The position numbers and the translations under genes are program-made. The notes beneath the pieces were generated by a model. The model did not search any database. It worked only from the letters and a program-made list of their open reading frames with translations, and was not told the origin of the DNA. A stretch of DNA of 64,000 nt from Mobula hypostoma (taxonomy: Eukaryota), in NCBI RefSeq assembly GCF_963921235.1, contig NC_086097.1, forward strand, positions 46,998,001 to 47,062,000, in the 5' to 3' direction. Of the stretch, positions 1-64,000 are shown in pieces; position 1 is the first letter of the stretch; every line of letters begins with the position of its first letter.

Positions 1-1175
1 GTTGTTTCAATGTAAATACATATATGTTATGACTAGCTCAAACTGGAAGAGGAGCTTTTAAGATGGTATTGAGAGAGTCAAAGCTTTGCATTAGGAGTAC
101 AGAGAAGTCCCCCTGAAATAAATGGCTGAAGGAGTGCATCACTCAACCCATCAGCTATCAGCTGTGATCCCAAAGTAACCGCATTAGGCACCTCACAAGT
201 GCAAAATTTGGTTGGGAATAAGTCATCCTTGATCCCAAGAATTGCCTGAAAAGACACATTTCACATTTATATATCACCTAATTATATCCACTGGTCACCC
301 AAAGGAACTCAAGCCAAAGAAATGCTTTTAAAATGAGGCCACTATTGCAGAAAATGTAGTTGATCACAGGAGATATTTTAATGATAAAATGTTAGTGATA
401 AATTTAATCAATTGATATATTTTATGATTGTAAAATTATACTTGAAGGCCTTAAAGTTTCTTCTTTTAAAACATGTATTATATAAATAAATCTGAGTAAT
501 AACCAGTAAAGTCATTCATCTGTTTTGGTAGTCTCCACTTTGAGGTTGTTGGGTGGCTTATTCTATTCGTGAATATCTATAAATTACTAAAATTCTCATT
601 CTGTTTATCTGTTTGTCAGTTTGTCTGCTTGTGCCCTCAAATTAGCCCAAATGGTGCATTAAAGCGGCACTCTTTTTGACTGAATGGACTTAAAATGCGC
701 TAACTTACAGAGTGCATGCAAAGGTCAGGGTTATATTCGTATAAAATTGCTCGCTTGTCAACAGGCCCTGCTTTCCACGCCCGATTCCAGCTTTCATGGA
801 AACCGCGAGGCGACACCACAACGCATGTGCACATCCAGCCTCAGCAGCGCCTCACGATGCTTACAGCTGCGACACCAACCGCAGCGAAAGGGCAGGGGAG
901 GTCTATTTCGAGCGGTCACATTCTGCTAATCACCATCAGCTTGTGCAGGATTGGGACAGATCAAACTGCGACCTATCAATAAGAGATAATTAAATCTTAT
1001 TGCAATGAAGTACTTCAAAACAACCATCAAATTCTTTGTTGCAGTCAAAGGACAGTGGTGACTATATCACGTCCATTTAGGAGAGCGCCAACCACATCAT
1101 CAAGATAAATCAGCATCGTGGAGGCTTTGGTGTTACTGCTTCGTATCTTCTATCTAGCATTAAGGTAAAAAAAAT

Positions 1176-2820
1176 ATGGTCAGCCTAATTATGCCACGTG
1201 GAAAGAGAAGGGAGACATTATGGTCAAGAGATTACGCCAAATGTCATCAGGAAGCGGCAAGGAGAGGGAGAGAACAAGAATTGGATGAGGCCAGGGCCAC
1301 ACGACTCCAGGATCAAAGAGTCAGGACAAAAAAGATGAGAGAAGAAGAGACAGAGGAGGAGAGGCATGCACGTCTCCAAAATGACAATAGTCACAGAAGG
1401 AAGAGAGAACAAGAATCTGATCAGGCCAGAGCTGCATGACTGTGGGATCAGAGAGAAAGAACAAATGGTTGAAGAGATGAAGGATGAAAGGGCTTCGCAT
1501 CTCCAGAATGACAACTGGCATAGAAGGACGAGAGAGTAAGAGACAAAGGAGCTGAGGAATGCACGTCTCCAGGATCAGAGACAAAGAACAAACGGCAGAA
1601 GAGATGAAGAGACGGGGGATGAAAGGGCTGCGCATCTCCAGAATGACAAAAACAGGCACAGAAGGAGGGGAGAGGAAGAGACAGAGGAGAAAAGGAAAGA
1701 TTGATTCGAGAATATGCGGCAAAGAGTAATTGCAAGAGTTGCTGAAGACGACAATGCCCGCTTTCAATGAAATACCTCAACAGAAAAAGAGCAAGACAAA
1801 ATGCACGACTCGCATGCCGTAACGTTTCTACAGATGTTGGTTCGATGATCAGAGTATGCCTTCCTATTTACTGGAGAAACCGCAAATTTCTGCTGTATGA
1901 AGGGAAAGGTCAGGATAGGCAATTTGCAAGCTCTACCCAATGAACTCAAGTTATACAGCAATGATGAACCTATTGCAAACGATTTCAGGAAGAACATCAG
2001 ACAGTACAGTTGCCTCTTCCAAATGACATCTTTTGGTGCCAAAGAAGTCCTTCCAACGAGGAATGGATGGAATTCTTCTGTGATTATTCAAGGCCAAATC
2101 CATCATTACTTCGGACACTTAATGCCAGACCCTAACCAGCAAGCCCGATTCCTTCAAATTTACTTCATGGATCCTCAAGACAACGTAGAATTGAGAATGG
2201 GGATGCTATGGAATGATGGAATTCAACGTGAGATTGTTGAATTATTGGAAAACCTACAGCAACGAAAACCATACATTGCGTCCCTTCGACTTGCAAAAGA
2301 ACAAATTCAAGGCATGCCAGAGGCGTCCATTGTAAGCCCGATTCCTTCAAATTTACTTCATGGATCCTCAAGACAATGTAGAATTGAGAATGGGGATGCT
2401 ATGGAATGATGGAATTCAACGTGAGATTGTTGAATTATTGGAAAACCTACGGCAACGAAAACCGTACATTGCGTCCCTTCGACTTGCAAAAGAACAAATT
2501 CAAGGCATGCCAGAGGCGTCCATTGTCATTGATCCTGACCGGAGACGAGCATTTGAACATGAGAGAAGATTTAATGCACAAATTGCCAAAGAAATCGCTG
2601 TCATTATACCGAACAGCACTGAACAGGAAGCAAGATTATGGCAGATTGTGTTGAAAGAACGAGGAGGTGATTTGCAACTAATTTCAGAGTCCCATTGCTC
2701 ATATAACAGCTTTCAATACGTACTTTTTTTTCCACTTGGAGACGATGGCTAGTATCGTCAACTCCGAATGATGAACAACAAGAAACTGACTTCAATGCGT
2801 TATTATGCATATCGAATTAA
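1176..2820 (+). pseudogene. Disrupted Helitron RepHel N-terminal coding region
   Basis: Charged ~23-aa repeats, then FCCMKGKV, FRKNIRQYSCLFQMTSFG, IQGQIHH, FLQIYF, QYVLFFPLGDDG and MRYYAYR, all typical of the segment preceding the Helitron Rep domain. Has stops and frameshifts; no HUH or PIF1 helicase part seen. Confidence 0.82.
2141..2526 (+). repeat. 193-bp tandem duplication inside the Helitron
   Basis: 2141-2333 is repeated almost exactly at 2334-2526; both copies start aagcccgattccttc and end gcgtccattgt. Confidence 0.97.
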
Positions 2821-3574
2821 TAAACTGAGTTTTCTTCTTTAATTTCCAAAGCAAAGCGATCGCTGTAGCATTCAGGGAAATTTAATGTTCATTCTGGTCA
2901 CATCAGACTGCACTACCTTTCTCTCAAAGGGTGCCCCAACTGGTCACCCGGTTGTCTGGTAATCCTCACTGCTTGCTAAAACTTAATACTTCCATTCTTT
3001 CTCCAAGCCTCCTATTAATTTTAGATCTACATAATATCATTGTCCTGAATCTGAAACAAAAACAGATATGTTGGAATAACATTTTGGTTAAAGGTGCTTC
3101 ATCAGAAGTTCTTATGAAGAGTCTTTGGCCTGAAATGTTAACCAGCTTATTTTTCCACATTTGCTGTTGGATTCGCTGAGTTCTTCCAGGATCTCTAGTA
3201 CTGCTTTAACCTCTGATACTTTAATGCTGTTACGGACTGAACCTCTGGAATTCAGAAACTTTTACTGAGACTTTTAACCTTAACCATCACTTAGTGTTTA
3301 AATATCGCCATAAACTTTCTTGGTTTCTTCAGATTTTGCTTTCTGCCCCCTATTGCATGTATTTTAAATTGCTCCATGTCTGTAGAGCACAAAAGCTCAA
3401 CTTTAGACATGTTAACCCGAGTTGAGGTTTGTTGCATTAAAATGCATCGATTTCATGGTATATATGTATATCAACAGTGGAATATGTATATGTGTGTAAA
3501 ATATATACACACTTTGATCATGAAATGGATTTGTAACTGCTAAGACATTAATATCTTTTTATACTTCATTTCAG

Positions 3575-3769
3575 CACACTTCACATATGGATGGCCGTTC
3601 AGAAGTTTCTTCTCGGTCAGCCCGCTCTGGGGGAGCACGATGCCGTAATTCGATTACATGTTGTGCTGATGAACAGCCACACATAGGAAATTATAGGCTC
3701 TTGAAAACTATAGGCAAGGGAAACTTTGCCAAGGTAAAGCTGGCTAGACACATCCTCACCGGAAGAGAG
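3575..3769 (+). CDS. MARK3: MAP/microtubule affinity-regulating kinase 3, internal coding exon (equivalent to exon 2), 195 nt, phase 0/0
   Basis: Acceptor tttcag (AG 3573-3574) and donor GTaaat at 3770. Translates [65 protein letters not shown], including the GKGNFAKV glycine-rich loop. The HTSH.DGR.EV N-terminus fits MARK3 better than MARK1/2/4. Confidence 0.93.
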
Positions 3770-4299
3770 GTAAATTAATATGCAAAATTATTTATTCTTT
3801 CATTTGTTCATACGTTTGAATTATGACTTAATGATCTCAAGTCAACACGAAAAAATGTAATAGTACATGTAGCTCTTTTCTGTAGAAGAACAAAAGAAAA
3901 ATTGCAGCTGTTTGTATTCTAACTTGAAAACATAGGATGCGGAAAATACCAGTGGAGAGAAAAATAGGGTGAATGGTTCAGCTCAGTGACAGTTGGTCAG
4001 AATTGAGGAAAGTTTAGAAAATAAATATGATTTAATTTGCAGAGAAAGGAGCGGGTGGAGAAGAATGTCTATGATAGGGTGGAGTCAAAGAGAGATTGAA
4101 TGACTAAAGCTTTTACTGAGAGTGTTGACCAAAAGGATTGATAAAAGCTAGCTTATTTTAGATTATTTGCCTACTGGGGATGCAAATAAGTAAAGAGGAG
4201 AGGGAAAATAAAGCAAAAGCTGCAATACAGTACAAAATACAACAAGCATAACATTGTAGATGTTGAAAAGCTGAAATATAAATGAAATTCAGAAGCAGG

Positions 4300-4830
4300 T
4301 TTATTACCATTGTTTTAAATGGTATGAAATTTGATTTTCAGCAGCTGTGTCATGCAAATACATAAAATTACTATAAACTACAAAATAGTGCAAAAAGAAA
4401 GGAATAATGAGGTTCACGGATTCATGGACCAGTCAGGAATCTGATGACAAAAGGAAAGAGGTTGTTTCTGAATCATTGAGTGCGGGTCTTAAGGCTGCTG
4501 AATGAACTCGTACTGAGAAGAGGGTATGTCCTAGATGGTGAGGGTGCTTAGTGATGGATGCTGTCTTGCAACACTGCCTCTTGAAGATGTGCTGGATGGT
4601 GGGGTGGGCTGTGCCCATGAAGGAACTGGCTGATTCTCCATCTCTCTGCAGCCCCTTGTAATATTGTGCATTGGAGATGCCATATCAGGTGGTGATGCAG
4701 TCTGAGTGGTCTCTACTGTACATCTGTAGAGTCTTTGGTGACGTACCAAATCTCCTGATGATATGAACTCCCAATGAAGTAGAGGATTGGTGCATGTTCT
4801 TCCAACTTCCTCTTCTTGAAGTCTAAAATT
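4300..4830 (-). mobile_element. Rex1/Babar-type LINE 3' fragment, decayed
   Basis: Minus-strand peptides LILDFKKRK..HAPIL and ASITKHPHHLGHTLFS match the Rex1-like copy at 55545-56965. Confidence 0.65.
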
Positions 4831-4859
4831 AATTTCTTGGTCGATGTTGGTATACAGTG

Positions 4860-5420
4860 ACTAGGAATAGTTTGCTCATTGGCCAACATCTGATTGGAAA
4901 GGAAAGACAAGTTATTGATTTAGGTCTGTGATTACTGGTATTCCACAAGCATTGGTACTGGGACCTCTGCTGTTTGTGATGTGTATACAATGACCTGGAT
5001 GAAAATGTGGATGGGTGGGTTAGTAAGTTTGCAGGTGATCTGAAGATTAATGGCATTGTGGGTAGCATAGTAGACTTGCAAAGAATATAGTGGGATATAG
5101 ATCAGTTGCAGAAATGGGTAGAGAAATGGCAGATTGGGTTTAGCCCTGCCAATTATGAAGTATTGTACCTTGAATCAAATTTAAAGAGACAGTAGACTGA
5201 AAGGATCTAGTGCTTTCCTAGCGTTTATGATGAATAATAACTCTTCTTGGGCTTCAAGCTGGGTACAAATATTGATTATAACCGACATTATAATCCCTGA
5301 AGAAGATGGCAGAGTTTGTCATTAAAAAAACGTTGATTGTAATCGATACCTGTACCCGGCTTGAAGCCCGAAAAGGTTTATTAGACAGTAGATTGTTAAG
5401 GGCAAGGCTGTTAACGAGGT
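4860..5420 (+). mobile_element. CR1 LINE RT fragment, interrupted at 5197-5382
   Basis: Decayed NDLDE..SKFAGD / WAEKWQ-type coding sequence shared with the other CR1 copies. Confidence 0.7.
5197..5382 (+). mobile_element. Small inverted-repeat insertion, probably Penelope-derived, with a decayed hammerhead core
   Basis: 10-bp TSD agacagtaga at 5187-5196 and 5383-5392. About 50-bp imperfect inverted arms at 5236-5286 and 5332-5382, enclosing CTGAAGA-stem-AAACGTT. Confidence 0.65.
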
Positions 5421-5931
5421 GTGGAATTTAAAAAAAGTTCAAATGGGTCTTGAACTTGCAGTTGGTTTCTCCAGTTTTGGAAGGGCAACAGTACATTCTG
5501 TTGAAATAATTACTAATGAAACACAAGCCTGAAACAATATTGTTTTATTTTCTGTCTTTACTTGCCTGATATGCTGAGTATTTCCAGCATTCTTTTTTAT
5601 TTCAGGTTTCTAGTATCTGCAGTATTCAACTGTGATTAGTAAGCTTTCACTCTCTCACCTAGTGCCTCCACTATATGTCATTCACTTTCTGGGTCTGCAC
5701 TCTTCTACTGACATTTCTTTTAATCTTTCTACTTCTCTGCAACTTTAAGCTTGTGGATTTCTAGCTTTTCCTGTTTTTATTTGACCTGAAATCATAATTC
5801 TCTCATTCCACTTGACTTGTTGAGTACTTCTAGTGTACTAATATATTCTGATGGCCCTTGACTTTCCAAGAAGGTACACACAAAACTTCTGCCATTGTGG
5901 AGTATTGGAAATAAACGTATGAAATTGAAGA

Positions 5932-6520
5932 GCAACACACATAAAAGTTGCTGGTGAACGCAGCAGGCCGGGCAGCATCTCTAGGAAGAGGTACAGTCGA
6001 TGTTTCGGGCGGAGACCCTTCGTCAGGACTAACTGAAAGAAGAGCTAGTAAGAGATTTGAAAGTGAAAGGGGGAGGGGGAGATCCGAAATGATAGGAGAA
6101 GACAGGAGGGGGAGGGATGGAGCCAAGAGCTGGACATGGATATGAGAGAATCATGGGACAGGAGGCCTAGGGAGAAAGAAAAGGGGGAGGGGGGGAAAAG
6201 CCCAGAGGATGGGCAAGGGGTATAGTGAGATGGACAGAAAAAGGAGAGAGAGAGAGAAAAAGAATGTGTGTATATAAATAAATAACAGATGGAGTACAAG
6301 GGGGAGGTGGGGCATTAGCGGAAGTTTGAGAAGTCAATGTTCATGCCATCAGGTTGGAGGCTACCCAGACAGAATATAAGGTGTTGTTCCTCCAACCTGA
6401 GTGTGGCTTCATCTTGACAGTAGAGGAGGCCGTGGATAGACATATCAGAATGGGAATGGGACGTGGAATTAAAATGTGTGGCCACTGAGAGATCCTGCTT
6501 TCTCTGGCGGACAGAGTGTA
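5932..6520 (-). mobile_element. Penelope-like element 3' end (GIY-YIG C-terminus plus pseudo-LTR)
   Basis: Minus strand encodes LEEQHLIFCLGSLQPDGMNIDFSNFR*, then a pyrimidine-rich tract and a hammerhead motif. Near-identical to the copies at 20390 and 23669. Confidence 0.8.
5995..6030 (-). ncRNA. Minimal hammerhead ribozyme motif, slightly decayed
   Basis: Reverse complement reads agtc-CTGACGA-a-gggtctccgccc-GAAA-ca-TC-gact. Confidence 0.65.
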
Positions 6521-6714
6521 GGAAGAAGTCACCTTAAAATATATTTTTTTTGCACTGCATAAATTCAGTATGAAAGGCTGAGGTTAAATATTAATTTGTT
6601 CTCTCTCCTCTTAATTCAGCAGCAAAATATTCTGTGCAATCTACTTTTAACTTAATGTGGTCCATCTAACTACTTTCTTCCCTTTCTGAATTTCTGTTAT
6701 CTTGGGATATGCTA

Positions 6715-9090
6715 GCATCAAACATCCTGTACAAGGCCACAGATTCTCATAGCTATTGTGACTATACTTCCCACATTGCCATCTGTAAGGATATCATTTT
6801 ATTTTCTCTGTTCTTGTGATGCCTTTGCTTAGGCAATGAACATATATGTGCAGGTATCTCTGCAATGCTTTCCTTTTACTGAGCCATGATTTCCCCTTCC
6901 TATAGTGGGTGGAGCCCAAGACTACATCTTGCCTGTTTCCCAAAATTCTGCTCTCAACCCCTCTCCTCCTGAATGGAGCAAGAACAGTTTCCCTGTTTCT
7001 CATCATCTTCCAAGCAATCTCAGCATTCAGTGAATCATCCTTTGCAGTTTTTATCACTCCAGCAGGATTACACCACCAGACACATTCTTCTTATGTCCCC
7101 TTTCAGCATTTTGAAGGGATCATTCATTTCACTACCTGTTTTAATTTTCCATTGTCTCCTATCATTCCCCCTCTTGTGGTACTTGCCCATGTGATTGCAA
7201 GAGATGCAGCAGCACAGTCTTCATCTCTTCCTATTCCAGCATCAAGTGACCAAGCAATAGAGGTGAAGCAGTAATTCACTTGCCTTTCTTCCAATCCGGA
7301 GACAAGATTTATGCGTTTGAAGAAGCATAGTCTGATTAGGGATGGTCAGCATGGCTTTGTGAGAGGCAGGTTGTGTCTCATGAGCCTGATTGAATTTGAG
7401 GCGGTGACAAAACAAACTGAAGTTAGAGCAGTGTACATGGATTTTAGCAAGGTGCTTGACAAGTTCTAACTGGAAGGCTTATTCAGAAAGTCAGGAGGCA
7501 TGCTATCCGGGGGAACTTGGTTTGCGTTGATTCAGAATTGGCTTGGGTAGTATTCTGATTAACTCACTGACCAGTGGTGTTCCTCAGGGATCTATTTTGT
7601 GACTCCTGGTCTTTGTCATTTTTATAAATTACTTGTTTGAGGAAGTGGAAGGTGGTTCATAAGTTTGCAAATGACGAGAAAGTTGCTTGTTTTGTAGATA
7701 GTGTAGAAGGTTGTCGTAGGTAACAGCGGGATAGGATGCAGAGCTGGTTTGAGAAGTGGCAAGTGGTGGCAGAAGGATCTTTGGGTCCATGTCCATAGAT
7801 CCTTGAAAGTTGCCACACAAGTTAATAGAGTGATTAAGAAAGTGTATGGTGTTTTGGCCTTCATTAGTTGGGTGAATGAGTTCAAGAGTCACGAGGTGAT
7901 GTTGCAGCTTTATAAAACTTTGGTTAGATCACACTTGGAGTATTGTGTTCAGTTTCTGGTCACCTCATTATAGGAAGGATGTGGAAGCTTTAGAGAGGGT
8001 GTAGAGGAGACTTACGAGGATGCTATCTGGATTAGAGCACCCATATTTTATTAGGATAGGTTGTGAGCTCGGGCTTTTATCTTTGGAGTGAAGGAGGATG
8101 AGAGGTACCTTGATAGAAGTGTAAAAGATGATAAGAGGCATTCTTAGTGAACAGCTAGTGCCTATTTTCCAGGTCAGCAATGACTAATATGAGAGGGCAT
8201 AGTTTTAAGGTGATTGGAGGAAAGTATGATGGGATGATGTCAGAGGTAGGTTTTTTACAGAATGGTAAATGCATGGAACATACTGCTAGGGGTGATGGTA
8301 GAGACAGATAGATATATTTTGGAAATCTAAGCCACTCATAGATAAGCACATGGATGAAAGAAAAATGGAAGGTTCAGTTGATATTTGGAATAGGTAAAAA
8401 GATTGGCATAACATAATGGGCTGAAGGGCTTATAATGTGCTGTACTATTCTATGTTCTAGCTTACTGCATTCAGTGTTCACAGTGTGGTCTTGATGTTGG
8501 AGAAATCAAATGCAACTTCGTAGAGATTCTGCTTTCAGTCTACAGGTTACCATGCACTTGAATTTCTGGTCCCATTCCTATTGCCACTTTGCCCTGTCAG
8601 TTTTCAGCCTCCTACTTTGTTATGAGAGTCCCCTATTTGAGGGACAAATCCTCATTTCTTTTCATCTAGGTACGTTGCAGCCTTCTGGACTCAATGTCAA
8701 ATTTTCTGACTGTTGGTAACCTGTTCTTTTTGTCTGTATCACTTTTTTTGTCTGTATCATATGGCTATTTTTGCCAATAACCCAGCTATTATTTTGCTCA
8801 GATTTTGTTTCTGTTGGTATTGTTTGGTCTACTGGCATATCCCACATCTTTGCATTCAGCAATCGAAAAGTATCATCTAATCTAATCCAAATGCCACATT
8901 ACCATATCAGAGAGATTCCCTTTATTCTGCACATTCCTCAGCTACTAAAATCTACCTTGCTTTCTCCCTTTCCTGGTTATGATAAGGGGCTTCAACTTCA
9001 ACTATTTCTCTTTCTATAGATGCTGCTTGACCTCCATAATTATGGGTTTTCAGTTTAGATTTCCAGTATGTGCGAATTTTTGATTTTCAT
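6715..9090 (+). mobile_element. Older Penelope-like element (RT thumb plus GIY-YIG remnants), split by a CR1 insertion
   Basis: TDSHSY.DYTS-like remnant near 6740. After the CR1 it resumes at 8461 with YCIQCSQCGL and ends FHLGTLQPSGLNVKF near 8720, followed by a decayed terminal repeat. Confidence 0.65.
7296..8460 (+). mobile_element. CR1 LINE, 5'-truncated and decayed
   Basis: QHGFVRGRLCL..LIEF and LYKTLVRSHLEYCVQF; 3' UTR ends in a tattctatgttcta tail. Confidence 0.88.
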
Positions 9091-9947
9091 TAGTAGAGTG
9101 CAAGTATGAGGAAGGTATTATTATCCATTACTGGCATTGTGTGTTAAATTAAAAGTAGTAACTGCTTTCATTGTGTGGTTAAAATGTATTTACAAGTTTA
9201 TATATAAAAGCTTTATAACAAAAACAATTGTATATATTTTCATGATAATGGTTGAAGCAGAAATTGAGCATTTAAGTTTAACTTGGATGTGGAAATAAAG
9301 GGAACAGAATTGATAATGTTCCTTACATCAAGGTTAAATAGCATAGTGTACTAGTGTTTCCTGTTGTTACCTATCTAGTTCACAAGTGCTGATACGGAGT
9401 TGCAGCTTTTTTGTAAAGTGATATTATTGTAGTCTAAATATATCACAAAACTTTGGTATAATTTGTAAATAGGAATACTTTTGTTCAAGAATTGTTTCCC
9501 ACTTTAGGTGTTTATTTTGTGTGCAATACTTTAAATGTATCTGCATTTAATTTAATGCTGTAATTAATTCATTTTTTCATGAACTAACTAATTCTATTGT
9601 TACCAAAATCTTTGACCATAATTTTATTTCTCTTAGATATTTTGTGCTATTGACAATTATCACTACACATCCTTGTTTGATGCCCTTTACTGAATTAAAA
9701 TTGCAATGTGGCATAGTAATGCTACTACTTCCTGCTGTGATATAGTTAATATTGTTATTTGAAAGATAAGTTTGTTTTATCTGGATTAAAATTTGGATAT
9801 TAAGTAGTTCATGAACATCAGAACATGTCTACATATTTCAAGACCGACAAAAAGATTTTATGCATTTTGATTTACATAGACTAATCAAATAACTCTGGTT
9901 ACTTTAAAAAAGGAGACGTTGCTCATTTCTAAATTTGGTTCTTCTAG

Positions 9948-10001
9948 GTTGCAATAAAAATTATCGACAAAACACAGCTGAATCCTACAAGTTTGCAAAA
10001 G
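9948..10001 (+). CDS. MARK3: MARK3 coding exon (equivalent to exon 3), 54 nt, phase 0/0
   Basis: Acceptor cttctag (AG 9946-9947) and donor GTaggg at 10002. Translates VAIKIIDKTQLNPTSLQK (catalytic Lys motif), continuing in frame from the previous exon. Not in the ORF track. Confidence 0.95.
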
Positions 10002-11269
10002 GTAGGGAAGTTTAGTTATTTTGGAAACGTTTGTTTAAATTCCCTTAGATCTGTTAGTACTTCAATATTTTATTGTGATTTGGTGTAAACTGTGAATATA
10101 ATTTGGTGCAGGGTGTGAATTTAGGTGAGTTTCAAAGTGTGAAACATGGTTACTTAAGATAACCATTAAACTTTTTTTGCAATACTTTATTTGGGGAAAA
10201 AACGATAAAACCAAGATTGCTGCATTCCAGCAGCTTACTATTGATATAAAACAATTAAAGTCATGGTGGGAAATGAATGTGTTTTCTGAAGGTTGAATAT
10301 AGGAACTTGTTTGTTTCATTCATGTATAGCTCATTATGCAAGCAGAGAAATTTGAAACAACCATTGAACTATGGCTGTGCCCTTAAAACAAATCTAATGA
10401 AAACAGAAAACCTTTGCCCTTACCTGAAATAGCAATATTCAGAAAGGCAATTTAATTTTAATGTGTTTTATTGTACGACATATATTTTCATCTGTTTTTG
10501 TAATTGCTTAGTATTTTGATGTATAACTTATAAGTAGTTGGGTGTTCAAACTTGCAATATAATATTTATAAAGGTTTAAGATAAAACCAAGTGGAATATT
10601 AGCCTAAAATTCTGTTTCCTTTACTATGGAGCTATCCAGTAGGTCCCACTCTTTGGCTAAAAACCATAAAACTTTAGGGTTTTAGTTATTTTTCATTTAA
10701 TTTTTATCCAATTTTCTTTCAAAAGTTATTGAATCTAATTTCATCATCCTTTTAGATATTGCATTTAATGATTAATAGAAGTTAAATCAGTACCTCTGGT
10801 GATAAATCTTCCTGTTACTAGAGACAGTTTCTAATTTACTCTAATTTGTTTGTGCTTTTAGACATTTCTACCATTACTTCTCCAGTCTATCACATAATTG
10901 AAGTCCTTTAACTCTTGAATCTATCTAGCAAATATCTGAAAGAGTGAAGCCCTGCTAAACTTCCTGAAGACTACCCAGAAATGAACATTAATATCTGGTT
11001 GAGGCTAAACAGTGTTTTATTAAAGATCATTGTAACTTTGTATTGTTTATTAATAAAACCAGGGATTTTGTATGTTTTTTAAAATACCCTTCTCAGCTGT
11101 CTTTGCCATCTACAAGGATATTTGTGTACATATATTGTTCTCAGTTCTTTTCTGCACCATCTTTAACATTGTGTAATTTTTCTATTGACTTTGCTCATTA
11201 TTTCCTTCCTCTTTTCCATTACACTTCCTAGTGTCCTAGCATTTCCTTAACTGATCAAGATCTCCTTGT

Positions 11270-12035
11270 AACCTACGACGAGGCGTTGGTCAGACCATGC
11301 CTGGAATATGCTGAACCCCTTATCTAAGACAGGATGTGCTGTCATTGGGTCCAGAGAAGGCTTGCAAGAATGATCCCAGGAATGAGGAATGAAAGGGTTA
11401 ATATATGAAGAGCATTTGATGTCTAGTCTGTGCTTGCTAGAATTTATAAGGACTGGGGGGGAATCTCATTGAAACCTATTGAATTTTGCAAAGCCCAGAT
11501 AGAGTGGACATGGGAAGGATTCATCACTTTTACTAGGGCAGAGGCTACCAACAGCAACTTGCTAGAGTCCTCTGCCCTGGGCCAATCTTTCAGTTTATCC
11601 TCGGGTGTAGCCCATCTTTGAAGATCCTTCCTCTCTTGGGGATGAGTTCTTTGAAACTTTTGTTGATGTTTCTGTAACTCTGGGTTTTTATGTGATGGTG
11701 TTGCTAACACCATACTCAGCTCTCTTCGCAGTTGGGTTTAGGACCAACCATGGCAGAATTACCAGAGGGCGTAGTTTCAGAATACAAGAATGTCCCTTTT
11801 GAGCAGAGATGAGGGTGGTGAATCTGTGGAATTGATTGCCACAGGAGGCTGTAGAGGCCAATTCATTGGGTATATTTAAAGCAGAAGTTGATTCTTGATT
11901 AGGAAGGGTGTCTTGGGTTCAGGGAGAAGGCAGGAGAATGGGCTTTAGGAGGATAATAAATCAACCATGATAGAATGGCAAAGCAGACTCAATGAGCTGA
12001 ATGGCCTAATTCTGCTCCTACATCTTGTGGTCTTA
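11270..12035 (+). mobile_element. CR1 LINE 3' fragment
   Basis: LVRPCLEY remnant, gggtggtgaatctgtggaatt, and 3' end aatggcctaattctgctccta...tggtctta. Confidence 0.8.
11520..11757 (-). mobile_element. Short insertion in CR1, possibly an RTE-related non-autonomous element
   Basis: Interrupts CR1 collinearity. The minus-strand head ggttggtcctaaacc...gctgagtatggtgttagcaacaccatcacataaaaacc resembles RTE-type 5' UTRs. Confidence 0.4.
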
Positions 12036-12134
12036 CCATCCTTACTATTAATAACACCTCTGAATTTCATGTCAGCTGTTCGTTTACTGATCGGATGTGG
12101 GTGGATTTGTGAAACGAGCAAGCCCCTGACCGAA

Positions 12135-12760
12135 TTAGATTTTTAGATTAGATTATGAGGACACACAGTCCTCTTTTATTATCATTTAGTAATGCATGCA
12201 TTAAGAAATGATACAATGTTCCTCCAGAATGATATCACAGAAACACAAGACAAACCGACTGAAAAACTGACAAAAACTACATAATTATAACATACAGTTA
12301 CAACAGTGCAAAGCAATACCATAATTTGATAAAGAACAGACCATGGGCACGGTAAAGAAAAAGTCTCAATGTCTCTCGAAAGACCCATCATCTCATGCAG
12401 ACGGTAGAAGGAAGAAAAAAAAACTCTCCCTGCCATGAACCTCCAGCGCCGCAAACTTGCTGATGCAGCACCCTGGAAGCACCCGACCACAGCCGACTCT
12501 TGAGTCCATCCGAAAACTTCGAGCTTCTGACACCGAGCGCCATCTCTGCCGAGCGCTTCGACCTCGGCCCCGGCAACAGGCAAAGCTGAGGATCTGGGGC
12601 CTTCCCCTCCGGAGATTCTCAATTGCACAGTAGCAGCGGCAGCGAAGCGGGCATTTCAGAAGTTTCTCCAGATGTTCCTCCGTGCTTCTCACGTCTGTCT
12701 CTATCAAATCAGGATTGTGCACGGCCCCTACTTACAATTACGATATCATTTTGGAGCGGC
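12135..12760 (-). mobile_element. Non-LTR element 3' UTR with an (AATCT)n-like tail
   Basis: CpG-rich block with a ttagatttttagattagatt microsatellite at its left end; family uncertain. Confidence 0.5.
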
Positions 12761-13077
12761 CGAATATGGTGTTAATGGGAAATGCTACATTTTGGGAGAA
12801 ACAGCATTAGAAGGTGGGGGGTATAAATAAAATTCTACTAATTTTAACAGATTGATAAAGGACATTGACTTAAATTGAATATTCAATTCCTTGATTTGCA
12901 TTTTTGAAGGTGGTAGATAGGCATCTTAGCGACACTTAAATTGATTTCAATCTGGTTTTGGAAAGTACATAGGCTTACCAGATTAATATTGATAAGAACA
13001 TTTTGCATTTAGCAACAGGATGTTTTCTTTCATGTTGAATGTACGTCACAGATCATAGATTGAAATTATTGGCAAAA

Positions 13078-13787
13078 AAACATAGAAACATAGAAAACCT
13101 ACAGCACAATACAGGCCCTGTGGCCCACAAAGCTGTGCTGAACGTGTCCTTACCTTAGAATTACCTAGGCTTACCCAGAGCCCTCTATTTTTCTAAGCTC
13201 CTTGTACCCATCCAGGAGTCTCTTAAAAGACCCTATTGTTTCTGCCTCCACCACTGCCACCAGCAGCCCATTTCACACACTCACCAAAAAAAAAACAAAC
13301 TAACAAACTTACCCCTGACATCTCCTTTATACCTACTTCAAGCACCTTAAACTGTGCCCTCTTGTGCTAGCCATTTCAGCCTTGGGGAAAAAGGCCTCTG
13401 ACTATCCACACGATCAATGCCTTTCATTATCTTGTACACCTCTATCAGGTCACCTCTCATCCTCTGTCGCTCCAAGGAGAAAAGGCCAAGTTCACTCAAC
13501 CAATTCTCATAAGGCATGCTCTCCAACCCAGGCAACATCCTTGTAAATCTCCTCTGCACCCTTTCTATGGTTTCCATGTCCTTCCTGTAGTGAGGCGACC
13601 AGAACTGAGCACAGTACTCTTAAGTGGGGTCTGACCAGGGTCCTAGCTAGCTGCAACATTACCTCTCGGCTCTTAAATTCAATCCCACGATTGATGAAGG
13701 CCAATGCATCGTATGCCTTCTTAATCACAGAGTCGACCTGCATAACAGCTTTGAGTGTCCTATGGACTCTGACCCCAAGATCCCTCT
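13078..13787 (-). mobile_element. CR1 LINE 3' fragment
   Basis: ORFs ERVQRRFTRMLPGL...RMRGDLIEVYKIM and AFINRGIEFKSREVML; tail appears as (catagaaa)n on +. Confidence 0.92.
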
Positions 13788-13879
13788 TAATTTTAAGTTC
13801 AGTTGTTTTGATTAATTATGTAAGGAATGAAAAGCTACAGCGAATCTTAAATTTTTCTAGAAATCCATTTGGTCCATTA

Positions 13880-14652
13880 ATGGTGGTGGGACACTGGGGT
13901 GTCATCTCATCGTCATCTGTTTCCATTAGGATAGGCAGGTCATCTTCTTCTATGTCTGCCTGCCTCCATGTCGAAGGTCGAGGTTCGTCGTCTGCTGTGG
14001 CTGATGTGGAAGGCTTGCTTGACTGCTCAGCCTCGCGCATTTCTCTATCATACAGTTCTTTGTAAGCACTCAAACCATCTTGCAAATATGCCCTAAACCA
14101 ATGTACCCTTTCAAAATTAAAGTCGTACTTTATCATTGCAGCGAAAACCTCACGCAGTCACTTTCGGTCCGTTCTCCACTGCATTCGGTTTCGATTGTTA
14201 TCCTTTCCTCTTCCAATTGCATCAGCTCGTCATCTATCAGTTCTTGGTCATGGGATGCCGAAACCTCTTCAACATCATCTTCGTCAGCTTCCACAAGCCA
14301 AACTCACTTTGTCCTTACTCCGTTCACAACGATCGAAACGCTTAATTATGTCCAGTTTTACGCTAAGTGTAACACCCTTACGAACTCTTTTAGGCTTTTC
14401 CGATACCATCTTGCAAACGGATGCTCACAGGCACGTGTTTAAGCAATGCCGGCGAGAATGCTGTTCCAATTCCTGGGGAAGAGCGGCTGCTCGGGGCGCG
14501 CGCTGATTTTTTTCGTGCGCTGCTTTTTCCACGCACTGCCTTTTTTCGTAACAGTGAAAACACCTTCTGTTAGCGAAAACAGGGAACTAATGTTGGTCTT
14601 TCGTAACAGTGAGGTTTTGTAAAGTGAATGTTCGAAAAGCAGAGGACACCTG
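13880..14652 (-). mobile_element. Tigger/pogo-like DNA transposon derivative, one end retained
   Basis: Terminus ...ggacacctg|TA at 14652-14654. Internal sequence is near-identical to 34000-34570 and encodes an acidic transposase C-terminal remnant. Confidence 0.72.
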
Positions 14653-16037
14653 TACAGCCATTTTCAGCAATGTGATTGACTATAAATACTGCACAAGAGG
14701 AATAGATGTAGGAATAAATACTGCACTGAGTTCAAATGTGGCTAATGTGCACAAGAAGTAATTCAGACCTCCTCCAGAAATGCTCTTGGTTGCCTTCTCC
14801 AACAGAATTGATGGGAAATGATTAATCAACACACTGGGGACTATGCTTTTAGATTTTTCTCACATAAATTGGAACTGGCTGTCATATGGAACCAAGCAAC
14901 AAATTTAGAACCTATCAAATTGCCAAGTATTATTTTTTTTTGAAAATCTTGCAGTTTGGAAGCTTTCTTCGTTCACACAGTCAGTTATACAAGATCTGGA
15001 TTAAAGTTTCTAAATTTAAGATGTTTAAAAAATACATTGTTATGTAAACTTCCCTGCAACATAATTTTAAAAATTAAAGGAAATTGTTCAAAAAATGTTG
15101 ATGTTTTTGATACATTAATCAAACTTGTTCCATTCTTTAATTAGCACCATACTTTAAACATTGGTTAAAAATTGCAGTTTTTCCCTTTTATGTCCATTCT
15201 TAAGGATTCTCTACTGTGATTGGCTGTTCAGTTAACTTAGTGACATTTGATTGCTGAATGTATTTGGATGCATTTGAACTGACACCTGATAGCAACAGGT
15301 GCTGGAAAAGAGGATGGTCTCATCAAGGACATTCTTTTAACACCAGCAGCAAGTACCATTGACCATAGGTACCGTGCCACAGTCTGAGCAGATCATCTTG
15401 AAAGTATTTTCAGAATGTGTTCTCCAAGAAAATGATCCACTACAACAAAATAAATCTGAATTCATGACTAATACAAAGGAAGTTATCAGCAAAAAATAGA
15501 TTTTACAGATCATGTCATTTTTGGCAGAAGTAAAGAATTATAAGTAAATTTTTTGCAAGCTGAGAGGTTGAACAAAGTTGGAATGCATTTACTGGTGTGT
15601 TGGTTGCTGAAATGCATGCTAACAAAAGTTTAAAATTGAGAGACATATTGATTAATCTATTTTCCCCGGGAAGGAAATGTCATGCTAGGTGGTGTAGCTT
15701 TAAGGTGGGGGAGGGGGGAATTTTAAAGAAGATTTATAAGCAAGTATATTTACAGAGTGGTAGATGCTTGGAACGCAGTGCAAGGGAAGGTGGTAGAAGC
15801 GCGTGTGAACAGGCAGGGATACGGGCCATCTGCAGGCCGATAGGATTAGTTTGTCAGCATGTGGATACCATAGGCAAGGTGGGTTGTAGGGCCTATTCTT
15901 ATGCTGTGCTTTATTTGTGTTGGGAAGTATTCTGGAGTTTTATGAATATAGTAGAGATTAATTTAAGAACAAACCAGTCTTCAGTTTGTAATGTAAATTG
16001 GAAGCATTAAATTGAAGTTAAAAACGCACTTCTGCTA

Positions 16038-16835
16038 TGTCTGTGGAGCACAGACTGCCCCACAGGCTAAGAGATATGGTTTGCAAAACAATGACCATGA
16101 GATGTTTGCATGTGCATCAGCCAAATGTTACGTCAGTGGGGTTGAGTTTATTGGCTTAAATCAATCCAGGGTTTGAGTGATGGGTTTCAGTAATATACAT
16201 CATTGTCAACAGGTTCAAAGAAGCTTGCAATTAATTGGCTTGTACCAGCAAAGGAACATTTAGAGATATCCCCCCCCACCACCTCCACTGTAGATATACA
16301 ACTTCAAGGAAGCATTGTCAACCCAAAGAATTGAAGTAAACAATGTCATTGTAACTATTTAAATTGTATTCAATCACTGACTGTTACCTTTGATCTTTTA
16401 TTTTTTAATTTTAGAGATACAGTACAGTAACAGGCCCTTCTGGCCCAGCAAGCCCAAGCTGCCCAGATATACTTGTGCAACCAATTTAACTACTAACCTG
16501 TGCGCCTTTGGAATGTGGGAGGAAACTCAAAGCACCCAGGTGAAACTCACATGGTCACAAGGATAATGTACAAACTCCTTACAGACAGCAGCGGGAATTG
16601 AACCTGGATCACTGGTGCCGTAATACTGTTGCACTGACTGCAATGCTACCATGCAGCCCCTTAAATAGAGAGGGTATAATAGAAAATTAAGGGTATAACA
16701 ATGTGATGTACTTTGAGTTTGTGAGACTCTACTTTGAGCGGGTCTCCATGAGAATGCCTGCTTTTTGTGATGAATAAAGACTTCTGTATCACCAGCTTCA
16801 GTGTCTCTCCAGTGACTTCCATCATGGTCACAACA
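16038..16835 (+). mobile_element. Possible solo LTR, interrupted by a SINE
   Basis: TGTCTGTG...CACAACA inverted ends, AATAAA at about 16773 followed by an R/U5-like tract, and cta on both flanks. Confidence 0.35.
16405..16660 (-). mobile_element. tRNA-derived V-SINE (HE1-like)
   Basis: Minus-strand A-box/B-box head (ggttcaattccc), central ggtgctttgagtttcctcccacattccaaa domain, and CR1-like tail gaagggcctgttactgtactgtatctcta. Confidence 0.8.
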
Positions 16836-17171
16836 CTATATTGAAATGTCTCAGATGTGGCTTAGATACTTAAATTATAATTTTGGCACTCTATCCATTG
16901 ATCAGAGGATTTCAAAGATTCACTGCCCTCTTCATGAACCAATTTGTTCTCTGTCCTGATGCCTTATTTTAAGACTGAGCCCTGAAGCTGGACTTTTACC
17001 TGGTTAAGCTCTGTAAGCACTTTGTACACTTCTTCCGAATTTGATAGAGCATAAAGCCAGTCTGCTTAATCTGTTTTTATGTAGGAAACCCGCTGTCCCA
17101 GAAATTAATCTGACGAGTCTTCCCTGCATTTGCTTTATCACAAGCATTAAGGAATCTTCAGCTGTACATTT

Positions 17172-17370
17172 GGAGCGGCACAGTAGTGTATCACTATTAC
17201 AGCGCCAGTGACCTAGAATCAGTCCCACCACGGTCTGTAAGGAGTTTGTACGTTCTCTCCGTGACCCCGTGGTGCTGCAGTTTCCTCCCATATTCCAAAG
17301 ATGTGTGGGTTAGTAGGTTAATTGGTCACATGGGTGTAATTGAGCAGCATGGACTCTTTGGGCTGGAAGA
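17172..17370 (+). mobile_element. V-SINE (HE1-like)
   Basis: ggagtttgtacgttctctcc...gtttcctcccatattccaaagatgtgtgggttagtaggttaattgg, same family as 16405. Confidence 0.75.
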
Positions 17371-17884
17371 ACCTGAACCTATACCTCTAGATCTAAAATC
17401 TTCTACCTGGCCCAGCTGGATCAACACATCTGTGCTCCTGTATTCAAATCCACAGGAAAGTAAAGAAATACAATGGAATTTATGACAAACTACACATAAA
17501 CAAGCAACCAGTGATTTTGTGTGCAAATCACTCCACATAGAAAATGTTGGGAAATTTCAGCTGGTTAAGCAGCTGTAGCGAATAAACAGCAGTTAATGCT
17601 TTAGTTTCACAATTCTTAGTTTGAATGGAGGATAAAGGAAAAACATATCATTTCAATTGCAGAATATGTTGGGGAGAAGTATCATTGAGAGAGTAAGACA
17701 GGCCTTGAAGACTGTAACGTGCCCAAACAGAAGATGAAGTGTCACTCCTCAAGAAGAACAGTTTGAGCCTCATTGTAGGAGATCACAGACAGATAGGAGT
17801 GAGTAAGATGGAGAAATCAGAAATTCAAGGTCACTTCTGCAAAGTAAGTGCAGTGCTGCACAGGCAATCACCCTGTCTGTGTTT

Positions 17885-18790
17885 GGATTCATCATTGGAG
17901 TGCATCTTTGAAGAGGTAACTAAGGGGACAGATGAAGGCAGGGCCTTGGATGTCATCTGTATGGACTTGAAGCCTTTATCAAGGTCCTACATGGTAGGTT
18001 GATCTGGAAGGTTAGGTTAGATGAGATTCAGGAAGCTCACAAGGTTGATTCAGAATTGTTTTGTCGATGGGAAGCAGAGGGTGATGGTTGAAGGTTAATT
18101 CTCTGGTAGGAGGCCTGCAGCTAGTGGGGTGCCCAAGGGTTGATTAGCAAGTTTGCTAATGATAATTACGTTAGGGAGGTCTTGTTGACAGTGAAGCAGG
18201 TTACAAGAATTTGCAAGGAGTCTTTCATGAGTTGGGGAGATAGGTTGTTGAATGGCAAATGGATTTCACCATAGATAAGCGTGAGGTGATGCATTTTGGT
18301 GAAGCTGCTCCTGAAGTAGTGTACAGTTTTGATCACCCTGTTACAGGAACGACATTGTCAAGCTGGATATGGTACAGAAGAGATTGACGAGGATGCTATT
18401 TGGACTAGAACACCTCTGAATTGTAGGGAGATACTGAATCTTAATTCTGTGAAGCACAGGAGAATGAGGGGTGTGAGTGAGGTGGACAATCATAGCTTTT
18501 CCCCAGGATTGGGAGTACAAAACTAGAAAGCCCAGATACAAGGTAAGGGGGTAGAGATTTGAGAGGTAACTTCTTTACACACAGGGTAGTAAGTTCCTGG
18601 AGTGAGCTGCCAGAGAGGTGGGTACAATTGCAACATTTAAGAGGCATCTGGATAGATACATGGGGGGGTGGGGGGGCGGGTTTGCTCCGAGAGTTATGGT
18701 TCAAGTGCAGGCTACTGGGACTAGCAGAGAGAATGTTATGCTCGGCTTTGGCCAATTGGACTGAAGGGCTATTCTCATGCTGTATTTCTC
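17885..18790 (+). mobile_element. CR1 LINE, heavily decayed
   Basis: FEEVTK..DEGRALDV.CMD and FFTHRVVSSWSELP remnants plus a CR1 3' UTR. Confidence 0.75.
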
Positions 18791-18929
18791 GGCATGAATG
18801 TAGATAAGACCGTACGTGAACCTGAATGCAGTACATCAGATGAAGGAAGAATGAATCACTGTCACCTCAAGAGTTTAGATCCTGGCAATGGATAGGGAAG
18901 AAATGAAAGCTCTGATCCCATCTTACTGC

Positions 18930-20045
18930 CGGTCCTGGGTCCAGGACGCAAGTCCAATTATGAAGAAAGCACAACAATGCCTCTACTTCCTTAGAAGTTT
19001 GCGAAGATTCAGCATGACATCTAACACTTTGACAAATTTCTATAGATATGTAATAGGGAGTATATTGACTGGCTGCATCACAGCCTGGTATAGAAACACC
19101 AATGCTCTTGAACAGCAAATCCTACAAAAGGTAGTGGATATTTCCGAGTATATCACGGATAAAGCCCTCCCCACCATTGAGCATACCTGCAGAGTGTTGT
19201 CACAGGAAAGCAGCACTCATCATCAGGGATCCCCACCACCCAGATTGCTGCTGCCATTGGGAACGTTGTACAGGAGCCTCAGTTCTCACACCAGCAGGTC
19301 CAGGAACAGTTATTACCCTTCAACCATCAGGTTGTTGACCCAGAGGGATAACCTCACTTGCCCCATGACTGAACTGTTTCCACAACCTATGGGCACAATT
19401 TCAAGGACACTTCATCTCATATTCTTGATACTTATTATTAGTATTATTATTATTTTTTTTTGTATTTGCACAGTTTGTTGTCTTTTGCACACTAGTTGTC
19501 CGGTTGGTGTGGTCTTTCATTGATTCTGTTATGGTTATTGGATTATTGAATATGCCCACAAGAAAATGAATCTTGGTTGCATATGGTGACATGTATGCAC
19601 TTTCATTATAAATTTACTTTTGAAGTGTGAACTTTGTGGACTGAATCAAAGGTGATGACAAATCAGCACATAGGGAGATTGAAAATTTGATTGAATGGTG
19701 CCACAACAACTTCTCACTCGGTCAGCAAAACCAAAGAGCTGATTATTGGCCGCAGGAGTAAAATGGAGGTCCATAAGCCAGGAATCATTGGGGATCAGAG
19801 GTAGGGAGGGTCAGCAACTTTAAATTCCTCTACAACTTGAGCTCTTGATATTTATTGATTATTTATTACTTTTTTTTGTATTTCAACACTCTTTTTGCAC
19901 AATGGTTTTTTGTCCATCACTTGTGTGCAATTTTTCATTGATCCTGCTGTGTTTTGTATTTACTATGAATGCCCTCAAGAAAATGAATCTCAGGGTAGTA
20001 TATGGTGACACATATGCATTTTGATAATTTTGAACTTTTGATAAA
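18930..20045 (+). mobile_element. Rex1/Babar-type LINE 3' fragments (two adjacent pieces)
   Basis: KKAQQCLYFLRSLRRF..LTNFYRY.IGSILTGCITAWY and RNSYYPSTIRLL; each piece ends aagaaaatgaatct...tttgaactttg. Confidence 0.82.
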
Positions 20046-20389
20046 GTGTTGCAAGTCCTGTGGTTGAAAGTGCATTATGACTCAGTAATCCATGGAAATG
20101 GAAGAGCAGACAAGTGAGTTGTGAATGAAACAACCTCTATCAAATGCTAGGAAGTGAAGGCACCTTGTTAGACCTAGAAGAAATAGTAAAGGAACCTTTT
20201 TGATCTTTTGCTCAAAATCTTTACACTCTATATAAACTTTCTGTGGATTAAATTCTTTTTGCAGTTTTCTGGCTAACCACACACAGTTTACATCCTCCAG
20301 TTTAAAATCTATCTCAATGACTTTGATTTTTATTACTACTTGTAGGTGGCTTTAATGTTAAAAGTTTCCAGTAATAAAAGCACCTGTTA

Positions 20390-20846
20390 ATATTCCGTCT
20401 GGGTAGCCTCCAACCTGAGGGCATGAACATCGACTTCTCTAACTTCCGCTAATGCCCCACCTCCCCCTCGTACCCCATCCGTTATTTATTTTTATACTCA
20501 CATTCGTTCTCTCACTCTCCTTTTTCTCCCTCTGTCCCTCTGACTATACCCCTTGCCCATTCTCTGGGTTCCCCTTCATCCCCTGTCTTTCTCCCTGGAC
20601 CTCCTGTCCCATGATCCTCTCATATCCCCTTTGCCAATCACCTGTCCAGCTCTTGGTTCCATCCCTCCCCCTCCTGTCGTCTCCTATCATTTTGGATCTC
20701 CCCCTCCCCCTCCCCCTTTCAAATCTCTTACTCACTATTCCTTCAGTTAGTCCTGACGAAAGGTCTCGGCCTGAAACGTCGACTGTACCTCTTCCTAGAG
20801 ATGCTGCCTGGCCTGCTGCGTTTGCCAGCAATTTTGATGTGTGTTG
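20390..20846 (+). mobile_element. Penelope-like element 3' end / pseudo-LTR
   Basis: Encodes IFRLGSLQPEGMNIDFSNFR*, then the pyrimidine tract and an intact hammerhead motif; taatatt at both ends may be a TSD. Confidence 0.82.
20749..20784 (+). ncRNA. Minimal type I hammerhead ribozyme motif, intact core
   Basis: agtc-CTGACGA-a-aggtc(tc)ggcct-GAAA-cg-TC-gact: stem I agtc/gact, 5-bp stem II, palindromic ACGT stem III, GUC cleavage triplet. Confidence 0.75.
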
Positions 20847-21702
20847 GTAATATTACCCTCTGCTTCCTGCCACTAGCTGAAATGCACAGATTACGTACGT
20901 GCATGGTGTCTTTTCCTCCACAAAAAATTCACTTAATAGTTAGATATGACTTACCCCACACATCCATTGTAACTGTCATTGATTGCTCGCAGCTTCAATT
21001 ATAAGGGAACTTCAAACTTGCTTTTGAGAACTAAGATTTTGAGTCTTAACATTTTTGTTCTAAATATTTATGAATTAGGCCAAATTGAGCAGGATTAGGT
21101 CTCCTGATGTTTATTCTCCACTCAGGAATATCTGGCACAGACATCCCACTGTCTTTGGAAGGTGTTTATCAAGGCCTCAGAGTTGACTGGGCATTGACGT
21201 ACATATGGAGCTCTCTGCCATGAATGTCCTGAGAGCCTTGGATAGGAAATAAAGCTAAGGCTGGACCTTTACTTTCTGTCAAAGATGAGAGCTACCTTGT
21301 AGTTTTCTTTGATTAAGAAATATCCTAAAACTCATACAATTAGTTTTGTAAAAACTATTAGAATAACCTATTAAGTTTTGAAAATTAAAAAGACTCAAAT
21401 TGTGATGAAGTATTAATTTTTTTGTAATCTTGTCAGGAATCCACTTTGTGAATAGTTGTGCCGGCATTGAATTGCTACAATCCAGATGGATCAAAACCGA
21501 GTTTTAATAACAGTTAACATAAACTGGTAGCCCCTTAATGCATGCATATGTAGATAAATTCAAGTTAGTATCTGATTACTTGATTAAATTTCAAAGTACA
21601 TTTATTATTTAAATATGTATACTATATACAACCTTGAGGTTTGTCTCCTTAAAGGCTGCCACAAAACAAAGAAATACAATGAAACCCATGTAAAAAAAAG
21701 AC

Positions 21703-21873
21703 GCAAACAACAGGAATTCTGCAGATGCTGGAAATTCAAGCAACACACATCAAAGTTGCTGGTGAACGCAGAACGCAGCAGACCCTTCGTCACGGCCTGA
21801 AACGTCGACTGTACCTCTTCCTAGAGATGCTGCCCGGCCTGCTGCGTTCGCCAGCAACTTTGATGTGTGTTGC
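21703..21873. mobile_element. Two inverted Penelope terminal-repeat stubs inserted as one unit
   Basis: Inverted arms at 21739-21771 and 21842-21874, flanked by the TSD t(a)8gac / t(a)9gac. Confidence 0.75.
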
Positions 21874-21983
21874 TAAAAAAAAAGACCACTGTCAAGCACC
21901 CAAAGAAACAAACAAATCGTGCAAACAATAAAGCTATGCTGAGTGCCACCAGTGCCATCTTAAACTACCATAAACTTATGTAA

Positions 21984-22043
21984 AGGAAATGTTCATTTTC
22001 AATGGAAATGCACAGGAAATGTTCATTTTCAATGGAAATGCAC
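21984..22043 (+). repeat. 30-bp perfect tandem duplication
   Basis: aggaaatgttcattttcaatggaaatgcac occurs twice in a row. Confidence 0.95.
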
Positions 22044-23668
22044 ATTCAAGTAGTGTTTGCATAATTTTATTTTAAGAATGCTAATGCAAAATGAAAATAA
22101 CTGAAAGTGAATAGTAAAATAAACAGAAAATCCCATATTTTAAAGTGCCAGAGTTCACTTAAGTCTTGACCAAGAAGGCAACTTTGCTAACTTCTATCTT
22201 TATAAGAGTAGAACTTATGATATGAAAGGCATTTGAATCCTGCGTGGATTTTGAAGATTCTTTTATTTTGAAAGGGAACTTGTTTCTACTGATTTGATCT
22301 TTTATCACCTTGAAGGGAGATTTAGTACTTCAGCAAAGACTGCAAGTTGCTGTATGAATTCTGTATCTTGCTGATCCTCCATCTTTGTGGTCAAATCCTC
22401 AATACCACATCCTGTGGATGTACTTAGAGGTAATGATCATGAGCTAATAACAGTTATTTAGCTAAATTCCGTACAGTACATCAGAGGCAATTAAAATGGC
22501 CCACAAGGCAAAGCTCAGGTTTCAAAGTTTGTGAACGGCCTTGGGAAATGGTTCATTTTCCTTGACCTTGTAGTCTCATTGTTATCTTGAAATGCAGTTG
22601 CATTTCACCTATTCCAGTGGTGGAAGAATTGCCACATGACTTGGTGGGTAGAAGAGAGGCTTGCATTCATTCAGAATATCTGAAATCACCTCACAGTCAG
22701 TGTTGTGCCTTCGTAGTGCACTAAGTAGTGATCTATTATAAGGATACAGCAGTTTATTTGTGCATAACAAATGCCCACAAGCAGCATCTGATAATATAGT
22801 TATTTAGGTCTTGTTGATGTATTGGCCTAGATATTGTTATAACAAACAATTTAATAAAATAAAACACCTTCATTCCTGGAGCAGTCTGCTGATGCTACAT
22901 TGGGATGTCAACCTAGAAAAATGGCCTTAAAAATGTGTCGTTTAAAAAAAGTTTACATAGAAATCCATTGAAAATTGCACACTTGGGCATTTAAATTAAT
23001 GTACCTTTTTAACAAGAAAGTGAAATTAAATATAAACTGCATAAAAATAGGTAATTAAAATTAGGCATTTATCTTCAATATTATAAGTAATTTAAAAGCA
23101 ATACAGTTTTACCCAATTGCTTTATTTATTATTTTATTTTAATTTTTTTCCCTCAGGATGATAATGGTCCTTAGTTGTTCTTGAAGTGATGATCCGCTTT
23201 AAATTTCTCAGGGTGACAAAGGTACTTGTTTGTCAGGCAGGGAATTATTGCCTAGAATCCAGTGATAGAAGATTGAGGATTGATACAAGTCAGGATTCTG
23301 TGACTTTTATGGAATTCGATGGTAGTCCCAAAAGTTGAAAGTAAATTTATTAAAATACGTACACTCTGTGTGGCCACTTTATTAGGTGCACCTGTACACC
23401 TGTTTATTAATACAAATATTGAATCACCCAATCATGTGGCAGCCACGTAATGCATAAAAATGTAGAGCCGGTTGTTGTTCAGACCAAACATTAGAATGGG
23501 GAAGAAATGTGATCAGTGACTTTAACCTTGAAATGATTGTTGGTGCCAGATGGAGTGGTTTGCTTATGTCAGGAGCTGCTGATCTCCTGCAGTTTTCTTG
23601 CACAACAATCTCGAATTTACAGAGAATGATGCGAAAAAAGTCGCGTGAGAAGCAGTTATGTGGGTGAA

Positions 23669-24127
23669 GCAACACACATCAAAGTTGCTGGTGAATGCAG
23701 CAGGCCAGGCAGCATCTCTAGGAAGAGGTGCAGTCGACGTTTCAGGCCAAGACCCTTCGTCAGGACTAACTGAAGGAAGAGTGAGTAAGGGATTTGAAAG
23801 TGAGAGGGGGAGGGGGAGATGCAAAATGATAGGAGAAGACAGGAGGGGGAGGGATAGAGCCAAGAGCTGGACAGGTGATAGGCAAAAGGGGATAAGAGAG
23901 GATCATGGGACAGGAGGTCTGGGAAGAAAGACGGGGGGGGGGACCCAGAGGATGGGCAAGGGGTATATTCAGAGGGACAGAGGGAGAAAAAGGAGAGTGA
24001 AAGAAAGAATGTGTGCATAAAAATAAGTAACAGATGGGGTACGAGGGGGAGGTGGGGCCTTAGCGGAAGTTAGAGAAGTCGATGTTCATGCCATCAGGTT
24101 GGAGGTTACCCAGACGGAATATAAGGT
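23669..24127 (-). mobile_element. Penelope-like element 3' end / pseudo-LTR
   Basis: 14-bp TSD gttatgtgggtgaa at 23655-23668 and 24128-24141; encodes HLIFRLGNLQPDGMNIDFSNFR* on -. Confidence 0.85.
23732..23767 (-). ncRNA. Minimal hammerhead ribozyme motif, intact core
   Basis: Reverse complement reads agtc-CTGACGA-a-gggtc(tt)ggcct-GAAA-cg-TC-gact. Confidence 0.72.
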
Positions 24128-24557
24128 GTTATGTGGGTGAAAATGGTTTGTTAATGAGCTGTCAGAGGAGAATGGCCAGACTGGTTCAAGCTGCCAGGAG
24201 GGTGACAATGACTCAAATAATGATGCGCTACAGTATTGGTGTGTAGAAGAGCACCTCTGAATGCACACCACGTCAAACCTTGAAGTGGATAGGCTACAGC
24301 AGCAGAAGACCACACTGGGTTTCACTCTGGTACCTAAACAAGTGACCACCATATACTACCCTGAGATTCATTTTCTTATGGGCATTCATAGTAGATACAA
24401 AGAAACACGATGGAATCAATGAAAAATTACACACAAAAACAGGCACGCAACCAGTGTGTGTAAGGAGACAAACTGCAATTGCAAAATAATAAATAATATT
24501 GAGAACATGAGTTTGTAGAGCCCTTGAAAGTGAGTCCATAGAAAGTGAGTCCAGTTG

Positions 24558-26336
24558 TATGAGAGAGGAATTGGCCAAAGTAAATTGGAAAGATCTGCTG
24601 GCAGGGATGTCAGCAGCGCAACAATGGAAACACGAGGAAATCTGCAGATGCTGGAAATTCAAGCAACACACACAAAATTCTGGGAGAACGCAGCGGGCCA
24701 GGCAGCATCTATTTGAAGAAGTACAGTCAATGTTTCAGGCCAAGACCCTTCATCAGGACTAACTGAAAGAAGAGATAGTAAGAGATTTGAAAGTGGGAGG
24801 GGGAGGGATGGAGTTAATGGTGTGTGTTTCTGGGAAAAATGAGGAAAGTGCAGGGTGTATATTCCAAAAATGAAGAAGTACTCAAGTGGTAAAATAGTAC
24901 AACTGTGGCTAGCAAGGGAAGTCAAAGCTATTGTAAAAGCAAATGAAAGGGCATACAACAAAGCAAAAATTAGCGGGAGGATAGAGGATTGGGAAGTTTT
25001 TAAAAACCTACAGACAGCAACTAAAAAAAATCATTAGAAAGGAAAAGATGAAATATGAAAGCAAGCTAGCAAATAATATCAAAGTGGATAGTAATTTTTT
25101 TCAAGTATGTTAAAAACAAAAGAAATGAGAGTGAATATAGAACTGCTAGAAGATGAGGCAGGAGAAATAATAATGGGAGACAAGGAGATGGCTGCTAAAT
25201 GAGTATTTTGAGTCAGTTTTCACTATGGAAGACACTAGCAGTATGCCTGATACAATGTGTGAAGGAAGAGAAGTGGGTGCCCATGGTATTGCAGGAAAGT
25301 TACTAACATGATTAGAGCATTGGCTGATTGGTAGGAGGCAGTGAATGGGAATAAAAGGATCCTTTTCTACTTGGCTGCCAGTGACTAGTGGTGCTCCACA
25401 GGGGCGGTGTTCGGACCACTTCTTTTTGTGCTGTATATCAATGATTTAGATGGCTTTGTTGCCAGGTTTGCAGATGATACGAAGGTTGGTGGAGGGGCAG
25501 GTAGTTTTGAGGAAGCTGGTAGGATGCAGAAAGACAGCTTAGGAGAATGGGCAAGAAAGTGGCAAATGAAATACAGTGTTGGTAAATGCATAGTCATGCA
25601 CTTTGCTAGTAGAAATAAACGTGTGGACTATTTCTTTAAATGGGGAGAAAATCCAGGAATCTGAAATACAGGGGGACTTGGGAGTCCTTATGCAGAACAC
25701 CCTGAAGGTTAATTTGCAGGTTGAGTTGGTGGTGAGGAAGGCAAATTCCATGTTTGCATTCATTTCAAGAGGTCTAGAATACAAGAGCAAGGATGTGATG
25801 CTGAGGCTTTATAAGGCACTGGTAAGCCTTCTCCTTGAGTATTGTGAACAGTTTTGGGACCCTCATCTTAGAAAAGCTGTGCTGGCATTAGAGAGGGTTC
25901 AGAGGAGGTTCATAAGGATGATTCCAGGAATGAAAGGGTTATACGAGGAACGTTTGATGGCTCTGGAATTCAGAAGGATGACGGAGGATCTCATTGAAAC
26001 CTTTCGAATGTTGAAAGGCTTAGACAGAGTGGCGTGAGAGTTTAGGACAAGAAGGCACAGCCTCAGAATAGAAGGGCACCCTTTCAAAACAGATGCGGAA
26101 AAATTTCTTTAGCTAAAGGGTGGTGAATTTGTTGCCACGTGCATCTGTGGAGGCCAGGTCGTTGGGTGTATTTAAGGCAGAGATTGATCAGTTCTTGACT
26201 GGACATGGCGTGGAAGGTTATGGGGAGAAGGCCGGGAGAAGGAGGAGATAGGAAAAAGGATCAGCCATGATTGAATGGCGGAGCAGACTTGATGGGCTGG
26301 ATGGCCTAATTCTTCTCCTATGTCTTATGGTCTTAT
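24558..26336 (+). mobile_element. CR1 LINE with internal deletions
   Basis: MREELAKVNW, LYINDLDGFVARFADDTK and LYKALV..LEYCEQFW; ends tatgtcttatggtctta. Confidence 0.9.
24628..24812 (-). mobile_element. Penelope terminal-repeat fragment with a decayed hammerhead motif (24725-24760)
   Basis: Reverse complement reads agtc-CTGATGA-a-gggtcttggcct-GAAA-ca-TT-gact; interrupts the CR1. Confidence 0.75.
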
Positions 26337-27055
26337 AACATATAGGAGCTGAATTACATTTGACCCATCAAGTCTGCTGTACCATTTCATCATGGTTGAT
26401 CCATTTCCCTTTCAACCCCAGTCTCTTGCCTTCTCCCATAATCCTTCATGCTCCGACTAATCAAGAATCCACAGCCTTCTGTGGCAGCAAATTCCACAAA
26501 TTCGCCATTCCCTGACTAATGAAGAAAGACAGAGACCTCCTCATCTCTGTTCGTCCCTCTTCCCCCACCATAGGCAACATCTTTTCCACATCCACTCTAT
26601 CAAGGCCGACATTTGAGAGGTTTCAATGATGTTCCTCAGTCTTCTGAATTCCAATGAGTACAGGCCCAGGCCATATGCTCCTCCTATGATAAACCTTTCA
26701 ATCCTGGGATCATTTTTGTGAACCTCCTTTGAACCCTCTCCATGTCAGCACATCCCTTCTTAAATAAGGGGCCCAAACCGGCTCACAATACTCCCAAGTA
26801 AGGCCTCGTGTGTGTCTTATAAAGCCTTAACATTACATCCTTGCTTTTGTGTTCTAGTCCTCTTAAAATGAATGCTAACATACATTTGCCTTCCACACGA
26901 CTGACTCAACCTGCAAGTTAACCTTTAAAGAACCCTGCACGATGACTCCCAAGTTTGTACCTTGGATTTTTGAATTTTCTCCATTTCGAAAATAGTCTGC
27001 GCTTTTATTACTTCTACCATGACCATGTACTACTTGGCACTGTATTCCATCTGCC
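26337..27055 (-). mobile_element. CR1 LINE 3' part, tail-to-tail with the preceding copy
   Basis: LKVNLQVESVVWKAN on -; homologous to the reverse complement of 25600-26336. Confidence 0.85.
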
Positions 27056-27110
27056 AATATCAGTATTAATTTATGCAGGATTATAGAAGAACAAGTTTTG
27101 TGCAAGTGGC

Positions 27111-27550
27111 ATAGAAACATGGAAAACGTAGAAAACATACAACACAATACAGGCCCTTCGGCCCACAAAGCTGTGCCGAACATGTCCCTACCTTAGAACT
27201 ATCTGGACTTTACCCATAGCCCTCTATTCTAAGCTCCATGTAGCCATCCAGGAGTCTCTTAAAAGACCCTATCGTTTCCATCTCCACCAGCGCTGCTGGC
27301 AGCCCATTCCATGCACTCACTACTCTCTGCGTTTTTAAAAAAAGAAAAAAAAACTTACCCCTGACATCTCCACTGTACCTACTTCCAATCACCTTAAAAC
27401 GATGCCCTCTCATGCTAACCATTTCAGCCCTGGGGAAAAGCCTCTGACTATCCACACGATCAATGCCTCTCATTATCTTGTACACCTCTTATCAAATCAC
27501 CTCTCATTTCTCGGGCGCTCCAAGGAGAAAAGGCCGAGTTCACTCAACCT
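27111..27550 (-). mobile_element. CR1 LINE 3' end, same subfamily as 13078
   Basis: YKIMRGIDRVDSQRLFP...QRVVSAWNGLP; (catagaaa)n-type tail. Confidence 0.9.
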
Positions 27551-27612
27551 ACGGGGAGTCTTTTAGATTGGATGTAGCACTCTGCTATATGAATCCAAGT
27601 TATGGATAAAAT

Positions 27613-28307
27613 TGTTGTTGTTCGTCCTTCGTAGTGGAAGATGACCATGGCTTCAAAGTCAAATGGGAGATTGGTGGCTGTGGGTCCGGAGGTGACTGAT
27701 GAGGCCAATCCAGGCCCTGAAGGCTCGCCCACATGTGGGACACAAGTGGGTGGGTGCTGTCGTGGCAGTGGATGCTGGGGCCTTGCGCACAGCACGCTTT
27801 CGTTGCGCCTCGATGATGCGCCTGACTTCAGCTGCACGGGCTCCTGTGGTGATCTTGCTGCGCCAAGCTGGATGGTCGAGGGCAAGCGTCTCCCACGTGT
27901 TGATGTTGACACCCAGGCCTTTGAGGGACGCTTTGAGGCAGTCTTTGTAACGTTTCTTCTGCCCCCCGACTGAGCGCTTGCCCTGACCCAGTTCTCCGTA
28001 CAGCAGCTGCTTAGGCAATCGGCTGTCTGGCATTCTGACCACATGTCCAGCCCACCTGGCTTGGGCTTTCAGCAGGAGGGTGTAGACGCTGCAGAGCCCA
28101 GCTCGTTCCAGGATTTCCGTGTCGGGGACTTTGTCCTGCCACCTGATGTGGAGTAGTCTGCGGAGACAGCTCAGGTGAATGTGGTTGAGCTGTTTGGCAT
28201 GTCTGCTGTAGACAGTCCAGGTCTCGCTGGCATAATGAAGGGTGGTAAGGACCACTGCACAGTAGACCTTCAGCTTAGTGGTAAGGCTGAGTCTTATTAT
28301 TTTACCC
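27613..28307 (-). mobile_element. RTE-clade LINE, 5'-truncated
   Basis: Open 198-aa frame with LHYASETW, RWAGHVVRMPDSRLPKQLLYGEL, GGQKKRYKD and a C-terminal CxxC..H..H. (CAA)n tail; 13-bp TSD ttatggataaaat at 27600-27612 and 28308-28320. Confidence 0.92.
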
Positions 28308-28365
28308 TTATGGATAAAATACAGCCTCTCTAGTTACCCTTATTATTTGGCTGACTAATAGCTAG

Positions 28366-28672
28366 TAACTCCAGCCATTTCTGCTCTGAATTCATTTGTG
28401 CTAGTTTACCTTTCCATTCAACTTTGGCCAGCTTCTCTCTTGAGTCTCTAATTCATTTTATTCCACTGTAATACTGATGCATCTGACTTGAGCTTCACAC
28501 TCTTAATTTGCAGGGTGAATTCTGTCATATTATGATCACTGGTCCCTAAGGGTTCCTTTACCTTAAGCTCCCTTAATTAATTCCAGTTTATTGCACAACA
28601 CCCAATCCAGAATAGCTGATTATCTAGAGGGGCTCATCCACGAGCTGCTCTTAAAAAGCCATCTTGTAGGCA
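28366..28672 (-). mobile_element. CR1 endonuclease-region fragment
   Basis: Minus strand encodes EPLGTSDHNMTEF (APE SDH motif). Confidence 0.75.
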
Positions 28673-30585
28673 TATGCTATAGGTTGCAATACAACTTAGG
28701 CTATTTATAATTTTTGCCATTTGTGTCCAAATGACTGAGAATATCAGTATTTATGCACGATTATGGAAGAACACATTTTATGCAAGTGGCCTGAGAGGAA
28801 TTTTGGATTGGATGTAGCACTCTGCTATATGAATTCAAGTTATGAATAAAATATAAACTCCCTAGTTATCCTTATTATTTGGCTGTCTAATGGCTAGCAA
28901 ATAGATCTACTTATTTGGATTGTTGAAGGCTTGATTCGATTTCCTTACTTCTGGTGTATCATTAAAGGATTCACAAAATCCCATTGGTTGTTTTTTTTCC
29001 CTGTGTACCTGACTCCTTATGGATGTAGTGGAGATTTCAGAAAAGTTTAATGAATTATACTTATGTTTAGTGAATTTAACTAATTGGATTGATTAACTTA
29101 CTGGAGTGTCATGATGACACAGCTATTGGAGCTGCCTCACTGCTTCATGGACCTTTTTAAAATTCTTATCCCTGGTGCCATCAGTGTCGAGTTTGCACAC
29201 CTCCCTGTGACTACATACATTTCTTCTGTAAGTTATTTTCCTCCCACATTCCAAAGACTTGCTGGTAGGTTAATTGGCTACTGTGATATAAAACTTGGTA
29301 AGGAAATGGCAAAACAATCATATAAAGGAATGTTGTGGGCAAGTGAAATAGAATAATTTGCAGGGCTGTAGTGGATTAGAGTGACGTGGGATTGCTTTGT
29401 TTCAAGTTGCCATGGACTTGGTCTGAATTACTTCCATCTGTCTTGCAATAAGTATGTGAAAGTAGAGAGCAGGGAGTTGTGTAAAGCACCAAGGCAAATT
29501 TCTTCTTAGTTTTCCATGTTCCGTTGAATATAGTACCTATGTCTCCAAACAGTTAAAGATTAGTTTCCAGGATTTTATTTGAGAGAAATGTATTTGAATT
29601 CCCTAGCAACAGCTAGACTTGATGCTCTGGAATTAAAAGCTAGTGTCAATAATGATGCTAGTAAAAAACACATCTGCTTCACCAATGTTCTTCAGGAAAT
29701 GAAATCTGTTCTCCCTACCCATTCTTGGTCTCTATGTGACCTCAGACCACAGCATACTGGTTGACTCGACTTTGTGCTACCCAGTTCAGGAGTAATTGGG
29801 AATGGACCATGCATTATGCACAGGCCTAGGTAAATAAATTTCACCAAATGCTCCTTGGTTTAACTCCTACAAAAGCTGATGAGATGGTTCATGATTTTTT
29901 TTCCAGCAATTATTTTGCTGCATTCAGTTTTGTTTTGCTCTTTAAATAAACTTGCACCAGTCCAGTTACATGGTCAAAAGTAACAGTTTGCTAGTGAATG
30001 CAAGCTAGTGAATGCAAATGTTGCATTGCATTTTAGCTAAATAATGTTGTTATTAAAATATTTTATGTAGGTGACAGTGATTAGTGAAACCCTTTGAACT
30101 GGTACGTACTCGTATGCTGACTTTATATATTTATAGATTAGGAGAACATAACATTTTAGGTGAAAACTAAAGATAAGTGATGTTAATTCGTATAGATATT
30201 TTATGTTCGAATTGATATATTAAACTGCTTTGTAGCATTTAAGCATAGCATTAGGTTTTTTGCTGGTCCTTTCGTAGCTATCATAAGCTGCTTTGAATTT
30301 TTTCCTGTAATGGGGAAACTGAAGAATGCAGTGTTTATATAAATTACACTGCTTCAGAGAAAGTGAAGTTCAAGCTCTTGTCTGTCCTACATTAGGGAAA
30401 GACAATGAAAGTCAACAACTCTAGGGATATGTTTCACATTTCCAACAGAACCCACGCCAACCCATTGTTAGTCACTGCTGTAGAAATGATAAAAGGCTTA
30501 GATCAGCGTTTAAAATTATTTTTATTTCCTTCCTCTTTAAAGACTTTTTAATTGCATTTAAAAAGTCCATTATCTGAAACTTACG

Positions 30586-30716
30586 GCAACACACATAAAA
30601 GTTGCTGGTGAACGCAGCAGGCCAGGCAGCATCTCTAGGAAGAGGTACAGTTGACGTTTCGGTCCGAGACCCTTCGTCAGGACTAACTGAAAGAAGAGCT
30701 AGTAAGAGATTTGAAA
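30586..30716 (-). mobile_element. Penelope terminal-repeat fragment with a hammerhead motif (30649-30684)
   Basis: Reverse complement reads agtc-CTGACGA-a-gggtctcggacc-GAAA-cg-TC-aact; near-identical to 5932-6062. Confidence 0.8.
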
Positions 30717-31127
30717 GACCTATGTTCACAAATTGCTTTCTTTTTTATGAAGGTGCCCGTACTGAGCATTTGATTTTCATACTGATAATGCAGTTATGTA
30801 TTGATACATATATTTTTTCTTGTACTCTGTATTTTATATGTAAAATTAATAATAAAAATATTGAAAAGATAAACATATTGGAAGGACAATGCAGTTGTCA
30901 GTAAATCAGAATCCTACCACAACCAGATGCAATGTATGCTAACTTTTAAGTATAGTGACCTGTAAATATCTCTTATAATTTCATTGGTGGATTCTGTTTA
31001 ATTGGGACACATTGGGCCCATTACATTTTGGCCTAATTAAGCAGCTGCCTCAATCAACAGAAGTTTCCTGGAAATAGTTAAAAAGGTATTTAAGAAAAGA
31101 CAAACTACCATTTAACTGAGTAACGGA

Positions 31128-32600
31128 TTAGACCAGAAGACGTAGGAGCATGATTAGGCCATTCAGTCCATTGAGTCTTCTCTACCATGCCATCATGGCT
31201 GATTTATTATTCCCCTCAATCCAGTTCTCCTACCTTCTCCCTGTAATCTGAATCCCTGACAAGTCAAGAACCTATCAGCATTCACTTTATACTTAATGAC
31301 TTGACCTCCACAGTCATCTGTGGCAATGCATTCTACAGGTTCACTGCACTCTAGCTAAAGAAATTCCTCATCTCTGTTTTGAATGGCTGTCCCTCCATTC
31401 TGAGGCTGTACCCTCTTGTATTAGGCTCACCCACTATAGGAAACATCCTCTCCACATCATCCACTCTAGGCCTTCCAACATTTGATAGGTTTCATTGCAA
31501 TTACCCTCATTCTACCGAACTCCAGTGAGTAACAGCCCACTGCCATTAAATGCTCCTTGTATGTTAACTCTTTCATTCCCAGAATCATTCCCAAAAACCT
31601 CCTCTGGGCTCTCTCTAAAGTCGGTACCTCTTTTCTTAAGTAAGGGCCCTACTTCCTTTACTTCCTGAGAAAGCTAAAGCAATTTGGCCTGTCCCCTAAA
31701 ACCCTCAGTAATTTTTATAGATGCACCGTAGAAAGCATTCATCTAGGGTGCATCACAACCTGGGTATGGAAGTTGTCCTGCCCCAAGACCGGAAGAAGCT
31801 GCAGAAGATCATGAACACAGCCCAGCACATCACACAAACCAATTTTCTGTCCTTGGGCTCACTTTACACCGCACGCTTTCAGAGCAGTGCTGCCAGGATA
31901 ATCAAGGACACGACCCACCCAGCCAACACACTTTTCGTCCCTCTTCCCTCCGGGAGAAGGCTCAGGAGCTTGAAGACTCATATGGCCAGATTTGGGAACA
32001 GCTTCTTTCCAACTGTGATAAGACTGCTGAACGGATCCTGACCCGGATCTGGACCGTACCCTCCAAATATCCGGACTTGCTTCTCAGTTTTTTTGCACTA
32101 CCTTACTTTCCCTTTTCAATTTTATATTTATGATTTATAATTTAAATTTTTAATATTTACTATCGATTTATACTCCAGGGAGTGGGAAGCGCAGAATCAA
32201 ATATCACTGTGATGATTGTATGTTCTAGTATCAATTGTTTGGCGACAATAAAGTATAAAACTGCGCTGAATACTCCCAAGTGCAGTGTGAGCAAAGCCTT
32301 AGAAAGACTCAGCATCACATCCTTACTCTTACATTAGTCCTGTCAAAATGAATGCTAACATTGCATTTGCCTTCCTTGCCACCAACTCAACTTCCAAGAT
32401 AACCATTAGGGAGTCCTGCACAGGGACTCCCCAAGTCTCTTTGTACCTTGGATTTTTGAATTTTCTCTCTGCTTAGAAAATAGTCTATGCTTTTATTTCT
32501 TCTACCAAAGGGCATGATCATATACCTCCCTACACTATATTCCATCAGCCACTTCTTTACCCATTCTCTCAATCTGAGTCCTTCTGCAGACACTCTGCTT
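31128..32600 (-). mobile_element. CR1 LINE 3' part, interrupted by Rex1
   Basis: CR1 3' UTR at the left end; EWVKKWLMEYSVG..EKIQKSKVQRDLG on -. Confidence 0.82.
31650..32259 (+). mobile_element. Rex1/Babar-type LINE 3' end
   Basis: LYFLRKLKQFGL, IIKDTTHPANTLFVPLPSGRR and NSFFPTVIRLLN; ends caataaagtata. Confidence 0.85.
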
Positions 32601-33151
32601 CCTATTAATTTATGTAATTAAATACAGAACAAGCTGTAACACTATCAAATGCTACTACAATTCTATAAAACTGCATTAGTTCCTAAAAGTTATTGATGGC
32701 AGAATTCATCCAGTGTACGTTGCCGATTGGTCCAGTTGGTCAAATCTTTTCATGGCATTTTGGCACAGGTCTGAATTTTTTAAAAGTCAGAATAACAGAC
32801 AAAATGATCAAAAATCATTATTTGTTTTGAATTGGCATGTATCGGCCCAAATGAATAATGTAGTTAGAAATTGTTTGGCAGTAGTCTCCTGTCCCAATTA
32901 AGCTGCATGGTGTCCCAAATATGTGAAGGAAATCCTGTCGATTTTCTCAATTGGATTTGTTCTTTCAGAGTTGTCCCAAATAAGTAGTTGCCCTGAATAA
33001 CTGATGACCCAATTGACTGGAATCCACTGCATTGCAGTGAGGGAGGAAACGGATCACAACAAAGGTGTCGTCTGTATTGGTATATCTACAGAGTAGTTCT
33101 CCATTTTTTGATTTCAGGATGATTGAGGAAGAACTGAAGTAGAATAAGATA

Positions 33152-34570
33152 CAGGTTTCCCCTGCCATCCAAAGGTAGAGCGTTCCTATGAAACGGTTTG
33201 TAAGCCAGAATGTCATAAAGTGAAGAAGCAATTACCATTTATTTATATGGGAAAAATCTGTGAGCGTTCGCAGACCCAAAAATATTCTACCAAATCATGC
33301 CAAATAACACATAAAACCTAAAATAACAGTAGCATATAGTAAAAGCAGGAATGATATGATGATTACACAGCTGATATAAAGTAGAAATACTTCCCTACAA
33401 TCATTGCCTACACTGTTCTCTGTAGCGAAAATCTCACGCAAGCGCTCTTGGCAAAAACACGGCGCAAGCGCTCTCGGCAAAATCACTCTCTCCAGTAACC
33501 TTTAAGCTATGAAGCTGCCAAATCATAACAAATAACGCATAAAAATACACAGCCTATATAAAGTAGAAATAATATATGTACAGTGTAGTATCACTTACGG
33601 GAATCGGGAAGACAGCGCACTGATGATGTGTTAGGCTGAGTCGTCGGAGGTTGGGGTGGTGCAGTGGTCTCCACCCTCCGGGCAGCAAACTGATAGCAAT
33701 CTGCGAAGCATGTAGCGGTACAGCGGTAGCCGGGACGCAGCCAGCACATCTTTTAAGAAAAAAGCCAAAATAAACAAGCTAATTAATTGAGTGCCGCATG
33801 GCACGTAAATGTCAGCCCAGATCAGAGGCGACGCAATCAGCAATTGCCTCTGATCTGGGCCGACATTTACGTGCCGGGTGGCACCTAATTAATTAGCTTA
33901 TTTATTTTGGCTTTTTTCTTAAAGACGTGCTGGGTGCCTCCCAACTACCGCTGCATTTTCAGCGAATCAGTATCGGTCCGTGGCCCGGGGGTTGGGACCA
34001 CTGGGGTGGTGGGACAGGGGGGTGTCATCTCATCGTCGATCAGGGCAGGCAGGTCATCTTCTTCTGTGTCTGCCTGCCTCGATGGCAAAGGTCGAGGTTT
34101 GTCGTCTGCTGTGGCTGATGTGGAAAGCTTGAAAAACGACAGTATGCTTGACTGCTAGCCTCATCTATCATACAGTTCTTTGTAAACCATCTTGCAAATA
34201 TGCCCTAAACTGACGTCTCCTTTCAAAATTAAAGTCGTACTTTATCATTGCAGCGAAAATCTCACGCAGTTGCTTCACGTTCAGTTCCTGGACGACTTCA
34301 CTTTCGGTCCGTTCGCTACTGCATTCGGTTTCAAATGTTATCCTTTCCTCTTCCAATTGCATCAGCTCTTCATCTATCAGTTCTTGGTCATGGGATGCCA
34401 AAACCTCTTCAACATCATCTTTGTCAACTTCCACAAGCCAAACTCACTTTGTCCTTACTTCGTTCACCAAGATGGAAATGCTTAATTATGTCTAGCTTTA
34501 TGCTACGTGTAACACCTTTACGAGCTCTTTTAGGCTTTTCCGGTACCTTAGAGCTCACCTTGCAAACGGA
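33152..34570 (-). mobile_element. Tigger/pogo-like transposon derivative
   Basis: TA|caggtttcccc terminus; ORF 34168-34434 EVDKDDVEEVLASHDQELIDEELMQLE resembles Tigger/TIGD1-type C-termini. Confidence 0.75.
33721..33953. repeat. Long imperfect palindrome (~110-bp arms)
   Basis: 33721-33831 is the near reverse complement of 33844-33953. Confidence 0.92.
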
Positions 34571-34819
34571 TTTTATATCTTCTGATCCTATGTCACTTCT
34601 TCCTAAGATTTGATTTCATTATTTTTCTTTACCGACAGTGCCACGCCACCCCCTCTGCCTGCCTGGCTGTCCTTTTGATAAAATATGTATATCCCTGGAT
34701 ATTAAGCTCCCAACTATAATCTTATATACTTAAAAAAGTAATTGGTCCTATATCTATCTCTAACAACCGAAGTGTTAACTATTTAACGCTTCTTAAATAG
34801 TGGAGTAACATTTGCAATT

Positions 34820-36300
34820 TTCCGGAAGGTGGGAGGCAGCAGAAAGGAAACTATAGACCTTTTAGCCTGACATCAGTGGTTGGGAAGTTGTTGGAATCGA
34901 TTGTTAGGGATGAGATTACGGATAACCTGGAGGCACATGGCAAGGTAGGCCAAAGCCAACATGGTTTCCTGAAAGGAAAATCCGGCCCAACAAACCTACT
35001 GCAATTTTTTGAGGAAATTACAAGCAGGATAGGGGAACCTTCAGGGAACTATGCACCATTATTCCCAGATCCCTCTGTTCTACAGCATTCTTCAATGCCC
35101 TACCATTTACCAGCATTAAACTCCATCTGTACTTCGATTTTCAAAAGGCCTTTGACAAGGTGCCGCACATGAGGCTGCTTAGCAAGATGACAGCCCATGG
35201 AATTACAGGGAAGTTACTAGTATGGTGGAACATTGGCTGATTGGCAGAAAACAGACAGTAGGAATAAAGGGATCCTATTCTGTCTGGCTGCCGGTTACCA
35301 GTGGAGTTCTATAGGGGTCAGTGTTGGGACTGCTGCTTTTTACGATGTATGTCAATGATTTGGACTATGGGATTAATGGATTTGTGGCTAAATTTGCCAA
35401 TGATACAAAGATGGGTGGAGGAGCAGGTAGTGTTGAGGAAACAGAGACTTAGATAGTTGAGGGGAATGGGCAAAGAAATGGCAAATGAAATACAATGTTG
35501 GAAAGTGTATGGTCATGCACTTTGGTGGAAGAAATAAATGGGCAGACTATTATTTAGATGGGGAGAGAATTCAAAATGCGGAGATGCAAAGGGACTTGGG
35601 AGTCCTTGTGCAAGATACCCTAAAGGTTCACTTCCAGGTTGAGTCGGTTGTGAAGAAGGTGAATGCAATGTTGGCATTCATTTCTAGAGGTATAGAATAT
35701 AAGAGCAGGGATTTGATTTTGAGGCTCTATAAGGCACTCGTGAGGTCACACTTGCAGTATTGTGTGCAGTTTTGGGCTCCTTGTTTTAGAAAGGATATAC
35801 TGACGTTGGAGATGGTTCAGAGAAGATTCACAAGAATCATTCTAGGAATGAAAGGGTTACTATATGAGGGACGTCTGGCAGCTCTTGGGCTGTATTTCCT
35901 GGAGTTCAGGAGAATGAGGGGGGATCTCATAGAAACATTTCACATGTTAAAAGGCCTGAACAGTTTAGATATAGCAAAGTTATTTCCTATGGTAGGGGAT
36001 TCTAGGACAAGAGGGCACAACTTCAGGATTGAAGGACGTCCATTTAGAACTGAGATGTGGAGAAATTACTTTAGTCAGAGGGTGGTAAATCTGTGGAATT
36101 TATTGCCATGAATGGCTGTGGAGGCCAAGTCACTGGGTGTATTTAAGATAGGTTCTTGATTAGCCAGGGCATCAAAGGGTATGGGGTGAAGGCAGGGGAA
36201 TGGGAATGACTGGAAGAATTGGATCAGCCCATGATTGAATGGCAGAGCAGACTCGATGGGCCAAATAGCCTACTTCTGCCCCTATATCATATAGTCTTAT
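34820..36300 (+). mobile_element. CR1 LINE RT region to 3' end
   Basis: NYRPFSLTSVVGKLLESIV, QHGFLKGKS, KFANDTK and a 208-aa open stretch (35485-36111), followed by the 3' UTR. Confidence 0.93.
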
Positions 36301-36586
36301 TTCAGCCACGACTCAGTGATGCCCACAACATCATACTACACTACAAGATCATCTATCTTATTCCATATACTGTGTGCATTGAAATATAACATCTTCTGTC
36401 CTGTATTCATCACCTTTTTTGACCATGTTCCCCTTTTAGATTGCAGCTCATCCCACTGACTGCAATTTTGCCCTGTCCTTCCTGAGATTCTCAATAAACA
36501 CTACCTCTGCTTGTATACCAATTGCCCAATTCTCAGCCCTATCACTCAGTTTCTCATTCTCATGTCAATTTAGTTTAAAGTTTAAG

Positions 36587-36664
36587 CAGGAGTTCCCAAC
36601 CTGGAGTCCAGGGACCCCGTGGTTAATGGTAGGGGTCCATGGCATAAAAAAGGTTGGGACTCCA
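36587..36664. mobile_element. Tiny hAT-like MITE
   Basis: caggagttcccaacct ... aggttgggactcc inverted ends. Confidence 0.55.
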
Positions 36665-37098
36665 CCCTCCCAAACAATTCTTGTAAACTTGCCTGCAAGG
36701 ATATTGGTCTCCCTCAGGTTCATTTGTAATCTGTCTCTTTTGTACTGGTCATACTTTCACCAGAAGGATCCCAGAGATCCAGAAATCTGAAACCCTGCTC
36801 ACTGCACCAGTTCCTCAGCCGTGCATTCATCTGTTAAATCATCCTATTTTTACCCACACTCGTGCATGGCACAGGCAGCAATTCAGAGATCACTCCCTGG
36901 GAGTCCTGCTTTTCAGCTTTCTTCCTAACTCACTATAATCTGTCTTCAGGACCTCCTCCCTTTTCCTGCCTATGTCATTGGTACCAATATGTACCAAGAC
37001 TTCTGGCTGCTCTCTTCAGAATGCCGTGGACCTGATCTGAGACATCCTGATATTTGCTACTGGGAGGTAACATACCATCTGAGTCTCTCTTTCACGTC

Positions 37099-38408
37099 AT
37101 AAGAACATATGAACATAAGAAATAGGAGCAGGAATAGGCCATCCTTCCCATTGAGCCTGCCCCGCCATTCAGTAAGATCATGGTTGATCTGTCCGTAAAC
37201 TCAGCTCCATCTACCTGCCTTTTCCCCATAACCCTTAATTCTCTTACTATGTAAAAACCTATCTAACTGTTTCTTAAATATTTTTTAGTGAGGAAGGCTC
37301 AACTGCTTCCCTGGGCAGAGAATTCCACAGATTTACTACTCTCTGGGAAAAACAGTTTCTCCTCATCTCCATCCTAGATCCTCTCCCCTGAATCTTGAGG
37401 CAATGCCTCCTAGTTCTAGTCTCACCTACCAATGGAAACAACTTTCCTACTTCTATCTTATCTAACCCTTTCAAAATTTTGTACGTTTCTATAAGATTCC
37501 ATCTCATTCTTTTGAACTCCAGAGAGTATAGTCCCAGGCAACACAATCTCTCCTCATAGGTTAACCCCGTCATCCCTGGAATCAACCTGGTGAACCTCCT
37601 CTGCACTGCCTCCAGAGCCAGTATATCCTTCCTCAAGTATGGAGACCAGAACTGCACACAGTATTCCAGGTGCGGACTCACCAGTACCCTGTATCGTTGC
37701 AGTATGACCTGCCTGCTCTTGAATTCAATCCCTCTAGCAATGAAGGCCAACATTCCGTTTGCCTTCTTAATAACTTGTTGTACCTGCAAGCCAACTTTTT
37801 GCGATTCATGGACAAGTACTCCCAAGTTCTTCTGCATAACAGCATGCTGCAATCTTTAAATAATACTCTGCTCTTCTATTATTCCTTCCAAAGTGGATGA
37901 TCTTGCATTTACTAGCGTTGTATTCCATCTGCCAGACCTTGGCCCGCTCACTTAACCTATCTATATCCCTCTGCAGACTCTCCACATCCTCTGTACAATA
38001 TTGTTTTTCCACTCAGTTTAGTGTCATCAGCAAATTTTGTTACGCTACACTCAGTCCCCTCTTCCAAATCATCAATGTAAATGGCAAACAGCTGCAGGCC
38101 CAGCACCGACCCCTGTGGCACCCCACTGCCAACCAGAGAAACACCCATTTATACCAACTCTCTGCCTTCTATTGGCTAACCAATCCACTATCCATGCCAA
38201 TACACTTCCTCCGACTCCATGCATCCGTACCTTATTTATAAGCCTCTTGTGCGGCACCTTATCGAACGCCTTCTGGAAATCCAAGTATACGGCATCCACC
38301 TGTTCCCCTCTATCCACTGCACTCATTATGTCCTCAAAGAACTCCAGTAAGTTTGTCAAACAGGACCTGCCCTTTCTGAATCCATGCTGTGTCTGTCTAA
38401 TGGAACAT
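37099..38408 (-). mobile_element. CR1 LINE, 5'-truncated
   Basis: [33 protein letters not shown] and HLEYCVQFWSP; tail appears as (cataagaa)n on +. Confidence 0.93.
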
Positions 38409-38409
38409 T

Positions 38410-38720
38410 AGATAATAATCAAGACGATAGGCACGGTAGAGGGCAGTAGGTTGGTGTCAGTCCAGGCTCTGGGTATTGAGGAGTCTGATGGTTTGGGGGA
38501 AGAAACTGTTACTTAGTCTGGTTGTGAGAGCCTGAATGCTTCAGTGCCTTTTGCCAGATGGCAGGAGGGAGAAGAGATTGTATGAGGGGTGTGTGGGGTC
38601 CTTCGTAATGCTGTTTGCTTTACGGATGCAGCACGTGGTGTAAATGTCTGTAATGGTGGGAAGAGAGACCCCAATGATCTTCTCAGCTGACCTCACTATC
38701 CGCTTCAGGGTCTTGCGTGT
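38410..38720 (-). mobile_element. Rex1/Babar-type fragment
   Basis: LKRIVRSAEKIIG..ITKDPTHPSYNLFSLLPSGKR. Confidence 0.8.
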
Positions 38721-39915
38721 CCACAGAATCAAGTGTCTACCCCTCTAACTATCACTATTGTAGTCCTCTTCTTCCCAGTTCCCTTCCAAGCTTCAGTGAC
38801 AGAGAAGCAGTCACTGCGGCTTCCAGCAAGTAGGTGTTTTCAACACCCCTCCTTCCCCACCCCCCCAAACAGTATCCAAAGTGGAATACTTATTGAGGGG
38901 AATGGCCACAAGAGTACTCTGCGCTGGCTGCCCATTTATTTCCTTTCCCTCTTCTGGCAGTCACCCATGTACCTACCTCATGCAATTTGGGGATGACTAT
39001 CTCCCTGTAGCATTCGCATTCTCCTGTTTGAGCTGCAGCACCTGTTCCTTAACACGTTCTCTGAGGAGCTGCAGCTTGTTGTATCTGGTGCAGATGTGGT
39101 TTTTCAGGAGGCTGGATGGCTTCCGGAATTCCAACACCTTGTGCAAAGAACACAACACAGCCCCTGGAGCCATCGTCACTACTCTAACTATGTACTAACA
39201 GGCGAAGAATGAAGAAACTTACCAGATACATACCTCGCTAAAGCTTCCCCACTCGAACACTGGTCCACTCAAAACAGCCATTCTTCTAGTCCCTACCTTG
39301 TTTTTATTTGCCTTTGCTAACAAACTGCTATGTGATTGGGCTTCTGGAAAATGCCGAAAGCCCGCAAGTGCTTCTTTCTCGCTCACGGACTTGAGTTACC
39401 TCCTCTCTCACTCCTGCTGAAAAACTGGAATAATTCTTAACTCTCACTTATGGACCTTACATTTATGTATTTGCTTACTGTTACCCTTTTGCCTTTACTG
39501 AGATGTAGAGTGGAGCAGGTTTGAAATACTCTGAAGGAAGGCAATTAAGGGGGTTGTAAACAAGAAACAGAATTATGAAGTAAATTTTGCATGGCTTTGA
39601 TTTAAAACAGTATCTTGTGTGTGAGCACAGTTATTGGCTCTTTAGAACCTTATGGAGGAAAAACAAGTGATTCAAAAATTGTGAGGAGACAGCGTATTAG
39701 ATTGAAACTAGAGCTAGTAATCAGTTTGGTCGAATTTAATTTAATTTTGAGATTGTTGTCCTGGGGAAAATTCTTGGAAGGAATGAAAATTAAAGTTGAC
39801 CTTGATTCATTTTGGTTATCTAGTACTAGAAGCAAGATCATTTAGATATTTGATAATGCTGAGGTTTTTCTTGCAGTAAAATCTTGGGTTATTACTATAT
39901 ACAGGCAATCCTTAC

Positions 39916-40048
39916 GTTAGTCCTGACGGAGGGTCTCGGCCTGAAACGTCGATTGTGCTTCTTCCTATGGATGCTGCCTGGCCTGCTGCGTTCCACCAGC
40001 ATTTTGTGTGTGTTGGTTGAATTTCCAGTATCTGCAGATTTCCTCGTG
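39916..40048 (+). mobile_element. Penelope terminal-repeat fragment with a mutated hammerhead motif (39919-39954)
   Basis: agtc-CTGACGg-a-gggtctcggcct-GAAA-cg-TC-gatt followed by the shared gatgctgcctggcctgctgcgtt tail. Confidence 0.75.
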
Positions 40049-40434
40049 CCTGCGTTATATTGTGTGGGTTGCAGAAATTTGTCCTTACAGAATGCACAAG
40101 TCAGTATCCAAAAATTTGAGTCATGGAATAAAATTTGCTCTCAGAATTTGTGTGGGGAAAGCAAAGAAGTAAATAGATCAACACTAATTTTTCAACGCAC
40201 TGTTTGTGACGCATACACAGATGACAAGGCTTTTTATTGTTAAGGATCGTGATAGGAAGGCTTTCTAAGAACACAACCTTTCCCTATAAAACAGGTTTAT
40301 TTGTACTGCTGAGATTTACCCACTTAATGCAATATTGGAGAAGATATTTATACATTTTGTTCCTCCTTTTTGTGGTAATTTGTTTTGCTTTTGTGCTGAT
40401 CTTCCCTATATTCCTTCTGAATGCATATTTAATT

Positions 40435-40950
40435 TGTTTATTTAGGAATACAGCACAGAACAGGCCCTTCCAGCCCAACGAGCCGCAGTGCCTATTAATC
40501 CACCTACTGAGGGGGAGGGAACGTCGACTCAGACCATGAGAGGCCTGAGTCGGGCATTTTCATGCCTTACAAAGAGCAGATTGGAAGTCTGTATGGGGCG
40601 CCACTCCTGGCACAGACTAGAGCATTGTGTGATTAAGTGCCTTGCTCAAGGGCACAAACGTGCTGCCACAGCTGAGGCTAGAACTAGCGACCTTGAGATA
40701 ACTAGACGAACGCCTGAACCACTTGGCCACGTGCCCAACACCTATTTAACCATAACCTAATTACAGGACAATTTACAATGCCAAGTTAACCTACTAACCC
40801 ATATGTCTTTGGAATGTGGGAGGAAACTGGAGCACCCCGAGGAAATCCACATGCTCATGGTAAGGACGTGCAGACTCCTTAGAGGATGCCAGAATGGAAT
40901 TTCGAGCTCCAGCATCCCAAGTTGTAATAGCGTCATGCTACTGTAGTACC
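40435..40950 (-). mobile_element. V-SINE (HE1-like), interrupted by a second SINE
   Basis: tttggaatgtgggaggaaactggagcacc core and CR1-like tail. Confidence 0.75.
40509..40738 (-). mobile_element. tRNA-derived SINE with a CORE-like domain
   Basis: Minus strand reads gtggccaagtggtt (A box)...gttctagcc (B-box-like)...cccttgagcaaggcacttaa; TSD cacctact/cacctatt. Confidence 0.7.
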
Positions 40951-43900
40951 CCGAGCAACAATTCCATGAATGCCAGCAGATCCTAATTCTTTCTTGAATT
41001 AGCACTGAATGCTATCTGCATACCCTTTCATGAGATCTTGATCAGATCGACAGCGATAGGGAATAAATGTATTATCTAATTTTCCTGAACTTTAGTCACC
41101 AATTGTAATGCTTTTCATTAACCTGATCAACCTTTACCAAGGTTAATACCAGGTAACTAAGAAAGCTAGCAGGTTGTTATTTATTGATAGGGGAATGGAT
41201 TGCAGGAGTCGGGAGGTTATGCATCAATTGTATATAGTATTGCTGAGACCACACCTGATAGACCAGCTGCAGTATTATTTTCTTTATGGAATGATCTTAA
41301 TCCATCAGAAACAACATTGAATATTTGCTACGCTAATAAAAACTGAAAATACTGGAAACTCATCAAATTGGGAAGCACTTATAGAAAGATTACCAGAGTT
41401 AGCTTCAGGTCAGAGAGCTTCCAACAGACACAAGGTATTAACAGTGATTCTCTTTCTACCTATAGTGCCTGGCTTTGTGTTTCCAACATTTTCTATTCTT
41501 CTTTCAAATCTCCAGGCACCCATTTTTCATTTACTGGACTAATACCTGGAAAGAGCAGGTTGTCTTTTAAGAGGCTGGTCATGCTAGGCTTGTATTTGCA
41601 ATAATGTAAAAGAATTGTTCATGATGTTATGGTGACTTGGTTGAAGCATATCCTGAAGGATCTTGATATGGTAGATGTGGTAAAATGTTTCCTCTTGTGA
41701 GCTAAACTGAAACCTACGGGTCACTGTTTAAATATGTGATTATTTTACTCTGAGGATGTTGAGTCTTTGAAAGGGTGGCAGATGCAGGGCCTTTAAATTC
41801 TTTTAACAGGTAGATATATTGATTCTTAATAAACTAAAGAGTACAAGGCTGTTACAAGGATGTGTGATTAAGGTTACATCTTACGGGGCAGGTTTGAGGG
41901 GCCAAGTGGCTTATTACATCGAATTCGTATGTCTGTGTGTTATGTTCATATTAACAATCATTTCTGGTTGTCCCAGCTCAGCACAAGCCAGAGATCAAAT
42001 CTTATTGTACTGCATCGTATCATTACTAACTGTGTTTTTGTGTGTGAAGTGATTGATGCAACAGATGGTTGACATTTCAGTACTGAGGCAACCCATTTGT
42101 TTTATTTTATTCTCTTGCACAGCAATTTGCAGAATTCTTGGAAACAAAGATTTTTCACAATTAAGTTCAAGTAGATCTTGATAGCATGCTATTTTAGCTG
42201 CACGCTGTTTTGTCTGCCATGCATTGTTGCATAAATTGTTGCACAAATTAATCTGAAATAGTTTTCAATCAGTTGATTTAAAATTTGGAATACTTAAGCT
42301 TCATACTGAAACTGCCTCAGTATGAATTGCAGTATAGTAATAGTATACGCACAAACAGATGCTAATGTTTTCACAGAAAAAGTTGCAAATATTGAAATAC
42401 ATTCTAAATACCTTAAATTTCATTGAATCTAAAAATCATTAAACCTGAAATTTTTGGTGAATTTTGAAAAAGTTTTAAACAGCTTAGAGAAATACGTAAA
42501 TAAATGGTGATTTATGACACTTCTGGGCATGTCTTTTAGAATGAATTCCAGAAAAGAGCATATTTAATATGTATTACAGGTATCCAATAAGAAAATTTCC
42601 AAGTTTTTAAGTGTGCTCAAATTGTAATGTAATGGGTTAGATCAACTAAGTCCTTCAGCAATTGCCAACTGTTTGCCCTCCGGTGAATCTGGGCCATTGC
42701 TACAGTATACTGCACCAAGGGAACTTAATCTTCTCACTTATACATAGGAGGCTACCTCCCATTTCAGCCATACAGATTTACCTCAGCCTTTTCAGTGCGT
42801 TGGATAACTGGCTAGTAAGGGACTGTGAAGGATTCTGACAAAGAATACTGGAGTCATACAGCACAGAATCAGGTCCTTCATACGATCATTGTACTCATTT
42901 ATATGTCTCATCCATCTGTATTTAGTTTGTAGCCTTGTATGTCTTGGCTATTCAAGTGCATGCCTAAATGCTTCATGTATGTCATGAAAGTACCTGCCTT
43001 CATCACTGCCTGAGGGTAGCGCATTCACTCTTCAGTTGAAAAACACTTTCAACCCCCCAATCCTATTCCATATCCTTCGTCTCACCTTGTACTTTTATCC
43101 TCTTGTTTTAGACACACCCAAGGAAAAATATTTTTACTATCTACCCTAAACTTGTAGGGTAAGTAGTTTAGGGTAGATCAGCAAACAATCTGCTAGAGCA
43201 ACTCAGTGGTTCAAGCAGCATCTGTGTGGGAGGGGAAAAAGGAATTGTCAGCGTTGGTTCTGATGCAGGGTTTCTTCAGCAGACTGGCTTAGTCTGGAAC
43301 TTGAATGGTGTTGGGAGGTGGCATGATTACATGTGTGAATGGAAGGGAAGAAATTCACCGCTGAGATTTGATCACATGGGGGGAGGCTATTGTTGCTTAA
43401 GAGTATGAAGCTAGCTGCAGGGTAAATCCCTGCTTTTTCTTAACAAAGCCTTTCTGTTTTGTGATTGATATTTCTTAGGCATGTATGCATGTGAGGCTAC
43501 TCCGCTTCTCTAAAGTGTGCACAGAAGCTTCAAGCTTTTCCATGTTAGTCACTTGGAAGGATCTTGCATTGTATAGAATTACATGTGGCAGCTTGTCTTG
43601 AATGATTAAGTGATATGGCATTCACCAGAGGTTCATTATGCTGAACTTAGTCGGGAACTCTGTTCTCTAGGTAAACAGCGACACAATCCTGTTTTAAATT
43701 TATGTTATTTGCATATGTCTGTAATATGTATATTTAGTTTCAACTTCCTGAGTATTATTTGGTACTATTAATTGAGTCTTGCTTTCATTATTGTAGCTGG
43801 TAGTAGTCTAAAACTGTAATGCTTCATTGCAACTGTAATACTTTTGAATGTATAATTATAGCCCCTCACAATACTATTGACATTTACTAATTTGTTTTAA

Positions 43901-45921
43901 CTATTGTGGATGTGAAGCATAAGCAAGATCCCCCAGGGAATCCTGGTAGCCCTGTCAATAATAAAGAAAATTGGTTAATTTAAATATGAAAACCAGTACC
44001 TTTTCTCACCAGACCATATTGTTACTCATTTTTTGCAGGCTGAGTCATCCAGTATTTCTCTCTTTCTCTTTTAGCCTTTCGTCCAACCTATTCTTACAAG
44101 TTAAGTTTCTGTTGAATTCAGTAACCTGTTAGTACTCCCTAAAACCCTAAATTTCTTGTACTCTGCCTTGCATTTAATCTTGTTTCTGTCATCTTTTGTT
44201 CTGGATTATTTAATCACTGTTTTCATAATTTTAATTGCACTTTCATCTCAAAAGTTCAGACAGTGGGTTAACTTTGGAAATTTTTCTTCACTCTGCAATC
44301 CATTTGTATTTTCCCAATTAACTTAATAGTATAACATGGATTCCAGATTTACATTTTTTCTATTACTTTCTATTAGGTAGTCATACTACTAATACTCTTA
44401 AATATCAAAATATAAAAACACAAGTACATAGTACGATACATCCTACAAACTTTTATTTTCTCGATCACAGTTGCCAACTTTTTATCAAGCTGACTAGCAG
44501 CAATGACATTTGGGAGATTGATGACCAGTGTTTTGGTACAATAAAATCTAACTTAGTTATGACCTGAACCCACAGTTGCATGTACTTTTTTGCATCATGT
44601 TGACAGTGATCAGAAGTAGGAACCTCTATGGAATTTATCTTGTTATACTCTCTTCCTTCAACCCCTCACCCTGCCAACTAAGATGTGCAGGTCTCAATTC
44701 CAGACTCTCTGTCAAATGCTTTGATTGAGTTACTTAAATCAGTACAGATTAGAATTTAAAGATGGAACTCCTAGTTTAATAGCTCCATTATACTTTTTTG
44801 ACAAATGCTTCTGTAAAGACTTGCTGATTCATATTTTCAGACTCTTCAGAAGGAACTGCATTGAAAGCAATATATACTGACAACTTCTGGGAATCTTTCC
44901 CAAGTGCAATTAGAATGTTGATTTTGGAACTTGAAGGTGACATACCCTTTTAGTATAATATTATTTTGTTAAAGATTAATCTGCTTGCTGCATCTAATAA
45001 ATTGTAGTCAGCAAGTTACTGTAGATTTACATATAAAAAATTTTATCTAATTGTATATTTTTTCAAGTAATAACTATCTTATAAAGGAATAGATTTGTTG
45101 ATTTCTGTAGAAAAAATGTTTATAAAGCACTCTGCAATGTTTTAAACTTATTATTTCACAGCAGAATATTACATTTTAGATAATTGTTTTGAATTCATTT
45201 TTGCCAGTTGTGTTTTATCAATTGTAAATACTTGGGATATTAAAACTTCGCATATTAACAACATTTATCAACATTTTATTCTTTTTAATTTTATGACTGG
45301 GTCTCAGTTCCATACATGCTTCAATTCTTATTGTGTTCTTAGTCCTACAATGTAGTTAACAAGAAGAAAGTGAATCCAGTGGTGCTTGTGTGCTATTAAT
45401 CAGCTACCAGACTTTCATTGACCTTCCCTGTATCACAGCTGTATATTTGGGAAGTTACTCCATGTATTATACATGTATTGGTCTCAGTGGTTCTGGCAGC
45501 CCATTTTTAGAACTAAATTGTTCAGTATTGAAATTGTTTTTTCTTTGAATTCAGTCGAAACTAATTTGTAAGCAGGAAGAAACATTACTTTTCAAACTGT
45601 TGATAGAGTTACTAAATTTGTTTTAATACGAGTAGGCGTCGTTTTAATTTTAGAGCATAAAATATCCTTGCATCTTAATAATGCTACCATTAATTAAGCT
45701 CTAGGATTTGGATGACTTCAGAACCCAGTGTTAATTTGGATATAATTGAGGAAATATGCTGTTGAATAGATTTTCTCATATATACTTAATTATAATACAT
45801 AGGCATTTATGGACAGATGAATAAAGGCATACTTATGGTGGATTTCATTTCAGCCTCAAATGCCAGTGTCTGATATCTGTCATCTGTGATTGTTAGTTCT
45901 TCAAAAACTTTATCAATATTT

Positions 45922-46110
45922 TTATTTAGAGATACAGTATGGAATAGGCTCTTCCGGCCCTTTGAGCCATGTCACCCTGAAAGCCCTGATTTAACCCTAA
46001 CCTAATCATGGGACAATTTACAATGACCAATAAACCAACATAGCACTTTGGACTGTGGGAGGAAACTGGAGCACCCAGAGAAAACCCATGTATTCCACAG
46101 GAGGATGTAA
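45922..46110 (-). mobile_element. V-SINE fragment
   Basis: tttggactgtgggaggaaactggagcaccc core and the family tail. Confidence 0.72.
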
Positions 46111-46282
46111 GCGATTCCTTTCACTCTTTGATGTCAGTCATGCCAGTGCAAAACAGGTTTACTTTTGTAGAAGTTAACTGTAAATCGGAAGGGTAAAATT
46201 TTGAGAATTAAATTAGATTGAGTACATCTTGATTCTGAATTCATATGGCAGTTGAAGGTCAACTTTGAGGGTTTAGCATTTA

Positions 46283-47914
46283 CAGTGCCTATAAGAAGCA
46301 TTCACACTTCCTCCCCACCCCCATCCCTGGAAGTTTTCATGTTTTATTGTTTTACAGCATCGAATCACGGTGAATTTAATTTGGCTTTTTTGTCACTGAT
46401 CAACAGAAAAAACTCATGTCAAAGTGAAAACACATCTCTACAAGTTGATCTAAATTATAAATATAAAACACACAATAATTGATTGCATAAGTATTCAACC
46501 CTTTTAATATGACACACCAAATAATCACTGGTAGAGCCAACTGGTTTCAGAAGTTGCATAATTAGTTGAATGGAGATTCGTTTTTGGAGACCTGTTAGTG
46601 TTTCAACTGATTGTAGTAAAAATACACCTGAATCTGGAAGGTCCAACTGCTGGTGAGTCAGTAGCCTGACTACACCACAAAGACAAAAGAACACTCCAAG
46701 CAACTCTGCAAATAGGTTATTGAGAGGCACAAGTCAGGAGATGGGTACAAGAACATTTTAAAGTCACTGAATATCCCTTGGAGTACAATTAAGTTGATCA
46801 TCAAGAAATGGAAAGTATATGGCATATGGCACGCCTGTAAACTGCTTAGACAGGCCGTCCTCAAAAACTGAGTGACCGTGCAAGAAGGGGACTAGTGAAG
46901 AAGGCCACCAAGAGAACTATGTCGACTCTGGAGGAGTTACAGGCTTCAATGGCTGAGATGGGAGAGACTGCACATATGACAATTGTTTCCCGGGTTCTCC
47001 ACCAGTCACAGCTTTATGAGAGAGTGGCAAAGAGAAAACTGCTGTTGGGGGGAAAGAACTCGCATGAAATTTTGGCTGAAATTTGCCAGAAAGTGTGTGG
47101 GAGGCTCTGAAGTCAGCTGGAAGAAAGTTCTATGATCTGATGAAACTAAAATTGAGCTTTTTGGCTATCAGACCAATCACTATGTTTGGCATAAGCCAAA
47201 CACTGCACATCATCAAAAGCATGCCATCCCTACCGTGAAGAATGGTGGTAGCTGCATCATGCTGTGGGGATGCTTCACTGCAGCAGGCTCTGGAAGGCTT
47301 GTGAACGTAGAGGGTAAAATGAAAGCAGTAAAATACAAGAAAATCCTGGAGGAAAATCTGATGCAAGAGAACTGCAGCTTGGGGGAAGATTTGTTTTCCA
47401 ACAAGACAATGACCAAAGCATAAAGCCAAATCTACACAGGAATGTCTTAAAAACAGCAAAGTTAATGTCCTGGAGTGCAAGTCAGAGTACAGACCTCAGT
47501 CCGTTTGAGAATTTGTGGCTGGCCTTAAAAAGGGCTGTTCACTCATGATCCCCATGTAATCTGACAGAGTTTGAGCAGTTTTGTGAAGAAGAATGGGGAA
47601 AAATTGCAGTGTCCAGATGTGCAAAGCTGATAGAGACCTATCCACACAGACTCAAGGCTGTAATTGCTGCCAAAGGTGCATCTACTAAATACTGACTGGA
47701 AGGGGTTGAATACTTGTGCAATCAATTATTTTACGTTTTATATTTCTAATTAAATTAGATCACTTTGTGGAGATGTTTTTTCACTTTGACACGAAAGAGT
47801 TTTTCTGTTGATCAGTGTCAAAAAAGCCAAATTAAATCCACTGTGATTCAATGTTGTGAAACAATAAAACATGAAAACTTCTTTGGGGGGGGGGGATACC
47901 TTTTATAGGCATTG
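46283..47914 (+). mobile_element. Tc1-family transposon, near full length, transposase inactivated
   Basis: TA|cagtgcctata...tataggcattg ends and ~210-bp TIRs. DETKIELFG, GSCIMLWGCF, QQDND and PDL.P.ENLW remnants with frameshifts. Confidence 0.92.
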
Positions 47915-48121
47915 TGCTTTTATTTGATTAAATACAATTTTATACCCCATTTTGGCATTTTCCATACATGCCTTAATATTAAAATATATCACCTCATCCT
48001 CTGTCTTTCCTTATTCTCCTTCAGTTGAACATCTTTCATTATGAAACAAAACTGTAGCCTAAATAATTTGATAGATTTTTTTTATTAATTGTGTTTATAT
48101 TACAATGAGTTGTTGTGGGCA

Positions 48122-48626
48122 CAGGTTTCCCCTGCTATCCGAAGGTAGAACATTCCTATGAAACCATTCGTAAACCGAAATGGCATAAAGCGAAGAAGCA
48201 GTTACCATTAATTTATATGGGGAAAATTTTTGAGTGTTCCCAGACCCAAAAAATAACCTATTAAATCATACCAAATAGCACATAAAACCTAAAATAACAC
48301 TATCATATAGTAAAAGCAGGAATACACAGCCTTTATAAAGTAGAAATAATGTATGTACAGTGTAGTTTCACTTAACAGAATCAGGAAGATTTAGCCAAAA
48401 CTGATTTGTAGAAAAAAATCGACACGTACACGCATGCGCACACACCTGCCCGCACAAGGCTTCACGGTCATGGTAGTCTTTCTCAGGGTAAACACAAGTT
48501 TAAAGCGGGCGCCTTTTTCCGTAAAAGCGAAAATCCTCTTTCGGTTAGCGAAATCAGGTACTAAAGTAGGTCTTTTGTAAAAGCGAAGTGGCGTAAAGGG
48601 AACGTTTGTAAAGCGAGGGAAACCTG
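48122..48626. mobile_element. Tigger/pogo-like MITE, same family as 33152
   Basis: caggtttccc...gggaaacctg|TA; the left ~250 bp matches 33152-33600 and the right end resembles 14560-14652. Confidence 0.8.
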
Positions 48627-49774
48627 TATTCCTAATAAATAAAATCCAAATCAATTTTAAAAGTACTTCAAGGCTGTGGAGATGAGGTTGTTTATTGAGG
48701 AAGTGCAAGTCAACCACACACAGACATTGTACGCCTTGTATATCTTTCATCTTGTTTCAGTATACCTTTTCTCATCAGAACAAAATTAATTTTAAAAGCC
48801 AAGTACAAAGCATATAGCCATATCCTAGATATTAATGGCATCCTTCACATTTAAAGTTCATCTTAACAAATTTTTGGTTAGGTTCTTAAAACTTCAAAAT
48901 TACTAAAAAAAAAGATTCATTTTTAATAGTTTGAAAACTCTGTCTCCCAAGTCAGTACGCTATGAATTTTTTACTTTCCCTCTGAAGGTGTTTTTAATTT
49001 TAGTTTTCTATTTATTGATTATATTTTCCTCCTAAGCCTTGTCTGTTTTTTTTGGTAATGCAAGTTAGTGATCAAAAATGTGTTAATGGTAGCTTTCACA
49101 AACCACCACCTCCGCCCTATTTGTTAATTTTGTTATTTCCTCCACATTTGCAGTTGCAGCTTTTTATCTGATTCAAAAGAGCTTGGGTATTGTTTGTTAA
49201 TCATTGTAAAAGATATTCTTCATAAATTAATGGACTACATTTTGGATTGCAATATTGAGAAACTAAGGAAGTTTTCCAGTTATTTTGAAATAAATTTTTA
49301 TCCAACCATATATGAAATTAAAGTGATTAAGTATTTTCGTCTCAACCTGGCTGTAGATTTTGAGTGATGTTCAAGACCTGCCAGTTTTAGGCATTTTACC
49401 ACTTGGCAACATCATGATCTAGGTTTTTAAAAATTGCTGTGTAACAATTATGTTGTCTCTGTTGAAAGCTAACGATAAATCTATTCAAAATGTGATTACT
49501 GTCAGCTGGTCCAATAGTAATATTCTTCCTAAACAGGAGTAGCTCTCAGCTGGGCAGTGAATTTGTTCAGTGATCATCACGCAGTCAGTATAGGCGACCA
49601 TTTATCCTAGCCACTTGGGTTACGGAAACTTGACCTTGCAGAATTCAAAATTCACGAGCCAAAATTTGTTGTCGGGGAATTTGTCGTAAAAAACACTAAA
49701 TCAACACACAGCAGCACATACAAATGCTGGTGGAACTCAGTAGGTCGAGCAGTATCTATGGAAAGGAATAAAGA

Positions 49775-50210
49775 ATGGACACGAAAGAGAAGCCAAGATG
49801 GTTTGTTGTCCTACAGGTTCTAGGGTCCAGGACGTCTGAAAGGCTGCAGAAGATTTTCAAGAGTGAGGGTGAGCAGCAAGAGGCTATGGTGCACCTTGGC
49901 ACCAATGACATAGGTCAAAAGGGGGAAAAGATCTTGTGCTGTGAGTATGGAGAGTTGGGGAAGAGACTGGAAAGCAGGACATCCAAGGTAGTAATTTCTC
50001 GAGTACACCCAGAACCAAATGTTAGTCAGGACAGGAATAGGATGATAGCACGGAGGATGAGTGGCTGAGGAAGTAGGGTAGGGGCAGGGATTCAAATTTC
50101 TGAGTCATTGAAATCTCTTCTGAGCAAGGTATGACCTGTACAGAAAGGAGGGGTTACATCTGAACCTGAGGGGGATCATATCTTTGTGGCAGTTTTGCAA
50201 GGCCAGAGTG
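49775..50210 (+). mobile_element. CR1 ORF1 SGNH-esterase remnant
   Basis: VHLGTNDIG (GxND block) and LESRTSKVVIS, with a downstream LHLN-like remnant. Confidence 0.7.
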
Positions 50211-50214
50211 AGGA

Positions 50215-50710
50215 ATAGAGGAGCGAAGGGGGAGGGAGAAAATTACTAGAAGTTGGAGAAATCGATAATTCCTATCACCAGGTTGGAGTCTAAGTAAGGT
50301 GTTGCTCTTCCAACCTGAGAGTGGTCTCATTGTGGCGGAAGTGGAGGCCCTAGACTGACTTGGAGTGAGGATAGGAAGTAAAATGGCTGGCCACCGGGAA
50401 ATGTCCATTTTTGTGAATGGAGTGGAAAGGCTTGACAAACTGGTCTACCAATCTACATCGGGTCTCACCACTATAGAGTAGGCTGCATCAGGAGCACTGG
50501 ATTCTGTAGAGGACCACCGTATTTGCAGGTGAAGTGTTGCCTCATCTGGAAGGACTGTCTGGGTGTCTGATGGGAGGTGAGGGAGAAGGTGAATGGGCAG
50601 GTGTTGTCCTTCTGCTTGCAGAGATGAATGTTAGCAGGGAGGTTATTGGGAGGGACGAATGGGCTGGGGAATCATTGAAGGTGTGATTCCTGTGGACTGG
50701 CTGAGTAGGG
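50215..50710 (-). mobile_element. Penelope-like GIY-YIG fragment, decayed
   Basis: Minus-strand remnants resembling YSGETR..L..RF and RLEEQHL...LQP; homologous to 6300-6520. Confidence 0.6.
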
Positions 50711-50982
50711 GGAGAGAATTCTGTTACTTTCATTGCATGAGAAAGCTGGTCAATGATTTTGTTGAGTTGTATCATGTAAGGTTCATTTTAACATAGATGG
50801 CACTTTACCAATTTATTGCATGTATTCAGCCTTTTTCTATAACTGACCCCAGTGATTGCTCTCAAACAATAGTGTTCATCTTTTCTTTTTTTAGCTACAA
50901 CATAAAATGGCTGAAATTTGATTTTTTGAAATAGAGATTCCCTGTAATCTCATAAGAAACTGATTATTTGAAACTTTCCTGG

Positions 50983-51790
50983 TGTAACACACTGGTTAAG
51001 GTTTTTACTGCTTTGCTGTAGGTATTTCATTTTAGTATTTATGCAAGTCTGTTCTGCTTTTAGCATGTTTGGGTTTGAACTAAGGATAAGAGGCTATGTT
51101 GTTGAACTTAGGAATGTCGTGTCAGCCAATGAGGATGGTGGAATTGAGAGAAGGTTGTAGAGAACACTGCGTGGAGAGGTTTTTGTGATGGACACTGGTG
51201 TGGGTTGAGGTCTTTTTGGCGGGAGCTGGGAGAAGACAGGAGGAAAGATGGCTGAGGATGCTGTCCCTGTTGCACAAGATGCTTTGTGCAGATGAATGGC
51301 TTCAAGGAGGAAATCTGTACTTCTGTGGGGGAGTCCGTTTGCTTGAGGTGGATTTCGAGCGACATTCGAAAGGTGATATGTGCTTTCATGCAGACCGTGG
51401 GTCCAGCATGCAACTTCAAGATGAGCTCCAACTTATGTGCACATTTGGATTGGGTTAACTGTAATGTGCTCTTTTATTTTCTTTTCTTTTCTTTTCCGTA
51501 CTAGTTGCTCGATAAAGCTGACATTTGTAAATATACTTTCTTTATAACTACATGGAGTGTATGATCTGTTATTTCTTGCTGACAGCTAATTGGTTCGGGG
51601 TAATATTTAAACAGTATTCACACAGATCGGAGTTCAGGTGGTCAAGACATCCCACCTTCCTGATTTTGGTGAGGCCCTAGACATATGGGGTTTGAGAAAG
51701 GTGGTTTTCTCAGTGCTGAGTCCAATGGCTGTTAACAAGGGGCTTATGAGCCGTATCTCTTTGGTACCTGGATAATAATGGGCTTTCGCT
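50983..51790 (+). mobile_element. Possible solo LTR
   Basis: Starts TGTAACA and contains CCAAT, a purine-rich block and a T-rich/ATAAA segment; right end not defined. Confidence 0.25.
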
Positions 51791-51924
51791 GGGAGTAAAG
51801 AAATATGCATCATAAGAAATCCATTAATGTACTGTATATTATAATGTGTATTCCTGTCTGTACATTACAGCTTCTGTTTTATGTTGTCAAAATTTTCTGT
51901 GTTGTGGTTGAATTTTTTATCAGA

Positions 51925-52180
51925 CATAAGAGTGAAAGGTGAGAACTTCACTCAGAGGGTTGTGAGAGTTGGAATGAGCTACAAGCACAGGTGATGCATG
52001 TGAGCTCGATTTCAATGTTGAAGAGAAGTTCGGATAGGTAGATGGGTAGAGGGGATGTGGAGGGCTATGGTCATTGGGAATAGGCAATTTAGATGGTTTT
52101 TGCATGGACTAGATGGGCTGAAGGGCCTGTTTCTTTGCTGTACTAGTTTGATTCTATGACTCTATGACTCTATCACTCTA
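51925..52180 (+). mobile_element. CR1 3' end
   Basis: gatgggctgaagggcctgttt followed by a (ctatgact)n tail. Confidence 0.75.
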
Positions 52181-53074
52181 TCAAAATGGTGGGTTGTTTT
52201 TCAAACCTTCCAACCTATTTTCTAATATTTATACAAACTGTTTATAACCACAGATCTTTAATCATGCTCCTCCTCTGTAGTTTGTGAGAGCTAACCTCAT
52301 TTTGAAGCTTAAGGCTGACTGCAGGTTATTATTGAATAGTGATAGTCATAGAATTGGTGCATCATGTGAAGTGGTCATATGCTGCAACACTCGTGTAAGC
52401 ATTGAATTCCAGATCGTAGCTAATCTGTCTTTTTTTTAAAAAAAGTACCTTTGTGACTTTTGTTTAGAGGTTTGGTTGTCTCTTGGTTGTTGAAGAATTG
52501 CTTAGTAGTTCATTATTGTTTCCTACCTTAAACTTTTACACTTTAGTCAAATCTTGCCAGAACCTTCTTTACTTCAAAAATAATTAACCCAGTTTTTTTT
52601 CATTTGACCTCGCAGATAAAATTCCTTACTCTCATCCCTGGATCCATCCTATTAAATATTTTTGCACCTGCTCTGGGCCATTCACGTCCTTCCCAAAGTA
52701 CCACAAACAGTATTGAATAATACTCCAGTGGTTTAACCAGTGTCTTTTTTTTTAAACAGCTTCAACATAACTTCACTGTTTTATGCATCTTGGAGTTCCA
52801 GAAGTTTTATTAACTATTACATGAATATTCCCTGATACTTTCAAGGAGTGTGCATATTTGCACTTGGGTCCCTCTGTTCCTATACACATTTTGAAATGGT
52901 TGACATCTTTAGCCTTGTTCTTACAAAATCTTTTCTTTTGGAATATTATCAGTTGTTCCATGCCTGGAATCAAACTGCCTAATTGGGAACTGGTGCTCCA
53001 ATTTTATGAAATGTATAGTATCATTCATGTTAAGTATCACAGTATCAGAGTCCTGACTCAGTTTACACTTTGTG

Positions 53075-54612
53075 TGTTTGTGAGCCCTTTGTAATTACCT
53101 GGTTTTCTGAATCGGTTAGTCATAAAATGTGGTCTGATCCTCATCTAAATCACAGTAACAGATAAACACAATCTGCTTAAACTAATAACACAAACAATTG
53201 TACTACTTCTCATCAATACTGAGTACACCATTTAAACAATGCATGTGAACCTCTGGGGTAATGCCTTCTACAAAAGCTATTTGGAACCGGGTTGTTCCAA
53301 TCAATGAGATGAGATTGGAACAGTGGGTTGTAGAGGTGCCCTGCCCTATAAAAAAAGAACCAAAGTCAGGTTACTGACCGAGCCTGCTCTTCTCAAGAAA
53401 GATCTGTGTATGTACACCATGCCTCAATCAAAACAACTTTCGGAGGACCTTGGAAGAAGAATTGCAGAGAAGTATGAAGCTGGAAAAGGCTATAAAAGCA
53501 CTTCTGAATACCTGAGTGTTCATCAGTCCACAGTAAGAGAAATTGTCTACAAATGGAGGAAATTCAGTACTGTTGCTACTCTCCCTAGGAGTGAGCATCC
53601 TGCAAAGATCACACCAAGAGCACAAGGTGCAAGGAGGTAAAAAAGAACCCAAGGGTAACAACAAAAGACCTGTAGAAATCTCTAGAACTTGCTAAGGTCT
53701 CTGTTCATGTGTCCACTGAGAAAAGCAATGAACAAGATTGGTGTTCGTGGAAGGACACTATGGAGGAAACTGCTGCTGTCTCAAAAAAAAGCATTGCTGT
53801 ACATTTCAGGTTTGCGAAAGACCACCTGGATGTTCTACAATGTTCTGTGGACAGATGAGACAAAAGTTGAACTCTTTAGCAGAGATGCATATTGCTATGT
53901 TTGGAGAAAAAAGGGCACTGCATATCAACACCAAAACCTCAACCCAACTGTGAAGCATGGTGGAAGGAGCATCATGATTTGGGGCTGCTTTGCTGCCGCA
54001 TGGCTTGGACAGCTTGTGATCATTAAAGAAACAATGAATTCAAAGTTGTAAAATGTCTTGATACAAGAGAATGTCAGGGTAGCAGTCCATCACCTGAATT
54101 TGGATAATGCAACAAGACAATGATCCGAAAGACAATAGATCAACAACAGAATGGTTTAAAAATAAAATTTTTGTTTTGGAATGGTCGAGTCAAAGTCCTG
54201 ACCTTAATGTTATAGAAATGTTGTGGAAGGACCTGAAGCTAACAGTTCATGCAAGGAAGCCCACTAACATTCCAGAATTGAAGCAGTTTAGGAATGGCCT
54301 AAAATTCCTCCAGCTGACGTGCAGGACTGTGCAACAGTTAATGGAAACGTTCGTTTGAAGTTATTGCTGAACAAGGGGTTCAGGCCAGTTACTGAATACA
54401 AAGGTTCACGTACTTTTGCCAACAAATACATGTAAAATTGGATCATTTTTCTCATTAAATAAATGAACAAGTATAATGTATTTTGTGCGATTTTTAAAAT
54501 TGGGTTCTCTTTATCTAGTTTTAGGACCTGCGTGAAGATCTGATCACATTTTAGGCCATATTTATGCAGAAATAGAGAATATTCTACAGGGTTCACAAAC
54601 TTTCCAGCATCG
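53075..54612 (+). mobile_element. Second Tc1-family transposon, decayed
   Basis: MPQSKQLSEDL..GKGYK, WTDETKVELF, VKHGGRSIMIWGCF, QQDNDPK and QSPDLNVIEMLW; diverged TIRs (tttgtgagccct / gggttcacaaac). Confidence 0.9.
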
Positions 54613-55544
54613 TTATATGCACTGCATCTGGGAAATATGCTCAGCTGTTTTTGTTACAGGGTGGTGAAGATTTTTTTTAGGTTTGGTCAGGTTACACGTC
54701 TTGTATTTGAATTGTTACTGCAACAAACTGTGTGCTAGATGAACACAGTGGATTAAGCAGCTTCTGTTGTGGGGTTGCAGGTGGTTTTGTTAAGGAAATG
54801 TTGACATTTCAGGTCAAAACCCTGCATTAGGATATTTGAAATGTTTTTATCTGGGAAGAATGTTTCATCTGAACCACAGTTTTTGATATATAACATGGTG
54901 TTACTAAAAATAAGAGGAAGGGAAACTAGCATACATTAGTCACCAGTAACTTTTGAAGAGAAGATGTTTTGCATTTAGCAGAATTCTACAAATCAAAAAA
55001 CCTAACCTTTAACATGCTACTTCAAGTTCTAATATTTGGCAGGGTTTAGGCATTCATAATTGAATTAACAAGTATTCCATGATGAATCTGGCTTGATAGG
55101 ATAAGAAGGCAAATATTGCTATTAGCATTAATAGAATCAGAGGCAAGTCATTACCTGCAAGTAAACAGATGTTGGAAATATTCAGAATGGAAAGAGGAAC
55201 AGTAACATTTTAAATTGTTGGTCTTTCATCAGAACTTAACAAACTGAGAAATCAAACATGGTTTAGAGAAGGAGGCGAAGGGGTGGAGAGAACAATGAGA
55301 ATGTCTGTAATGGAGACTGAATAGTGAAGTCGTTTGAGTGAGGCTTAATAATTACAGGTGATTTGTCAAAACAAAAATCATGCTGGAGCTGTAAGACACA
55401 AAATGCTGCATTTTGTTGTAAATTTGACATAAAACAATGCTGGAAATAGTAAGTCAGCCAAAAAAACATAAGAAATGTGAGCAGAGGTTGGCCATTTGGC
55501 TTCGAGCTAACACCACTATTCAACACGATCATGATTGTTTTTTT

Positions 55545-56965
55545 TTTCAACCACTCATTTCTACGGGCTAAAGTTCCCACTTGCTTCAAAAAGGCAACAA
55601 TTATACCAGAGCCTAAGAAGCATAATGTGAGCTGTCTTAATGACTATTGCCCGGTAGCGCTCACATCTCCAGTGGTGAAATGCTTTGAGAGGTTGGTCAT
55701 GACTAGACTGAACTCCTGCTTCAGCAAGGACCTGGACCCATTGCATTTTGTCTATCGCCACAACAGCAGATGCAATTCCAATGGTTTTTCACATGGCCTT
55801 CAAACACCTGGACAATACGAATACCCATGTCAGGATGCTGTTCATCGATTATAGCTCAGCATTGAGCACCATCATTCCCACGACCCTGATTGAGAAGTTA
55901 CAGAACCTGGGCCTCCGTACCTCCCTCTGTAATTGGAGCCTTGACTTCCTAACTGGAAGACCACAATCTGTGCGGATTACTGACAACATCTCCTCCTTGC
56001 TGACGATCAAAACTGGTGCGCCTCAGGAGTGTGTACTTAGCCCACTGCTCTATTCTCTCTATGCCCATGACTGTGTGGCTCGTCATAGTTCAAATTTTGC
56101 TGATGATACAACTATTGTTGGTAGAATCTCAGATGGAGATGAGAGGGCGTACAGGAGCGAGATAAGCCAACTAGTGGAGTGCTGTCGCAGCAACAGCCTG
56201 GCACTCAAAGTCAGTAAGCTAAAAGAGATGATTGTGGACTTCAGGAAGGGTAAGACGAAGGAACACATACCAATCCTCATAGGGGATCAGAAGTGGAGAG
56301 AGTGAGCAGTTTTAAGTTCCTGAATGTTGAGACCTCTGAAGACCCAGCCTGGTCCCAACATATCGATGCAGTTATAAAGAAGGCAAGACAGCGACTATAC
56401 TTCATTAGGAGTCTGAAGAGATTTGGCATGTCAACAAATACACTCAAAAGTTTCTACACATGTACTGTGGAGAGCATTCTGAGAGGCTGCATCACTGTCT
56501 GGTATGGGGCAGCTACAGCACAAGACCGAAATAAGCTGCAGCGGGTTGTAAATTTAGTTGGCTCCATCTTAGGTACTAGCCTACAAAGTACCCAGGACAT
56601 CTTCAGGGAGCAGTGTCTCAGAAAGGCAGCGTCCATTATTAAGGACCTCCAGCATCCAGGGCATGCCCTTTTCTCACTGTAGGAGTTGCAGAAGCCTGAA
56701 AGCGCACACTCGGTGATTCAGGAACTACTTCTTCCCCTCTGCCATCCGATTCCTAAATGGACATTGAACCTGTGAACACTACCTCACTTTTTAAATATAT
56801 TATTTCTGTTTTTTGCACAATTTTTAATCTATTCAATATACGTACGTTGTAATGGATTTATTTATTATTATTTTTTCCCTCTTCTATATTATGTATTGCA
56901 TTGAACTGCTGCTGCTGTTAACAAATTTCACGACACATGCTGGTGATAATAAAGTTAATTCTGAT
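55545..56965 (+). mobile_element. Rex1/Babar-type LINE, RT to 3' end, frameshifted
   Basis: [65 protein letters not shown] and KKARQRLYFIR. Confidence 0.9.
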
Positions 56966-56971
56966 TTTATT

Positions 56972-57245
56972 TATATTGAAATACAGTGCAGAATAAGCCC
57001 TTATGACCCTTCAAGCCGCGCTGCCCAGATATTCCTCGATTCATCCTAGCTTAATCGTGGGACAATTTACCAGTTAACCTACCAAAGGGTACATCTTTGG
57101 ACTGTGGGAGGAAACTGGAGCGCCCAGAGGAAAACCATGCGGTCATGAGGAAAAGATACAAACTCCTTACAGGCAGTAGTGGGAATTGAATCTGGGTTGC
57201 TGGTACTGTAAAACGTGGTGCTAACCTCTAACACTACTATGCTGC
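56972..57245 (-). mobile_element. V-SINE (HE1-like)
   Basis: Same core and tRNA-like head as 16405-16660. Confidence 0.75.
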
Positions 57246-57635
57246 ACTTCCCCGCCTCCCAATCCCTTTTCTCCTCCTCATCTTCCTCTGGTGCCCCTCC
57301 TGTTTTCCTTTCTCCCATGGTCTATACTCCTCTCAGATTCCTTCTTCAGCCCTTTACCTCTTTCACCTATCACCTCTCAGTTTCTTACTTCAGCCCCTTC
57401 CCCCATCTTCCCAGTCACTTCGTTTCATCTATCACTTGCCAGCTTGTACTCTTCTCCCCTCCTCCAGCCTTTTATTTTGGCTTCTTCCCCCCTTTTGTCT
57501 AGTCTTGATGAATTATCTCAGACCGAAACATTGACTGTTTATTCCCCTGGATGGATACTACCTGACCTGCTGAGTTCTACCAGCATTTTGTGTGTGTTGC
57601 TCTGGATTTCCAGCAGTTGAAAAATCTCTTGTGCT
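57246..57635 (+). mobile_element. Old Penelope terminal repeat with a decayed hammerhead (about 57501-57536)
   Basis: Pyrimidine tract, then agtc-TTGATGA...GAAA-ca-TT-gact and the shared tail. Confidence 0.6.
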
Positions 57636-58299
57636 CATGGTATAATCAAAGACCCCACTCATCCCAGAGATTCTCTCTTCCCACTTCTCTCATCGGGCAG
57701 AAGGTACAAAAGCCTTGAAAGCATGTACCACAAAGCTCAAGGGCAGCTGGTGTCACATTATTATATTCTTGAACAGACCTCTTGTACAATAAAACAGACT
57801 CTTGGCCTTATAATCTACCCTGTTCTGACCATGCATTTTATCGTTTACCTGCAATGTAATTTTGATAGCTTTATCCTTCATAGTTATTGGTTCACCTTTT
57901 TCTAGCTCAGTGCACACTGTACTGATTTGATCCATATAAAGTGCACAAGATGAGCATTTCCCTGTATGTTGGTATATGTGACAATAATATATGAAGATAT
58001 TCAACCTTGACCCTTCTTCTGGCTAGCTTTTCATCTGCACACATCCAGAGCCTGGCCAAGTGTATCCTAACCACCTGCTGAGTTCCTGCAGTATTTTGTG
58101 TATATTGTATCATATAACTAATAGAAGATCAATAATTGAACAACTAAAATTAAAATGAACCACTGAAGAGAAACTTTGGCCCAGGCCCTAAATTCATTAG
58201 TAATTATCATAAAGAATCACAAGAACTTCATGATGATGGTTCAACAGATGTGTACAAATGAATTTTCAAAACCATTTTGTAAAATATAATTTGCATATA

Positions 58300-59150
58300 C
58301 ATCAGGGATGTATGCTTAGCCCACTGCTCTTCTCTGTTTATACCCATGACTTTGTGGCTAGGTATAGCTCAAATGCCATCTATAAATTTGCTGATGATTC
58401 AACCATTGTTGGTATAATCTCAGATGGAGATGAGAGGGCATACAGGAGTGAGATATATCAGCTAGTTGAGTGATGTTGCAGCAATGACCTCACACTTGAC
58501 GTCAATAAGGCCAAAGAGCTGATTGTGGACTTCAGGAAGGGTAAGATGAGGGAGCACAAACCAATCCTCGTAGACGGATCAGAAGTGGAGAGTGAGCAAT
58601 TTCAAGTTCCTTGGTGTCAAGATCTCTGAGGATTTAACCTGGTCCCAATATATCACTTCAGCTATAAAGAAGGCAAGACAGTGGCTATATTTCATTAGGA
58701 GTTTGAGGAGATTTGGTTTGTCACCTAAAACATTCAAACTTCTACAGATGCCCTGTGGAGAGCGTTCTGACAGGCTGCATCACTGTCTGATTTGGGACAG
58801 GTCTACTGCACAGGATTGAAGTAAGCTACAGAAAGCTGTAAAATTAGTCAGCTCCATCTTGGGTACTTGTTTCCGTAGTATCTAAGACGTCTTCAAAGAG
58901 CGATGCCTCAGAAAGGCAGTGTCCATTATTAAGGACCCCCATCACCCAGAACATGTCCTCTTTTCATTGTTACTGTCAGGAATGAGGTGCAGAAGCCTGA
59001 AGGCTGAAGACTCAGCGATTCAGGAACAGCTTTTTCCCCTCTGCTATCTGATTCCTAAATGGACATTGAACCTATGAACACTACCTCACTTTTTAAAAAA
59101 TATTTTTGTTTTTGCGCCATTTTAAATATATTAAACCTGATTCTGATTCT
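58300..59150 (+). mobile_element. Rex1/Babar-type LINE fragment
   Basis: QGCMLSPLLFSVYTHD..IYKFADDSTIVG and KKARQWLYFIRSLRRF. Confidence 0.88.
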
Positions 59151-61999
59151 TGAAGAAATGGGAATGTGTGATTACAAGACCTCTGGTACTTGAATAGATT
59201 ATTGGATGTTGAGTAGATGCTTGTGGTCAAATCTTAGAGATCAATATCAGGATAATTGTTTTTTCTTGTATATAAATAAATGGACTAGTGTTCATGGATA
59301 CTGCTTTGAATTTTATGGATACTACAAAACTTGACAATACAGCAGTGGGTAGGATTTTAGTAAGCTAAAGGTTAAGAGGGAGTCTTGAGAATCAAATTGA
59401 AGAGGACAAATTCACCTAATGCATATAAAGCAATTATGTTTGAGGTGATGTATTTTAGTGGAGCATCGTGGAAAATTAGTGTAATGTAATGATTCTGGTT
59501 TGAAGTTCTACCAGAACAGACAAACTTGCTTTGTGTATTTTTAAAACTTGGATGATGTCATGATAAATCAATTAAGAAATAAATGGGGAACTGGGCATTG
59601 TAAGTAGACACATTGAATACAAGGAGATTATGCCATATCTCTAAGAACCACGATAAGTGACTAGGAAATCTTCTGAGATAGAAGGAATGTGAAGGCCTTC
59701 AATGCTAGGTTTACCAGAAAGTTGCTAGAGCAGAGATTCTTTAATTAAATGGAACATTCAAAGAAACTAAAATAATCTTCCAAATAGAGAAGGTTAACAG
59801 AATATCTGAATTAAAGATTAAAAATTGAGATGTTTTGCTGGCACAGGCAGGGAAAACCCATTCTATCATGTGTGTTGATAAGAACCTTGGGATTTAAAAT
59901 AGAACCTTCCTGGCCTGCTAAGGTCCTCCAGCATTTTGTGTGTTTTACCTGTAAGGGTATTGGGAGCTGAGCTTACGGAAAGTTTCAGAGGGTAATTTCT
60001 CAGTTTTCTAAAAGGGAAGGATTCAGAAAACGGAAAACTGCAGGCCATTGATGTTTACATGTGTCATAGGAAAAATATAATTTTATAGCAGTACATATAA
60101 CAAATTTTAAGTAGGTAAAATCTGTGTTTTCCCATTTCGTACTCATTCCATTTTAATACCAAGGGTCTTAGTTACTGACCCACTTGACAAACGAATGGAA
60201 TCTCCCTGTCTGCTCCATCAAAACATCTCAAATTTGAATCTTTTACTGTTTGATTAATTTGTTGTAATTCCTGGAAGAAGTGACTTGATTTGGATGTAAG
60301 GGAACTAGTGTATCTATATTGTAGTTGGATTGCCAGAAGGCAAGCTTGTGGTGCAAGAATTAATGTAGTGGTGTAGATTGAAGATTGGCCAAAAGAAACC
60401 AATGAATAGGCACAAATCGAGTAAAATGTGCTGTGTGCTGCTGGCATTAGTCCTTTACAATTTATATACTGACATCAATGGAGATATTGAGGCAACATGT
60501 TCGAAAATGAATTGAAAAGGACTGGAGGATATTCACTGAAATGAATGGATAAATGATGTACAATATGGGAAATCTTGGCATTGTCAATTTTGGCAGGAAA
60601 ACTATAAATAACATATAAATGTTGAGATTTTTCAGAACTCTGTGATGAAAAAGGATCTTTCAAAGTGTTTAAAGTCCTTAGGAGGTTTACTAGACCATCA
60701 CCTGGAACAGTTGGATTGTATCATGAAGAAAAATTGAATGGGCTAAGTTTGTTTCCATTGGGGTTTAGGACAGTGTGTGCGGAAGGTCTTGATGGAATAA
60801 CTGTGAAGAAGATAATTCTTCCTGTGAGAAAAACAAGACCTGAGGATCATTGTTGTAAGAATAAATGGTCAAAATTTAAGACAAGATGGTATGATTTTTT
60901 TTTGTCTCTGTAAAGGATTATGATCTTACAGAACCTCCTTCCTTAAAAGGTGGAGTTTACTTAGACAGATGCACGGTTAAGTATACCATCAGACTAACAG
61001 AAGATGCTGGAAATCCTCAGCAGGTTTGTTGCATCCGTGGAAAGAGAAACTGTTAATGTTTCAGGTTGAAGACCCTTTGTTTGGAGTATTTTCTAATTTT
61101 GTGTCAGATTTTCAGCATTTGTAATCTTTTCTGCTTTGCAGTGGATCATCCATGATACTGAATGGCAGAGCAGGCTTGAGTAGCCTATGATTCTTCTGTT
61201 CTCATTTCTTATGTTTCGGAGACATGTCTAGCTGAATGAGCTTCATTAGCAGTTTAAGATCTTGTGAATCAGATGACTGGAATCTCTAATTATATTAAAA
61301 TTTAGCATTTCTTCCAGTATCTAAATTCTGGAGCTCCCTCCAGTGGCAACAAGCCAGCAGCAATTTTCTCCTTTGTTGTATTGTGCATTCTGTAATTTGT
61401 ATCCAGACATCAAAAAGATGACATCTTATAAATATGTGAAATCTTTCATCAGTACTTATTTTTTTAAACCATGGGTACTCCACTTGATAATATAACGCCA
61501 CTGTTTGTGTCAGCCACGAAACTTGGAACACTTCCTTGTGTCTCTTTCCTTCATTCTTTTCTGTTTGAGTTTGTCCATTATGTCCAGTATGATATTGTAA
61601 AAATTTAATTACTTTGCGTTAACTTTCTAAATACAATTTATATAAATTGAAGACTATCATACCACCATTCAGTGCTTAATCTCATCCTGCCGATATACCT
61701 CCGAAGAGTATGCATCATTTATTGCCATTTTCTACAGCATTTCTAATTTTTACTCTAAATTCATTCAACTTTGAGTATAATCTTTTTTTCATATCCCTTG
61801 TGTGTCCCAAGAGATGTAAAATTTGGGATTAAAATTTTTTCAAGAACAGTTCAATGATCATTGAATGATCTTTATGAGAAATGGCAGGGGCATTCCAAAC
61901 AAAATAATATTAACATTTAACAATATACGTATATGGACAGTGGCTGGATTGTACTGGAAATGTAAAATAAATATGTGAAATTATTTTGATAGCATTATA

Positions 62000-62500
62000 T
62001 CAGTCAGAAATCAGGTCTATTATTGTGAACTTTGTTTTGCAGCATCGGTTCAATGCAAAACATTAAAAATTACCATTAACTTACCAAAAGAAAGGAATAG
62101 TGAGGTAGGGTAATGGGAAGAAAAGAAGGCATGCCCTGAACAGTGAGGGTCTTTAATGATACATTGCATCTTTTGAAGATATCCTCAATGGTGGGAGGAT
62201 TGAGCTTATAAAGTGCTAAGTCTCAACCTTTTACAGCCTCTAGCTCTTGTATTGGAGCCCCCTATACAACGTGGTGATGCAATCAGTCAGAATTCTCCCT
62301 ACTGTACATATGTAGAAATTTGATTGTCTTTGGTGACACACAAAATCTCAAACTCCGAAGGAAGTACAGCCATTGGCTTACCTCTTTGTGATTGCATCAG
62401 TGTTTTGGGCCCAAAATAGGTTGCCTTGAAGCTGCTCACTCTTTCCACTGCTGACACTTCAACGGGGACTGGAATATGTTCTCCCAATGTTCCTTTCCTC
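62000..62500 (-). mobile_element. Rex1/Babar-type fragment, decayed
   Basis: GEHIPV...VERVSSFK on -. Confidence 0.6.
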
Positions 62501-62502
62501 TA

Positions 62503-63195
62503 GTTGGATTCTGGAATGGTTCTGGAGGACTGGAAAATTGCAAATGTCACACTACTCTTCAAGAAGGAGGGTAGGCAGAAGAAAGGAAATTATAGGATAG
62601 TTACGCTGATTTCAGTGGTTAGGAAGATATTGGAGTCCATTATTAAGGATGAAGTTTTGGGGTACTTGAAGGTGCATAATAAAGTAGGCCAAAGGCAAAT
62701 CTTGCCTGACGAATCTGTTGGAAATTTTTGAGGAAAATGAGGTTGCTTAACAAGATAAGAACCCATGGTATTACAGGAAAAATACTAGCATGGATAGATG
62801 ATTGGCTGACTGGCAGGAAACAAAGAGTGGGAGTAAAGGGGCCTAATCTGGTTGTCTGTAAGTGACTATTGGTATTTAGCAGGGCTCAGTATTGGGACCA
62901 CTTTTCACATTACATATCAAATACTTAGATGAAGTAATTGATGTCTTTGTGGCTAAGTTTGCGAACAATGTGAAGATAAATGGACGGGCAAGTAGTGTTG
63001 AAGGAGCAGGGAGTCTGCAGAAGGGCTTGGACAAGTTGGAAGAGTGGGCAAAGAAGTGGCAGATGGAACATAGTATAGGAAAGTGTATGGCCATGCACTT
63101 GGGTAGGAGGAATACAGGTGTAGACTATTTTGTGAATGGGGAGAAAATTCAAAAATCAAAGGTGCAAAGAGACTTGAGAGGCTTTGTGTAGATTC
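62503..63195 (+). mobile_element. CR1 LINE RT fragment
   Basis: EDWKIANVTLLFKK..GNYR, KFANNVKI and EWAKKWQM. Confidence 0.85.
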
Positions 63196-63197
63196 CC

Positions 63198-64000
63198 TTT
63201 CTTTTCTTTTTAAATCTTTTTATTGAATAAGTATACAAAAAGGTAAGCCATATAAACATTAATACAATGTTAAAATATAATAAAATTACAGAAGGTATCA
63301 ATACCAAAAAAGAATACTACAAACAATGTAATTTAAACATAAGAAACCAAGATAACATAATAGTATACTAAATTTTATATATATATCAATAGAAAAAAAG
63401 AAAAAAAAACCCAAAAAAAACCCCACCGTGCAACTAACTAAAAGCAAAGCAAAGCAATGGGCTAACTTGAAACCAAACAGAGTTAAACTTAAAATCACGT
63501 CCTCAATCCTGACCTCCATTAAAAACAGTGAAAAAAAACAAGAAGGGTATGTATTACATTAAATGAAAGTATCGAATAAAAGATCCCCAAATCTGTTCAA
63601 ATTTAAATGAAGAATCATAAAGGTTACTTCTAATTTTCTCCAGATTCAAACATAATATCGTCTGAGAGAACCAAAAAAAGGTAGTTGGAGCATTAAGCTC
63701 TTTCCAATGTTGTAAAATACATCTTTTCGCCATTAAAGTAAGAAATGCAATCATTCTACGGGCTGAAGGAGAAAGATTACTAGAAATTTTAGGTAGTCCA
63801 AAGATAGCAGTAATAGGGTGAGGAGAGATATCTATATTTAATACCTTAGAAATAATATTAAAAATGTCTCTCCAAAAAGTTTCCAAAGTAGGGCAAGACC
63901 AAAACATATGAGTTAAAGAGGCTATCTGCCCCGAACATCTATCACAAAAAGGATTACTATGCAAGTAAAAACGCGCTAACTTATCTTTGGACATATGTGC
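63198..64000 (-). mobile_element. L1-clade LINE 3' end, continues beyond the window
   Basis: ORF2 C-terminal zinc knuckle CDRC...LTHMFWSCP.L..FW, followed by a 3' UTR with AATAAA and an A-rich tail (T-rich on + at 63198-63225). Confidence 0.85.

What the first reader, a model, noticed from the sequence alone, without database searches (positions are those of the whole stretch)
20749..20784. Minimal hammerhead ribozyme in a Penelope-like terminal repeat, sense to the MARK3 pre-mRNA
Seen: AGUC-CUGACGA-A-AGGUC(UC)GGCCU-GAAA-CG-UC-GACU. It has every hammerhead core nucleotide, a 4-bp stem I, a 5-bp stem II, an extra A after A9, and stem III reduced to the palindrome ACGU. Known: Penelope-like elements carry such minimal type I hammerheads, which are thought to cleave as dimers. 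Inference: this sense-strand copy could cut the MARK3 intron co-transcriptionally if it pairs with a second copy.
Basis: partly seen in the sequence, partly recalled or inferred. Interest (0 to 1): 0.7.

Follow-up and report, generated by a model that had tools for sequence, protein, structure and literature searches.

The report
Penelope retrotransposon stub with minimal hammerhead
This is the cut-short tail of a Penelope-type jumping gene, inserted in an intron of the MARK3 gene of what is likely a ray, carrying the tiny hammerhead self-cutting RNA motif already known from such elements; it likely served the parent element and is predicted not to cut the host gene's RNA here, so it is ordinary.

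Summary
The motif is real, at 20749-20784, with every core base and the cut site after C20780. It lies near the 3' end of a 460-base, 5'-truncated Penelope-like element (likely Neptune clade) with a 7-base target-site duplication, sense to MARK3, downstream of the second of two MARK3 exons found. Two related organisms carry the empty site, so the insertion is young, not a conserved MARK3 feature. Two corrections: stem II is 4 pairs with a four-base loop, not 5 pairs; and this copy has A where 96-99.7% of family depth has the conserved G10.1. At family level the motif is selected: 30 sense hits against 6 antisense and 1.4 shuffled in 80 loci found by protein alone. Cutting of MARK3 RNA is unsupported: no intact sense partner lies in the window, the monomer is predicted to misfold, and an antisense copy 2.8 kb away would pair with it. 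Published minimal hammerheads do not cut as monomers and cut weakly as dimers (PMC4209133). The scan noted the same thing on other DNA (27 findings, at least 11 genomes). Known kind; low interest.

The parts
20749..20784 (+). Minimal type I hammerhead motif
20748..20752 (+). Stem I, 5' strand (pairs with 20781-20785)
   Evidence: pair probabilities 0.81-0.99 in a 43-base fold
20753..20760 (+). Core C3-A9 plus the extra A typical of Penelope hammerheads
   Evidence: PMC4209133
20761..20772 (+). Stem II, 4 pairs with CUCG loop; first pair is A-U, where the family has G at 20761
20773..20780 (+). G12-A13-A14, palindrome ACGU in place of helix III, and C17 (predicted cut after 20780)
20781..20785 (+). 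Stem I, 3' strand
20390..20847 (+). 5'-truncated Penelope-like element (likely Neptune clade); 91% and 85% identical to copies at 23670-24122 and 5933-6377 on the - strand
20390..20452 (+). Last 20 codons and stop of the GIY-YIG endonuclease frame
20453..20747 (+). Pyrimidine-rich 3' untranslated stretch of the element
20786..20847 (+). Element's 3' end downstream of the ribozyme
20388..20394 (+). Target-site duplication, left copy (7 bases; the last 5 also match the element)
20848..20854 (+). Target-site duplication, right copy
21794..21812 (+). 3' half of a second hammerhead, in a fold-back insertion at about 21704-21874; a possible substrate strand (C17 = 21806) but not an enzyme strand
23670..24122 (-). 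Antisense copy of the same element; predicted to form a long duplex with the sense copy in the pre-mRNA
3575..3769 (+). MARK3 coding exon (residues 18-82 of P0021)
9948..10001 (+). MARK3 coding exon (residues 83-100); last main-isoform exon found in the window

Best explanation
This is the hammerhead motif of a 5'-truncated Penelope-like retrotransposon that inserted into a MARK3 intron after the split from two related organisms; the motif likely helped process the parent element's RNA, and this isolated copy is likely a passenger that is predicted to cut rarely or never. Shown: sequence, element boundaries, duplication, empty sites, family-wide G at 10.1, strand and position bias in distant relatives. 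Inferred from the literature: in tandem transcripts of the autonomous element two motifs swap strands, their ACGU palindromes form helix III, G12 and the 2'-OH of G8 catalyse attack at C17, and the RNA is cut and perhaps closed to a circle. Inferred for this copy: reverse transcription from the 3' end stopped after about 460 bases and joined the target through a short shared sequence; in the pre-mRNA the motif lacks helix III and an intact sense partner, pairs its own core with the cut site, and is then taken up in a duplex with an antisense copy.
For: Element identity: the longer copy's 71-residue frame hits ray proteins (13 of 16 candidates passed); the longest have the RT end, a cysteine linker and GIY-YIG in that order (weak Pfam GIY-YIG hits in 4 of 6, all below cut-off). 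Young insertion: single contigs of organisms C and D join 20387 to 20848. Family-level selection. Against activity here: locked monomer -11.6 against open form -7.6 kcal/mol, lock pairs 0.98-1.0; active dimer -13.9 against -23.2 for two monomers; stem I probability 0.31, 0.04 and 0.02 in 101, 201 and 471 bases of context; duplex of the 43 bases with the antisense copy -78.1. Copies decay alike on both strands: 1 of 3 complete sense motifs and 1 of 4 antisense keep core, stems and palindrome. PMC4209133: monomer no detectable cleavage, dimer and trimer low.
Against: This copy keeps every strict core base. A10.1-U11.1 is still a pair and occurs in 3 of the 56 published motifs by my reading, so it is not proof of death; if the subfamily had G-U there the change may be harmless (one search lists no other letter at 20772, yet 3 of 6 other complete window copies have C). 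The locked fold is shared by the copy that keeps G10.1, so it does not single this copy out. Nearest-neighbour energies omit the core's non-standard contacts and any protein help. The antisense copy downstream is transcribed later, which leaves a short time window. A partner could lie beyond the window or on another transcript.
Confidence: 0.85

Rival explanations
1. The copy cuts the MARK3 pre-mRNA at a low but real rate: either as enzyme strand on the half copy 1 kb downstream (cut after 21806) or as substrate of an intact copy on another RNA (cut after 20780).
For: Core intact. The half copy supplies a perfect ACGU-C-stem I strand on the same RNA. The family is very abundant: 7 complete motifs in 64 kb; 20,632 contigs of run X1 laid on 70 bases.
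Against: The active pairing with the half copy is -8.5 kcal/mol against -11.6 for the locked monomer and -17.6 for the best co-fold, before the cost of a 1-kb loop. G10.1 is lost. Published dimers cut poorly even when adjacent. The long antisense duplex competes.
Confidence: 0.1
2. The copy has been taken up by the host as a regulator of MARK3 (termination or splicing), like the conserved intronic hammerheads of amniotes.
For: Sense orientation. A predicted short isoform (P0017, 116 residues) ends in an exon at 18804-18854, 1.9 kb upstream. Domesticated intronic hammerheads are described (PMC6155905 passages).
Against: Absent from organisms C and D. Its one private change hits a conserved position. 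A plain AATAAA signal at 20373 lies upstream of the insertion. Other sharks have short isoforms that end after the same exon with unrelated tails (P0057, P0049). It lacks the helix III and loop contacts of the canonical type.
Confidence: 0.03
3. The match to a hammerhead is chance.
For: No Rfam hammerhead hit; folding z-score -1.13.
Against: the same layout as the published coral Neptune motif, which also turned up in 6 of the 24 downstream hits.
Confidence: 0.02

Closest known systems
Minimal hammerheads (min-HHR) in terminal repeats of metazoan Penelope-like elements (Cervera and de la Pena 2014, PMC4209133), closest the Acropora digitifera Neptune motif
   Same: Type I order, CUGANGA plus one extra base, short stem I, 4-pair stem II with a four-base loop, GAAA, palindromic CG in place of helix III, C17, U-rich 5' flank, position 3' of the ORF; solitary 3' motifs on 5'-truncated copies are described as the usual case.
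   Different: A-U instead of the consensus G10.1-C11.1 in this copy; no cartilaginous fish among the 56 listed motifs.
Neptune clade of endonuclease-bearing Penelope-like elements (Craig et al. 2021, PMC8557442, passages)
   Same: C-terminal GIY-YIG with two cysteines between GIY and YIG, a CX2-5CxxC linker upstream, hammerhead near the 3' end, 30-40 base tail on some copies, inverted truncated neighbours, variable target duplications.
   Different: Only the last 20 codons are in this copy; domain order comes from ray homologues. No RT tree was built, so Nematis is not formally excluded.
Non-LTR retrozymes (bioRxiv 10.64898/2026.07.22.740005, part 1 of 5 and passages)
   Same: Type I hammerhead, Penelope-related, reported in one cartilaginous fish.
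   Different: Retrozymes are tandem repeats with two or more complete motifs; this is a solitary stub that keeps ORF remnant and has a target duplication.
Conserved intronic hammerheads of amniotes (RECK and others; PMC6155905 passages)
   Same: Type I hammerhead in a vertebrate intron.
   Different: Those are canonical and conserved across classes; this one is minimal, repetitive and absent from near relatives.

Membership tests
PLE minimal hammerhead | Core CUGANGA ... GAAA ... UH in type I order | tested here: met
PLE minimal hammerhead | One unpaired base between 9 and 10.1 | tested here: met
   A20760
PLE minimal hammerhead | Palindromic 15.2/16.2, no helix III in the monomer | tested here: met
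   ACGU 20776-20779
PLE minimal hammerhead | G10.1-C11.1 pair (consensus, not universal) | tested here: not met
   A-U in this copy; family has G at 10.1. A-U in 3 and G-U in 8 of 56 published rows by my reading, so this does not exclude membership.
PLE minimal hammerhead | Lies 3' of a PLE ORF on the coding strand | tested here: met
   about 300 bases after the stop at 20452
PLE minimal hammerhead | Cleavage as a dimer | not testable with these tools
   only folding estimates
Neptune clade | RT followed by C-terminal GIY-YIG with the cysteine pair | tested here: met
   read by eye in P0002, P0004; Pfam GIY-YIG below cut-off
Neptune clade | CX2-5CxxC linker, absent from Penelope/Poseidon, shared with Nematis | tested here: met
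   present in P0001-P0004, P0007; definition
Neptune clade | Placement in an RT tree | not tested
   no reference set of clade sequences held
Non-LTR retrozyme | Tandem units each with a complete hammerhead | tested here: not met
   copies are dispersed, on both strands
Domesticated intronic hammerhead | Conserved at the orthologous site | tested here: not met
   empty site in 2 of 4 organisms laid
Rfam hammerhead families | Reaches a family score | tested here: not met
   expected for a motif without helix III (inference)

The most novel reading that the evidence does not exclude
In rays this family is so dense (seven complete motifs in 64 kb) that solitary hammerheads in host introns complement each other: this copy would act as enzyme on the half copy 1 kb downstream and cut nascent MARK3 RNA after 21806, favouring the short isoform that ends at 18804-18854. 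That would be split, long-range ribozyme cleavage assembled by chance from two independent insertions.
Probability: 0.05. Interest if true: 0.6.

Novelty: new member of a known kind. Interest (0 to 1): 0.13.

Why it matters
As it stands, little: it adds a ray Neptune-type family to a motif class described in 2014 from thousands of copies per genome. It has some use as a test case, because the function of these hammerheads is still called unclear (PMC8557442): a young copy with an empty-site relative, a half copy and an antisense copy nearby allows a clean test of whether solitary motifs ever cut host RNA. If they did, very abundant intronic copies would be a hidden load on long genes in cartilaginous fish.

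Tried and rejected
No whole genome is held for the window, so genome-wide copy number, strand bias in introns and partners beyond the window were not counted. Rfam: no hammerhead family; the weak mir-2 hit at 21743-21872 is the fold-back insertion. A 19-base pattern from the element's tail in viral contigs gave 1 locus, unrelated outside the match. Sequencing runs: no RNA holder on record; two runs guessed to be RNA were laid as contigs and show no place where many molecules begin or end, which says nothing on cleavage. The orthologous motif in organism B could not be read, as its listed contigs stop inside the repeat. Summed depths were not used as copy numbers. The table of other letters lists 3 places only and may under-count, so it was not used to compare core with stems. 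No experimental figure for the effect of A10.1-U11.1 was found (4 papers hold the terms; passages of 2 read); that G-C is preferred for activity is recalled. Substitutions between the copy and its two long relatives show no excess of A to G (2 of 33 and 3 of 42; T to C is 10 in each), not followed up. Retrozyme, domesticated ribozyme and chance readings were rejected as above.

Full report
Observation. The 36 bases are at 20749-20784 on +. In hammerhead numbering: stem I 5' strand 20749-20752, C3-A9 20753-20759, an extra A at 20760, stem II 20761-20772, G12-A14 20773-20775, ACGU 20776-20779, C17 20780, stem I 3' strand 20781-20784. A core pattern occurs 3 times in the window against 0.03 expected. 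The five-pair stem II needs a two-base loop that the folding model rejects; it is four pairs around CUCG, and stem I can gain a fifth, U-G pair. The fold is not unusually stable (27 of 200 shuffles as good) and no Rfam hammerhead model matches.

What it sits in. Bases 20390-20846 align with 23670-24122 (91%) and 5933-6377 (85%) on the - strand and with shorter 3' pieces elsewhere. The stretch starts with the last 20 codons of a frame ending at 20452. The longer copy gives 71 residues, which find 13 proteins among 16 candidates, the best from Hypanus and Mobula. [quoted passage not shown] By the definitions in PMC8557442 (passages) this fits Neptune (or Nematis), not Penelope/Poseidon; no tree was built. 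No full ORF is in the window.

Host gene. Exons at 3575-3769 and 9948-10001 on + match MARK3 best among solved structures and are identical to proteins named MARK3a in Mobula. The next exon was not found in the window, so the motif is most likely in a long intron, sense to the gene. The host is likely a myliobatiform ray; this rests on homology only.

Age. Contigs of four organisms were laid on 19800-22400. In C and D one contig runs from 20387 straight to 20848 (X11 record 9, X14 record 17). In A and B contigs cross the right junction (42 and 31 bases inside the element); those at the left junction reach 29 bases in, just under the tool's bar of 31. Seven bases at 20388-20394 recur at 20848-20854: a target duplication. 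Flanks differ by about 1-3% in B and 5-6% in C and D. The insertion is therefore young. Run X1 may be the window's own source and is no independent support.

In all four runs many contigs match from 20749 onward and run on unlike before it (559, 504, 54, 29 contigs), and others leave off after 20786 (331, 328, 33, 22); the table is cut, with 171 rows not shown. So related subfamilies share the ribozyme and differ in the flanks. A descriptor without stem I found 30 hits in 28 loci on the coding strand, 6 on the other (3 of them inverted copies of the same motif) and 1.4 per strand in 20 approximate shuffles. Of 33 loci with 500 bases after the estimated ORF end, 21 have a hit there; of all 24 hits in that range 24 have G10.1 and 23 C11.1, which the descriptor did not ask for, though it picks the longest stem. 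These rows are not independent: 14 come from one assembly and 6 share one motif, which is the published Acropora Neptune motif.

This copy. At 20761 the family reads G in 97.6, 95.8, 99.7 and 98.6% of depth in the four runs, and 5 of the 6 other complete window copies have G. The A is private. Whether it harms is open: A-U stands in 3 and G-U in 8 of 56 published motifs by my reading, and the family letter at 20772 is unresolved (no alternative listed; C in 3 of 6 other copies).

Mechanism. PMC4209133 (main text parts 1-2 of 4; supplement file 2 parts 1-2 of 3; file 1 not seen) proposes that two motifs form helix III from their palindromes; a monomer showed no cleavage, dimers and trimers low cleavage. 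In such a dimer one RNA gives core and stem II, the other gives C17 (inference from the topology). Cutting at 20780 thus needs another intact sense core. The two other complete sense copies have core changes. The half copy at 21794-21812 can only be a substrate, cut after 21806. Estimates: the monomer pairs G5-G8 with 15.2-17 at probability 0.98-1.0 (-11.6 against -7.6 kcal/mol); the active homodimer is -13.9 against -23.2 for two monomers; the pairing with the half copy -8.5. In longer context stem I falls to 0.31, 0.04 and 0.02. The antisense copies pair with the 43 bases at -78.1 and -77.3. These energies omit core contacts and proteins, and the lock is shared by the copy with G10.1. Intact motifs are 1 of 3 on the sense strand and 1 of 4 antisense, too few for a test.

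Against my reading. The core is complete, the energy model is crude, partners outside the window could not be searched, and a predicted short isoform ends in an exon at 18804-18854. A polyadenylation signal at 20373 precedes the insertion, so the isoform needs no ribozyme; its true end is unknown.

Known and new. The class is published, including fish Neptune elements and solitary motifs on truncated copies. I found no report for rays: one paper holds Penelope, hammerhead ribozyme and shark, there for the shape; no cartilaginous fish is among the 56 listed motifs; (listing only) showed none by title. A 2026 preprint reports retrozymes in one cartilaginous fish (part 1 of 5 and passages; its supplements, not seen, may cover this family). 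The scan holds 27 findings with the same words in at least 11 genomes, none near this place. Verdict: real, new member of a known kind, likely inert here; interest 0.13.

Noticed in passing
window 21704-21874: Fold-back insertion of the same family: an inverted 3' tail and inverted 5' half of the hammerhead joined to a forward 3' half at the stem II loop, between repeats of an A-rich 12-mer; absent from organism D (X14 record 20).
   Followed up: partly
window 18804-18854 (+): Alternative last exon of a predicted 116-residue MARK3a isoform (P0017), 16 of 16 residues identical, with an AG acceptor; nearest AATAAA at 20373. Other sharks have short isoforms ending after the same upstream exon with different tails.
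   Followed up: partly
window 20390-20846 with 23670-24122 and 5933-6377: Inverted copies of the element in one pre-mRNA could form a duplex of about 450 pairs, a possible editing substrate.
   Followed up: partly
window 23670-24128: Antisense copy with an intact core and a target duplication of about 14 bases.
   Followed up: partly
window 49707-50650 (-): Older, more diverged copy of the same kind with endonuclease remnants, an interruption, and the hammerhead largely missing.
   Followed up: partly
window 1849-2752 (+): Frames that look like a Helitron replication protein (by eye and recall; no Pfam hit), with a 193-base tandem duplication at 2141-2526.
   Followed up: no
L016-L040 (14 loci of one assembly): Many distinct Penelope-like families whose motif has five bases (ACCGU) where this one has the four-base palindrome, and mostly no extra base after A9; the base at position 17 often reads G.
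   Followed up: no
L079, - strand near 988: A hammerhead-like motif with an 8-pair stem II on the strand opposite to the element's ORF.
   Followed up: no
window 27659-28333 (-), 25594-26037, 35461-36111, 37274-37855, 55453-56682: Fragments of other LINE-type retrotransposons, named by eye only.
   Followed up: no
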